A DNA stretch of 64,000 nucleotides from Fistulifera solaris (taxonomy: Eukaryota): NCBI GenBank assembly GCA_030295235.1, contig AP026180.1:1-64000 (forward strand). Direction: 5' to 3'. The notes beneath the pieces are model-generated. The model had not been told where the DNA came from. It saw nothing but the letters and a program-made list of their open reading frames with translations, and ran no database searches. Position 1 is the first letter of the stretch; the number at the start of each line of letters is the position of its first letter. The position numbers and the translations under genes are program-made. Shown in pieces: positions 1 to 64,000 of the stretch.

Positions 1-1
1 T

Positions 2-1609
2 TCGCTAAGGCTTACGCATCTTCTTCATGAAGAACGACTCGAAGAAGGAGCATGGGATGTCTTTGGGAGCGAGGAGGATGATTCGAGTCACTCTACTACG
101 AACGACGATCGGAACGATTCTTCGGCCGTCTTGTTGCAACAGCTCACGCAAATATGGATGTTACAAAATGCGGGAGTTCGTTTGTCGGAACGGATTGTCG
201 GGTTGCATGGGGACGAATCAGCCATGTGGAACACAGCATTAGCAGAACGAGAAATACAAGCCGAGCAAGTTGACCATGCTACTCCGAAGCCGTTCCGCCA
301 ACCGTCGTATGATGCTGTGATACTGTGTCTCGCACCGGATCAAAATTCAGACGAAATTCATTCGCTCTTGAAAAATTTTCGACGAATGGTACGGATGGTA
401 GTTCCGGGAGGCATCATCATTCTTCCCTCAAACATTCGACAGGCAATCATCGAATCGAGCAAAGAAGACTGGATGTACAGCGAGCTCACATCACTGCAAC
501 AAAACAATGATCCTACAGACTCGAGTGGATGGGGACTCGTACAGCGGCGATTTTGTTCAATACAATGGAAAACGTGTCGTTGGTTACCTTCCCATTACGA
601 TCTCGAAGCGGAATACGAACGAGCTCGTCAGGCTACGGTAACTTTGTCCATGAGTGAGCACAACCAGCGCAAGCTAACAACACAATCCATCCAGCGCGCC
701 ATCAAAGCTTTACAACAATTTGGTTATTGCATTCTATCGGGTGGATTGATTCATCCGGAACAATCGAAACTCTATGGTCAAGCCGTATTGTCGGATCTGC
801 AACAAGTAGCGGATATTTTACGGCAAGAAAATGGATTGCAGCTCTTTGAATCGGGTGCTATCTCGGAAGAAGCAGCTGTGTATCGAGAAATCTCACAGAG
901 AGAACATTTTCGTGTCGACATTCGACATGGTCCTGCGATGGAGAAGCTTCGAGGTCCTTCCGGCAATGTCTCTCGTACGATGACGGCGTTGGAGAACGAA
1001 ACAAATGATTTTTGCGCGGGAATGCGGATTTGTTGGAAATTATACGCCGTGTTATGAATCCGGTCAATAAAACCTTGTCACCAGGAAATTTCGGACGGTA
1101 CAATTTTGAAGGACGAGGTCCCGATGGTAGCTTTCAGGATGTTCGCATGGGGCCCGTGGGTGCGATCGTTACTTGGCCCGGCGCCACGGATCAAGCCTTA
1201 CACGCCGATACACCGCATCTGTTTGAGCACATGGCGGCACTTCCGGCGCATTACATCAACGTGTTTACACCAGGGTCGATGATCGTGAACGAAGACGATG
1301 CACACAAAGTGGGTCAAACGGCCTTTTGCATCAAAGTCATAAACTGGATGTGACTGCCAAGTACGAAGGCAGTTCACTCTATTCGTCTTTCGGCACTGCC
1401 GAGATGTGGCGGAAGCATTTGGTTCGTCCTCAATTGAACATTGGCGATGTTGTTCTTTTGATTGTCGCATACTGCATTTTGGACTTCCCAACGAGTCCGA
1501 ACACAATACTTTCCGACCGTTGCTGTACACCAACGTGACGATGCATTGGTTTCATGATCCGAAGAATTGGGACAATGAGAAGCGGATATTCGGCTGCAAT
1601 GAAAGCTAG
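2..1609 (+). CDS. 2OG-Fe(II) dioxygenase, phytanoyl-CoA dioxygenase (PhyH)-like; 5' end runs off the window; frameshifted
   Basis: Frame is open from nt 2. Consecutive ORFs 131..1057, 1012..1353, 1326..1538 and 1406..1609 join into one protein with FGYCIL, the HxD motif in DQALHADTPHLF, and GDVV..DCRILHFG with the distal His. Confidence 0.7.
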
Positions 1610-2403
1610 CGATAAAACTTCAGCTAGAATCGGTTGTTTCGGCCACTTCTTTTGTTTGTTGTATCGAAAGGCATTCCATTGTGACACCATTAGATCCAGT
1701 GGCTTCATCAGCGCCGTGTGTATTTCATTGTTCTGTTCTAAAGCCGCGAGAACCCTCGAAATGGCTTCTGCGGTACAAAATTGATCATCGGCTCTCGCTT
1801 TACGAATGTCAAAGCGTCGCGGATGAAAGGATTCTTCTTCCAAGTCATCTAAATCGATACTGATCCGCACGATATCTTTGGGATACTGATTTCGTTCTTG
1901 TAACGTACGATCCATCTCACAAGCGTATTGCCACGTTGCATCTAAAAATACTACCGTCACAAACACGTTTTGCTTCTCTTCCTCCAGTTTCTTGAGTCGC
2001 TGCAACGCCGTCGATAGCGAAATGGCCTGTGGACCCAGAAAGACTAACCACGTCTGATGGTACGCCTGCGGATGCTTGGAACGGCATTGCGCCTCCAGAA
2101 TTTGGGAAAGGGCATTCCCGAGGCCACATCAAAACGACGACCGATCACCACTGTCAAATGATCGGGATCGATCGAATGTTGTACGATGGGCAAACTACGG
2201 TTTTTACGACGGAGCTCGTGGGGATGTTGCAATACGAGACAGTGGGAACGATGCAATTGCAGTGCTGGATGGGGCAATGCGGGGCAATAACAGGTCGAAG
2301 GTGTCGGCCGTTCACATTGAGGACAAATGGCCCGCGGTGTTCGAAATGAATAAGTCTCTGTTTCATCATTCTTCTGCCACAACCAATCGTCAAGATGATT
2401 CAT
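1430..2403 (-). CDS. DTW-domain tRNA-uridine aminocarboxypropyltransferase (DTWD2/TapT-like); frameshifted; true stop may lie nearer 1600
   Basis: N-terminal CPQCERP..CYC, LQHPHE, the DxTW motif (FLDATWQYA) and CTAEAI, spread over ORFs 2044..2403 and 1430..2005. Confidence 0.85.
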
Positions 2404-2689
2404 CTTGTTGCGATAGTCGCTGATCCTTGTAGTAATAAAGGTTCAATCTGTCAATTTTTACATGCCGACAAATAATACCTTTGCCGCGAAATAATACGGA
2501 GTAATAAAGCAGTGAGGGTGTTTCGTGACTGAAACCAGTCAAGGGAATATAGGAGACTATTACGAACTTATTTGGCAAACGTTTTCCTATAATTTGCCGG
2601 TTACGGCCTTATATGTTATCGAATTCAGATTACTTCATTCCCTTTATCTCATTGTGGTCAATTTTAGATTAAATAAGGTCGATTTCGAT

Positions 2690-3508
2690 CTAGTTCATAG
2701 TACAATCATCTACCAACAATCCCCACGCCTTGGAATCGAATTGCGTCAAATCGGTCAAAATTTCATCGGCAATTCCCACGAATGGACTCGTATCGGGCAT
2801 TCGTACATCGGGAACCGCCACCACCCAACAACCGGCGGCTTTTCCGGCTTTGGCACCCGCCACCGAATCTTCAAAGACCAAACAATGCTGTGGCTCCACC
2901 TGCAACAAGGCCGCTGCTCGTAAGTATATTTCGGGATGTGGTTTGGCGTTTTGAATCATATCGCCCGTAACGATGTGTTGCATGTGACGGAAGATTCTCG
3001 AGTGGTGTTTTCGTTTTTCTTGGACCGATTTCTGGCGCGACGAAGTCGCCAAACACATGGGAATGTGGTGTGCCGCCAGTTGTTCGACCAATGCGGTCGC
3101 ACCGTGGCATTCCTGAATTTGATCGGACATGGCATGGAGTATCGATTCCTGTTGCTCCCAGAATACTTGCCACGGAGGTAATGGTTGATTCAGTTCGAAA
3201 TGTTGTTGTGCATAATCGAGGATCATGGGAACCCAGGCGTCCCCGCGAAGACCGAGTGTTGGTTCTTTGATATCCCAGGGAAGACGATCTCCAAGTTGTT
3301 CGCGTAGTTTGGGGCCAAGTTGAAGTGCTTCGAAAATGGAGATGTCGCTCAGCGTTTCCGTATCCAGCAGAGTGCCTGGAAGAATGTTTGCAAAGAAGAC
3401 GATGATTGTGAAAACACGGTAAACTTAGGAACAAACAGAATTCAGCCTACCATCCATATCCCACAATACGGCTTTGATATGACGATGATCAAATGTTGAT
3501 AGAATCAT
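2690..3508 (-). CDS. HAD-superfamily hydrolase, pseudouridine-5'-phosphatase (HDHD1/PUDP)-like
   Basis: ATG at 3508. AVLWDMDG / intron ~3377-3450 / TLLDTE forms HAD motif I; also LATSS, KPHPEIY and CLVFEDS. Confidence 0.85.
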
Positions 3509-3665
3509 AATGGAATATAGAAGTATAGTTTTTCTCCGATCGCACCAACATTTCTGTTTTTGCGCATTTAGTTTTGCTTTTGTTTTTCGAAAAGTGAAGA
3601 TCAAAATAAAAATGTTTCGTCGAAAATCGATGTCAAGTACCGATAAGACGCAGAAACGTTACTTG

Positions 3666-4171
3666 CTACTATAGGATCAATGTGTGCCATCGTGCCATCA
3701 ACATTTCCACGACTGACTTTCAGTCATCAAATCATTGTAGTTTGAGACCGCCATCTATCGAATCACTGTTCGTCGTGCAAGCGCGGAAAGCTTCTTTGTC
3801 TTCTCACGCGGGAAAATTCATTCGGCATCATCTCCATTCAATTCTCGATGGTTGGTCTTGAAAATACTCGCAGTTTGATCTCTGGCCGATTTACTATAGG
3901 CCAAGGTGTTGGTTTACGGTAATCACGACTGCATTCCTCCATGCATCTGATTACGGAGTATTATTTTTCTGAGCCCGGCTGCTAGTGCTACCAATCCGTA
4001 AGCTATGTCATGTGTTTGTCTTTATCAAATAGAAATTGATTCACACTGTCTGCATTCTTTTCTTGAATTGTTGATGTTAGAAAGCCGTACGAACCCTGCT
4101 GCCTAACTGTTTCGGATTTAACTATAGACTAAAATGTAAACGACCTTTTGTCACGACTGCACTCAGTCACG
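3666..4171 (-). repeat. Three copies of a dispersed ~55 bp element (3666-3727, 3889-3943, 4118-4171)
   Basis: Each reads on the minus strand ..CAGTCGTG..ACA....C-TATAGT; tail anchors at 3668, 3893 and 4121. Confidence 0.65.
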
Positions 4172-4349
4172 AGAATGACTGTTATCGCGCGCATCTCTCG
4201 CATCGAAAAAGCACGCGTGCAATAAAGAATGCGACAAAATGCATGGCACACGAAATGGGGAAAGGGATTGACAATACTATTTAAAAAATTATCAAACCGA
4301 TCATTCTTTTTTGTTTCAGTGTCACTCATCCAGCGTTCTGACACCGATC

Positions 4350-6373
4350 ATGGTGATTCGATATCGCAAGTTACGGGCCATCTTATGGACGGCGTTGTGC
4401 TGGCAATGCGTTTCTTCGACTTTAACAAGTAATACTATCCTGCAGAATACGACGCACGTTTCACAAAATGCCGCACGACAAACACTGGCGGAAGTATCCT
4501 TTGCCGAACGCACGAGTGTAGACAATTTACTGGAGAATTATGCAAAGGCGAAAGACAGGTTAACGCAACTACTGCGTCATGATTATGGCAATGAATATTA
4601 TGCGATGATCTTTGAACCAGGATCATCCCGCGGTCGGACGGTCATTCAACCTCCGGGTGGTTTCGATGTCCTTTCGAATTCCTGGGATCGTTTGAAAGCC
4701 CGGATCATGATCAAACTGATTGATGTTCTTCGTTCCCCGACACCCCAACCCTTTGTGTGGGCGACCGGGGTCATTCGTCCGCGGCAGGACACGGGAATTT
4801 TTACGACGAAAGTTATACGGCTGTCTTAACAAGAAATGTGAAACAAATCTTTGAGGCGGTGGGGATGCAATTTATTGGACGGAACTACGCCATGGGTGGT
4901 TCCGATGCGGCACCCGAGGCGGCATGGTGCAATGAAGAAATCTTTGGAACGGATTTGGATGTTCTCGTTTGGGATTATGGGTAAGTTATGGTGACAATAG
5001 AAGTAGGAATGTGTCAATCAACGAATCTCATTTGCAAACAAATACTCTAGAATGACAGATGGTCGAGATGTCAGCAAAATGGCCATGTATTGCTACCGAG
5101 CGGCTTTGAATCCAAGCAAACCCGCCTGTATTGCACTTCATTGCGGTAAACCATCGCAACAACCACGTGCTTCGGCTTTGCGCACACTGGAGCAGTTGGG
5201 AGCCACGGTACTGATATCGAATGAAAATGTTTTGGAACAGTGTATGGACGCGATACCCGAGAGTCAAGGAATCAGTGATTACGAGTTACAAAAATGCCTT
5301 TATATGTTCGACATTTCAAATGTGGTGGATTGGTGGAAAGTGGAGATCCGTATTGCGGCGCGGAAAAGTACAATCACACCGATTGCACGCAACGCAAGTT
5401 TATGGCCAAATGGCATCAAGGATGGTACGTCGATGTCGTGTGCAAGAATTCGAAATGAAGTGATGGACGAATGCAAATATCTAACATTTCTGTAGGAGAT
5501 TCCATGCCTTACATGGCAACTTGATGGCTCTCTTTCTCACGGAACTAGTTGGCGATGCATTGCAGTCTTTGAAAGATAGCACTCAAAGTTTGGAAGACTT
5601 GCAAAAGGACCTGATTCGCGAAGAAAATGAACGCTACGATTTGTTGACTACGTCTCCGCTGCCCACCTATTTTGAAGATATGGTGAAAGATCGCGGTGAT
5701 CTACAGTTAGAACACATTTTCAAATCCCCCAATTTTTGTCACACGGCACGAGTTCCGGCAGAAATTCGACACAAAGGAATACTGACAGGGGGTCCACCGG
5801 GAGATTTGTTTCATTACGACGAGGGTGTTCCAGAGGGCCAAGCACGGAATGTCGAAAATGATTCCGAGTTTATGTGGCTAGTGCAGGACCCCACAACGCG
5901 ACAAAAATGTGACATTCCGCTCAATCTCGACAACAAGGACTACTTTTACGTCAAAGGTATGGATGGAAAGAAAAAGTTGATTCTCCCTAACGACGCCGAA
6001 GTTTCAGAATACGGTAGAGGTCAAACGCCTATAGGGCTTATAGCCATGTGTCTCTCGGTCTGTGATTGGGGCAAGTGTCCAAAAGGTGAGACAATCGGCT
6101 GACTGTTTCGAGAAATTACTATGCGAAGAAATTTGTTGACTGACCAATTCCATTCAGGTGACGTTCAAATAGAACAATATGAACAAAATGAAGGAACCAT
6201 TGAAATCAATGGTCAAAAGGTAACAGGATTTACTAAAATCGGAAGGTGTAGCTTCTTACGGCATGGCGATGGTCACTATTTCACTCCCAATTCCGATTTT
6301 CAAGTTTGAAATCAGTATCAACATTGCGTTACACTATTCGTTTACACGAATAGGAGCCTTCGTCATCTTTTAA
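4350..6373 (+). CDS. Secreted or type II membrane protein with an SGNH/GDSL-like N-terminal block; multi-exon, frameshifted
   Basis: Hydrophobic N-terminus; WATG-GHSSAAGHGN, RNYAMGG and VWDYG; GT-AG introns near 4981, 5425 and 6087; Cys-rich C-terminus. Confidence 0.55.
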
Positions 6374-6413
6374 AGAGTAGTAGCAAATCTCATAACAATT
6401 AACAATTAATTCA

Positions 6414-7859
6414 TCATATCTTGTTATCCATTATATCCTGTCGAAGCTGCGCCATCAGATCGTTCATATATTGTATGTTATGCTGTGTAGCCAGTGTGGT
6501 AGCCAAGGGCTCATTGGCTTTGAACAAATGCCATAAAAGGATCGATCGTACGTTTGACAAGTCCTACAAGAACATTGATCATCGATCTTGACCCCAAAAG
6601 ATCGAGAGTGCTTCCCACTTTTCAAACGAATCGGACCCGTACGAGTCAGAACTGTTCCATGGCGTGCTACTCTCGTTGGATAACAAGAGTCCATCGTGTC
6701 CAAACCGCACGCCACCGCATTGCGTATACTTTCCTCATCTGCTATACCCAGTAGATGCCGTGGCTTTTGTTTGCGTGAACCTTCATCGAACTGGGGCATC
6801 ATCCACTGCAGCAACTCCTTGAGCTCCTTACGACCATCACCTAAAGCACCTCCAATGGCGTAGCCGTCAAACGGCAAGGATGTCAAGTAGTCAATGCTTT
6901 TCGTTCGCAACTCTCGATCCACGCCACCGTGAATCACGCAATACATGGCTTGTTGGTTCACATTCAATAAATGTTCTTGCAAGCTCCGAGCTTCCCATCG
7001 GTGCGTACGATCCACCGACTCGACCAATTTCTGTCGATCGACATAATATCCCGGCAATTCATCCAGTGGAATAATGATATCGGCACCAATTTTCTTTTGG
7101 GCTTGTACCGTGGATTCCGGTGTCAAGAGAAACTTACTCCCATCCCGATAACTACGAAAGCGCACTCCTTCTTCGGTCACTTTCACCGCATCCGCTCCCA
7201 TGGCATCGGGACGATCTTTCCGTTTCCCCGTCCGTTTGAGTTCGCCCTTGGAGGACAATTCTTCAAAGACAGATCCGTGTTGCAATGAGAATACTTGAAA
7301 TCCTCCCGAGTCGGTAATAAAGGGCCGATCGGTCCGTCGCGTGAATTGATGAATCCCACCCGCTTCGGCAATCAAGTCGGCCCCGGGATGCAACATCAAG
7401 TGGTACGTATTGGAAAAAATCAACTGTTGACCAGAATCATCGGCATCGCGAAAGTCCACCCCTTGAGAGCGGCATTGGTCGCGACCGCCACAAATCCCGG
7501 TGTATCAATGATTCCGTGGGGTGTATGAATGCGACCGACCCGGGCGAGGGATTGTGTGGATTCGTGAAGAATTTCAAAGCGGAAAAGGAACGTTCCTCGT
7601 AGGCCCAAGTCGGAAATGTTTCGGGTGATGGTGCTGGAGAAACGACGGGGCGTCTCCGAAATCGATTGGGAGTTGACGAGGAGTCATCGGCGGCGGTACT
7701 TGGTGTTGTTTGAGGGGATTCTAGAGGAGATCCACTGGTGGTCGACCAACGAATGATGGATGTTCGTCGTAGAGTCGATGGCATCCGTAATGGGAACGAA
7801 TTCGAAACGACAAGGAGGAACGCCATGGTGAAACCAAGTATGCGTTGCTTTAGGATCAT
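6414..7859 (-). CDS. tgt: Queuine tRNA-ribosyltransferase (TGT), bacterial/Chlamydia-like, predicted plastid-targeted; frameshifted
   Basis: ARVGRIHTPHG, NTYHL, TDSGGFQVFSL, HLLGI, DS.YPTR.ARHG and the CxCxxC..H zinc site; signal peptide ending SNS-F. Confidence 0.93.
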
Positions 7860-8034
7860 ATTTTCTCAAGTGAGACGACCTATAAATCAATAATGAACCC
7901 AACAACTGTAGTGTGCGCCATGGTTGATTGTACACTCCGTGTATTCTTTTTCGTTCTGTGATTTTTGGTGATGGGTTGGCATCATTCGAGAGATGCTGGA
8001 CGGATGGACGGACTTGCAGACAAAGACACATCAA

Positions 8035-8198
8035 ACAGAATTTCCGTTTCATTCAATAACAATGCCCACAGATTTTCTGGTAGCTAAAAGGTACCTGGTA
8101 CTCATCATACAGAATTTCCGTGTGTCTCAAACCCAGGTACCGTATTATAGAATTTCCGTGTGCCTTATAATGCTTTGCACATACCACAGATTTTCTGT
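8035..8198. repeat. Five spaced copies of AYAGAWTTTCYG between two divergent genes
   Basis: Copies start at 8035, 8068, 8109, 8147 and 8186 (spacing 33, 41, 38, 39 nt). Confidence 0.7.
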
Positions 8199-8319
8199 TG
8201 ACTCAAAGACACATTGCGGATCGCAAAAGAAAAAAGAAAAAATCCATCATCACAATCATCACGACAATAATGAAGCACAAGTTTTTATAACCTCTTTAGA
8301 ATCCACCGCAAACTATGAC

Positions 8320-8361
8320 ATGGATCCGCAACTGTGTAATACAATAATGGAGGAAAATCAG

Positions 8362-8397
<36 letters not shown>

Positions 8398-9536
8398 CCC
8401 AATTCTCCCGCACGCAACGTTTCGGCGGCGGGGGTCGTTCGTGGGGTTTCCCGATCGATTGCTCGATCCATTGCCAAGCCCATTGCGAAAAAATTCCCAA
8501 ACAAGTTCCTAAAATCACCAAACAATTGTTTACCCGGCGAGGACAATTGCGTGTGAAAGGTGTCGCGAAAGTATCGGATCGTCTTTCGACGGGTTGGGAA
8601 GTCTATTCGTCCGTCAAAGCAACGGTGGACGAAGGAAGTGCTCCACAGAAAAAGACCCGTTCGTCGTGGATTCCGGTGTGGAACTCGGTGCGGACGTTTA
8701 CAGCCAGTTGAGTTTGCGTTTACCTATTGTGTGTTCTCGGTCGATAGTGGATTCTTTGGACCTCACATCATTCGCTCCTCATTTAGCTCTCTTACGAAAC
8801 TCCCTCGTCGGTACCGCCGTCTTTGAGACTTATGTGTATGCTATATCGAAAACCGTGACTAATGCTCCTCCGGAATGTGAACGAGACGAGATTGCTACTA
8901 TTCAACAGGATTCAATCAGCGATTCTTCTTCTGCGATCCCACAAAATCTTCACGATTCGATGGACGAGGACGTCGATGACGACGACGACGATGATGAAAC
9001 AGAAATAATCCCTCTGGATGCACCGGATGATTTTTCTCGGGCTTCTATCCGGGTACACGTAGGAGCCGGAGCTCTCGCCGGGGCGTTGGATGGATTGCTT
9101 TCCTCTGTCTGGGAATCCAAATCCCAATCCATGCAATTCTTTTTTCCAAAAAGCACCATCTCTGATTCTACAGCAATCTTTATCACATGCTCTACTGTTT
9201 GGATCGTACGAATGGTGCAAACGAAAACTGATTCATCAACTACATTCATCGCCATGGGGAGAATGGAAAGACTCGGGTTTGTCTCATTTGATGTGTATTG
9301 GTCTGGCCGGTGGTGTGGCGGGACAGTTACAAACTCTAACAAATCATTATGGTGAACAAATCCTAGAACGACAGCCCTCCACCGAACGCTTGTTGCGAAG
9401 CAAGCCATGGTCGGTCCAACTGCGGTTCTTGGTGAGAAAGGTCCATCATCCTTCGATGGGATCCATGATGGCAGCCTTTGTACCCAGCGCCGTGGGCTTT
9501 GTGGCGTTTGAATACGGAAAACGACTGGGATCTTGA
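8320..9536 (+). CDS. Hypothetical membrane protein with mitochondrial-carrier-like helices; frameshifted
   Basis: Poly-Asp tracts plus helices GAGALAG, SHALLFGSYEWCKR, LAGGVAG and FVAFEYGK that resemble SLC25 repeats. The canonical PxD motifs are not clear. Confidence 0.5.
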
Positions 9537-9620
9537 AACGAACAAAGCCGTGACGAAAGTCGAATGGATATGAACTCAACAAGAAATCCAGATTGTGAAT
9601 CATGAAAGAGAAACATACTT

Positions 9621-10309
9621 CTAATAGTTCTTTTCATACCGAAAAAATCGAATCCCTTGCCATTTTCCGTAATTCTGTGTCTTGGTTTTCAAAAATCCCA
9701 TTCTTTCATACAACCGATGTGCGGCGTATTGGACACTGGAACACGTAAGATAGATTTGTCGTTTGGTGGGACCCAGTTCGTGTTCCAGTCTTCGAATCAA
9801 TTGTTTCCCAATCCCTCGTTTTTGTGCCTGTGCCTGTACTGACATGCGTCGCAATTCAAACACTCCATCTTGGGGTGTCGATTCCGCCGCGACCATTCCC
9901 AACAACGTCCCCTCATCTTCCGCCACAAGAAACACTCCCTGGCCTCCAAATCGTTCTTGTAATTGTTCTGGTGACTGCATATCTTCTTTATCTAAAACAT
10001 GCTGCACCCAAGAACGAAATCCCTGAATTGTCAAATAACAACCGACAGCGACCGGCATCGATGCCGCCAGTAATCCGGAACAGAATACCGTCCAGGGGCG
10101 GGAACGTCGCGACACCAGAAACGCAATGGCGGTGGACCACAATAAGGTGGGAACCGCTAATGCCGGTGCTTGTATGGTGGCCAATGCGGCGTCTCCCATT
10201 AAGGATTCCATGCCTTGACGAAATAACGTGCGAACTTGTTCATGATCGGATGGTTGGTAGCGTCGTATGGTGAGGAGGCGATTTTTGATGCAGTAGTAGT
10301 AGAAGGCAT
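9621..10309 (-). CDS. GNAT acetyltransferase, NAT8/Camello-like, with an N-terminal hydrophobic segment
   Basis: IRRYQPSD start, ELRRMSV, the QKRGIG acetyl-CoA motif and AAHRLYERMGF. The probable ATG at 10309 needs a frame correction at an A-run. Confidence 0.85.
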
Positions 10310-10497
10310 GTCGTCTATTAATGAGTTCACGTAAAAAGCGGTTCTTTTGCAAGGATCTCTCGACTATAAGCAAGCTAATTATTGTCAAGTAAGGAACAAT
10401 AAGTTACTTTTCTTTGGAACGAAAAGAATCGACGAGAGAGTTTTTGTGTAAAAAAGCCTTCGAAAACAAACAAATAATGAAACTACTTGGTGTGGTC

Positions 10498-10503
10498 TAT
10501 AAA
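10498..10503 (+). promoter_or_regulatory. TATA-like element about 28 nt upstream of the 5S rRNA gene
   Basis: TATAAA at the position typical of Pol III upstream elements. Confidence 0.45.
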
Positions 10504-10525
10504 CTTTAGAATCTGCTCCTACTTC

Positions 10526-10643
10526 GGGAACGACCATACTACGATGACAGCACCGCTTCCCGTCTGCTCAGCGAAGTTAAGCATCGTCAGGCCCGGTTAG
10601 TACTACGGTGGGGGACCACGTTGGAATCCCGGGTGTTGTTCTT
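10526..10643 (+). rRNA. 5S rRNA, single dispersed copy
   Basis: GGAACGACCATAC...CCCGTCTGCTCAGCGAAGTTAAGC...GGTTAGTACT..GGTGGGGGACCAC..GGAATCC..GTGTTGTTC; helix I ends pair; about 118 nt; ends in a TTTT run (Pol III terminator-like). Confidence 0.96.
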
Positions 10644-11531
10644 TTGCCATGTTGGTAGTAGACGTATTAAAAATGTTTATAAGCTAACTTTTTCATCTTT
10701 CAACGGTCGCGTGCTTAGATTTGACTTGATCACTCACGTCTACTCCGTGACCATGTACCTGGTACTTGGTATTGTTGGCGGCCGGCAACGGCCTTGGACG
10801 CGGGCTCACATGAGTAGAGACATCATGTCTTCTCTTGTGATTAATCGGGCGGTTGGGAGATCCGTCGAAAACTCCTTTTGCTATGTGTGCGTGTCAACTC
10901 TAGGCTCCAAATCGAAGAAGCCGCTTCTCTATCAACCGAATAATCATCATCGCTATCAGACCCATTATTTTCTTCTTATTCACTTGCTCTAAATATCTTT
11001 GTCGCCATCCAAACACCTGACAAACTTATCCATCTTCTTCTACTTCCACCGACGTTTCCTGCGATACGAGCCTAATTTTGCCGGGGTTTCCTGACACAAT
11101 CGAGGCCGATCTTGGAGTTTTGTGAGATAATACGAGGCCCGTGGCTTGATGTAAAACTCAATCTTGCGCATTCTCGCAGACCGATTTTGCCAAGACACTG
11201 AACCTTATCCTGCTGCCACTCTGCGACCTTCCTTATGTAGATGGTTCTATATTTTAATATTCGGGCAAATATTTACGATTTCCGCATCGCTTATGGGGTA
11301 ACCGTGTCCGCGGCGGCCGCGATGAGGTCTCGGCCGGCCGTGCCACGGAAGCGCGCGCACCCTGAGGCGACGTTGGAATCCCGGCGAGTAGTAGTATTTT
11401 TGCTTTTCTTGGAGCGGCGGAACGCAAAAATAACGCAGTCTTGCTTTTTTTTGCATGCACTTCTTTTGAACTCGGACGAAAAAGAGATACATTCCCTCAA
11501 GGTTGCTCATTATTTAATTTATCGTTCTAGA

Positions 11532-13198
11532 ATGACAATGAAGCAGTGCGGGCTCCTTTTGTCGATGGCTGTTACGACACTGCCCTCGTTAGCGAACGCA
11601 GCGTCTTCGACCGGTACCAGCTTTCTGCAAGTTCATGTAAGTCACAACAATGATCGTTTTCTGCTCTTTCGTCTTGTTCTTCTCACTCCTACATAAACTA
11701 ATATGATAACTACACACTACATAGATCCCCCAAAAACTCAGCAAACCCGACGGATACGATCATCGCGATGCTTTATTTGGAATTCCCCCCTACGGTGGTT
11801 CCATCGCCCAGCAAGTCTATTACGCCGACGCCGATTTGTGCAGTCCGCAAGTCGACAAACGACGTGGTTATCCGGAACGGAATCGCGACAGCAACGGCAA
11901 TCAAGAACCGTGGCCGGCACCCTTCATATTAATGATTGATCGGGGCAATTGTGATTTTGTCGAAAAAGTCCGGAATGCCCAACGCGCGGGTGCGTCTGCC
12001 GTCCTCATAGCCGATACGTCGTGTCGTTGTGCCGATGATATTTGTATGAATGAAACTGGCGATGTGACGTGTGAAGCCACGGAACCGTACATGGCGGACG
12101 ATGGATCCGGGACGGATGTTTCCATTCCGTCCTTTCTCGTCTTCAAACACGATGCCGACACCTTGCGGCAAGTGTTGATTTCCAATACACCCATCCAAAT
12201 TGAAATGCGATTTTCGATTCCGGCTCCCGACAATCGTGTCGAATATGATTTATGGTCGACGCCCCGCAATTTGGTGGCCCAAGAATTTATCACCGATTTT
12301 GAACCAGCGGCGTTGGCGTTGGGGGCGACGGCGAAATTCACGCCGCACATGTACGTGTTGGATGGGGTGCGGAGTGGTTGTCGGGGACCGAATGGAGAAG
12401 ATCAATGTTTTAATTTGTGTACCAACAATGGACGGTATTGTTCGACGGATCCGGACGATGATCTCTATGCCGGGGCGTCGGGAGCCGATGTTGTCGCCGA
12501 AAGTTTGCGGAGTTTGTGCATTTGGCAAATCTACAGTCAAATAGATGGTATTGGAGCGAAATGGTGGAAGTATGTGAATGAATTTCGGGACATGTGCATT
12601 CCGGATGTAACCAATGACGAAAATTACAACAGTGCGGAATGTGTTCACGGGGCCATGGCCACGGCGGGTGTGGATCGAGCCAAGGTCGAAAAGTGTATGG
12701 CGGATTCGGGCGGTTTGGAAGGTGATGTCGAAAATACCATCTTTGAACAGCAAATGAGTGATCGAGATGCGGCAAATGTTGTGTTGATTCCTTCTTTTTC
12801 GTCAATCAGGCACCAGTGCGCGGTGAACTGGGATTCTCTACCGCATTTAAAGCAATCTGCGCCGGATTTGCCGCTGGCACTCGACCCGAAATTTGTGTCA
12901 CTTGCGCGAACTGTGCCAATGAGAAACTGTGTGTGCAAAAGGAAAGTGCGAGGCGCCGAATGGAAGCGCGGGTCAGATCTCCCTTGGCATGTTCGTTCTT
13001 TCGTTGTTGGGTTTATCACTCGTCTTTTCGACAGTAGGTTATATTCTGCATCAGAGACAGCAAGCTCATATGCGGCAACAAATTCGCGGCATCGTACAAG
13101 AATACATGCCGGTGGGAATGGACCGGAATGGTGAAATTATTGATAATTCGCTGGCTTTGGATGAAGAAGACGATGGACCACAATTTACGATCAGTTAA
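11532..13198 (+). CDS. Vacuolar sorting receptor (VSR/BP-80-like), copy 1
   Basis: Signal peptide; intron ~11637-11723; PA domain (MIDRGNCDFVEKVRNAQRAGASAVLIAD), CTNNGRYCSTDPD, a TM helix and a YMPV tail; frameshifts near 12790 and 12945. Confidence 0.92.
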
Positions 13199-13441
13199 GC
13201 AAGTCCGTTCGAGGAACCAATTTTCATGTAAATTTTTATCTAAACTACGTAGTATACGCTCTACATTATCCGGCGTCGTACATGTTACTATCGTTGCTTT
13301 TAACAAAGTACTAGTATATTCGTAAAATTATCGTTATGAGCCGTCCCGCTCTTCGTTCCATCCCTCATCAAAATACTATAGTATGCAAATATTTGAGTTT
13401 TACGTTGGTTCTCTTGCCAAAACGCAAACTCTCTGGACACT

Positions 13442-15409
13442 TTAAGACATGAGGGATGTGGAAATACCACCCGACGCAAAATCCATCGGATTGTTGTGCA
13501 TCATGGCATCTTGATCCTCGAGGGGCAAGTAGTCCGCCAAGATGCCGCGGACTTGATTGCGCATGTCGTCTTGGGTTTTTTTGTAATGCCACACCGACAA
13601 GCCACCAAACACCGCAATGACCATGAACATGGAAGACACAAAGGTGTGCTTGGAAACTCCTTCGCCCGATCCCGCCGCTGATCCACTGGTAGTGCCCGCC
13701 CTGCAGTAACCGAGGCTGACACACTCCGAAGCATTGGCACAAGACCCGCATTTTTTGCAAATATCGGGGTGGAACCCGCCGAATAACCGGCACAAATCGC
13801 GCTAAACACATTCGAAGCGGTCAATGATCCACGAATGACCACATTGTTGACGAAGGTCGAAGGAATGACTACCACTCCGCGCTGTTCTTGATTTATAATT
13901 TCCCCCGAGAGCTTGGTGTTGATTTTGTCATCGGTCGTCCCACCCGAAGCACTCATGCAATTTTCAATCTTCTTGGCATCAATCCCGGCCTTTTTGTAGG
14001 CATCTTTGATGCAATCTTCGTTGGAGAAGTAATCCGGATCTTTCTCGCGACACAGGGTAGTGAATTTATCCACGTACTCCCAGAACGGAGCTCCGACTCC
14101 ATCCGAAACGCCGTAGGCTTCCCAAATACAAAGACGACGCAAACTTTCCTTGACAACATCCGCCCCGCTAATTCCTTTGTCTAAATCATTGTCAGGATCG
14201 GTCGCACAGTACCGTCCGTTGTTGGTGCACAAGGTGTAACAGAAATTCTCTCCCTCCGAACTCTGACAACCCATTTTGAGTCCATTGTGAATGTACATGT
14301 GCGGAGTAAAGTACGCATGCTCCCCCAACGCTTCTGCCAGCGGTTTGAAATTCTTGAAAAAGTCCTTGGTGACAATATCCGACGGCGTCGTCCACAAATC
14401 GTACTCGACGCGATCGTCCGGTGTGGGCAACGCCCACGCCATTTCCACTCTGCACGACGCGATTCGCCTTGAGTTCTTCCTTGACGGGATCCGCATCGTG
14501 CTTGAACATGAGAAAGGATGGAATGGAAATATCGGCACCGGAGCCATCGTCCGCCATGATGGGTTCGGAATTTTCGCACGTCGAAATGCCCGTTTTGGAT
14601 TTGCAATCCAAATCGGAACACAGACAGGTATTGTCGGCAATCAAGACACCGGCCGCGCCGGCCTTTTGGGCGTTGCGGACTTTTTGCACAAACGTACAGC
14701 CACCCCGATCGACCATGAGAATGTAGGGTGATTCCCACGGTAGTTGTTGACCGTCGTCTCCTTTCTTTTGGGGATATCCCTTGCGCGTGTCGACGTCGCT
14801 GTCGCACAGATCGGAATCGGCGTAATACACTTGTTGCGCAATGGATCCACCGTAGGGTGGCATGCCAAAGAGTGCTTCGCGATGATCGTAACCGCCTTCC
14901 TTGTTAAGTCTTTGGGGAATCTGATAGGATATGGGAATAGAGTATATATGATACAAGGTCATTGAAACGAAGAAACAAGGAAGTTTGTAGCGAAAAAGGC
15001 TTGTGAGAGAATATTCATTTGCTAGTGAGAAATAAAACAATAATAGAAACGTCAACATGGAATCAGTGCACCCCAGCAAAAACATAGTGTCAATCGCATC
15101 ACATCAGCAATCGCGGTCGTTCTTTCCCGGACCAACCTGTGCGGCTCCTTGCGCCCCCACCGCCGCAATGCATACAGTTTTTCCTTGGTGCAAAAATACA
15201 ACCAATAGAAGAATTTTCTTTTTCTCGAGTTCATAATAGAAACAAACGGATGCAGTATATTCGTTCGTTCCCGAATCATCGTCATTCACACCAACACACA
15301 TTCGTACCTGTACGGTTAACTTGCTCGACACATGATCCGGTGCACTGCTTTGTCCTTGTGCACTGCAGACATAGGATGCGAAGAGAAGAAATGTTGTGAT
15401 TAGACGCAT
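13442..15409 (-). CDS. Vacuolar sorting receptor (VSR/BP-80-like), copy 2
   Basis: Signal peptide; intron 14921-15307; VDRGGCTFVQKVRNAQKAGA, CTNNGRYCATDPD, a TM helix and a YLPL tail; frameshifted. Confidence 0.92.
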
Positions 15410-15845
15410 TATTTATTAATTAAACAACAACAGAAGAAAAAGAAATAGGTTTGAAGCTTTCGTTGTGTGTCGTGTCGAGAGGGAAGAAAATGCCTCGCGA
15501 CGAGCGGGAGGAGCACTTTTTCTAACGAGGGCTCAAAAGAACGACGAACGAGGTGGAATTTTTTCACAAGACAGAACCGTTTGAATGACAGTGTGTACTG
15601 TTTCACTATGATCTTAGAAGTGACCCTCGGTAGTATACACACCAAGTGTATTCTGGGATCTTCTCCGGTCTCTCTACGACTCAAATGACGTTTCGACGTT
15701 TCGAAGGTCCTCATTGCCGTCGTTGCGTTCCGCCAACAACAACGATTGTTGGTTGTTGGCTACTGCCTTTACGGCAGGGAAATGATCTCATCTTGAGGTG
15801 ACAATCTGGCTCGGACAAACAATACGGAGCATTGATTCGTGACTT

Positions 15846-16113
15846 ATGACTGAAATGCAGTCGTGGTCTCCGTAAACCAACACTTTGGTACATAGTAAAT
15901 ACGGAATACAACGTTTCGCAAGGCTCTTCGACATACAAATATCAAGGCGTGCAATGCAAACGCTGCTAAAGCTTTTACTGCAACAGCAACAAATAGATCT
16001 TAAACAATTGGTCGAACGAACGAATTGTAGTTAGCATTGTCGCTCGAAAGAATATTGAGTCATGACTGAAAGCAGTCGTGGCGAATACGGACAACACTTT
16101 GGTCCATAGTAAT
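15846..16113 (+). repeat. Two copies of the same dispersed element (15846-15900, 16061-16113)
   Basis: ATGACTGAAA(T)GCAGTCGTGG...CAACACTTTGGT.CATAGTAA in both copies; offset about 214. Confidence 0.85.
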
Positions 16114-16429
16114 ACAATAATCGTTTAATTAAGGCAGACGGAAATTCTGCTTTCTGGTACCTTGTACACTTCACACACACACAAGCCGTTTTCGACATCT
16201 GTGTGCGACACTGTGAACTGTGACGTTTCTATGGTCCGTCCCCCCTTCGCGTCATGCTGCATCCTGCATCGTCTCCTTCGCAACAACGACAACAACAAAA
16301 CACCATGGTGATTAACTTATTGATTTGTTAATCAATCAATTCATCCTCTTCCTAAACTGTTTTTCGCAAAGTCGATTCTCCTTCATCTCAATTTAATTGC
16401 TTAATTAGTAGTATTGGTTGAATTGCAGA

Positions 16430-17599
16430 ATGTTAACACGACAACTGGCTTCGCGCAACATCACCCGCAACTTCTCTTCGTCGTTGTATGCTCCCACACT
16501 CACGGAACGCCGTCCCGGGGAAGCCGGTCCCGGTGGACGCAGTTCCGAAGCCGCCCGCAAAGTTGCTCTTTTTGGGGCCTCGGGATTCTTGGGCAAATAC
16601 GTCAGTTCCGAACTTGGAACGAATGGATACATGGCCTACTTTGCCAATCGCGGCGATGATATGGAAATGCGCCACTGCAAACTCAGTTTCGATTTGGGAC
16701 GCACGCGGTTCGTCTTTTATAGTCCGCGCGACAAAGCGTCGATTGAAGAAGTCATTGCCGATGCCGATGTCGTCGTCAATATGATTGGTAAGTATTACGA
16801 ATCGGGACAGCCCTATCAGATTGACAAGTTTCCGTACGTATCGTACCGCAAGAATTATTCGTTTGCCGAAACGAACGTGACGATTGCGCGCACCATTGCG
16901 GAAATTTGTCGCGAGATGCAAGTCGATCATTTGGTGCACGTGTCCAGTGCGTCGGCCCGGCCCGAGGCCCGCTCCGAGTGGTCGCGCACCAAATTCGAAG
17001 GAGAAATGGCCGTGAAAGAAGCCTTCCCGTGGGCGACCATTGTGCGTCCCACGCAACTCTTCGGACAAGAAGATACCTTGATGAATTGGTTTGCCCGCAT
17101 GGCGCGTTGGCACAAAATGGTACCGTTGGTAAACGGTGGTCGATCCTTGACGCAACCGGTCTTTGTCGGGGATGTCGCCAAGACGATTCTGCGCATCTGT
17201 GACGATCCGGCCAAATTTGCCGGTCGATCCATCGATTGCTTTGGTCCGACGGACTACTCGTATCATGAATTGGCCACCTTTGCGAATGATGTCACGGAAC
17301 GCAACAAGCCCATTTTCAACTTGCCGTATGACTGGTACAAACGCATCGCGCAAGTATTGCAGTATCAGCGCAATCCGTTGATTACGCCGGATTTGGTCGA
17401 ATTGTGGATGGAAGATTTCTTGCCGCGCCTGGCACCGGACCAGTACGCGCAGCAACCGGGAGGTGTTTTGGATCCCAACTACGTCTTGACCATGAAAGAT
17501 TTGGGTGTGGAGGCGACGCCGTTGGAGAAGATTGTCTTTAGCTATTTGCATCATTATCGTGAAGGTGGACATTTTTTCAAAGTGGAGGGATACCATTAA
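16430..17599 (+). CDS. NDUFA9: NADH dehydrogenase (ubiquinone) 1 alpha subcomplex subunit 9
   Basis: GPGGRSS, FGASGFLGKYV, DVVVNMIG, SRTKFEGEMAV and ATIVRP; Arg/Ser-rich presequence. A possible ATG-only first exon lies at 16305. Confidence 0.95.
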   Translation: MLTRQLASRNITRNFSSSLYAPTLTERRPGEAGPGGRSSEAARKVALFGASGFLGKYVSSELGTNGYMAYFANRGDDMEMRHCKLSFDLGRTRFVFYSPRDKASIEEVIADADVVVNMIGKYYESGQPYQIDKFPYVSYRKNYSFAETNVTIARTIAEICREMQVDHLVHVSSASARPEARSEWSRTKFEGEMAVKEAFPWATIVRPTQLFGQEDTLMNWFARMARWHKMVPLVNGGRSLTQPVFVGDVAKTILRICDDPAKFAGRSIDCFGPTDYSYHELATFANDVTERNKPIFNLPYDWYKRIAQVLQYQRNPLITPDLVELWMEDFLPRLAPDQYAQQPGGVLDPNYVLTMKDLGVEATPLEKIVFSYLHHYREGGHFFKVEGYH

Positions 17600-17655
17600 A
17601 CTATTCGAACAAAAAGAATTAGCTACAAATGCCTTATTCTATGGTTTTTGTTGTC

Positions 17656-18488
17656 CTATAGTGTGATCAATGTGGGAAAATCCGCCATCAGATCGCGACT
17701 GGTTAGCGTTTCGTCGCGGGCACTGGGTGTCCACAATACTTCGGCCGCACTCACGACTTCTCCTTCGGCGACTACGGCATTGCTGGCCAGACTGGTCAGC
17801 ACTTGTCGAGTCGCTTCCATGCTAAATCCGGCACCATCGAATCTATAACATTAGAGTGAGAGAATGGCCATGCTCGAGATAGGCTGTCCGAATAAATCAT
17901 CCACTTACCGAGTGCTGTCACCTTCTATTTCTACAATGAGACTGACGACCACCATCGTTGATGTGCCTTTGTCTTCAGTATCGATTCCTGGAATATATTC
18001 CTTGAAGACACCTCGTTGTGAGCTCGTAATTTAAAAGTATATACTCCAACCGAATTATCCTTTATTGCTGTTACCTTTTCAAATTTCAAAGCTTCTGCTT
18101 CCGCCCATTGATTGAATTGAGCTTCCGCTTTGGCAGACTCGCGGAATGGGAACCATTGACTATCACTGCTGGCCGCGATCCAATCGTCACTTCTTCGCAA
18201 CAACGCAAGACAAACTTCTTTCACCAGAATTGCCAAATGCGCCGAGGATCCACCGGTCGATCGTGCTTTCCGTTCCAAATCACCAAAGATCGAATCTTTG
18301 CCTCGTTCTTTCGAAAAGAGAGCTACTTGTACTTTCCCCACGGTGATGCCTTTGCCCAAAACGCCCTCTTCTTCGAAAAGTTTGTTAAACAGAGAAAGTG
18401 AAATATCGTGGACACGTTTTTGCGAAACTGGTGTAAAGCCCGCGACAACAGAAAAGCCCCATAAGAAGACAGCGAACCGGCTTTTCAT
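17656..18488 (-). CDS. DUF1517/FLAP1-like plastid protein, copy 1
   Basis: Signal peptide plus AG-F; KVQVAL, LALLRRSDDW, AEAQFN..E..KF, EVLWTP and DFPTL; introns 18001-18074 and ~17845-17908. Confidence 0.8.
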
Positions 18489-18956
18489 TTATTTTGAACA
18501 TATACTTATTGATTGCTTTATTTAATTGCTCCGATGATTTGAGTTCTTTTGTTGCTTTGGTTGCGCGCATGCCAACAAAAATCGAGAAAGTGGCTCGTGA
18601 CTAAAGTTAAGTCACGCGAAAAAGTCGCATACACTCGGGAGGATAGTGAATTTGCGTGTCCAACATACATGAAGGAAGCTCAACCTAAATTAAGCTAGTC
18701 TACGGTATCTATAACTTGCAATTGCCAAGTAATGAAGGAACCCACTCCCGAACGAATAAATGTTCTCTATCGTAATCTTAACGACTGATAACACTGAAGC
18801 GTTCCTGACTCGTGACTACGGCTAGGCCTAAAGAACAAAATTCGGGAGTCGGGTGGCTTCTGTAGTAATGAAGCTTGCAATCTAATCATTCTAAATTATT
18901 TCTAATGAATATGTAGCGCAAATCGTCGATGACGACTGTTACGGCGTCGCGCCGTA

Positions 18957-19737
18957 TCATAGCGAAATCAGCTCTGGGAAATCGGCAATCAAGTCACGGC
19001 TTGTCACCGTCTCCGTTCGCTCACTGGGCGTCCAAAAGAGTTCTACGGCATTCACAACTTCCCCTTCGGCGACCATGACATCGCTGGCGATACTCGTCAA
19101 GACTTCCTTGGTTCCAGCGAGACTAAAACCAGCGCCATCGAATCTGGCAAGAGATGATTTTTAGCTCAGCACAATCGAATGATAATTTTCAACCAAGCAG
19201 TCATAGTACTTACTTTGTTTCATCTCCTTCAATTTCGATAATGAGACTGACAACCACCATGGTCGAAGTTCCTTTTTCCTCATCATCTTCGCTGGGAATG
19301 TATTCCTTCTCGAATTTTAACGCCTCAGCATTTGCCCAATCGTTGAATTGACTTTCTGCTTTTCCAGCATCATCATACTTGAACCATTTACTTTCACTAT
19401 GCGCAGCAGTCCAGTCGTCACTTCTTCTCAACAAAGCCAGGCACACATCTCGTGCTAAATAGGCCAATTCTTCCTGGTCTTCGTTGGATTCTCTGGACAG
19501 CTCTTCCAGTTGACCGAAAATGGATCCCTTTCCTCGATCCGAGGCAATCAGGGCTACCTGAACTTTCCCAACGGTGATTCCTTTCCCCAGTGGTCCTTCT
19601 TCTTCGAACAATTTGTCGAACAGTCCGAGCGTGGTGGTCAATGAACGGTGGCCGACACCCCACAAATTTGGTGCGAACGACGATACTGGAGCGCTCCACA
19701 AAATCAAGAAGGCTGCTTTCCAGACGTAATTGATCAT
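18957..19737 (-). CDS. DUF1517/FLAP1-like plastid protein, copy 2
   Basis: Signal peptide plus SS-FAP; same motifs as copy 1; one intron ~19144-19213. Confidence 0.8.
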
Positions 19738-20322
19738 TGCTATTTCGGTCAGTTCTGTGCGAAGCGGCGGTGTCGATCTGTTTGACGATAAATATCTCTT
19801 GTACAATTGTCGACGATGAATGCGAAGTTCCAACAATCAAAGTGGAGGACGAGCTTATTATTTGCGTTGTGGATGGAGTTCAAGAAAAAATCATCGGCAT
19901 GATGATGACGTGTCACATCAGGATCATGAGAGACGATGAGACAGAGGAAATGTCTTCGTTGCGAAAATTTGGCGCGGTGACCCTGAGTGCCGCATCTGTA
20001 GTGATGTATTTTTCAATTTAAGAACCAGCCTAAAACCTCACGATTTTTGTTATCGGTCTTACCCTTCGTCTCTGATAATAAAAAGAACGCCTGTAACTGT
20101 GACATATATTTACTTAGAAAAATCGTTGTTTCAGTAGCCCTAAGTCACGCCAGGCCATCTTTCCTTTTCTCGACTGCATCTTTTCGATCACAAGTGTCCG
20201 ACGACAATCACCGAAACAAGAAAAAAAAGCCTCTGCGTGATTCTTTTCTTCCACTTCACTCATTCGGAAGAACTTTACCATTCGACAGTAATTGGGCCTC
20301 CGACCGGCTTCGTTGCAATAGA

Positions 20323-23300
20323 ATGGCTCCCAGGAATTCAATGTCACGTGGGTCGCCGAGCCTCCTGAGCATGCGAGCAAAACTTGCCTTGTTCGATAAC
20401 AAGCAAGGCACCCCTCCGGGTGGTGACGGCAAAAGAATGAAAAGAAAGCTGCTGTGGAGCCCTTGATTCGCAGAAGATCCCTCGCTGAGATAAGATCCCC
20501 ATTGACTCCGATGACACCAAACGCAGGAAGGCTTTCGATTTCGTCTCCTGAAGCTCAGAAAAATAGCTTGGTTACACCTGACAAGAAGATTATCGGCTCC
20601 GATGGCAAAAGATACACCCAAGTCCTTCTTCTACTGGCTCTAAGAATCCTCCGAAGAAAGTACCGTGGAATTCAAAATGGAAAGTGTCCAAAAGTCCGCA
20701 ACCAAAACAAGCGGTTCAGGTCTTTATGGATAACAGAGAAGGTGCAAATCGAGCAGAAATGCCAGCAGCAGAACATTCACGAGACCGCCTTTATCAGCTA
20801 TCACGAAGACATTCAGCGAAACTCATTGCGGCTAGATCATCTCGTCAGAGTCAGGGTAACGCTTTGGATCCTATGAAAAGCACATCCGCCGACGAGACAG
20901 ACCCGAGGGCAAAGTCGCGAAAAATTGTAGCTACCCCGCCAAAGAATCTGGTTGAGAAACGCGACAAGGCGATTCGCAAATTGTATGGCGCGGATATTGT
21001 CAATAAAGTGTCGTCCAGCAGTGAGGAAACTGACCAAAAGGTGGGACAGGAAAACGGTACACCTACGAAGCCCAAACGCCACGCTTTCAAAGTGTCAGTA
21101 ATCAATAACTCTTCGGCGCCGAGTGCTTACAATGCTTTCCAACCAAAAACAGCGGGTGTCATTACAAACACGGAAGGGAGAACGGAAGGGCAAGGTCCCT
21201 AAAGTCAATAGTTTCTCAGCCGATGACAATGCCAGAAACATTTTCAGATCTTCGTTTTTGGAGGCCTTCCCAGGCAATCGAGAGAATCTCGCTTCAGAAG
21301 ACAAAAAGGAAAAGTCTAACACGGCTCAAGAGAAGGGAAGAGATTGTGTTCCTCCGATTCGAAGGAGTAGTTTTATCCATCGCACTCGCCAGGTGGAAAA
21401 CGGAGGAGAGCCTTTGTCTGAAGATGAGATTATCGAAGATAATCTTCCTGGTGAAACAATGTATTCTAGAATCTTGGGAAGGGCAAGAGGTGGACCAGTC
21501 AGTGTCGTGGAGATACGGCGGGCTGCTAGCCACGATAGCCGAATAACAGATATCACGGAGTTCACGGGGGAAAATGGATTTCCAGTTCGGACATCAGTTG
21601 TGTTTCCGCACCAAAAGTTTATCCGCAACGACGGTCAAATGTTTGAGAACGGCAAGGATATCGGTCATAAATTTGCATTGAACAAACCGAAACCCTGGGA
21701 AGGCCTGGTGCCTCCACCCCCTCCCCCTCTTCCTCCCTCAAAGTTTGATGGCGGCGAAAACGAATAGTTCAGACGAGTCGGCCCCAGTCGCTGCAATCAA
21801 TCAACCTAAACTCTCTGTGAGAGATCGCATCGTCGCTCACAATAGACAACGCTTTGAAAAAGGTGTGCATTCGCGAGCGATAAAGTCGAAAGACAACAAT
21901 GCATGGGCCCTTGGATACACGGAACATGGAAGAAACGTCGCTAAGTCGTCCTCCATGAACGATAAAGACGCTTACCGATCTTTCAATCACATCGACGCCA
22001 AAACGGGATCGTTCGGTACGCTGTCAAGTTCCGAGTCGACCTATCCTCAAGATGATTCACAAAGGAATACAAAAGACTCCACGATTTATCAACTGTCAGT
22101 GAAAGAGCGAGTTGCATTCCACAATCAGAATCCGATCGAACCATCTGGTGCGACGCCGAAATCCAACTTTCAGCACCATCTGGTTAAAACAAAGCAACGT
22201 GGACCCAAAGAGCCAGTCGGGGCAACTTCTAGTGCTAATGGAAAACTAGATCCAATGGAAGGGAAACGAATGGACCCGGAGTCTACTGCTATCATTGCAG
22301 GGGGAACTACACTGTGATCCAACTGGACCACCTTCTAACGATGATTCAAAGTGTCTTCCTTCAGAACCTGCAGTGAATCGAGAAACACAGAGTGAGGAAA
22401 TGGACCCGAAAATAAGCGAATGTCATAAAAGTCCAATGGACCCTGAATCGTCTGTAGGAATCACTTGCTCTGTACAGCAGCGCATTGCGTCTCTCTCAAG
22501 AGATGCGGAGCCATCGCAGAATACCAGTAAGAGAAGCAAAAGCTTGTCTCCAAAGAGAGCACCGGTTGCTGCAAAGGACTCTCGTAACACAGACGAAATT
22601 TCCAAACTTCAGTCAGAAATTTCAGATCTTCGATTGCGCATAAAGATTTTGGACAAGGAGGGTAATCGAGCGGAACTTCTGGACCTCATCGATGCTAAGG
22701 AAGAGGAATGTCGAGAAAAGAGTGATCAACTGCGAAAACTGAACGAAAAACTTGACAGGATAGAGAAAGGACTAGCAGAGATTGAGGCGGAACGCCTTTG
22801 TTTGACGAACAGAGTAAACGAGCTAGAGAGAGATAATGAGCGAACAGAGAAGCAACTCAGACTGCGCGAGGCCGAGATCACAAGCCTTTCGAAGCGATGC
22901 CTGGATCAAGCCGAAGAGCTCAAAGTCGTAACAGCATTCCGCGTTGACAAAAATTCGATGACGAGAGAAATCGAATCACTAAAAGAGTCCATGGAGAAGA
23001 AGTCGTTGGAAGATGTAACCACTATCGATTGCTTAAGCAACAAATTGAACGAGACCAAGAGGGCCCGAGATGAGCTATCCATTCAGCTTTCAACTATCAA
23101 GCGAGATCGGGATGACTGCAGTCGACGTCTGGAGGAATGCCTACTTCGCAATCAACAACTATCGAAAGAGAGGTCGCGATGGGAAGCAGAAAAGAGTAGT
23201 CTCCTCAAAGATGTCGAGCAACAAATCAAAGAGCTGAAAAATAATCACGAGAAAGAGCGTCTTAAGTTGCAGAACGATATAGAAGTGCGCGAAAGAGAAA

Positions 23301-26300
23301 ATCAGAGATTAAAGTCCAATTCTGACGAGAACGAAATCAAGATTGTTGACTTGAACAAAAGATTGACGGATGCCAAAATATCTGCGGAAGAGACTTTGAA
23401 GGCTTTGGAGAGCACCTTTGAAAGCAAGCTCGAGTCGCAGAATCGATATATTGACGCGTTAAAACTGGAGCTTACAGAAACTGCTGCTAGTCTTAGGTCT
23501 GCTCAAGAAATGCTCCATGAAAGCGAGAAAACGGTTGCCGAACGGGACCTTATTGTGGAAGATCTTTTGGAACAGCTCTCGGAGCAAGAACGCCAAGCAG
23601 CCGAAGCCCTGCAATCGGTCAGAAACGAGTTCGAAAGTCAAGCCATAGAAGCACTACACATGGCGAAGGCTAACTTCTGCACACTATTGCAAGAGTTTGT
23701 AGCCCATAGCGAACTTGAGGTCAAACAGCTCCGTGAAGAATACGAAGAGCAAATCTCAAGTGTTCAATCACGCCTCGACAAAATTACTGACGATAGTGAA
23801 GGAAAGGTTGAAGAGAGCAAGTCACTGATCGAGCGCCTTAATGCACAGCTTTCTGACGCCGAGGGAAAGCTAAAATCTGTTTTCGAGAGACACGAGCAAG
23901 AGATGGAGCTATCCCGGAAACAATACGAAGATTCAAAGACTGCCTTTCAACAAGAACTTGATAAACTAACAGCGAACTACGACAAAGAGATATTGCAGAA
24001 GAACAATGAGATTGAGCGACTTTCGCAAGTAAACGCAGAAGAGCGGAATCAACTGGAAAGTCGCATCCGTCAACTAGTGACGGAGGCCGAGAAAAAACGA
24101 AGAAAGAATTCATTCAAGCACATCGGACTTCAAAAATCAGCTGCAATCTCTAAAAGGCAACCTAGACGAGAAGACGATGAAACTTAATGAGGCCAGCGCC
24201 GAGCACCTAGAAGAAGTTACGAAGTACAAAGCAGAGATCGAGTTCCTCAAAAGCAATAATATCGCACAGCAGGAGAAATTCCTAAGCGAGCTGAAAGTGC
24301 AGGAAAACGAAGCGGACTCCTTGAGGTCTGAATTGATACGGACAAAAGCTGAGAGCGACCTTACAATTTCGAGACTTGCGGAGCAAGCGGACTCGACAAA
24401 ACGTGAGCTAAAAGAAGCCATCGAAGAACAAGAGAGAGAAATGCTACTCCAGAAAGAAAAGATTGCGTACTTGGAATCAAACGGCGTCGATGAGAAGAAA
24501 GATTTACTATCAAAGCTACAGGAGATCGAAAGCTCGAAGAATGAGTTGATCAAGAGACTAGAGTCGGAGCTTAGTGAGCTTAAAGCCACCAGTACAACAC
24601 GAATAGAGTCGTTGGAAGCGCACATAGCCAAAATAAATTCCCAGCATGAAGCACAAATCGCAAGCCTTGAAGAGGAAAAAGCAAAACAGCTTTCGCTTAT
24701 TATGCAATCATTAGAAAACAAGGAAAAGGAAATCAGCGCAAAGAACAGCGAAGCATCGGCACTTCTAGTCGAAAAATGTGCTTTACAAGCTCAAGTCGAC
24801 GAATCGGCTGAGAGACTTCAAGAAAAGGAGGCTACTATTCAAGATCTCAAGTCTCAGCTGTCCAAAAGTCAGGACCAGTTGGACGCCAAGGTCGCATCTG
24901 TCTCTGAAACAATAGTCTTACTGAATGCTGAACATGAAAACGATGTTGACAAGCTCTGTGTTTCTCACAGGACGGAAGTGTCTATGCTTGAAGCAAAGTT
25001 GGTCGAACGCAATATGATGATTGAGTGCTTAGAAAAAGATATGGAAGCGCAAATGCGGCAACTTATGGTCACAACGACGAGATTGGAGGAATTACAGGGC
25101 GACGGTGAACTGGTGGAGGGGCTAACTGCCGATATCGAAGCTCTCGAACTCGAACGTGCAGCCCTAATGGAAGATCTTCACGAAAAAGATATGAATATCG
25201 CCGAGTTATCTGCTGAAATATTGAAACTTGAGATTGAGAAAGAAATTATTGCTCAGGACTCGGTAGAAGCGAAGAAAGCGAATGCGAAACTATTGGCTCA
25301 AGAAAAGCAACATGCGTCTCAGCTCAAAGAAGTATTAGAATCCAGTGCCCGCGAGCAGCAGAAGTATTCAGCTGTAGTGGCTTCATTGCAAGAAGATTTG
25401 CAGCAAAAGGAGACCACATTGCGAGTTTACAGGAGTCACTCAGACGAGCAGAATTGTCTCTCGAAAAAGCTTCCGACAACGCGAAACTCTCTGACCAAGT
25501 CCTTAATGAAAAAGACAAGATAATTGGCGAGCTTCGTTCAGAGGTATCGAGGCAGATGATAGAGAATCGCGGATTGGCCTCCAAGCTTGCTGTCAAGGAA
25601 GACGAAATTCGCGATCTCGAAGTGGTGGAGATGTACGACAAGAATGAAAAGATTCGCCTTCTCCAAAACAATGTCGACAACCTGAGCGCCCAACTAGAGT
25701 TCAAATCAGAGCAGTTTAACATAAAAACGTCAGAGCTCGAGAACGAATCAGCGGAATTAAGAAAGAAGCTTGCTCAAATGTGTAAACAGGCGACGGACCA
25801 ACGGGATACAATGCAACGCGAGATCGACACCTTACAGAAGCAGTGCGAAAGCGCAAAGCGTGAATCTGAATTTGCCAAAATCAAATTAGAGGAGACCGAG
25901 CGTAAACTAAAGGACGCCAAGCACGAGTCGGGGTCCTTTTCGACAAAAATCCACGACTTGGAAGTGGCGTGCAAAGAACTGCAAGACAACTGTCGTGAGT
26001 TGCAGCTCACTCAGGAAGAAGTGAACAACGAGCGCAACGAGCTCACACTACGACTGGAAAAGGAGATGGGACTGGTGCGTGAACACGAAGACATCCGATG
26101 GGATCTGGAACGACGTTGTGAAGATTTGAAGCGGGAACTGGAGGCGCGCGACGAGAACTCGTTAGAACTCACTAAGAAAATTGAGGGTTTGGAGAGTTCC
26201 ATGAATGAGAGGATTTTGCTCAATGAAGAATTAAGTCGTCACAACAAGGAACTGGAATCCTTTCTTCAAACGCAGAACCAGGCCGTTGACCAAGTACGGG

Positions 26301-26767
26301 CAGAAGTGGACTCACTAAGAATCAAACTTCAAGCTCGTGATGATCAAGTCAAAGAACTCAAAGCGGAGAAAACCAACCAAGAGCAAATTTTATTGGACGA
26401 ACTTGAAACGGAACGCCAGAATTTGCAAATGGTTACCAGCGAACTCGAAGTGACACAACAAAAACTCGGAGTACTGCTCCGTGAAAACAAAGACATTGTC
26501 GAGTTAGAAAAAGAGAGAGAAGCTCTGCAAGACAAGGTCCGCCGACAAGAAGCTTACTTGAAACGAAAACTAGACAAGGAAAAGATGGGAAGAGCCACGG
26601 CTCGACCAAGCGGCTTGCAGGGATCACCAACGAGGCGATTGACGAATCCTAGCAAGCGCCAGTCGACGCCTATCTCACCTGAGTTAAAGACTCTGCCCAC
26701 CCAGTCTACGACGTCTACGGGGGGATCCAAACTAGACTGGGAACTGGATTGTTTGTTGGCGGATTAA
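20323..26767 (+). CDS. Very large coiled-coil protein (about 2100 aa) with a disordered N-terminus; broken by several frameshifts
   Basis: Overlapping consecutive ORFs from 20047 to 26767; E/K/L/Q-rich heptad pattern from about 22600; no enzymatic motif seen. Confidence 0.7.
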
Positions 26768-26828
26768 TAATTATTATTATGAAATAAACTGTATTGTAAA
26801 GTGAATGTTGGAAAATCTTGTAGCTGTG

Positions 26829-27638
26829 TTAGGACAAAATACCCGATGCACTGATAGAAAAGGAATCTGCGACGCCTGGACTGTCGCTAGGTATTCATGA
26901 CCGCCCGTCACCGCATTTCGCTGCAGCCGCACGCGCTGTGTAATGAAACGATCCCATTCCAAGTTCCGCGGACTGGAGGATGCCGTCACCAGTACCACCG
27001 AACATTGTTCGAGCAGGCGAGACAATTGTCGGACGATTTCCGTGCGCACTACATCCTCGTCGTCCTCTAAAAAACCGTCCCACAAGATCAATGTGGGATG
27101 CGAATCGAACGCGGCCAACTGATGACGCCAACACTCGAGCAGAGGCACCCAGTCGGTCGCCGCCCGCGCCAAATGAATGCGTTCACAACAATCTTGCAGA
27201 TCTTGATTGAAAAGTTGTTCGTCATGGGCATCGGCCATGGCCGTTTGGATGTGACGCAGTAGCGTGGATCGGACGACGTGGGCTAGTTTGGAAGCCGTCA
27301 CTTGTTGGTGAGAATCCAGCCACAAGACTTGCGGAAGAATATCCGTAGTCGTGGTGGTGAATTGGGAGGGCCGCGTTTGCACGACAAAGCGTGCCGCCAG
27401 TGATAGTAGGGTCCACGTTTTCGCGACATCTCCCGTCAAATGAATCACCGGAAGTGTCGGAGTGTGTCGACGAAAGGCCGCGTCCATGAAGGATATTCCG
27501 GATCCGGAACGAAAGAACGACCACGCGGAAGACGAAGGATCTTTGGGGATTTCCTCTCTCTTTCGTTTCGATCGTTGAAACCAATCGTACGCTGTTTCGG
27601 TCCACGAAGTGGGGTGGGGCGACCTGAGTCGTCGTCAT
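26829..27638 (-). CDS. RAD51-paralogue, XRCC2-like; frameshifted
   Basis: DETA-type N-terminus, degenerate Walker A (IHLTGDVAKT), VLWLDS, a Walker-B-like LILWDG, and a C-terminal ISASGILS after frame correction. Confidence 0.6.
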
Positions 27639-27983
27639 TGTGAATCAAGTTAGAACAGTGCGCCGTAAAATAATACAATTAATGAAAAGCGCCGAGAGAA
27701 TATATGAATGAAACAAACTAAAGAATGACGGAAATAAAGCATCATGCCAACGTTGCATTTTTGGCGGGAGACGAAAACGATGTGTATACTAGTATGGCGA
27801 ATACTGTAGTCGGCTGCGTACATCAATAAAATTCCTACGAGGCCAACGAGAAACACTCGTAGACTTTCGATGCCTTGCATCATTCCTCATTAGTTAGCTT
27901 TAAGTCAAGTTAATGTCGATTATTGTTTATTAAAAAGTAAAAGATGGCTTGACTACGTTGATGATAAGCTGACAGTCACTTTT

Positions 27984-28321
27984 AATTTCGCGCAATTTTG
28001 ATTTTTCCAGCCAATGTCTTCGAGTCCTGACCTTCATGTTTTTACTATGATCTAAACAGTTTGTTGTACCAATCCACGACTGGATTTCGTCATGTGACTC
28101 CATCAAGCCTTTTGTACATGCAGCCTGCAGCGCGAATTTTTCGTCTTTTTCGCGTTTGACGATAGTCTCTTACAATAGTTAATCCAAAGCTAGTTATGCT
28201 TTCACCTTGAAATTCCGCGCCATTGCGATTTCAGCCGGCAATGTCTTCGCGTCCTGATCTTCATGTTTTTACTATGATCCAAACAGTTAGTTCTACCAAT
28301 CCACGACTGGATTTCGTCATG
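27984..28321. repeat. Imperfect direct repeat, about 110 bp x2 (27984-28094, 28211-28321)
   Basis: Shared CAATGTCTTCG.GTCCTGA.CTTCATGTTTTTACTATGATC.AAACAGTT.GTT.TACCAATCCACGACTGGATTTCGTCATG; offset 227. Confidence 0.92.
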
Positions 28322-29332
28322 AGAATAAAATAAAATTGAGAGTTTAGCGTACTTATTTCCTATCCCTATGACAGAACCGTAACACAATCCGTCCCTAGAC
28401 AATGTCTAGATGCGGATTGCCAAGACATTACTGAGGCAATGAGCATGGGGGCTGCCATCTGATTCGGAGTGAAATTTGTGGCCTAGTCCGTCGGCCGAAT
28501 AATTAGTTTGGGTTCGCGTTAAGCGCCGATTCTGGTGAAAATATGATTGCTTGTGTGGTATTTGATTGCTCTGGGTTCAAATTGATTCGTCCTTGCTGTT
28601 GTTGTGCTGTGATTGTCGATGCTGGTAAGTTGGGTTCTGGGGGTGTGAAGTTTCCACATCATAAGAATCATGAATTTTTATGATTGATGACTTTTTAGTC
28701 GTTACTAGCTAGTTACTAGGAGACTCTTTACCAGGGACCCTTTGAAGCAACGGCGCCACTCTAGCGCTGAATAATAATTCCACAATGGTTATCACTTTTC
28801 CGCCGTCACATAGTCTAGAGGCGTCAGCAACCGTATTGTGGTTTTGACGACTGACTCGTGATTGATTCGTTCGTTCGTATAGAAGAGCCTCAACCGGCCT
28901 TTCTTGTAGTATCCTCGAAACTGTAGAGAGGGTGGTCGCGTGTTCGCCGCACGCGTATTTTCCGTTGAACCGTTGCGTGTGCGTCTGACGTCGAGCGTCG
29001 AAGGTCGAAGATCGAAACAAGCACGAACGCAATGAGAGGCAAAAGATGCGGTCAACGACGATGCAGATCTGAAATCGACAACAAGAGTGAGCACAACGCC
29101 ATTGAAATCTTTATTCATCAGAATTTTACAACGTTGCTTGCAATCTACGCTTGTGTAGATTTAAGAAGCGGATATTTGTAGAGCAAAATTTGCGATTTGC
29201 AATCAACCTTGATTACTGAAACGATAAAAGCATCGGCACTCCTCGTGAAAGATTTAGGTTGCGTCCCTATCATCGTCAATATAAATTTGCTTTGTTTTAA
29301 ACTGAAGCTTTCTTATTGTGTGAACGACAATT

Positions 29333-31278
29333 ATGGCAAATCCTTTTGAACAGTTTGCTATGCCGACGGCCCCGCCGTCTGCGGAACCCATGTACGCAGC
29401 ACCGCAACCACCGATGAATGGCTACGGAGCACCGCCGCCGCAGCCATACGGCGCCCGCAATACGATGCTCAGTATGCTGCACCCCCTCAACAACCCTACG
29501 GAGCGCCTCCGCAACCCTACGGAGCGCCTCCGCAACCTTACGGAGCACCGCCTCCGCCGCAACCTTCTTACGGAGCACCCTACGGACAGCCGCCCACGTA
29601 TGAGCAACAACAACCACCTCCGACCTATGAGCAGCCACCCGCCGCGTACGGGCAACCACCACCTCCGGAGCAGCCTGCGTATGATACCGGGAACCCTTTT
29701 GGTGCTCCTCCGGCCGCCGCTCCTCCCGTTGCTGCTCCTCCGGCACCGACACCCCCGGTTTATGATGCTCCTCCGGCAGCAGAACCCACAAATCCCTTTG
29801 CCCAGCCACCACCACCACAAGCAGATGCTGCGGGTAATCCGTTTGGTGCCCCCGAAAGTCAACCTCCTGCTCCAGCAGACCCGTGGGGTGCCGCACCTCA
29901 ACAGCCGCCGCAACAGCCACCGGCACCGTATCAGCAACCCCCTTACGGGGCTCCGCAACAGCCGTACGGTGCGCCTCCCCCACAGCCGCACAGTGCGCCT
30001 CCTCCACCGTACGGGGCTCCTTCGTATGCCGAAACACCTGATGCTTTCATGGGTGCTTTGGTTCCAGCGCAGCAGCAATCGAACCCTTATGCCGTCAATC
30101 CGTACGGTCAACAACCTCCCGCTTATGGAGCACCGGCGTATGGAGCACCACCCCAGAACCCGTACGGATATCCTCCTCAGCAGCCATACGGTCAACCCGC
30201 TCCGCCGCCGCCGGCAGTCGATCCTTTCTCGGTCTTTGAAAGTCAGGCACTCGTTCCGGCGGCCCCACCTGCGGCGTATCCGGGTGCACCGCCGGTCGTG
30301 GCGGCTCCGGCGCCCGCGAGCGGCAGTGATGACGACTTTTGGGGAGGCTTTGGAGGAAATGCGGCTGCTCCGCCAGCGGCTTCCGAAGCGCCATCAGTGG
30401 CCCAAACGGGAGAAGATGGCTTGCCACCCGGCGGAGAGTGGTACGATGCCAAAATCTTCACTCCCACTTTAGGTGTCATGTTTTTCAAGCCCCAGGAACT
30501 GACCGACTCGTTATTCTTGAATACGGACAAGGCCATTGTCGATGCTTTGGGGGAACGACCCGTGGTGGCATTCATTGTGGAAGGATCGTCGGCACGAGCT
30601 GCGGGAGTCGAATTGGGCCATGTTTTGTTGAAGGTGAACGGTGTGGACGTGAAAAACCCCAAAGATGCTTCGCGATTGATCAAAGAGGGTCCTCGACCAC
30701 TTCCTTTGCTGTTTTACGTTCCCAATACCGATGTCGTCGTGGCCGAAGGAGAACATATGGTCAAATACGATACACGAGACACCATTGCACCCAACAGTGC
30801 TAAAGAATGGAAGCCGAAATACGTGGTGATTGGCGGTATCATTGCGCAACCGTGGATGATGAACATGTATCGTTCCAAAGTAAGTTGTTTTACAATGAAA
30901 AGAGTGCTCTTTGCATGAGAAATTTTAGTCAACTTACTGTATTGTTTTGTCGTCCAACAGTCGGAATATGATATCGCAGTTATTGAGACACAAGCTCGTC
31001 GACCTGTATCCGTGAAAGTAAAACAATTTTCGTTGCAAGGAGCTCGCATTCAAAATGATTGGCAGGGTCCCCAAATGGTCAAGTACAAGAATAAATTACA
31101 ACCATGGAAATACATTGTTGTACTTCCCGTGGCGCGCAACCCAATCAAGATCTCTTCACCAAATCTTTCGCAGCTCAAGCCCGTTCATGAAGGCATTCGG
31201 CGCGTCTTGTTGGCGCAACAACGCAGTCGAGGGGATCGCGACGACCACGACCGTCAACAAGAACCGCACAGGTACTAA
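29333..31278 (+). CDS. Pro/Gln/Tyr-rich protein with NPF/DPW motifs, a PDZ domain and a PH-like domain
   Basis: (PPQPYGA)n low-complexity region; PDZ-like TLGVMF..VVAFIVEGSSARAAGVELGHVLLKVNG; EGEHMVK..WKPKYVV; intron ~30880-30960; frameshift near 29455. Confidence 0.7.
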
Positions 31279-32148
31279 ATCATTGGGTTGTTGCAGAGCT
31301 ATACATCCGAACGTTGGGCATTTGTTAGTTACAGTTAAGGTCAAACTGTTATTATTTTTAAAAGATTGATCTCGTAGTCTCAACTTGAATCATCTTTCAT
31401 GTTGCCTATCGACAAGCTTCGTACGATGGATCTATCGTGACCCAGGACCAAGATCCAGTCGTGGAGAGATTTTTCAACACTTGTGTTTATAGTGAATTCA
31501 GAGTTGCATCGTTTTGAGGGCTCTTCGACGTCAAACGAGCTAAGGAATGCATTGAAATGTTGCTTACAATACAGAGCGACCTTTCTCAAATGCAATTATA
31601 TTATAAATAGTGTTCCGTTGTATCTGTAATGCTCGAGCGAAAGACTAATCTGAAAGTTCATGTCTTGGATTGCTACCATCGTGACGCTGCATTTTTATCA
31701 ATTTGGGCCAGAGTTTCAACATTTTGCAATGCCATGATATAAGGTACAAGTATTTGAATTTATTGTTGCTGATGCTTTTGGTGGAATGCAATAAAAACTA
31801 CTCCGTAGGAATTACAAGTACGTCAATGTTAATGCCGCGTTTCAGAAAATCACACGGATTTTGTTATAGTGTATAAAGTATTGACTGAACTGTGATTCAG
31901 TCCCGGAATCCGGCTACTCTTTTTTCTTGCCGCGTGGCATTTGGTGCCACTCATGACTGAAATGCAGTCGTGAAAAAAGTAATTCGATTTTGACTGTAGG
32001 CTTGGCTGTGGGCACCGCTCGAGGGGTGCGACGCTCGATGAAGTTCGTTCCATTGCAATAACATCTCGTTGCGGTCCCTTCATTTCATTGATACTATCCT
32101 TTCATTCCTTCATTCTTATCCCTTTTCCATCCACCTACACAATACGAT

Positions 32149-34229
32149 ATGCGCGCTGCAATACACATCATCGTTATTGTCGCCTGGCAGGCCATTCTCG
32201 TCACGTCATGGATACCCACAAGAATGCAGCATCGACCGACGACGATCCTTTTCACGTCCAAGGAGGATCGCATGGGATTGAATGAATTGCATACCCTGTT
32301 GCGAGACGCCGTTTTACGAGAAGATTATATAGAAGCGGGGCGATTGTCGGATACGATGCTCGAACGATTGCACGGTTCTACGCTCGACCAAGAAGAACGC
32401 AAAGCACTTCGACGACGCATGTCGTGGCGAGGACTCGGTGCCGCGCCGTGGCTCAGTGAACGATTGGATGCCTTGAATTATACCTTCCCGACGACGATAC
32501 AAATCAATGCTATGGAAGGAGTGAATGCCATACTCAATAGTACGGCCGAAGAATTAGACGAATCGTCGTTGGAAGCGCGGATCGATCGGAATGGGGCGGA
32601 TCACGATATGGGAATTGTGGTCACGGGAACCACGGGGTCGGGGAAGACACTCTCGTATTTGGTTCCGCTGCTGAGTACATTGAGTGATTCGTTATTTGCA
32701 CGACAACGAATTCGAGTGGGAGCGGAAGAAATGGTGGGAGACACGACGGGTGACTTACTCGATCGATTGGCGGTCGTCACTTCACCCGTCGTGCGGTCCA
32801 ACAGTCGCAAACAAACACGACAAAAAGGAGCCATTGCTGCGGGAGCATCGATTTCGACGTTAGGAAAAAGCGGAAAGGATGTCAGGAGTCCACTGGCGCT
32901 CATTGTTGTCCCGACCCGGGAATTGGGGGTGCAGACCGCCATGCTGCTTTATCAACTCATCGGGGGAGTTATTAAGGATGATCCCACGCAAAGTTCCGGA
33001 CGGGCCAACATGTTCAAGTATAAAGGTCCCAAGGGAATTCGAATTGGTTGTGTATTGGATGACGAAGAATCGTCCTTTGGCTTGAAGTTGCAGACCGATG
33101 TCGCTATTACTACCCCAAAATACTTGGGAAAACTGTTAGAGGATGGCGATATTCTTCCATCCAAGTTGAGAGTCGTTGTGTACGACGAAGCGGACTTGGC
33201 TCTCGAAGAAACGGATGCCGGCGACTTGAGTAAACTGTTTGACGATGATCCCGAAGAGCGCGAATACAGTCGTTTGGTATTTTTGGTCGGTGCCAGCGTC
33301 ACGGAATCGTTAGGGAACTTAGCCGTCAGTTCTCGTGTACTGCCAAAGGGGAAGAGCTGGATTGCGTCTGCCACAGATTATCGACCTCTCGAGTCGCAAG
33401 AAAGCGAAACCTTATCGCGATTGGTGGGGAAACAAACCGCATCCTTGAAAGACCTCAATCTGTGTCTTTATCCCGGATTGAAGCACGAACGTGTGATACT
33501 CAAAAACGGCCGTGGCTTGCTGGTTCTCGCACGTCTTTTGCGCAAAGCACTCTATGACTACGAACAATCGGTGGCATCACCCTCACCCGGGATGGCACTG
33601 CAACGGCCTCGAGTGGTCGTCTTCTTTCCCGACGAAGCTCAAGCGCGAGCGGCCATTGAACCACTCCGCGATGCCATGTGGGGAGATCATCGCCTCTGTG
33701 TACTTCTTCCTAAATCCGGTGTCAACCCATTGACCATAATGGAGCAGTTCAAAAGAACGAGACATCGGTGATGCTGGCGACGCCCAACTCGGTTCGTGGC
33801 TTGGACTTTCCCGCATTGACGCACGTGTATACGTTGTATTTGCCCATGGAAGACCCCCGTGAATACGTCCATTTGGCGGGCCGCGTGGGCCGTGTGGGAC
33901 AACTTGGAACCGTTCAGGGAGACGGTGGTCACGTTATTTCCATACTGAAAGAAGAAGACGCCAATCAAATGGATGTATTAGCCAAGGAACTCGGGTTTGA
34001 TTTTACGGATGTGGATGCAAGTTCCGTGGAAGATATTGTTATTTTGAATGCAGAAGGAAAAGTAGACGAAACAATGTTTGACTTGGAAAAGACGAGACGA
34101 TTTTTAGAAGATACGCTGAACCTAGTGGAAGAAGCAGAAGATCCGGTTGTTGATGTCGATGCGATTGATGCCGCCCGATCACAATATGTTTACGACGACG
34201 AAGATGATGACGAAGAAGAGGACGAATGA
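32149..34229 (+). CDS. DEAD-box-like helicase with an N-terminal UVR-type motif, predicted plastid-targeted
   Basis: PTTIQ Q-motif, TGSGKT, PTREL, DEAD, RGLDF and YVHLAGRVGR; signal peptide ending S-W; frameshift near 33755. Confidence 0.85.
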
Positions 34230-34284
34230 AAAAGGTTTTCCTGTATTTAGTATGCTAATAGTTATATAGTATCTTTTCCCACCT

Positions 34285-35922
<1,638 letters not shown>

Positions 35923-36285
35923 TTTGCAGAAGGAGAGTTATTCTGATTAGTTGTTTGAGAAAAAGGAAATGGAGCTTTCAAGGATGTATGAAGTGTTGTA
36001 TGTTTGCTCGATCAACACCGCATCGCATTTGTCTTTTGCGTGCGGTGCGCCTTTCGTGAGGGAGGGAAAAGGTCGCGCGTTCCTTCGGTACTGTTTTCGT
36101 GATTCTAATATCCAACGGAAACGCCGGCATGGCCTTATAAGACAAAAGATACCGCCAACGAATAAGTTCGAGTCACGAACCAAACAAGATTCAATGAGCA
36201 TCAACAAAAACACGAAGACGAGCGAGCCTCTTTTTGTATAATTTTCTCTCATTCATTCTCATTTCTTTCCCATCCATTATCAACC

Positions 36286-37424
36286 ATGTTCGCTTCCTTC
36301 ACTTGTCATCATGTTTTCTCTACAACATCATCCAAACGAACGCTCGCTACGAAAATATCGGCTTTATCGTTAACATCCAAAAAACGCCACGGCCACAAAA
36401 TCACCATGGTCACCGCGTACGATTATCCGTCGGCGATGCACGTGGCCCGGGCCGGCATAGATATTGTGTTGGTGGGAGATTCCTTGGCGATGGTCGAATT
36501 GGGACACATCACGACACAACCCATTACTTTGGACGCCATGTTGCACCATTGTCAAGCCGTCCGTCGGGGCGTTCAGCAAGCGCAGGTCCAAGAAGAACCC
36601 CTCTTGGTGGGAGATATGCCATTTGCCTCGTACGAATATGAAGATACCGATGTTGCATTACGGAATGCGTATCGTTTTATACAAGAAGCGGGAATGGATG
36701 CCGTCAAATTGGAGGTGAGTGAGTGAGTGTGTGTTTTGCAGGAGATGGAGAAGGTATGGCACGCTACACGTCTGACACACTCGTTACCAAGGGAGGCAGT
36801 GTAGCACGCGCACGGACGGCCCGCAAACTCGTGGAAGGAGGTGTCGCGGTGATGGGACACGTCGGATTGACACCGCAAGCCATCAGTGTCTTGGGTGGAT
36901 TCCGGGCCCAAGGGCGGACGGCCGTACGTGCTCGTGCCATCTTGGACGATGCCTTGCGACTCCAAGATGCCGGATGCTTTGCCATCGTCCTCGAATGTGT
37001 GCCATCCAATGTCGCGGCCGCCATTACGGAATCGTTGGAAATTCCCACCATCGGGATTGGTGCCGGGGGTCACACGTCGGGACAAGTGTTGGTCTTTCAC
37101 GATATGCTTGGCATGACCAGTCATCCACATCATGAACAATTTGTTCCCAAATTCTGTAAGCGGTACGCCCAATTGGGACATATCATTCAAGAGGGATTGC
37201 AAGAATTCAAACGCGATGTCGAGTCGGGGGCGTTTCCGAGTGACGAATATGCACCCTACCAGATGAAAGAGAATGAGCGACGGGATTTTGAAGCCTTGTT
37301 GGCGCAAGATCAAGAAGAACGTGAAACACAACATTTGGCGGCAGCAGAGAAGTACATTCAAACGGACGAATACGAAAAGCTGCATTTGTATGGAGGAGAT
37401 GAAGCTACGGAGAAGAAATCATAA
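36286..37424 (+). CDS. panB: 3-methyl-2-oxobutanoate hydroxymethyltransferase, probable mitochondrial presequence
   Basis: MVTAYDYPSA, LVGDSLAM, GDMPF, AVKLE/GG (intron ~36715-36791), GHVGLTPQ and GQVLVFHDMLG. Confidence 0.96.
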
Positions 37425-37694
37425 ATATATACATCGACGCACAAATCCGAGTGCAAAGACTAACGAGTGTTCGACATAATTTAGTGCTTGCATATACTAT
37501 CATAGAAGAGCTTCAAGAACACTTCTGTCGCTCGCTATAGGAAATCCATTCATCCATCATTTCCTTTTGTTAAAATACTTCCTTCCATCCTTCTTCCTCT
37601 ATAACAACCCTCCATCAAACTCCACCACCAGATGTATACCTATCAAGCAAAACCATCCTTAGATACACATCATCATTCTCTCAGTACTACTCAT

Positions 37695-38392
37695 TTACGA
37701 GGACGAGTTATCCTTCTTGTACGCAATGACCTGCTCAATGCCGACGGCCGACTGGACGGTGACCATGACCTGGCTTTCACCCCCATTCCAAGCATTTCGG
37801 ATTTCGTCGGCCATGCCTTCGGGGAAAGTGGGAAGATTGAGATCCGTCTTCTGGTTTCCGGCTTCATCCATCAATGTCATTTCACCTTCTTCACCAATAT
37901 CAATGAGCTCCCATTCGCTCTTGTTGACAATGGGGACGGTCGTGCCGTGCGAGGAAGGAATCATGTCTTCGTACTTCTTTCCCGTGAAAATGTCGGTGGC
38001 GGTGAAGTTGCACTTGGCGTGTCCGTGTTTTCCCGTCTTGGAGACGGAGATGTTGAGGACTTTGCAGGGGAAACCCTTGATCATCATGTATCTACAGCAA
38101 GAGAGTGTGTGAGATTGAGAGAGTGAGAGATTTGAGGGGAAAGTTGTGCGCGACGGTTCAGAAATGTCATAAACTAGAAATGTTGCAATAAAACTGTATT
38201 CTCTACGCATGCAAGTAACACAAAATAATATCTTGTTTCACATGAAACAAGCATCGTTGTTTCACAAGAAACAACCGGCGGCAGCAGCGCCTTCCTTACG
38301 TACCCTCCCTTCTTGATTTGTCCCGCTTCCATGGGAATGGTAGCGGAAGCACCGGCATCGGCCGACTCAATGTGATAATCGTCGTCAGACAT
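37695..38392 (-). CDS. eIF5A: Eukaryotic translation initiation factor 5A
   Basis: DAGASATIPM and the hypusine motif SKTGKHGHAK; intron ~38093-38303. Confidence 0.97.
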
Positions 38393-38856
38393 GGTTAGCA
38401 ACAAGATAAAGTCAAACGACGACGAAGGTGAATCAAATGAAATGAATAATAGTAAGAAATAATGGATGAACGGTCACCCCACCCCACCGCAACGGAATCG
38501 CAGACGAGAGAGTGTGTGGAGGAGAGAAATCCTCCAATCCAAAATTCCTGTTATACTGTGGTTTAAAGTGTAGTCACGCATTGGAGTCACGGTCTGTCGG
38601 TCTCTCGGGCGCAGGACCTGCCAACCAACCATTGCGGATGATAACTCGTGACTTCAGGATAGAGTCTTGGGACTGCGAGTGCCACGTATCAGCAGCGTCT
38701 GTCTGTTGTTGCGAGCAAACGTTGTCAAACCGTCAAAGTGGATAAAAGCGGCGACGACGAGACACGAGACAACAAAGAGCAACAACAAGAACAATCGTAA
38801 ATATCGAAACAAAAAAATACCTGATAGAACAAATCAACTAAAAACTTTACTTAACA

Positions 38857-39138
38857 ATGTCAATTTACGAAGAAGTCGAAATTGAGGACATGTTCTTTGA
38901 CGAAGAGCAGTTGGTGTACACGTATCCCTGTCCGTGTGGAGACAAATTCCGCATTACCCTCGAAGAGTTGCACGACGGAGAAGACATTGCCAAATGTCCT
39001 TCGTGCACACTGCGGATTATGGTGATTTATGAAGAAGCGGATCTTCCGGAATTGCCTGAGGACGACGATGAAGATGTAGAGGAAGAAGAAACAAACGAAA
39101 TCACCCAACAGTTGCAATCCGTCTCGGTCAAGGGATGA
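38857..39138 (+). CDS. DPH3: Diphthamide biosynthesis protein 3 / KTI11 (CSL zinc finger)
   Basis: [18 protein letters not shown] and CPSCTL; acidic tail. Confidence 0.95.
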
Positions 39139-39596
39139 ACACAAAATTTTAATATCAGTCACATGAAAATGGGCAACGACACCCGCAGGTACGTGGAATC
39201 ATGTTCATCAACACACACGCTTGGCCAGCTAGCCGAGGTATGCTATCATTCACATACCTTGGCCCGTTCATTTCCGAGCCATACTACGGTCCGCGACCCG
39301 AAGATGACCCGAGAGAGTCGAGGACTTCATCATCCTTGCCTTTCCATCGGGTTGTCGCTGAGATTGCATCACTAAAATGGTGATGGGTAACATTCTTTTC
39401 AGTCGGTTCGCTACATTTTTTTGTTAACGTATCTGACATTCCGTGTCGTCATGTGTCATGTACAGAATGCTCCAGCAAAACATACTTTTACAAATCGAAT
39501 GCACGTATATACGAGCTACAGCAAATTAGGATTCAGATACTCGGGTGACGAAACATTCTTTCCTATAAAAAACAGCTGGAAGGCTTACGGTCTCTC

Positions 39597-40553
39597 TCAA
39601 ATGTCTCGATACGCATAATGTTCCGTGTCCATGTCCAACGCCGACAGATCCAAATCCGCCAAAATCGCCTCGTGAGCCCAGATGGTTTCACCCCAGCTCC
39701 GTAACTTTTTCAGTAACTTATAGCCATGGCGATCTAATAAGCTACATAATTCATCGTCGGGGCGTTCAATCGTCAATAAATTGAAACGATACCGGTCAAA
39801 GGGAAAGGTCGACATGACAAAAGATTCCGCTCCCTCCACATCCAACGACAAATAATCCATGACCGTCGGCGCACGAAAGTACTCCAAAATGTGCGCGAGT
39901 GTTACAGTAAACCGCAACTGGTCTTCCCCTGTTTGGACAGTATTATCAAATTTCTGATTGACGATCCCTCCTTTCGGGGCCGCGCGATGGGGGAACCGGA
40001 ACCGCACTTCTTCCATCATTTGTTTTCCAACGACGGCCGCAATAATCGTACAACCCGGACGATACGCCAACCCGGCCCAGTAGACGGAATTCGCTTCCAA
40101 ACACAGACCGTTCCATCCGTGATGGGTTTCTAAGGCGAACGTATTCGAGATGCGGACCGCGTCATTCGACGCCAAGTCGACGAAATAGCCGTTCCGCTTG
40201 CCTCGCAGCAATCGACTCACCAGTTCGTCTTGTTGGACTTGTGAAAACCATTGTTTGGTCAGTAACGAAGCGGCCGGCAATTGGGTGACTTGATTGAGGT
40301 GAGTTGTATTGCCATAGAAAACGTGAATGGTATTCCATCTTGTTGATGGATCTGTTGTTTTTGTTGGTGGTGACTGTTGTATACAGTTTTGAGTTTGTTC
40401 GATTCGACGAATCGTTTGTGTTGAGAGTGTTGAAAGAAAAGACGAAGCCATGAATCCCAAACAAATGCCCATGACGAGAAAAGAAATGTTGTTGAGAGAG
40501 AGTCGTCGACATCGTGGCTGCGGTCGACGAATGGATGCAGATCGGAACGTCAT
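39597..40553 (-). CDS. FkbM-like methyltransferase, type II membrane protein
   Basis: N-terminal TM helix; SQVQQD, GYFVDLASND..ISNT, WNGLCLEAN and DYLSLDVEGAE. Confidence 0.85.
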   Translation of the reverse strand: MTFRSASIRRPQPRCRRLSLNNISFLVMGICLGFMASSFLSTLSTQTIRRIEQTQNCIQQSPPTKTTDPSTRWNTIHVFYGNTTHLNQVTQLPAASLLTKQWFSQVQQDELVSRLLRGKRNGYFVDLASNDAVRISNTFALETHHGWNGLCLEANSVYWAGLAYRPGCTIIAAVVGKQMMEEVRFRFPHRAAPKGGIVNQKFDNTVQTGEDQLRFTVTLAHILEYFRAPTVMDYLSLDVEGAESFVMSTFPFDRYRFNLLTIERPDDELCSLLDRHGYKLLKKLRSWGETIWAHEAILADLDLSALDMDTEHYAYRDI

Positions 40554-41094
40554 TTTGAACGTTGAATCAATCGTTTGTTATCTGTCGCCAACAAAATTCA
40601 AATAAGAGAGTCTTGGCTGCTGCGAATATTGCTGAATCCATTATTTCGCCGGAAAACAAAGTGTGCGGCCGTTGTCATTGCCCGAAAAAATTCAAACCAA
40701 TTTTTTCGTTGTGGGTTGAAAACCTGAGCGACAGCTCGTCAAAGCATTATGGTGTGAAGTGTTGTCGGTTTTTCGCCAAGACTGGACTTTTTACGGATGA
40801 TTTGAAGTGCAACAAAGTGAAGCCGTCCTTTCCCTTCTTGTCAAGAGGCATCATTTTCGGTTACATTTGTAATGCAAGGATCGAAGACCGGAGGCCAACA
40901 ATCCTTTCAGGTCGTCCTCCATTAAATTACCATAAACAGAAGAGTAATGGGTAATGGGTTTTCTTTGTCCATTAGTTAGACCAGCGAAGGGATCTCTTCA
41001 TTTTGATTTTATGATTTGCACTCAATACGGCCCTCAACTATCTGACAGATCCTTAGATTGTTAACATTAGAGCCTTATCACTATAACGTTTATT

Positions 41095-42072
41095 TTAAAG
41101 CGTCACAACCGTTCCGCCGGTGCCACTTCCCATACCATCCGCACCGCCACCAAGAACTTCTTTCAATAAGGCATGAGGAACTCGTCCATCCGTAATGAAT
41201 GCGCCTTGTACACCCAACTCAACAGCACTCGTGGCAAAGGATACCTTCGGAATCATACCTCCGGTGATGGTCTCATCCGCAATCAGATCTTTAATTTCGG
41301 CAATACTCAATTTGGGGAACAGCTCCTTGTCCTTGTTGAGCACTCCCGCAATATCCGTCAAAAGAGAACACGCGCCGCTTTGATTTCACCCGCAATACGA
41401 CCCGCCGCAACGTCGGCGTTGACATTAATAGGCGGTCTCGTCCCCCGGAAGGCCCGTGCCGATCGGACTAACGACGGGGCAGATACCACAGTCTAACAGT
41501 TGACTCAAAGTCGCCGTATTCACCACTTCGACTCGTCCCACATTCCCTAAATCATATCCATCTTTATTGATTTCTTTGACACACTGCAATATACGGTCGT
41601 CACGTCCGGACACGCCAATCGCTCGGCCTCCGGCGGCACAAATTTTGGACGAAATTTCTTTGTTGACCGCCCCACACAAGACCATCTCGGCCACATCGAC
41701 CACTTCCGGGGAACTGACGCGCATCCCGCCTTCAAAGCGCGACTCGACGCCGACCTTTTCCAACATTTGGTTGATTTGCGGACCGCCACCGTGTACCACA
41801 ATGACGCGGATGCCCAAATTTTGTAAAGCCGCGACATCTTGACAGAACATGGTTTTGAGTTCGGCCGATGTCATGGCGTTGCCGCCGTATTTCACCACAA
41901 TGGTTTGTCCTCGTAAGGAAGCCGCGGCTCCGGCAATGGTCAAGGCGGCATCGGCGAATGAGTCTTCTTCGGCCAAGAGAAATGTTGTGCGAAAAGCAGG
42001 ACGAGGCGTCACAAAGGCGAGCGTTCCTTGTGCGAGAGCAGTGAATACTGCAACGACTCGAAGAATCTTCAT
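41095..42072 (-). CDS. argB: Acetylglutamate kinase, plastid-targeted; apparent indels near 41427 and 41365
   Basis: VVKYGGNAM, VHGGGPQI, NVNADVAAG and GGMIPKV; signal peptide plus LA-F. Confidence 0.95.
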
Positions 42073-42417
42073 TGTGAATTTGTTTTCTCCAGTTCGGCTT
42101 TTTTTTTACAAAGAGTGGGGTGTTGTCGAGAGAAATCCAAAAAGGGAATGTTTTTTCTTGATGTCGTCGGTCCGTAGTGCCGTCCTTGTTGCAGTTGCAC
42201 GCGATCGTTCCGATTGACGATTGATTGGCAACCCCATCCGCGTGTCCGACAGGTACTTGTTCACCGTCTGGCCTTGTCACGGTAGAAATCGGACACCGGA
42301 ACCAACAAAACAAAATATTGCACCCCTTTTCTTTTCTTGTATTATCACGGAAAATCAAGAGGACCATTCTATCCAAAGATCGTACAAGAATCATTCATCT
42401 CTGGTATAGACAAAAAG

Positions 42418-42788
42418 ATGGCAAAGAAGAATAAAAAGGAGAAAAAAGAGCCCCCAGAGCGAGAAAAAGAAATCATTGATTACCATGGAAGATTTAGAAG
42501 AAATGTCCGGTGATGAATTGCCCCCGGAAGACGAATGGGATGACGAGGCGAAAGCTTTGAAAGAAGCCATTTTGGGAGGTGCTTATGATCATCTTTTAAA
42601 ACGAGAAGACGGTGGTGATGACGAATCCATCGAAGAAATTGAAGTTGGATCCTCCGATGATGATACCGATGGCGAAATCGACAACAAGGGAGACAAAGAA
42701 GTTGTCGAAGATGATTCTCAAAGCCATTCTTCGGAAGAAGCATCCGAATCGGAAAACGAAGAAGTCGGAGAAGAAGAGCACGATGAAC

Positions 42789-42819
<31 letters not shown>

Positions 42820-43709
42820 TGAAGCATCTTCCGATGAAGAGGACAGCGGTAGCGACAGCGACGACGACGAAGAATCCGATGTTGACCAATCCTCGAAGCA
42901 ACAGAGTGGGTCAAAAGCCCTTCATATTATCACCAATCAGCTCATAGCCGAAAAATCAGGCTGGCCCTGGGCGGAGACGTTTGCTGTTGTTGCAACAACG
43001 CCACTCCCGTTCCATGTGGAAGGCGAAGAGCACGTGGATATTCATGACGACCTCAAGCGTGAGGTCGCCTTTTATGACATGGCATTGGCCTCCGTATTTC
43101 AAGCGCGAGAGCAATGTAAGAAAGCAGGCATTCCGATCAGTCGTCCCGCCGACTTTTTCGCCGAAATGGTCAAGTCCGACGGTGAGTGAATAATGAATGT
43201 GTAACGTTCCGGTGATCTCTCTTGTTTCTCACACACTTTCACCAACAGAACACATGGCTCGCGTCAAGGACCGTCTCATTTTTGAAACCAAAAAGATTGA
43301 TGCTGTCAATCAAAGAAAATCAAACAAGGAACACAAATTGCGCAGCAAGGAAGCGCAGGCCAACAAATTGGCCGAAAAAGCCAAGAGGAAGAAGGACCAT
43401 TTCAAGGCCGTCGAAGAATGGGCCAACTCGGCCGAACGAGGTCAAGACAATCGTCTCATGGATGCCTTGAATGGAAAGAACAAGGGACCCAACAAGAAAC
43501 GTCAACTGGCCGACAAGAAGTACGGCTTTGGCGGCAAGCGAGGACGATTCAAACAGAATGACCCCAAGTCCATGAACGACATGTCCGGATACAACCCGAG
43601 GGGTAACTTTTCCGGGGGAATGAAGAAAACGAGCAAAAGTTCGAACGCCGGCGCTGGACGAAAGGGAAAGCGCGCACGAGATGCTAGTAGATCACGCCAG
43701 AGAAACTGA
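42418..43709 (+). CDS. EBP2: rRNA-processing protein EBP2
   Basis: Acidic N-terminus; DDLKREVAFY, RPADFFAEMVKSD/EHM (intron ~43183-43248) and KYGFGG; frameshift near 42450. Confidence 0.93.
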
Positions 43710-43860
43710 ATAATCTTTAGTCATTAGCCATTTCAACATCACAATGAGTTTACCGTTATTTAGTTAAGATCTCTATTGCCGTTTATCCGCTGTGAAATGA
43801 ATACAAGAGTTAGAAACAGAGAAGGACGTGATCCAGATGAGACAATAATATCAAAAATAC

Positions 43861-44775
<915 letters not shown>

Positions 44776-45449
44776 GGTCAAAAACTGCTTTGTTTCAAAA
44801 AAGACCGAACCAGCAGATTTTGTCCCTCAACGCAAACAAAGTGATGATTCTTGCGAGCGACGCTCGCTCGAAGCGTGGGCTGATCAATGACTGACTCGGA
44901 CTCCTCTCCACAAATAATGTCCCAATGCCGAATTCCTCCTCGCCGTGTACGACCCGTACTCAAGTCTACGAGAACGGCACCTCCGAATGCGACCGTTGAG
45001 GTCGAAAAAATGCCACAGTATGACCCAAGAAGTACAAAAAATTTTAGTAAGCGGTCCAATCGATGCGAATGTTTACTGTCAACGAGACAGTGGAGACGGC
45101 GTTTTTCGAGCCGAAATCGCATGACTCGTGACTTATGATTCGCGACTTCTCGCTATCCCTTTTTCGTCGAGCCCCCAAATACGAGTCCACTTGACTCTTG
45201 TTTCATATCCATCAACTATTGACATTCTGGAACATTGCGCTGCGTGTCTGGAGTGCTAGTCATTGCACTGCACACGTCTCTGGATCTTGGTTAGAATTGC
45301 TCTTGACTCGGAATGATCAAGGCTGGCCGCAACCAGACAAGAGCGAGATACTCATGATAAAACTTAAACGATAGTTAACAAGACACCTTCACCATAGCAA
45401 ACATTAGAATTCAGAATCATCGTTAACAAAAACTAGCTTAATGCGCAAC

Positions 45450-47099
45450 CTATCGGATCAGGTTTTCTACCTCCAATTCCGAAGCGAGATTTTCGTACCA
45501 TTGTTGCTCTCGCTCCGCCCGATCTTGTCGATCGGCTAGTGCTATAAACGGCTCGACTACTTTTCCTTCCGTATCCAAATGTAGCTGATTCATCATTTGC
45601 TCGTACGTTCGCTTGGTAATATATTGTTGTTTTCGAGACAAGAGTTGATCGAGCATGTGCTCCATTCGCACCAGCAGAAGCATATTGCCGTAACCGTCCG
45701 AGTGAATCTTATCGTGGACCTTCCACCAAAGCTTGCGTGTTTCGACCACCAACGGATCTTTGGACACCCGCGTGCTCTCGGGTTCGCGGCCGAATTCCCA
45801 ACCAAACGACTTTCCAATGTTGGCGAGAATGATGCGCTGCCAATCACGATTCGTTTTGTCTCGCTTCTTTTGAATATCTTGCAGACGCTCTAAATCGCCC
45901 AAGTACACACCGTGAAAGCCTTGCGCGTGACTGGTTCCCCACGTGAAACTAACCGATGGATGAGACTACAAAATGGCATACAAGCGGGAGAACCGACGAA
46001 GTACACTTACCCTTTGGGTTGCACCATATATTGAAACTCAAGTTCAATGTGTGGATCCACCGGCTTCATATCCTTATCTAGCCGATAGAGGGAGGGGAAT
46101 GCCGGTTGGTATGGTCATTCCTTTAATATCCTCGTCACTGATGTTGTCAATATGCTTTACCAAGGTACGAATGGTGTTCGCGTGCGATACAATCATGCAT
46201 CGATTACCAGCTCTCATCGATGGGACGATAACCGAGTTAAAAAACGGCATGATCCGGTTGGCGGCATCTTTCAATGATTCTGCTCGAGAGGCTTCCAATT
46301 GTTCTGCTGAAAGTGAACGATACCTGTTGTGCGATTTAGTACATATTCAGTTGAATTCAAACAATAGTCATACCTAATCCATAATGTCGTACCTTCGGTC
46401 ATTCCCGTGCCAATGTTTATGATCATTTTCCATTCGCGGTGGCCGCACATCGTACGCTCGTCTCATTTGCATCACGAGCTCTTGATCGAGTCCGATCTCT
46501 TCATACGCCGTATCCTTGTTGTGCCCTTGTAAAGCCCCATAGTGACGCTCATTCAAACGCCACGATTTCGTGACAGGAATCCAGTGTTGTTTGGAGGTAT
46601 TCAATGCCATATTACAACTGAACGAAGCTCTCCGCAAAACAGAGGTGAACGCATGATCAATTTCAATTTGATTTTCGTACAAAAGTCTCCCCGCAGTTCG
46701 AGCTTCCATGCGACCTCGATCGGTCAAATTGACATCACACCAACCCGTATATCGATTCTGTAAATTCCATTCCGATTCGCCGTGTCGTAACAATACGAGA
46801 GTGTATAACGATTCTTCACCGTAATCCGCCAATCGGAAGGGTGGTGGAGGAGTATCGCAAGGCACCAAACCATTCCAAAACATGCTAGGAGGTATCGCCG
46901 TATTGAGTGTCGTCGATACCGCCGGTGTTTCTCTCCGAGCTTTGACCCCGCGAGGCGTTTCTTTTAGTTTAACAGGTCCGCTTCGTTTCTTGGGGGCGCC
47001 GGAATCACCATTCTCGTTCGAAGAAGAAAACAAGCGGACGCACAGATTACTGTCCCCCAAAAGAGCCCTCTGACTACGCCGCCGAAATGAAGTTATCAT
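45450..47099 (-). CDS. Cofactor-dependent phosphoglycerate mutase with a mitochondrial-type presequence and a C-terminal extension
   Basis: LLRHGESEWN, YTGWCDV, LNERHYGALQG, ESLKD, SHAN and IPTGIP; Arg/Ser-rich N-terminus; two introns. Confidence 0.92.
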
Positions 47100-47358
47100 T
47101 ATTTTACAGTTTGTGTAAATAACTAGCTACGACAGGAGGCTGTTGTCAGTGAGCCTTGCTCATTTACAATTATAAATAATATTGTCGATTTTGTTGATGT
47201 CGATGCTTTCTGCCTTCAACGTTTCCAGTCCATCATCGTGACAACAAAAATGAGTCACGAAATTGACGAAATAACAAAAATGGTTAAGGACCCAAGGGCT
47301 TCATCATCAACATAGTCTAGTTGTTTTACTAAAGAACATTTATCAACATCAGTTGTAA

Positions 47359-50300
47359 TTATGAATTTAGTTTTAATTCCCTTTTCATGAGATAGACTCG
47401 ACCGTCACTTCTATTAGACAGATGCTGATGTTTTATAACGACATCAATCCATCGATCACCCCGTTTTACCTGGTGGCGACCCCGTGGAGTCGAGTAGCGC
47501 TGAAGTAATCCAAGGCGTGCTACATCCACCACATTTTGATGGACTCGACGGCTCCAGTTAGGAAGATGAGCCGGGAGACTCACTGATGGATCGGCTGGAA
47601 TACGCTTCAAACTTTTTCGTGATGGAGGTATAAGATATATGTCGACAGACCCTTTCAGCTCAGGAAACAGTTCCTTCATCAATTGGACCGAAGAGGCAGC
47701 CGTCGTAAACGATTGCCCTTGTGGAATCTAAAGTCAGACAAAGATGAGTGGCAGTAACATGATGCGCGTGGTGAGACTTACAGACATTCTGAGCAAGCCA
47801 CGTTTTCTTGTACCGCATTTTCGTAGGACAACCGAGATCACGGCAGAATGTTTTCAGCAACTCATCATCATCTTTCAAAACCAAACGCTCATAAACCTGT
47901 AGGCGCTCGGTAGCTTCTCGACTACTGCGGGCATATTTGGGGACGTCCGTGTACTCGCAGGATACGCGGACTTGTCGTGCCATCCGGTACAACTCCATCT
48001 TGAGTCCTAATTCAAGATTCAGTTGCTCGTCGTCAAATCTGTCAATTGGGCGGCTTTTGTTGGAAACAAACAAGTCCGTGCTTCGATGCAAATTATTCCA
48101 AAGTCGTCGTAGTTCCTCTTCCAAAAAGGCGTGTTGCAAAAGTAACCTCCCTGATGAACAAGACCAAACCAAAGTCCGATGAGTCAAGGGTGTGTGGTCG
48201 TGCTTCCACAACTCGAAAACACACTTTCGATAAACTTGAATTCTTCTAGGTAGTACGGTGCGAAAGAGCTGTTTTCGGAGAAGCCGACCACGCATACAGG
48301 CCTGGATACGCGTCAGAGCTTTCTTAAGCCATTCATAAGCGATTCGCACTTTCCGTCCCCGGACATGGGCTGCAATTCGGCTCGCTAACCACCGAGTAGT
48401 TCGTAAGTGCTTTTTCAGTACTACACCGCGGAAGAAGTGTTGCAATGTATGTGCTCCCACGTCAGGACTCATCGCCTTCGAAGCCATTTTCCCCATAGGA
48501 AAAGCCCTCGATTCCGTCTGTCGATTTTTTCTTGTTTGAGATATACAAGCGCCCATGTCGCTGCAATTCCATGAAAATTCCGAGTAGAATGCTCTGCTTC
48601 CTTCGAGTATTCCATATCATTTCTTGACTTTCCGTGTTGCGTTGAAAGGAGAGATTGCTAGATGCGTTTCTACGTTGTAGTCCGCGGAGACTGCGGGCTG
48701 TGGGCGACGGTCCAAAAGGAGCCATCATGTTGCCGAGAGCTTGTTCCAACCGTGCCATGACACTAAAGGGTTGTTTTTGGGCAGCTTGTTGAAACAAGCG
48801 CTGTGAATAATTTTGCCAAGGATGCAAATCAGCAATAAGGCCGTCCCCAGATATCGCAGCACTTCGTGTATTAGCTGAATAATCGAATTGCCTGGGTGCC
48901 TGTAGAGGTCCGATCAAAGATAAATCCAAAGTAGGAAAGGAAGCATATTGCCAAGTACTTTGATCTGCTGGCAAGCCTATGTGCGATGGAGGCGGCGGGG
49001 TGTACGTTTCAAGAAGAACCTGCTCCAGCTCGTTGGGTAAATAGGAAGAGGATTGATTGCTCATTTGTCGCTGCAAGACACGTTTCATGTAAACACTTTT
49101 CGCTCGAATCGCTTCATCCAAAAATTGCACACGAGGTGAGGGTGGCTCTTGGTGACACTCCTGCAAAAGGAACTGAATAATTGCGTGTCCAACACGCTCT
49201 TGACATAGTTTTGTTGCTTGGCGTTGACTGAGAGACTCGCCACAAATGCACTGTATTGAAAAGATTCTTCATCGGGGCGAATAAATTGTCGATAATCTCG
49301 AAACACCGAAACAAAGAACTTGAAGAACGAGGATCGGATATCACTGGAACAAAACCCATCTGGATCTTGCAACGAGAAGAGATCGCTATCTTCCACATTA
49401 TTTCTGGGAGATGTGTTGACGGATGAACCCGTTTTCGATCGTGCTCTCCTCTTTCTGGGAAACCTCGAGCTTGACAAAGATGATTTCGCAGAAGGGGATG
49501 CTGTCGCCCTAGGGCTACTAGCAGTTATAGACATGGCTCCTTGTTCTATCAGTCGTACAGGTTGATACAATTCGACGTCACGGTAGGCGCGATTGATCGA
49601 GCCCAAGATTTCTTCCCTTGTTTGAGATCGATTGGATAATAGTTCGACTGGCAAAAATTGTGCGTATCTGAAGCCCATTCCATTGCCGTAACTACTTCGA
49701 AATTTGCTTCCCGGAAACACACTACCAGAATCATCCATACAACCGCATGGCATGTAAAGTCCTGCAGCGCAATTGAGCAAACGGTCCTTCAATTTATTTG
49801 CGTCTCGTTCGGGCAACGCCGGCAACCCACCGCAACCACCACCTAGAATGACCTGATCCGTATCCAGTCCGACCCACACAATATCATCATCCTGTGGTCG
49901 GTTCGTCGGAAGCGGACCCTGCAGTCCCAACAAGAAAGGAACCGGTGCCTCTAACAATTCCACCATATGTTTTGGCATGACGGGCAGATAGACGCCCTGC
50001 CATTGAAAGGGATACAGCAAACTCAATAAGGCTTCTGCTACCGGCGTCAACAAGCTACTGTTTTCTTGTTGCGTGCACAAGACGACTTTCTGTTCCCGGA
50101 GTAAACATCCCCAAACGATGAGAATATGACTGATCCGCAAACACGAGAACAATGGCTGAAAAGAAAAATCGCGCAACGGCCAGCGTCCCGATGGCGAAAT
50201 TGTCCAGGGCGGTGCCGCCGTGGTATAAGAAAGCTGGATTTGTACATGGGGCGGTGGGATTGGTACTTGCGCTACAAAATGAGCGATGTAGCGTTCAAGT

Positions 50301-51436
50301 GGCAAGGGAGCGGGAGTCAAGGCCACGCGATAAATCAAACACAAGAATTTGCGAAACAAATCCCAATAAGGATGATAGCTCAAAAGCACCAAGCATTTGG
50401 GAAGAAAGAGTTCTTGCAGTGGTTGTTTCAATTTGGTGGGTAGATGGTGTTTGCGAGGTGGATGCAACGACGCACTCTCCCAAATATCGTACAAGTGCTG
50501 CGCGTCGTGCACATCGTCGTATACTTGCAGAACCGCTCCATACAAACGTTCTCCGGTACCGGTCGTGACACAAAACGTGAAAAAGGAAGGGGGTGACCGA
50601 CACACCCGGGCATGACATCCCTGGGGAAAGACGAGTAAGCCCAAATGCGACGGAAAGTCGTCCTCAGGTTCCGGAAAGCAGTCGGCCACTTGGGGAGCTA
50701 AAAATATTTGTTCCGGATGTGGCGGTTGTGTCTGATGATTTTGTTTCAGATTCATTGTCATTAGAACAGTATCCAGCGTCTCGGAAGGAGTCAATACACA
50801 AAAATAACGAATCAATCGATTCTTTTGCAAATCAGTGTTCTGTGAGTGCGTCGTGGTGGATTGATGCGTAGAGCGTGAAAACGAGGATTCCAAATGACAC
50901 AACTGCGGATACTGTTGGTCCCAGTGATGTCTTTGTAGTATATTCTTCCAAGCCTGTTTCGCCATGTCATGATGTTGCGTGGGAGGCAAACAAAAAGCCA
51001 AGGCTTCGTACTTGGCTCGCACAAAGAGCCATCGTTCCGCTTTGGAGCAGTCACTGGACGGCCGTGGAAGGATACTCGGGTTGTAGTACGCTTCCAGTGT
51101 TTGCGCGGCACGTTGATTGTGAATGTAGGGCAGCATGGCCGGCGGAGGTCGCGGGACGTGCTGGTACAGCAGCAAATCGTGTGCGTCGGCACACAAAGAA
51201 CAAATTAAGACTCCTGTGAATGCAACACGATCGGCCGCCTCATCGGCTGGATCTGGCACTGTACTGCCTTCTTCTACCAGAATACTGTTGTCATCGTCCG
51301 TGTCATGTCGGGGAAAGGATACAAACACTTGTGATGCATCGACCAAAATGCTATGACAATCAGCACAGACTCGATTCGACGGAATAGAAAGCAACTGATT
51401 CAATGTCGCTGATGTGCTGCTAGTATCAGGAATCAT
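47359..51436 (-). CDS. DENN-domain protein with an N-terminal ArfGAP-like zinc finger and C-terminal IQ-like motifs; frameshifted, one 3' intron
   Basis: NRVCADC..GVLICSLC..FVRAKYE; uDENN/DENN/dDENN motifs (VFPQG, PKCLVLLS, LLYPFQWQGVYLPVMP, APVPFLLG, FFVSVFRDY, TQLF); IQACMRG. Confidence 0.85.
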
Positions 51437-51616
51437 TTCGATTGCACATGGTGACAAACGGCCAAAGAGCAACGCTTTTTGTGGAGCACAAGTTTTTTAT
51501 CATCATGGTCAACTTTTTGCGTGTGAGTGCGTGCATTCAAAAAAGCATTCAGTCTGTGACTAAATTCACTCGGGAACCATGTAAAAGAGTGCTTTCCCAA
51601 GTGGCACATAAATCCG

Positions 51617-52004
51617 ATTTCCACTATGAAACGGAGTGTTGGTTTACGCCAGCCAAGACTGGATTGTACAGTACCCGGTAGTCATGAACCGAACAACAAA
51701 GGGTTCCGTTTTGCGTCTCTCGCGTCCGTCTATTTTGATTCAAGTGCGAATATACGGAGTAGTTATATTTACGGGTAAATAAATGCGCAACAACGATGAT
51801 TTTGAACTACTTGTTAAGAGTTTCTTTTATTTTCACGTCGAAATAATCCGAGGATCGACACATTGAATTTCCACTATGAAACGGAGTGTTGGTTTACGCC
51901 AGCCAAGACTGGATTGTACAGTACCCGGTAGTCATGAACCGAACAACAAAGGGTTCCGTTTTGCGTCTCTCGCATCCGTCCATTTTGATTCAAGTGCGAA
52001 TATA
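51617..52004. repeat. Near-perfect direct repeat, 138 bp x2 (51617-51754, 51867-52004)
   Basis: Two substitutions seen (51724/51974 and 51731/51981); offset 250. Confidence 0.95.
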
Positions 52005-52109
52005 ATTATAAACACGGGTAAGGCATTCGTTGCACCATACGCCACAAAAACTAATCACTTTCAAATTTATACGAAATGATCGGAAAAGGCGATTGCTGCA
52101 ACCTGAAAA

Positions 52110-52358
52110 GTCTACGTCACTTTCACGTAGGCCCCGTAGGAATTTTATCGATGCAGGTAGCACTCGGAACCCATAAAAAAAGACCTCATTTTTTCGGGCC
52201 CAACAGCATCAAAATTTATTGTAATTTTCCCAACACGCATGCATAGAGACATCATGTAATGATTGACTTTCATTAGAACACTAACGAAAAAGAGAGCATA
52301 CTTAATGTTGCGAATGTCTACGTTGAGTTCACGTAAGCCCCGTAGGGAAATTTATCGA
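52110..52358. repeat. Imperfect direct repeat, about 42 bp x2 (52110-52151, 52316-52358)
   Basis: GTCTACGT....TTCACGTA.GCCCCGTAGG..A.TTTATCGA in both copies; offset 206. Confidence 0.8.
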
Positions 52359-52968
52359 CAGAACGAGACCCGGATAATGTTTTTAATTTTTCATGATACC
52401 TGGTATCATTAGACCCCCTACTTTGAGGGTCCAGACAACAGTAATCGAGTCTCGAATGTTCTAAAATGTTCTCCCATGCTGAAAGGTAATGCATCTTAGC
52501 AATAGTAATTAGCGCGTCCTTTTTAAAAAGTAGAATAAGCTCGGATAACTACGGCGAAATGTTCACGATCTCGGACCAGTCTCCACGAAAAACGTTGTTA
52601 TGAAGAGCGGTTTAATTTTAAACAGTGCTTGGTCAGTAATTACTTACTTTTCATTCTCTCTCAATGAAGTAAGACTCTTTTGTTGCCAAAACAACATGGT
52701 CATCTTTGTTGGTAGCGGATGGACAGACAGGCGGCTGACATCACCGGCTCTATCACCACACAAGCAGTACTACTATGGCTTGGAATGTAGTCACCCCCGC
52801 CGCGAAAACGACATCGTGTCTCGCGTCTCGCCATCAAATATGAACTGCAACGACGAAACGAGACGAGATGCAAAAGCAACAAAACTCAATCTTACGAGAT
52901 AGAAGGATCGGAAGTGCATTTACTATACAACAAACGAAAGAAAGGATTATCCGCCCCTCAATAGAACC

Positions 52969-54636
52969 ATGATGAAGCCACTGGCCTTTTTGTTTTGGCT
53001 ACAACTATCAACATGCGCCAGCGCCTTTCAATCACTGCCTTTCACACAGTCGTCAACATTACACTCCACGGTATTGTTCTTGGCCAAACGAAGACAAACC
53101 AAACAAAACAGAGAAATCGAAAAGTCCCGTCCCAAGTCATTTTATGACAAGATTGATGCCAAGAGCGCTACAGCCGAACTCACGGAGGAAGAACGGGCCC
53201 GCGAAGAACGCGCCCGCGCCGCACAGGAACGCATGGAGAAGCGTCCAACCATTTCGACACTGATTGTGGATGAAGAGTCGGGGACCGAAATTGTGGCACA
53301 GGGACAGAATGTGATGGACGTGGTCACCCGCAAGGCCGTTCAACTGAGTCCGCGGGGACCGGACTACCGATTGGCGCAACTCTTTCCGGGGGTGCCGCCG
53401 GAAATTCGTCAAAAATACCGTTACGCCAATTGGAGTACCATTGAAGTACCGGAAATGGTCGAGGCGTTGCGCGCGGCGTGTTCCACGCGCGATGGAAACA
53501 TTCCACCGCATCCCAGTGTCACCAATAAAGGCATTGATTTTGTACTCGCCAATCGCGATCGGCTCGGATCGCGCATGAAGCAGACACTGGGACGATTGAC
53601 AATGCGTGCCGCTTCACAGGGGAATATAGAGAAAATGAAGCAAAATCAGATGCTGTGGAAGAACTACCTTACGTTGGAAAATCACATTTCGGCGCCGTTT
53701 CGTCAAATGATGATGGATGCCGAAGGAAGGATTGGGCCCAATTTCGGTAATCTTGATCTCAAGTCGTACGCCAATGGAGACTTGTATGAACGATGTGCGA
53801 ATTATCTTGTTCTCAAGGGAATGGTGGCGCACTGGGAGAAGAAAGTCGTCGATGCTGACGCCAACGAAAAAACCGTCCAAACGCGCGAAAACTACATTCG
53901 CACTATCTCTCGTGGTGATCCCCGGCGCTATTTGCCGGATCCGCCGATCCTCTTTACGCTCAAAGAATGCACACAAGTGTGCTACATGGCCCAGCAAATG
54001 ACCAAAGCATTCGTTGACACGCCCGAATTATTCCAGGACTTGCCGCCCGAAGTGCGTTTCGTGGAAGCAGCACTCAACATTCAGGGAGGCACGCCTCTCC
54101 GTCAGTTCATGTTGGAAGAGTTTTGCCCGGCCGAAGGGATTGGCGGTGCTGGTTTGCGAGAGGGTGTTCGTCGCTTACGTGCACAAATGGAAAACATGCA
54201 GATCGATCCGTACGGTGATTTGACCCGATTGTTGGAAAAACTCGAAGCGGCCATGGCGGTGGGCACCGAAGATGAACGGGATCCGTATCTACCTTACTTT
54301 AAGAACGACGGTCCCGGATCGTTCCAGACCTACACATTCAATCACGAAAAGCTGAGTTTGGTCCGATTCCTCGATAACCAATACAACAACGTCGAAAATG
54401 TTGCTACGAAACCCCAAGCAATGGGACTCGGAGACCTCTTCAACTTTGGAGGTTCATTACCGACAGCACCATCTTCACCGTCCCCGTCGGCTGATTCGTA
54501 CAAAGTTCCAGAAGCTCGTGCCATTGGACGACCGCATGAATTGGGTTGGTTGGATTTACTCAATCAAAAGCCGGAAGGTGAGAAGCTCCAATTAGGAAAA
54601 GTTCCCGCCGGGCGCATTATTCCGGATGACGAGTAA
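52969..54636 (+). CDS. Uncharacterised plastid-targeted protein (555 aa)
   Basis: Intact long ORF; signal peptide plus the canonical ASA-F motif; family not recognised. Confidence 0.75.
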   Translation: MMKPLAFLFWLQLSTCASAFQSLPFTQSSTLHSTVLFLAKRRQTKQNREIEKSRPKSFYDKIDAKSATAELTEEERAREERARAAQERMEKRPTISTLIVDEESGTEIVAQGQNVMDVVTRKAVQLSPRGPDYRLAQLFPGVPPEIRQKYRYANWSTIEVPEMVEALRAACSTRDGNIPPHPSVTNKGIDFVLANRDRLGSRMKQTLGRLTMRAASQGNIEKMKQNQMLWKNYLTLENHISAPFRQMMMDAEGRIGPNFGNLDLKSYANGDLYERCANYLVLKGMVAHWEKKVVDADANEKTVQTRENYIRTISRGDPRRYLPDPPILFTLKECTQVCYMAQQMTKAFVDTPELFQDLPPEVRFVEAALNIQGGTPLRQFMLEEFCPAEGIGGAGLREGVRRLRAQMENMQIDPYGDLTRLLEKLEAAMAVGTEDERDPYLPYFKNDGPGSFQTYTFNHEKLSLVRFLDNQYNNVENVATKPQAMGLGDLFNFGGSLPTAPSSPSPSADSYKVPEARAIGRPHELGWLDLLNQKPEGEKLQLGKVPAGRIIPDDE

Positions 54637-55213
54637 GGAAGTAAAGAATTTTATTGAAGCACACTTTTATGTTTAACTGCCTATGAGTAGCCTATGTAGA
54701 CTATTTGAAATGAGGAAGAGTGCAAAGAAAAAATTGAGGAAGAGTAATGTTCTTTCAGAGGACATTACACATTACAAGAAAGGCACATTACAAGAAAGTA
54801 GTCGCGCTTGCTGTTGAACTTACAACCCAATTAGTTCGTATTCACTTATATTTGATGTTTATTGCTTGTTTATGATGCACCGCCGCCCATCGCCATCCGT
54901 CGTCGTGCTTTGTATCCTTAGAAAGGACCTGATTCATGACTAAGATGCAGTCATGAAAAAGTTATCTACACTTTGGCTATACAGTAGCTATAAAAAGGGT
55001 ACCTGTACGATGGAGACACGATTCATACATACACGTTCCAAGTGGAAGTTGAAATCTAAGAAAAATCCGACAAGTGAAATTCCCTTCACGTTGAAGTTCC
55101 TTCAACGACGTATTTTGCGTTTGATTTTCTCTCTCGCCCTTGTCAAAAGCAAGATCGGCGTTTGTCGCTTTTCTAGTTCATCTTCATTCTTCTCCTCTCC
55201 TTGTGCAACAACA

Positions 55214-57256
55214 ATGGCGCGATTCTCTGCAGCGCTCGCCGCCTTGCTGGCGATTCCTTCGTCCGCCTTTGTTCCTTCAATGAAACCGGCGACGCGCAGC
55301 TTCGCTCTTTCTTCCACGACGGAAAACCGCAATGTCAAACAAACTGAAAACACCTCGCGCGAAGAAATCATGACATTCTCGTACGACATGTCGTTGGAAC
55401 CAAAATACGAGAAGCCGACGTATCCCGGCACTGGTAACGGCCTGTCGGGTGATGCCGGAGAGTACGATGTTGTCGTGATTGGATCCGGAATGGGTGGATT
55501 GGCGTGCGGTGCCCTTTCGGCCAAGTACGGTGATAAAGTGCTCGTCCTCGAATCGCACATCAAATGCGGTGGATCCGCTCACACGTTCTCGCGTATGCAC
55601 AAGGGTGAGAAGTATTCGTTCGAGGTCGGTCCGTCCATCTTTGAAGGATTGGATCGTCCCAGTTTGAATCCTTTGCGCATGATTTTTGATTTGTTGGAAG
55701 AAGAAATGCCCGTCAAAACCTACACTGGACTTGGATACTGGACTCCGACTGGATACTGGCGATTCCCGATCGGCAGTAAGAGTGCATTTGAGCAATTGTT
55801 GCTAGAGCAAGCCGAAGATGGTCCCAAGGCCGTAGAGGTAAGTCAGCGACCTATTCTCGCTTCTTCGTTTCAAATGCATAAGCTCTGACTTTTTGAAAAG
55901 GAATGGAATCAATTGAGAGCACGATTGAAGACTCTAGGTGGATCCACAACTGCGGTTTCCCTATTGAACTTGCGTCAAGATGCTGGTTTCTTGGCAACTA
56001 CTGCAGGTAGTCTTCCTTTCGTGGCGACTCATCCGGATGTTTTTTTGGACCTCCCTTTGACGTTCGACTCGCTTCATAAGACTGTGGATCAAATCGTCAC
56101 CGTGCCTTTCCTCCGTAACTTCATCGATACTATGTGCATCTTTTGTGGATTCCCTGCCAAGGGGGGCCATGACAGCTCACATGCTGTACATTTTGGAGCG
56201 TTTCTTTGAAGAGTCGGCATGTTACTCGGTCCCCATTGGTGGAACATGCGAAATGGGCAACACACTTCAACGTGGGCTCGAAAAGTTTGGTGGCAAACTA
56301 CAGCTCAATGCCCACGTGGACGAAATTATTGTAGAAAACGGACGTGCAACGGGTGTTCGCCTGAAGAACGGCAATGTCGTCAAGGCCAAAAAGCTGTTGT
56401 CAGCAACGCAACTCCATTCGATACTGTCAAGATGTTGGGAACCAAACAGGAATTGCCCGAGGGTGTTGCCAAGTGGAAGGAGCAACTCGGAAAGCTGCCA
56501 CGTCACGGTGCCATTATGCATCTTTTCATCGCCATTGACGCCAAGGACTTGGATTTGTCACACATTGATGACCCTGCTCACCTTGTTGTTCAGGACTGGG
56601 GTCGCTCGCTTCAAGATTCCCAGAACCTTTGCAGTTTCTTCATCCCTAGTATCCTCGACAAATCTCTTTGTCCGGAAGGCAAACACGTCATTCATGTATA
56701 TTCTTCGGGTGGAGAACCTTACGAGCCGTGGGAGAAGTTGACTCCAGGATCAGCAGAGTATGAAGCTTACAAGGAAGAACGTGCGAACGTTTTGTGGCAG
56801 GCCGTCGAGCGTTGCATCCCTGATATCCGCGAGAGAGTTGAATTTTCCATCATTGGCTCACCGTTGGCTCACGAAGCTTTCTTACGACGTGACCGTGGAA
56901 CGTACGGAATGGCGTGGGCTGCTGGTACTTCCGCCCCGTATGCTGGTCTGCTAAGAAATATATTACCCTTCCCATTTCCCGACTTGAAAACACCAGTCGA
57001 CGGGTTGCTGCGATGTGGTGATTCGTGCTTCCCCGGTATCGGTACTCCCAGTGCTGCTGCTTCGGGTGCCATCGCAGCGAACACTATGAATCCTGTCGGT
57101 AAGCACATTGAAATGCTCAAAGAGGCTAGTACGCGCGACCCTACCTATAAGTTTCTTGACCCTGGTCCGCTCGCAAACTTCTACCGATACGGTTTCTTTT
57201 TAGATGCCATCACTCCGAGCCCTGAGCTAAAAGTAGAGCAAGTCACAACACCGTAA
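55214..57256 (+). CDS. Carotenoid isomerase (CRTISO)-like FAD oxidoreductase, plastid-targeted
   Basis: SSA-F presequence; IGSGMGGL FAD motif, FEVGPS, VSNA and CGDSCFPGIGTP..AASG; intron ~55839-55900; frameshift near 56390. Confidence 0.9.
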
Positions 57257-57492
57257 AAAGTGACCGCCTAATCCACATATGCCGACAATAGTCTATAGTA
57301 TTTTCTGAAATAACATCTTTATTTTAAATTGTACAAGGGAGGCGGATAGCACATGCTTCGAAAACACCCCGTAAAAGTGTACGAGGAGGACAATGTTTTC
57401 AGCATAAGAGCACGCTGCGAGAGGCGAGTTTGTAAAATGGGAGACGTGTGAGTAGTATTGTAATGTGTGACAGCTCTGTGCGAGCTGCTTCT

Positions 57493-58757
57493 CTAGGAGA
57501 GGCTGTCTTCGGGGCGGCAACCGTAGGTGACACAAACCGGAGAGACTGTTTCGTCTCGCTTATCGGACGAAGACGATGTGGGGCGAGAATAGCCGCCTTT
57601 GACGTATAGCAGACGAAGCCGCTCGCGACACTGCGAGACTTTGTCCCCCGAAGGTCGGGCTGCAAATTTGCGTTCCAGATCTTGCGTGAAAACTTCAATA
57701 GCTTGAGCTGCACCCGGGGTGTCTTCCATCGCATTCAAGAGGGCTGCAATGGCGACGTCGGAAGGGCGATGGGCGACAAAATAGTAGTCGATCACTCCAA
57801 GTTCTGTCAAGAAGCGCGCAAGTTCTAAGACATCTTGGCGAACGTCATTGGCAATTGAGCTTTGCGGCAACAAGAAAATCATGTGCTTTGCAAAACAGCA
57901 AGCACTGGGTGGATGAACATGCCACGAAAGAGATCTGCGAAGTATTTATTAAAAAAGAAAGAAAGAGATTGAGTTAGACAATGGTATGTGCTCGCAAGAA
58001 ACGTAGAAACTAGGTCAAAAGAAGCCGCTGAAAACTCTAGCTGGAAATTCCACCAAAATTGAGGGAAAAAATACTTAGGAAGTCGGACATTCCAAAGACA
58101 CGAGTCACCAATTCGAAAGCCGCACATGTGACGTCGACGTCTCGATTGATTGTTTGATAGTAAAGAAAATGTGTACTTAAAGAGTATGTGTGGCGCAAAG
58201 ACGTTGGGGCTTCGTTTCCGAGGCGACTGTTCTTGAAATCGTCTTCTGGTATGGTGAAGTTTGAGGGTGCGCAATGCGAGCATGTATACTGACCTTAAAA
58301 TGGAAGCTTCCATTGCAATCATTTGATCGACGCTAAAGTATCCGCGGCTTAATTCAATCATTGAAGCCATACTGATCTTTCCGGGCTCGTAGAGTTTGAT
58401 TGCGAGGAACAAACTGGTCATAGCAGCCAGCTGAAAGAGCTTCTTGTTGACCGTTCGAGTCGCCAAATATCTATCCAAATAATGAATAGCAACACCGACG
58501 ACTTCTCTAGAATAGTCGAAGTGATCAATCACTTGGTAAGCCCACTCGCATATTTTCTCTCTCCAAATTTCGTTGATGCTGGATGTCGAGGAGGAGGATT
58601 TAGAAGAAGAATGACTTCCAGACGATGACAAGAAAAAAGGATTCGCAGAAATGGTGGAGAGCTGCTGCTGGAAGTGAGGTGCCAAATAATCTTCTGTTTT
58701 GTAGAAACAAGCCTCTTGATGGAGCATCACATCCATTCGCTCTTGCAAGTCCACCAT
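57493..58757 (-). CDS. Cyclin, diatom-specific type
   Basis: WREKICEWAYQVIDHF, YLDRYL and FQLAAMTSLFLAIKL; intron 57935-58293; frameshift near 57885. Confidence 0.9.
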
Positions 58758-59398
58758 CGTCTCGGAGAACTTGGATCGAACGCTTTTGTAGAAATTTATT
58801 ATGAAATCCAGGACGGAAAATAAAATGGGGGGTGTCGAAAGTCAAAGCCAAGATCCAAAGTCCAAGGCGTCTGCTGGCACGTGGTAGCGAATGCAAAACA
58901 TACGAGGCAAACAGAGGAATCCGTACATAGAAAACGTACCGTCACTCTTCACTCTAAACCGTAAAGTACAAGTGCGGCTTAGTACACAACCTACATCTGC
59001 GACACATAATTTGACTTTGGTATACTTGAAAGTGTAGTTGAATCAGCCCACCAGTGAAAACAGGTCGAGAGCAGACGGCGGAAGATTTCATTGTTTTCCG
59101 TATCTTCTTTGTCGCCGAGCGGAATTAAAAACTAGAGACACAGTACCTGGGATAATTATAACTAAAAAATAGACTTTGCTGACTAGCTAGAGCGGCAAAA
59201 AGGTATTGATCGTAAATTGAAAAGGCAGCTTCAGGCGTACACTTTACAAGAACCCTCAAGTCCGCTATCAAGCTTTTTTTCGTACAGAGAGGAGCTAAGT
59301 GTCAAAGCACCTCAAGCTATCCAACAGGTTTCTGTTACAAATATCAATGACGCAAATGGCCGTCGATCTATACACGCGCTATATATCCAGTCGCTGCG

Positions 59399-62300
59399 CT
59401 ACAGTGCTAGGCGTTTCAAATCGGCCGCTAAAGATTCTCCCAATCCACCACTCGTAGCCTTGATATCCAGTCTCACGCTGGACTCTTTGATCTTCACTAG
59501 GACTCTTACCCGAGCTCCAGAACTAGAGCGACAGGCTAGTGTGCATGTCGAAGGATCATTGCCGTCAACAACAATTGCTCGAAGAGCGTCTACTAACGCC
59601 GCTCGTATTAAAGAAGGAGGAAGCGCGCCTGTATGAGGGATTTTGCACGTATTTGTTGTCCATCCCGAAGAACCAAGCTCTGCCGCGACATTTTCAAGAG
59701 TAATCCCCGGTTCAGGTCCACAATGAAGGAAAGATGGAAGCACGATTTTTACCGAAGCCTTTTCATTCTGCGTTTGTAAGTGACCCTTGATTTCCTGAGA
59801 CCCGTCACATGGTGGGGGAGGAAAAGGCCCAAATTTGAGTTCGCTATGGCTTCCCTGCACGACATGACCTAAGGTAGAAGGTTGTTGACCTTTCATGACC
59901 ACGACGACGTCATTTAGTGGGGCCAGGGATTTGTTCTCGAGCATCATAATCACCAGTAAACCGTCCGGAGATTGCTCAACCCGATATTTCACTATAACAG
60001 CAGACCAGTCAATGCTTGAGCTAGCCGGTGGTTTCAAAGTCGCCCGCATCCAGGTGCGAGTTTCGTTTGTTTGCCAATCGTCAGAGGTGGAGGACACCAT
60101 AGACAGAACTGCATTGCCTGATTGTGGTGGTAAAACGTGCATAGAATTGGAAGAAATCCCTAGGAGATCGTCAAACGCCGTGTTTATTGGATGAGAAGCT
60201 GAAGTCAAAATGCTTGACGGCTGAGCACTGGCATGAACCTCGTTGCGAGGGTCAAAACCGATGCCGAGGTCCAAAAGATCACCAACCGCATTCTTCATCT
60301 CTGGGCTTGACGTTTTCTCCTTCTTGGTCTTCTTATCTTTTTTCTTCTTTTCTTTCTTATTCTTCGCTGATGTGGTTTGGTCGGGAACATGTTGACGATC
60401 CGCTACGACGTGATGCTTCCTTTCTGGCATGACTTCGTCATCTCGAAGAGGAGTCGTCAAATCAATTTGAGCAAGACTAGCAAACTCTTTCCCGGGTCCG
60501 TGTTTGCGGTTCGTCGCAAACGTTTCATCGTTTTCTTCATCGTCGCTGGTATAAATTTCAACGGAGGTTTTGGACGGACCAATCGTTGATGAAGCCGGTG
60601 CGTCGAAATAAGCGAGCGGATCTAGCTGTGTTTCTTTTCTCTCCTTCTTTGCTTTCTTTTTCCTTGCTTTCTTATCTTTCGCGGAATCATCGTCGCTATC
60701 ACCAAGCTGGATGGCTCCAAATGCATTAGCCTGATGAAACTGCTCTCCGCCTGTCGATGGTGCCGAATCGAGGTAAAATGGGTCGCTTTGACGTGGTCTC
60801 GACAAGGCTGCACTAGGAATGTTGTTCATGACTCTCTGAAAACTTGACAACCCGTCGCCAACGTTTCCAGGGCTCGGTACAGTGACCGGTTCAAGACTTG
60901 CTGGAGCAGACCACCCAGAGTCAGAAATTAAAGGCGTTTGTTGGGTAAAACAAACTGATTCCGGCGAAAGTCTTGTCTGAGCTCGGTATTCTACTTCTGC
61001 ATTTATCATTTTTTCGAAAACAGATAGATCGATCATCTCGGGAAGCCCCAATGATTCGTGCTTCTTTCTCTGTACTTTCGAGCCAATCGGTTTCATCGGT
61101 GCTGCTTTTAGTATGTAAGACAAATAGGACGAAGAATCTCGTATCGAAGTCCCGAGCGAATCATTTTTAGAACCCTTCGCCAGACTAGTACCTGGTGCGG
61201 ATTTACTCATGCCCAATAGATCGTCGTCATCGGAGTCGTCGTTGACCTCTGTTAAAGCGGGTGCACCTGATGAAATCCTGGATTTTATTCCAAGCCCCTT
61301 TAAAGTTTCAAGCGCAGTAAATGCACGCTCCATAACTTCCACATCGGTGCTTTGAATAAAAACCGACAATCCTTCTTCGAGAGATCGAACACAAGCTTCA
61401 AGTTCGTTATTTTGGATTGTTTTGTCAGCTAAAGCAGCCGCGAAAACTTTCATCGAAGCCTGAATGAACACCTTCTGTGTACCTTGGACGTATTTTTGTA
61501 GCTGAAGTGGACTGGAAAACACTTGAATTATGGAATGGTATGAACCGGCACTTTCGTCGTTGAAGAAAACGGCCAGGTCTTCTTGCAGTAAAACTTCAGC
61601 AATGCAATCGGAATATTCTCCAACAATCCATGCAAGAGCGGGTAATATATCAGGTATAATGCGTTTACCCCGTCCGTTGTCTCCATGCGGATTATCGGAT
61701 ACATTGCCATCACCTTCCATCAGAATCTCGATAGATCTTTTAACAGCAAATGGGCGAACGGGTAGTACTCGGAGTGCAACATCCATGATTTGGGCGCGAA
61801 GAAGATCACCGTGTTTTTCTAATCCCCGCATGTGACCAATCTTGAAAAGGACATCCAAATACCACTCGAAATCGGCTAGCAACGCGTACTTGTCGCTTGA
61901 GCACATTTCAACGATTTTTTCGACCAAATCTTGCTTGTACGAGCCGCTTGCCAATTTCACGTGTTTTAATAGCTGAGCAACCAGCTCAATAAGGTTTTTC
62001 CGAGAAGCCATACCCTTTAGTAGTTCAAGGGCTCGAGATCGAATTGTAACGTCTTGATCCGACAAACAAGCCAGAATCAAGGGGCGGTAGTCGGGCGCAC
62101 TTAATACCTTTGGGTGCGACTGCATCAACGAAGCAAATCCGACCAATCCAAGATATTTCAAGTTTTGATCTTGCTGTTCGACAAAATCTCTCAGTGTTTG
62201 CGCGCATAACACAACAATCTCCGACACGATGGCCGGCATGGTTCCATCACTCTTACGACTGTAGGGGAGGCACAAAGTTACGGTGTGAACCGCCTCAAAA

Positions 62301-63177
62301 AGTAACGATTTTGCCTGTGTGGTTCTCACTATTTTTGCAAGTGGTTCTAGCAATTTACGAGCAAGACGAGGCTCCTCTGGTACCAGACTCCCCAGCAGTT
62401 TCACGACCTTGATAAGCATCCAGTTATTGCTCGAATTGGTCAAGAGATCGAAGAACGCTGGAGCAAGATGTAAATAATTTCTCGGGTTTTTGTCGCTTAA
62501 CTCCGTAATGACATTTACAGCGCAGGAGACGACCGAGGGGTCGGAATCTTGCAAGCTCTTTTGAATATGTTCAAACGTTAAACGTAAACCCTGGGGATAC
62601 TTTACGAACACTTTGAACAAACAAAGAATAGCCTTCTTGCGCAGATATGGCTGAGAGTGTTTCGTGAGGTGAGTTATCTCCGGCAACAGATCCTTCGCTA
62701 GTTCTTCCGTGACAATATTGGAAATGCAATTCACAGCGAGCCCCGCCTCATACACCCCATGCATGCCGACGCCAACCGCTCCTCGCAACTCTTTCTTAAG
62801 CAGATTGGTTGTAAGTAATATAACGTCAGTGTCTTGAGTGAACCCTTGGCTCTAAACAGAACAATAATAGTGAGTTTGGAAGCGACCATCAATCCGACAT
62901 GAATTTAAAGTGTACGTACAGCGGCTAGATAGCCAATCCGTTTGTGAGCAAATCGAGGAGAGCTCATAACTTCGATGGACGGAAAAGACGCCCAGTTCAT
63001 GCTATACCCCATCATTTGCAGAAATGTCAATTTTTGTAAGGCATTCGCTTTGACATGCATATCACTGGAATTGATTTCTGATTTGATCTCAGCGATGCAC
63101 TGACTGATGTAAAGCGCGGTATCGCGTTTGGAGGCGCGTATACCCTTAACAACATCCGTCAACGTCTTTTCGAACAT
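59399..63177 (-). CDS. AP3D1: AP-3 complex subunit delta
   Basis: MFEKTLTDVVKGIR, KRIGYLAA, LTTNLLKKEL, SSNNWMLIK, EPRLARKLLEPL and DQNLKYLGL; intron ~62853-62920. Confidence 0.96.
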
Positions 63178-64000
63178 ACTAATATTTAAGGGAATAGCGT
63201 GTTTACATTCAGATAGGATTTCCGATCAATAGAGCTGCAGAGAGCCGCAACATTTGCGAAATCAAGTCGCAATAACCGCGAGGTGCAAAAATCCGTGCAG
63301 CTGACAACAAAAGGCAATAAGCATGGGCAAAGATTTCTCGTTTTACTTAATCAAGACTGGGTACCGCTTGAGTACCGGTGGGTAAGGCTTGGTTGCTTTC
63401 TCCGCTCGCGCGCCTCGAGTGAGTCGTCAAATAATGATGAAATATTGAGCCATCTTGTTTCAAGTAACCCGGTAGTCTGAAACTTAGATCTTTCATTTAA
63501 TAAATCAATGTATTAACTATTTGGGACTGCAATGCAGTCGAGCCCCCTGGTCGGCCATGCTATACGAAATCCGGGTACAGGTAAAGCCGATTTTCACCAC
63601 TTCCAATTTCCGTAAAGTCAGTTACCTTGGTTTTACATCGTAAATACCAACAGCAGTATACAAATCATATCCCTCTTAACGGTCTAAAAGTGTTCCCTGG
63701 CTAATTTCTTTGATAGACGCAGAAGAACTGTCCACTTCGAACTTTGCTGGTGCTAAGCGTTTGCAGTTTGATAAAAGGCCGTAATGGCGTGCATGCTGGT
63801 ACTACCTAGCGTCATCAGCTCGGCATTAGTGTTCGAACAAAGACCAACCGACTCAACGTGGCCGGGCCAGTTAGGCTGTTCGCTTGGCTGGCGCTTCCAA
63901 AAGGAAACGGACACGAACGCGATCATTGAATCCTAGACTCATTTGCACTGCATCACATTTCAAGCTTATAGCGGAGCCAGTAAGCCGTGTCTGCTAACTG

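Follow-up and report, generated by a model that had tools for sequence, protein, structure and literature searches.

The intergenic region between positions 3508 and 4350 of the window, i.e., of the whole 64-kb stretch analysed here (gene-dense eukaryotic DNA with short GT..AG introns, 47% GC), separates two divergently transcribed genes and carries three copies of a short multi-box module, all in one orientation. The gene on its left encodes a HAD hydrolase (- strand; 5' part within 3375-3560); its short first exon, MILSTFDHRHIKAVLWDMDG, begins with the ATG at 3508 and is followed by a gt...ag intron of 72 nt, which splits the DxDGT motif, and then by TLLDTE. An out-of-frame upstream ATG is present at 3551, between the first module copy and the start codon of this gene. 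Throughout the window, gene starts were called from open reading frames (ORFs), Pfam hits, and one hand-checked splice, and the evidence considered here comprises the 64-kb window itself, the public contigs matching it, and the literature. The window also contains a lone 5S rRNA gene (10526-10644, + strand; full length, Rfam score 99.7 bits), which lies between protein-coding genes, does not belong to an array, and has no module copy nearby.

Profile searching with nhmmer detected 12 copies of the module at 6 intergenic loci of the 64-kb window. The profile was built from 9 copies, so that 9 of the 12 matches are its own seeds; all 12 matches have E <= 6e-6, and the next match has E = 0.04. 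The module is orientation-specific, non-coding, and composed of several boxes within approximately 105-130 nt. Read on the strand that carries ACTAT, it consists of box 1 (TTTACTATRG), box 2 (CYAANNNGTGTTGG), box 3 (CACGACTG), and box 4 (CATTTCAGTCATGA), the last two together forming an imperfect palindrome. On the gene-facing strand, the palindrome reads TCAYGACTG and, after 4-5 nt, CAGTCGTG; the second box is CCAACACTTTGG, and the TATA-like box CYATAGTAAA stands at a fixed distance. A fifth box, TTCGACRT on the gene-facing strand, is present in some copies only and lies about where transcription would start; it is found exactly 31 nt past ATAGT in three copies from three loci and at approximately 31 nt in a fourth copy. 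The identified copies and the two spacers of cluster 1 are as follows.

3632..3738 (profile match 3671-3738), + strand: cluster 1, copy 1; 31-32 bits (nhmmer), the weakest of the three copies of this cluster, its boxes 1 and 3 being 9 nt further apart than usual, and with an approximate fifth box at 3632-3641
3731..3887, no strand: cluster 1, spacer 1, homologous to spacer 2
3888..3956, + strand: cluster 1, copy 2; 50-51 bits (nhmmer), boxes 1-3 near consensus, box 4 decayed
3958..4115, no strand: cluster 1, spacer 2, homologous to spacer 1
4112..4185, + strand: cluster 1, copy 3; 37-39 bits (nhmmer)
15835..15905, - strand: cluster 2, copy far from the epimerase gene; 53-54 bits (nhmmer), the best in the window, with the fifth box (TTCGACAT on the + strand) 31 nt past ATAGT
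16052..16118, - strand: cluster 2, copy adjoining the epimerase gene (ATG 16430); 43-45 bits (nhmmer)
27979..28107 (profile match 28035-28107), + strand: cluster 3, copy 1 with its upstream common tract; found by nhmmer, repeat family D4
28206..28324 (profile match 28262-28323), + strand: cluster 3, copy 2 with its upstream common tract; found by nhmmer and by repeat search
31433..31502, - strand: cluster 4, full copy with fifth box; 43 bits (nhmmer)
31947..31983, - strand: cluster 4, partial copy with boxes 3-4 only; 21 bits (nhmmer), separated from the full copy by 509 bp, with the ATG of the DEAD-helicase gene following at 32149, 159-180 bp away
51617..51754 (profile match 51614-51689), + strand: cluster 5, copy 1; 138-nt tract of repeat family D2, palindrome with a 12-nt insert
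51867..52004 (profile match 51867-51939), + strand: cluster 5, copy 2; fifth box in its own upstream flank
54927..54991, - strand: cluster 6, single copy; 33-34 bits (nhmmer); its 8-bp palindrome arm is perfect, and a canonical TATAAAAA stands just past it; the probable ATG (55214) of an FAD oxidoreductase gene follows at approximately 230 bp

Conservation of the module is confined to its boxes. Among the 11 copies with a box 1, all but one have box 3 starting 30-31 nt after the A of ACTAT; in the exception, the distance is 40 nt. When 10 copies were stacked on box 3, high information was observed only at CACGACTG+CATTT, at ACTAT, and in a part of box 2, and the information between the boxes was near zero. 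Such box-limited conservation is the pattern that would be left by selected binding sites in anciently diverged copies. Box 3 is also specific for the module: all nine occurrences of CACGACTG in the window fall within copies (shuffle mean, 1.9). A 19-base bipartite pattern has six matches in the window, corresponding to 6 of the 12 copies, and matched in none of 100 shuffles. The box-2 variant GTGTTGGTTTACG is common to copies of clusters 1, 2, and 5, and the copies at 15896 (cluster 2) and 31495 (cluster 4) align over 125 nt with 66% identity. Both copies of cluster 3 (27979-28097 and 28206-28324) carry, at the position of the fifth box, the sequence GAAGACAT on the gene-facing strand, which contains GAAGAC. 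Two isolated palindromes of the box-3/4 type are found without the other boxes at 63525-63539 and 2527-2540; one of them is perfect (GACTGCA-A-TGCAGTC) and the other is GACTGAAACCAGTC. Because such isolated palindromes exist, the palindrome may be a binding site in its own right.

The sequence-only reading had placed nine anchors in four of the six loci and proposed that the copies are phased at about 225 bp. All nine anchors were confirmed, with the A of ACTAT located on the + strand at 3668, 3893, 4121, 28044, 28271, 51623, and 51873, and the complement of ACTAT at 15892-15896 and 16106-16110 in cluster 2; the spacings of 225, 228, 214, 227, and 250 bp given there are correct. Re-measured from box 3 (CACGACTG), these spacings are 216, 228, 215, 227, and 250 bp, and the sixth adjacent pair, from cluster 4, is 509 bp apart by the same measure. 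The single orientation claimed for each cluster also holds, all six adjacent pairs being on the same strand (P = 0.016). The smallest range that holds five of the six spacings is 36 bp (P ~ 2.5e-4 under random placement); in this null model, the same copy numbers were placed uniformly in the same intergenic regions, and 0.0245% of 200,000 trials were as tight. The spread of 214-250 bp, together with the one gap of 509 bp, is no tighter than our estimate of neutral drift (approximately +/-5-10 bp, a rough figure rather than a computed one, based on how dense indels are in the only spacer pair that aligns). A profile search for decayed extra copies revealed none in the 509-bp gap of cluster 4 and none at one unit's distance from any array.

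The spacers of cluster 1 were said to share little similarity, which needs correction, as they are not unrelated. Spacers 3731-3887 and 3958-4115 align over approximately 70 nt with approximately 65% identity and a register shift of 8 nt; their local score of 18.5 compares with 9.3 +/- 1.4 in shuffles (z 6.5) and is reached in 0 of 1000 shuffles. Among real segments of the window, 1 of 1590 attains this score against spacer 1 and 0 of 1590 against spacer 2. In the sequence-only reading, clear spacer homology was named as the observation that would favor simple tandem duplication over selected phasing. By that criterion, the cluster 1 spacers, which are homologous and nearly in register, favor duplication. 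These alignments support the reading of the array at 3.7-4.2 kb as an old tandem duplication. The cores of copies 2 and 3 of this cluster, with 64% identity, are no more alike overall than their spacers; the boxes alone rise above this level, as would be expected of an old duplicate whose binding sites are under selection.

The proposal of old tandem arrays with a unit of about 225 bp is thus supported for cluster 1, by spacer homology; in clusters 2, 3, and 5, the spacer matches neither flank. Homology over the whole unit is weak in cluster 1 and absent in clusters 2, 3, and 5, and a repeat search finds only pairs covering a part of the unit. In cluster 3, the two copies share a tract from -65 to +53 (27979-28097 vs. 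28206-28324, 86% identity), and in cluster 5 they share a tract from -6 to +131 (51617-51754 vs. 51867-52004, 99% identity); outside these tracts, the unit has no match in either flank. Simple recent tandem duplication does not explain the three two-copy arrays for this reason, and a simple duplication of a 227- or 250-bp segment is disfavored because the spacer would have been copied too. The different tract edges in clusters 3 and 5 agree better with gene conversion than with a mobile element having fixed ends, and partial gene conversion between old, already diverged neighbors appears to fit the two-copy arrays best.

The repeat search also returned several features apart from the module. 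A second repeated intergenic motif (CAGAATTTCCGT / CCACAGATTTTCTG) is present in four copies located 33-77 bp apart at 8026-8208 (families D10 and D14), and one more copy is found at 41479-41510. Two neighboring ORFs, 17903-18488 and 19208-19836 (- strand), are paralogous, with 73-77% identity over stretches of 70-101 nt (D5, D8), and represent a tandem gene duplicate of the ordinary kind. At 8341-8415 and 42749-42886, long (GAC)n / GAA-GAC runs encode, in frame, acidic Asp/Glu tracts in two unrelated ORFs (D1).

Likeness between clusters is in places higher than likeness within them. Copy 2 of cluster 1 and the cluster 2 copy at 15896 have 85% identity over 47 nt, compared with 64% between copy 2 and its own neighbor; this may point to dispersal or ectopic conversion more than to an array growing only in place. 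Other genomic contigs match 33-46 nt of the cluster 1 copies at a 90% likeness threshold and have different flanks. Taken together with the box-2 variant found at three loci, these matches suggest that some spread or ectopic conversion was more recent than the local arrays.

Public sequence data provided several views of cluster 1. The 19-base pattern, which finds 6 of the 12 copies in the window, had no matches in public genome contigs and none in viral contigs. One locus in a public metagenome contig does match this pattern; having 57% GC, no box 4, and an nhmmer E of 0.04, it was taken as a chance match. In two RNA-like runs, characterized by GT..AG joints, contigs cover the flanking genes only and none falls on 2951-4354, an observation that has no bearing on expression. 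As a check for copy-number variation, two DNA-like runs were searched for joints skipping one unit, and none was found. In one contig from a DNA-like run, positions 3569 and 4445 are linked by 687 other letters in place of the 875 nt that comprise the whole intergenic region of cluster 1; both flanking genes are matched at approximately 90-95%, and this version is probably the cluster 1 locus of the other subgenome. A wetland metagenome run covers the whole of cluster 1, differing over 1140 nt by 8 substitutions and 12 gap letters. Boxes 1-3 of all copies are free of the changes listed for it, and copy 2 has lost its decayed box-4 end through a 7-nt deletion, these events being too few to gauge constraint.

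The four clusters of the sequence-only reading were described as lying between divergently transcribed genes, and the gene starts called from ORFs and Pfam hits agree. The two additional loci, clusters 4 and 6, each lie between genes of the same direction, and a divergent gene pair is therefore not required. The flanking start codons and the distances from ATAGT to ATG on both sides are listed below.

Cluster 1: flanking ATGs at 3508 (- strand) and 4350 (+ strand); 160 bp on the facing side, 167 bp on the other
Cluster 2: flanking ATGs at 15085 (- strand) and 16430 (+ strand); 320 bp on the facing side, 750 bp on the other
Cluster 3: flanking ATGs at 27487 (- strand) and 29333 (+ strand); 161 bp on the facing side if a 77-codon ORF is real, otherwise 557 bp, and approximately 1000 bp on the other
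Cluster 4: approximately 159 bp on the facing side; the other side is the 3' end of a gene
Cluster 5: flanking ATGs at 51436 (- strand) and 52969 (+ strand); 187 bp on the facing side, approximately 965 bp on the other
Cluster 6: approximately 231 bp on the facing side; the other side is the 3' end of a gene

Five of the six loci have the module oriented with its TATA-like end toward the nearest gene start, at a distance of approximately 159-320 bp (161 or 557 bp in cluster 3). The polarity of cluster 1 is uninformative because the distances on its two sides are 160 and 167 bp. The agreement of all five informative loci (P ~ 0.03) is no more than suggestive of polarity and depends on the ORF-based starts. 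The bidirectional-promoter setting proposed earlier is too narrow for the family, given the positions of clusters 4 and 6 and the polar character of the module. The flanking genes encode a HAD hydrolase, a vacuolar sorting receptor, an epimerase, a PDZ protein, a DEAD helicase, a DENN protein, and an FAD oxidoreductase; these neighbors are functionally unrelated, which points to a general module not tied to a regulon. The complete modules with the fifth box are mostly the gene-distal copies, a misfit for a model in which the proximal copy drives the gene. The upstream ATG at 3551 makes copy 1 of cluster 1 an improbable core promoter of the HAD gene, and with the gene-distal position of the complete modules it suggests that the proximal copy is probably not simply the core promoter of its gene.

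Our leading explanation, held at somewhat less than even confidence, is that the phasing at about 225 bp was inherited as the unit length of a promoter-like module that was duplicated and kept by selection. This module would represent a putative protein-binding control element of promoter type that, together with its spacer, was duplicated head to tail long ago as a unit of about 225 bp. The spacers would have decayed almost to noise while selection kept the boxes, and neighboring copies may at times have been re-homogenized over a part of their length by gene conversion. The spacing itself would then be neutral, inherited rather than selected. Since at least one array appears to be an old duplication, a period of about 225 bp need not mean chromatin phasing or rolling-circle transposition. 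Duplication of the whole unit is seen in one of the five arrays, so that the common value of about 225 bp requires either arrays spreading as arrays or an unnamed process that sets their length. The similar spacing of the two-copy arrays is therefore explained only indirectly, and the likeness of unit lengths at unlinked loci only partly.

An origin of the copies as remains of a small non-autonomous mobile element (Helitron-like, recombinase-driven, or other) appears unlikely. Such an element would insert or multiply in head-to-tail order; the unit would then be the length of the element, and the core its terminus or a recombination site with a hairpin. Such an origin would account for a dispersed family with variant subfamilies between loci, such as that with GTGTTGGTTTACG in clusters 1, 2, and 5, for the closer likeness of clusters 1 and 2 than of neighbors, for the contig matches with different flanks, for the same orientation within arrays, and for the retention of the palindrome arms despite a 12-nt insert in the loop. 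The rolling-circle variant, put forward by the sequence-only reading, found no support. The candidate Helitron end, itself a guess, is (C/T/A)(A/C/T)TAG in 10 of 11 copies and ACAG in the remaining one, with T as the next letter in every case; no CTRR or TC start is found beside it, so that TC...CTRR ends are lacking, and the palindrome is not GC-rich and lies 26-30 nt from this end instead of 10-20 nt. The two young pairs have different tract edges, and inspection by eye of the 138-nt pair with 99% identity showed neither terminal inverted repeats nor a target-site duplication, as would mark a MITE, at its sharp edges. The nucleotides between the palindrome arms differ both in sequence and in number (17 nt in cluster 5, 4-5 nt otherwise) and would thus serve poorly as a recombinase crossover site. 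Further points against a mobile element are that the spacers between copies are unrelated between loci, that conservation is limited to the boxes instead of decaying evenly, and that all copies are located in 5' intergenic regions. Selection on the spacing itself, with factor-bound nucleosome-free cores and one nucleosome in each gap of approximately 160 bp forming a phased platform beside gene starts, seems very unlikely to us. The recurrence of 214-250 bp at five unlinked arrays, in four of which the spacer sequence is unrelated, speaks for it, and the unit minus a core of approximately 60 nt leaves 155-190 bp, near the length of one nucleosome plus linkers. The same range, taken with the gap of 509 bp, is no tighter than the neutral drift estimated above; no 10-bp WW periodicity above shuffles was observed in the spacers (five spacers, low power), and the residual spacer homology in cluster 1 indicates descent.

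Finally, each unit of about 225 bp could be a small transcription unit, in which a type-3 or snRNA-like promoter directs a variable non-coding RNA of approximately 130-150 nt into the spacer and the unit length is the gene length. This we consider unlikely; that the units form a new class of small-RNA genes with a previously unknown type of diatom promoter and a functionally fixed unit length is distinctly unlikely. Small-RNA gene families show head-to-tail arrays of similar unit length at unlinked loci, an arrangement that is also found here. The bipartite box at fixed spacing from a TATA-like box, the conserved box where a start would be expected, and the gene-distal position of the complete modules with the fifth box, odd for an mRNA promoter, favor the same interpretation. 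It is opposed by the RNA searches: at gathering score, Rfam finds only 5S in the whole window, and lenient scans of the five array-bearing intergenic regions gave chance-level matches, with no family scored even weakly; ARAGORN detected no tRNA genes. The stability of predicted folds is inconsistent (z from approximately -2.7 to +1.9 for cores and spacers on both strands), the C/D-box pattern does not recur (2 stray matches in 24 segments), and RNAalifold finds the palindrome only, with no pairs on one strand and seven pairs without a compensatory change on the other. Only some copies have T-runs that would stop Pol III, located 30-40 nt past the expected start, whereas other copies lack them, and the spacers, into which the RNA would extend, are not conserved between loci.

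To our knowledge, almost nothing has been established about promoter architecture in diatoms. If the explanation by an inherited, duplicated, and selected module is right, a compact module of approximately 110 nt with five boxes at fixed distances, placed before unrelated genes, would be a handle on a general diatom transcription factor or on the machinery of start-site selection, and it could be a useful part for engineering an oil-producing species.

We found no description of this module in literature searches on its motif and on diatom promoters and conserved non-coding elements. For Fistulifera solaris, one preprint describes three consensus motifs of 41-50 nt in predicted centromere/ARS regions (bioRxiv 10.1101/2021.11.10.468027). 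The module and these motifs have short words such as CGACTG and GACAT in common, a likeness limited to words of 5-6 nt. The identification of the module with these motifs was rejected: neither motif 2 in full nor the cores of motifs 1 and 3 match anywhere in the window when up to 3 mismatches are allowed. A small-RNA periodicity of 180 nt in Phaeodactylum concerns methylated transposons and genes (PMC4247016) and, as it does not concern intergenic arrays, is not applicable. Helitron tandem arrays resemble the module in having same-orientation head-to-tail units with a subterminal hairpin, whereas the module differs from them in the lack of TC...CTRR, the excessive distance of the hairpin, the variable tract edges, the box-limited conservation, and the absence of any partner element seen in the window.

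Further parallels are provided by two promoter systems. Animal and plant U-snRNA genes have a PSE or USE element and a TATA box at a fixed distance and are often arranged in head-to-tail arrays of a few hundred bp. The module shares with these snRNA-type external promoters its compactness, its orientation specificity, and an upstream box at a fixed distance from a TATA-like box. Unlike them, it has additional boxes (box 2 and the fifth box), no known RNA behind any copy, and no consistent terminator, and its copies stand before ordinary protein-coding genes. In the diatom Thalassiosira, the U6 promoter has its TATA box 23 nt before the start, according to PMC5121945. Promoter or enhancer modules present in tandem before a gene, for example the spacer promoters and enhancer repeats of rDNA intergenic spacers, differ from the module in that the latter precedes many unrelated single-copy protein genes in only 1-3 units of similar length at unlinked loci. 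The spacer promoter and enhancer units of rDNA are homogenized by conversion or unequal exchange. The likeness between the two systems is that whole promoter-like units lie repeated in one orientation upstream of a gene, with boxes that persist while the spacers between them diverge.
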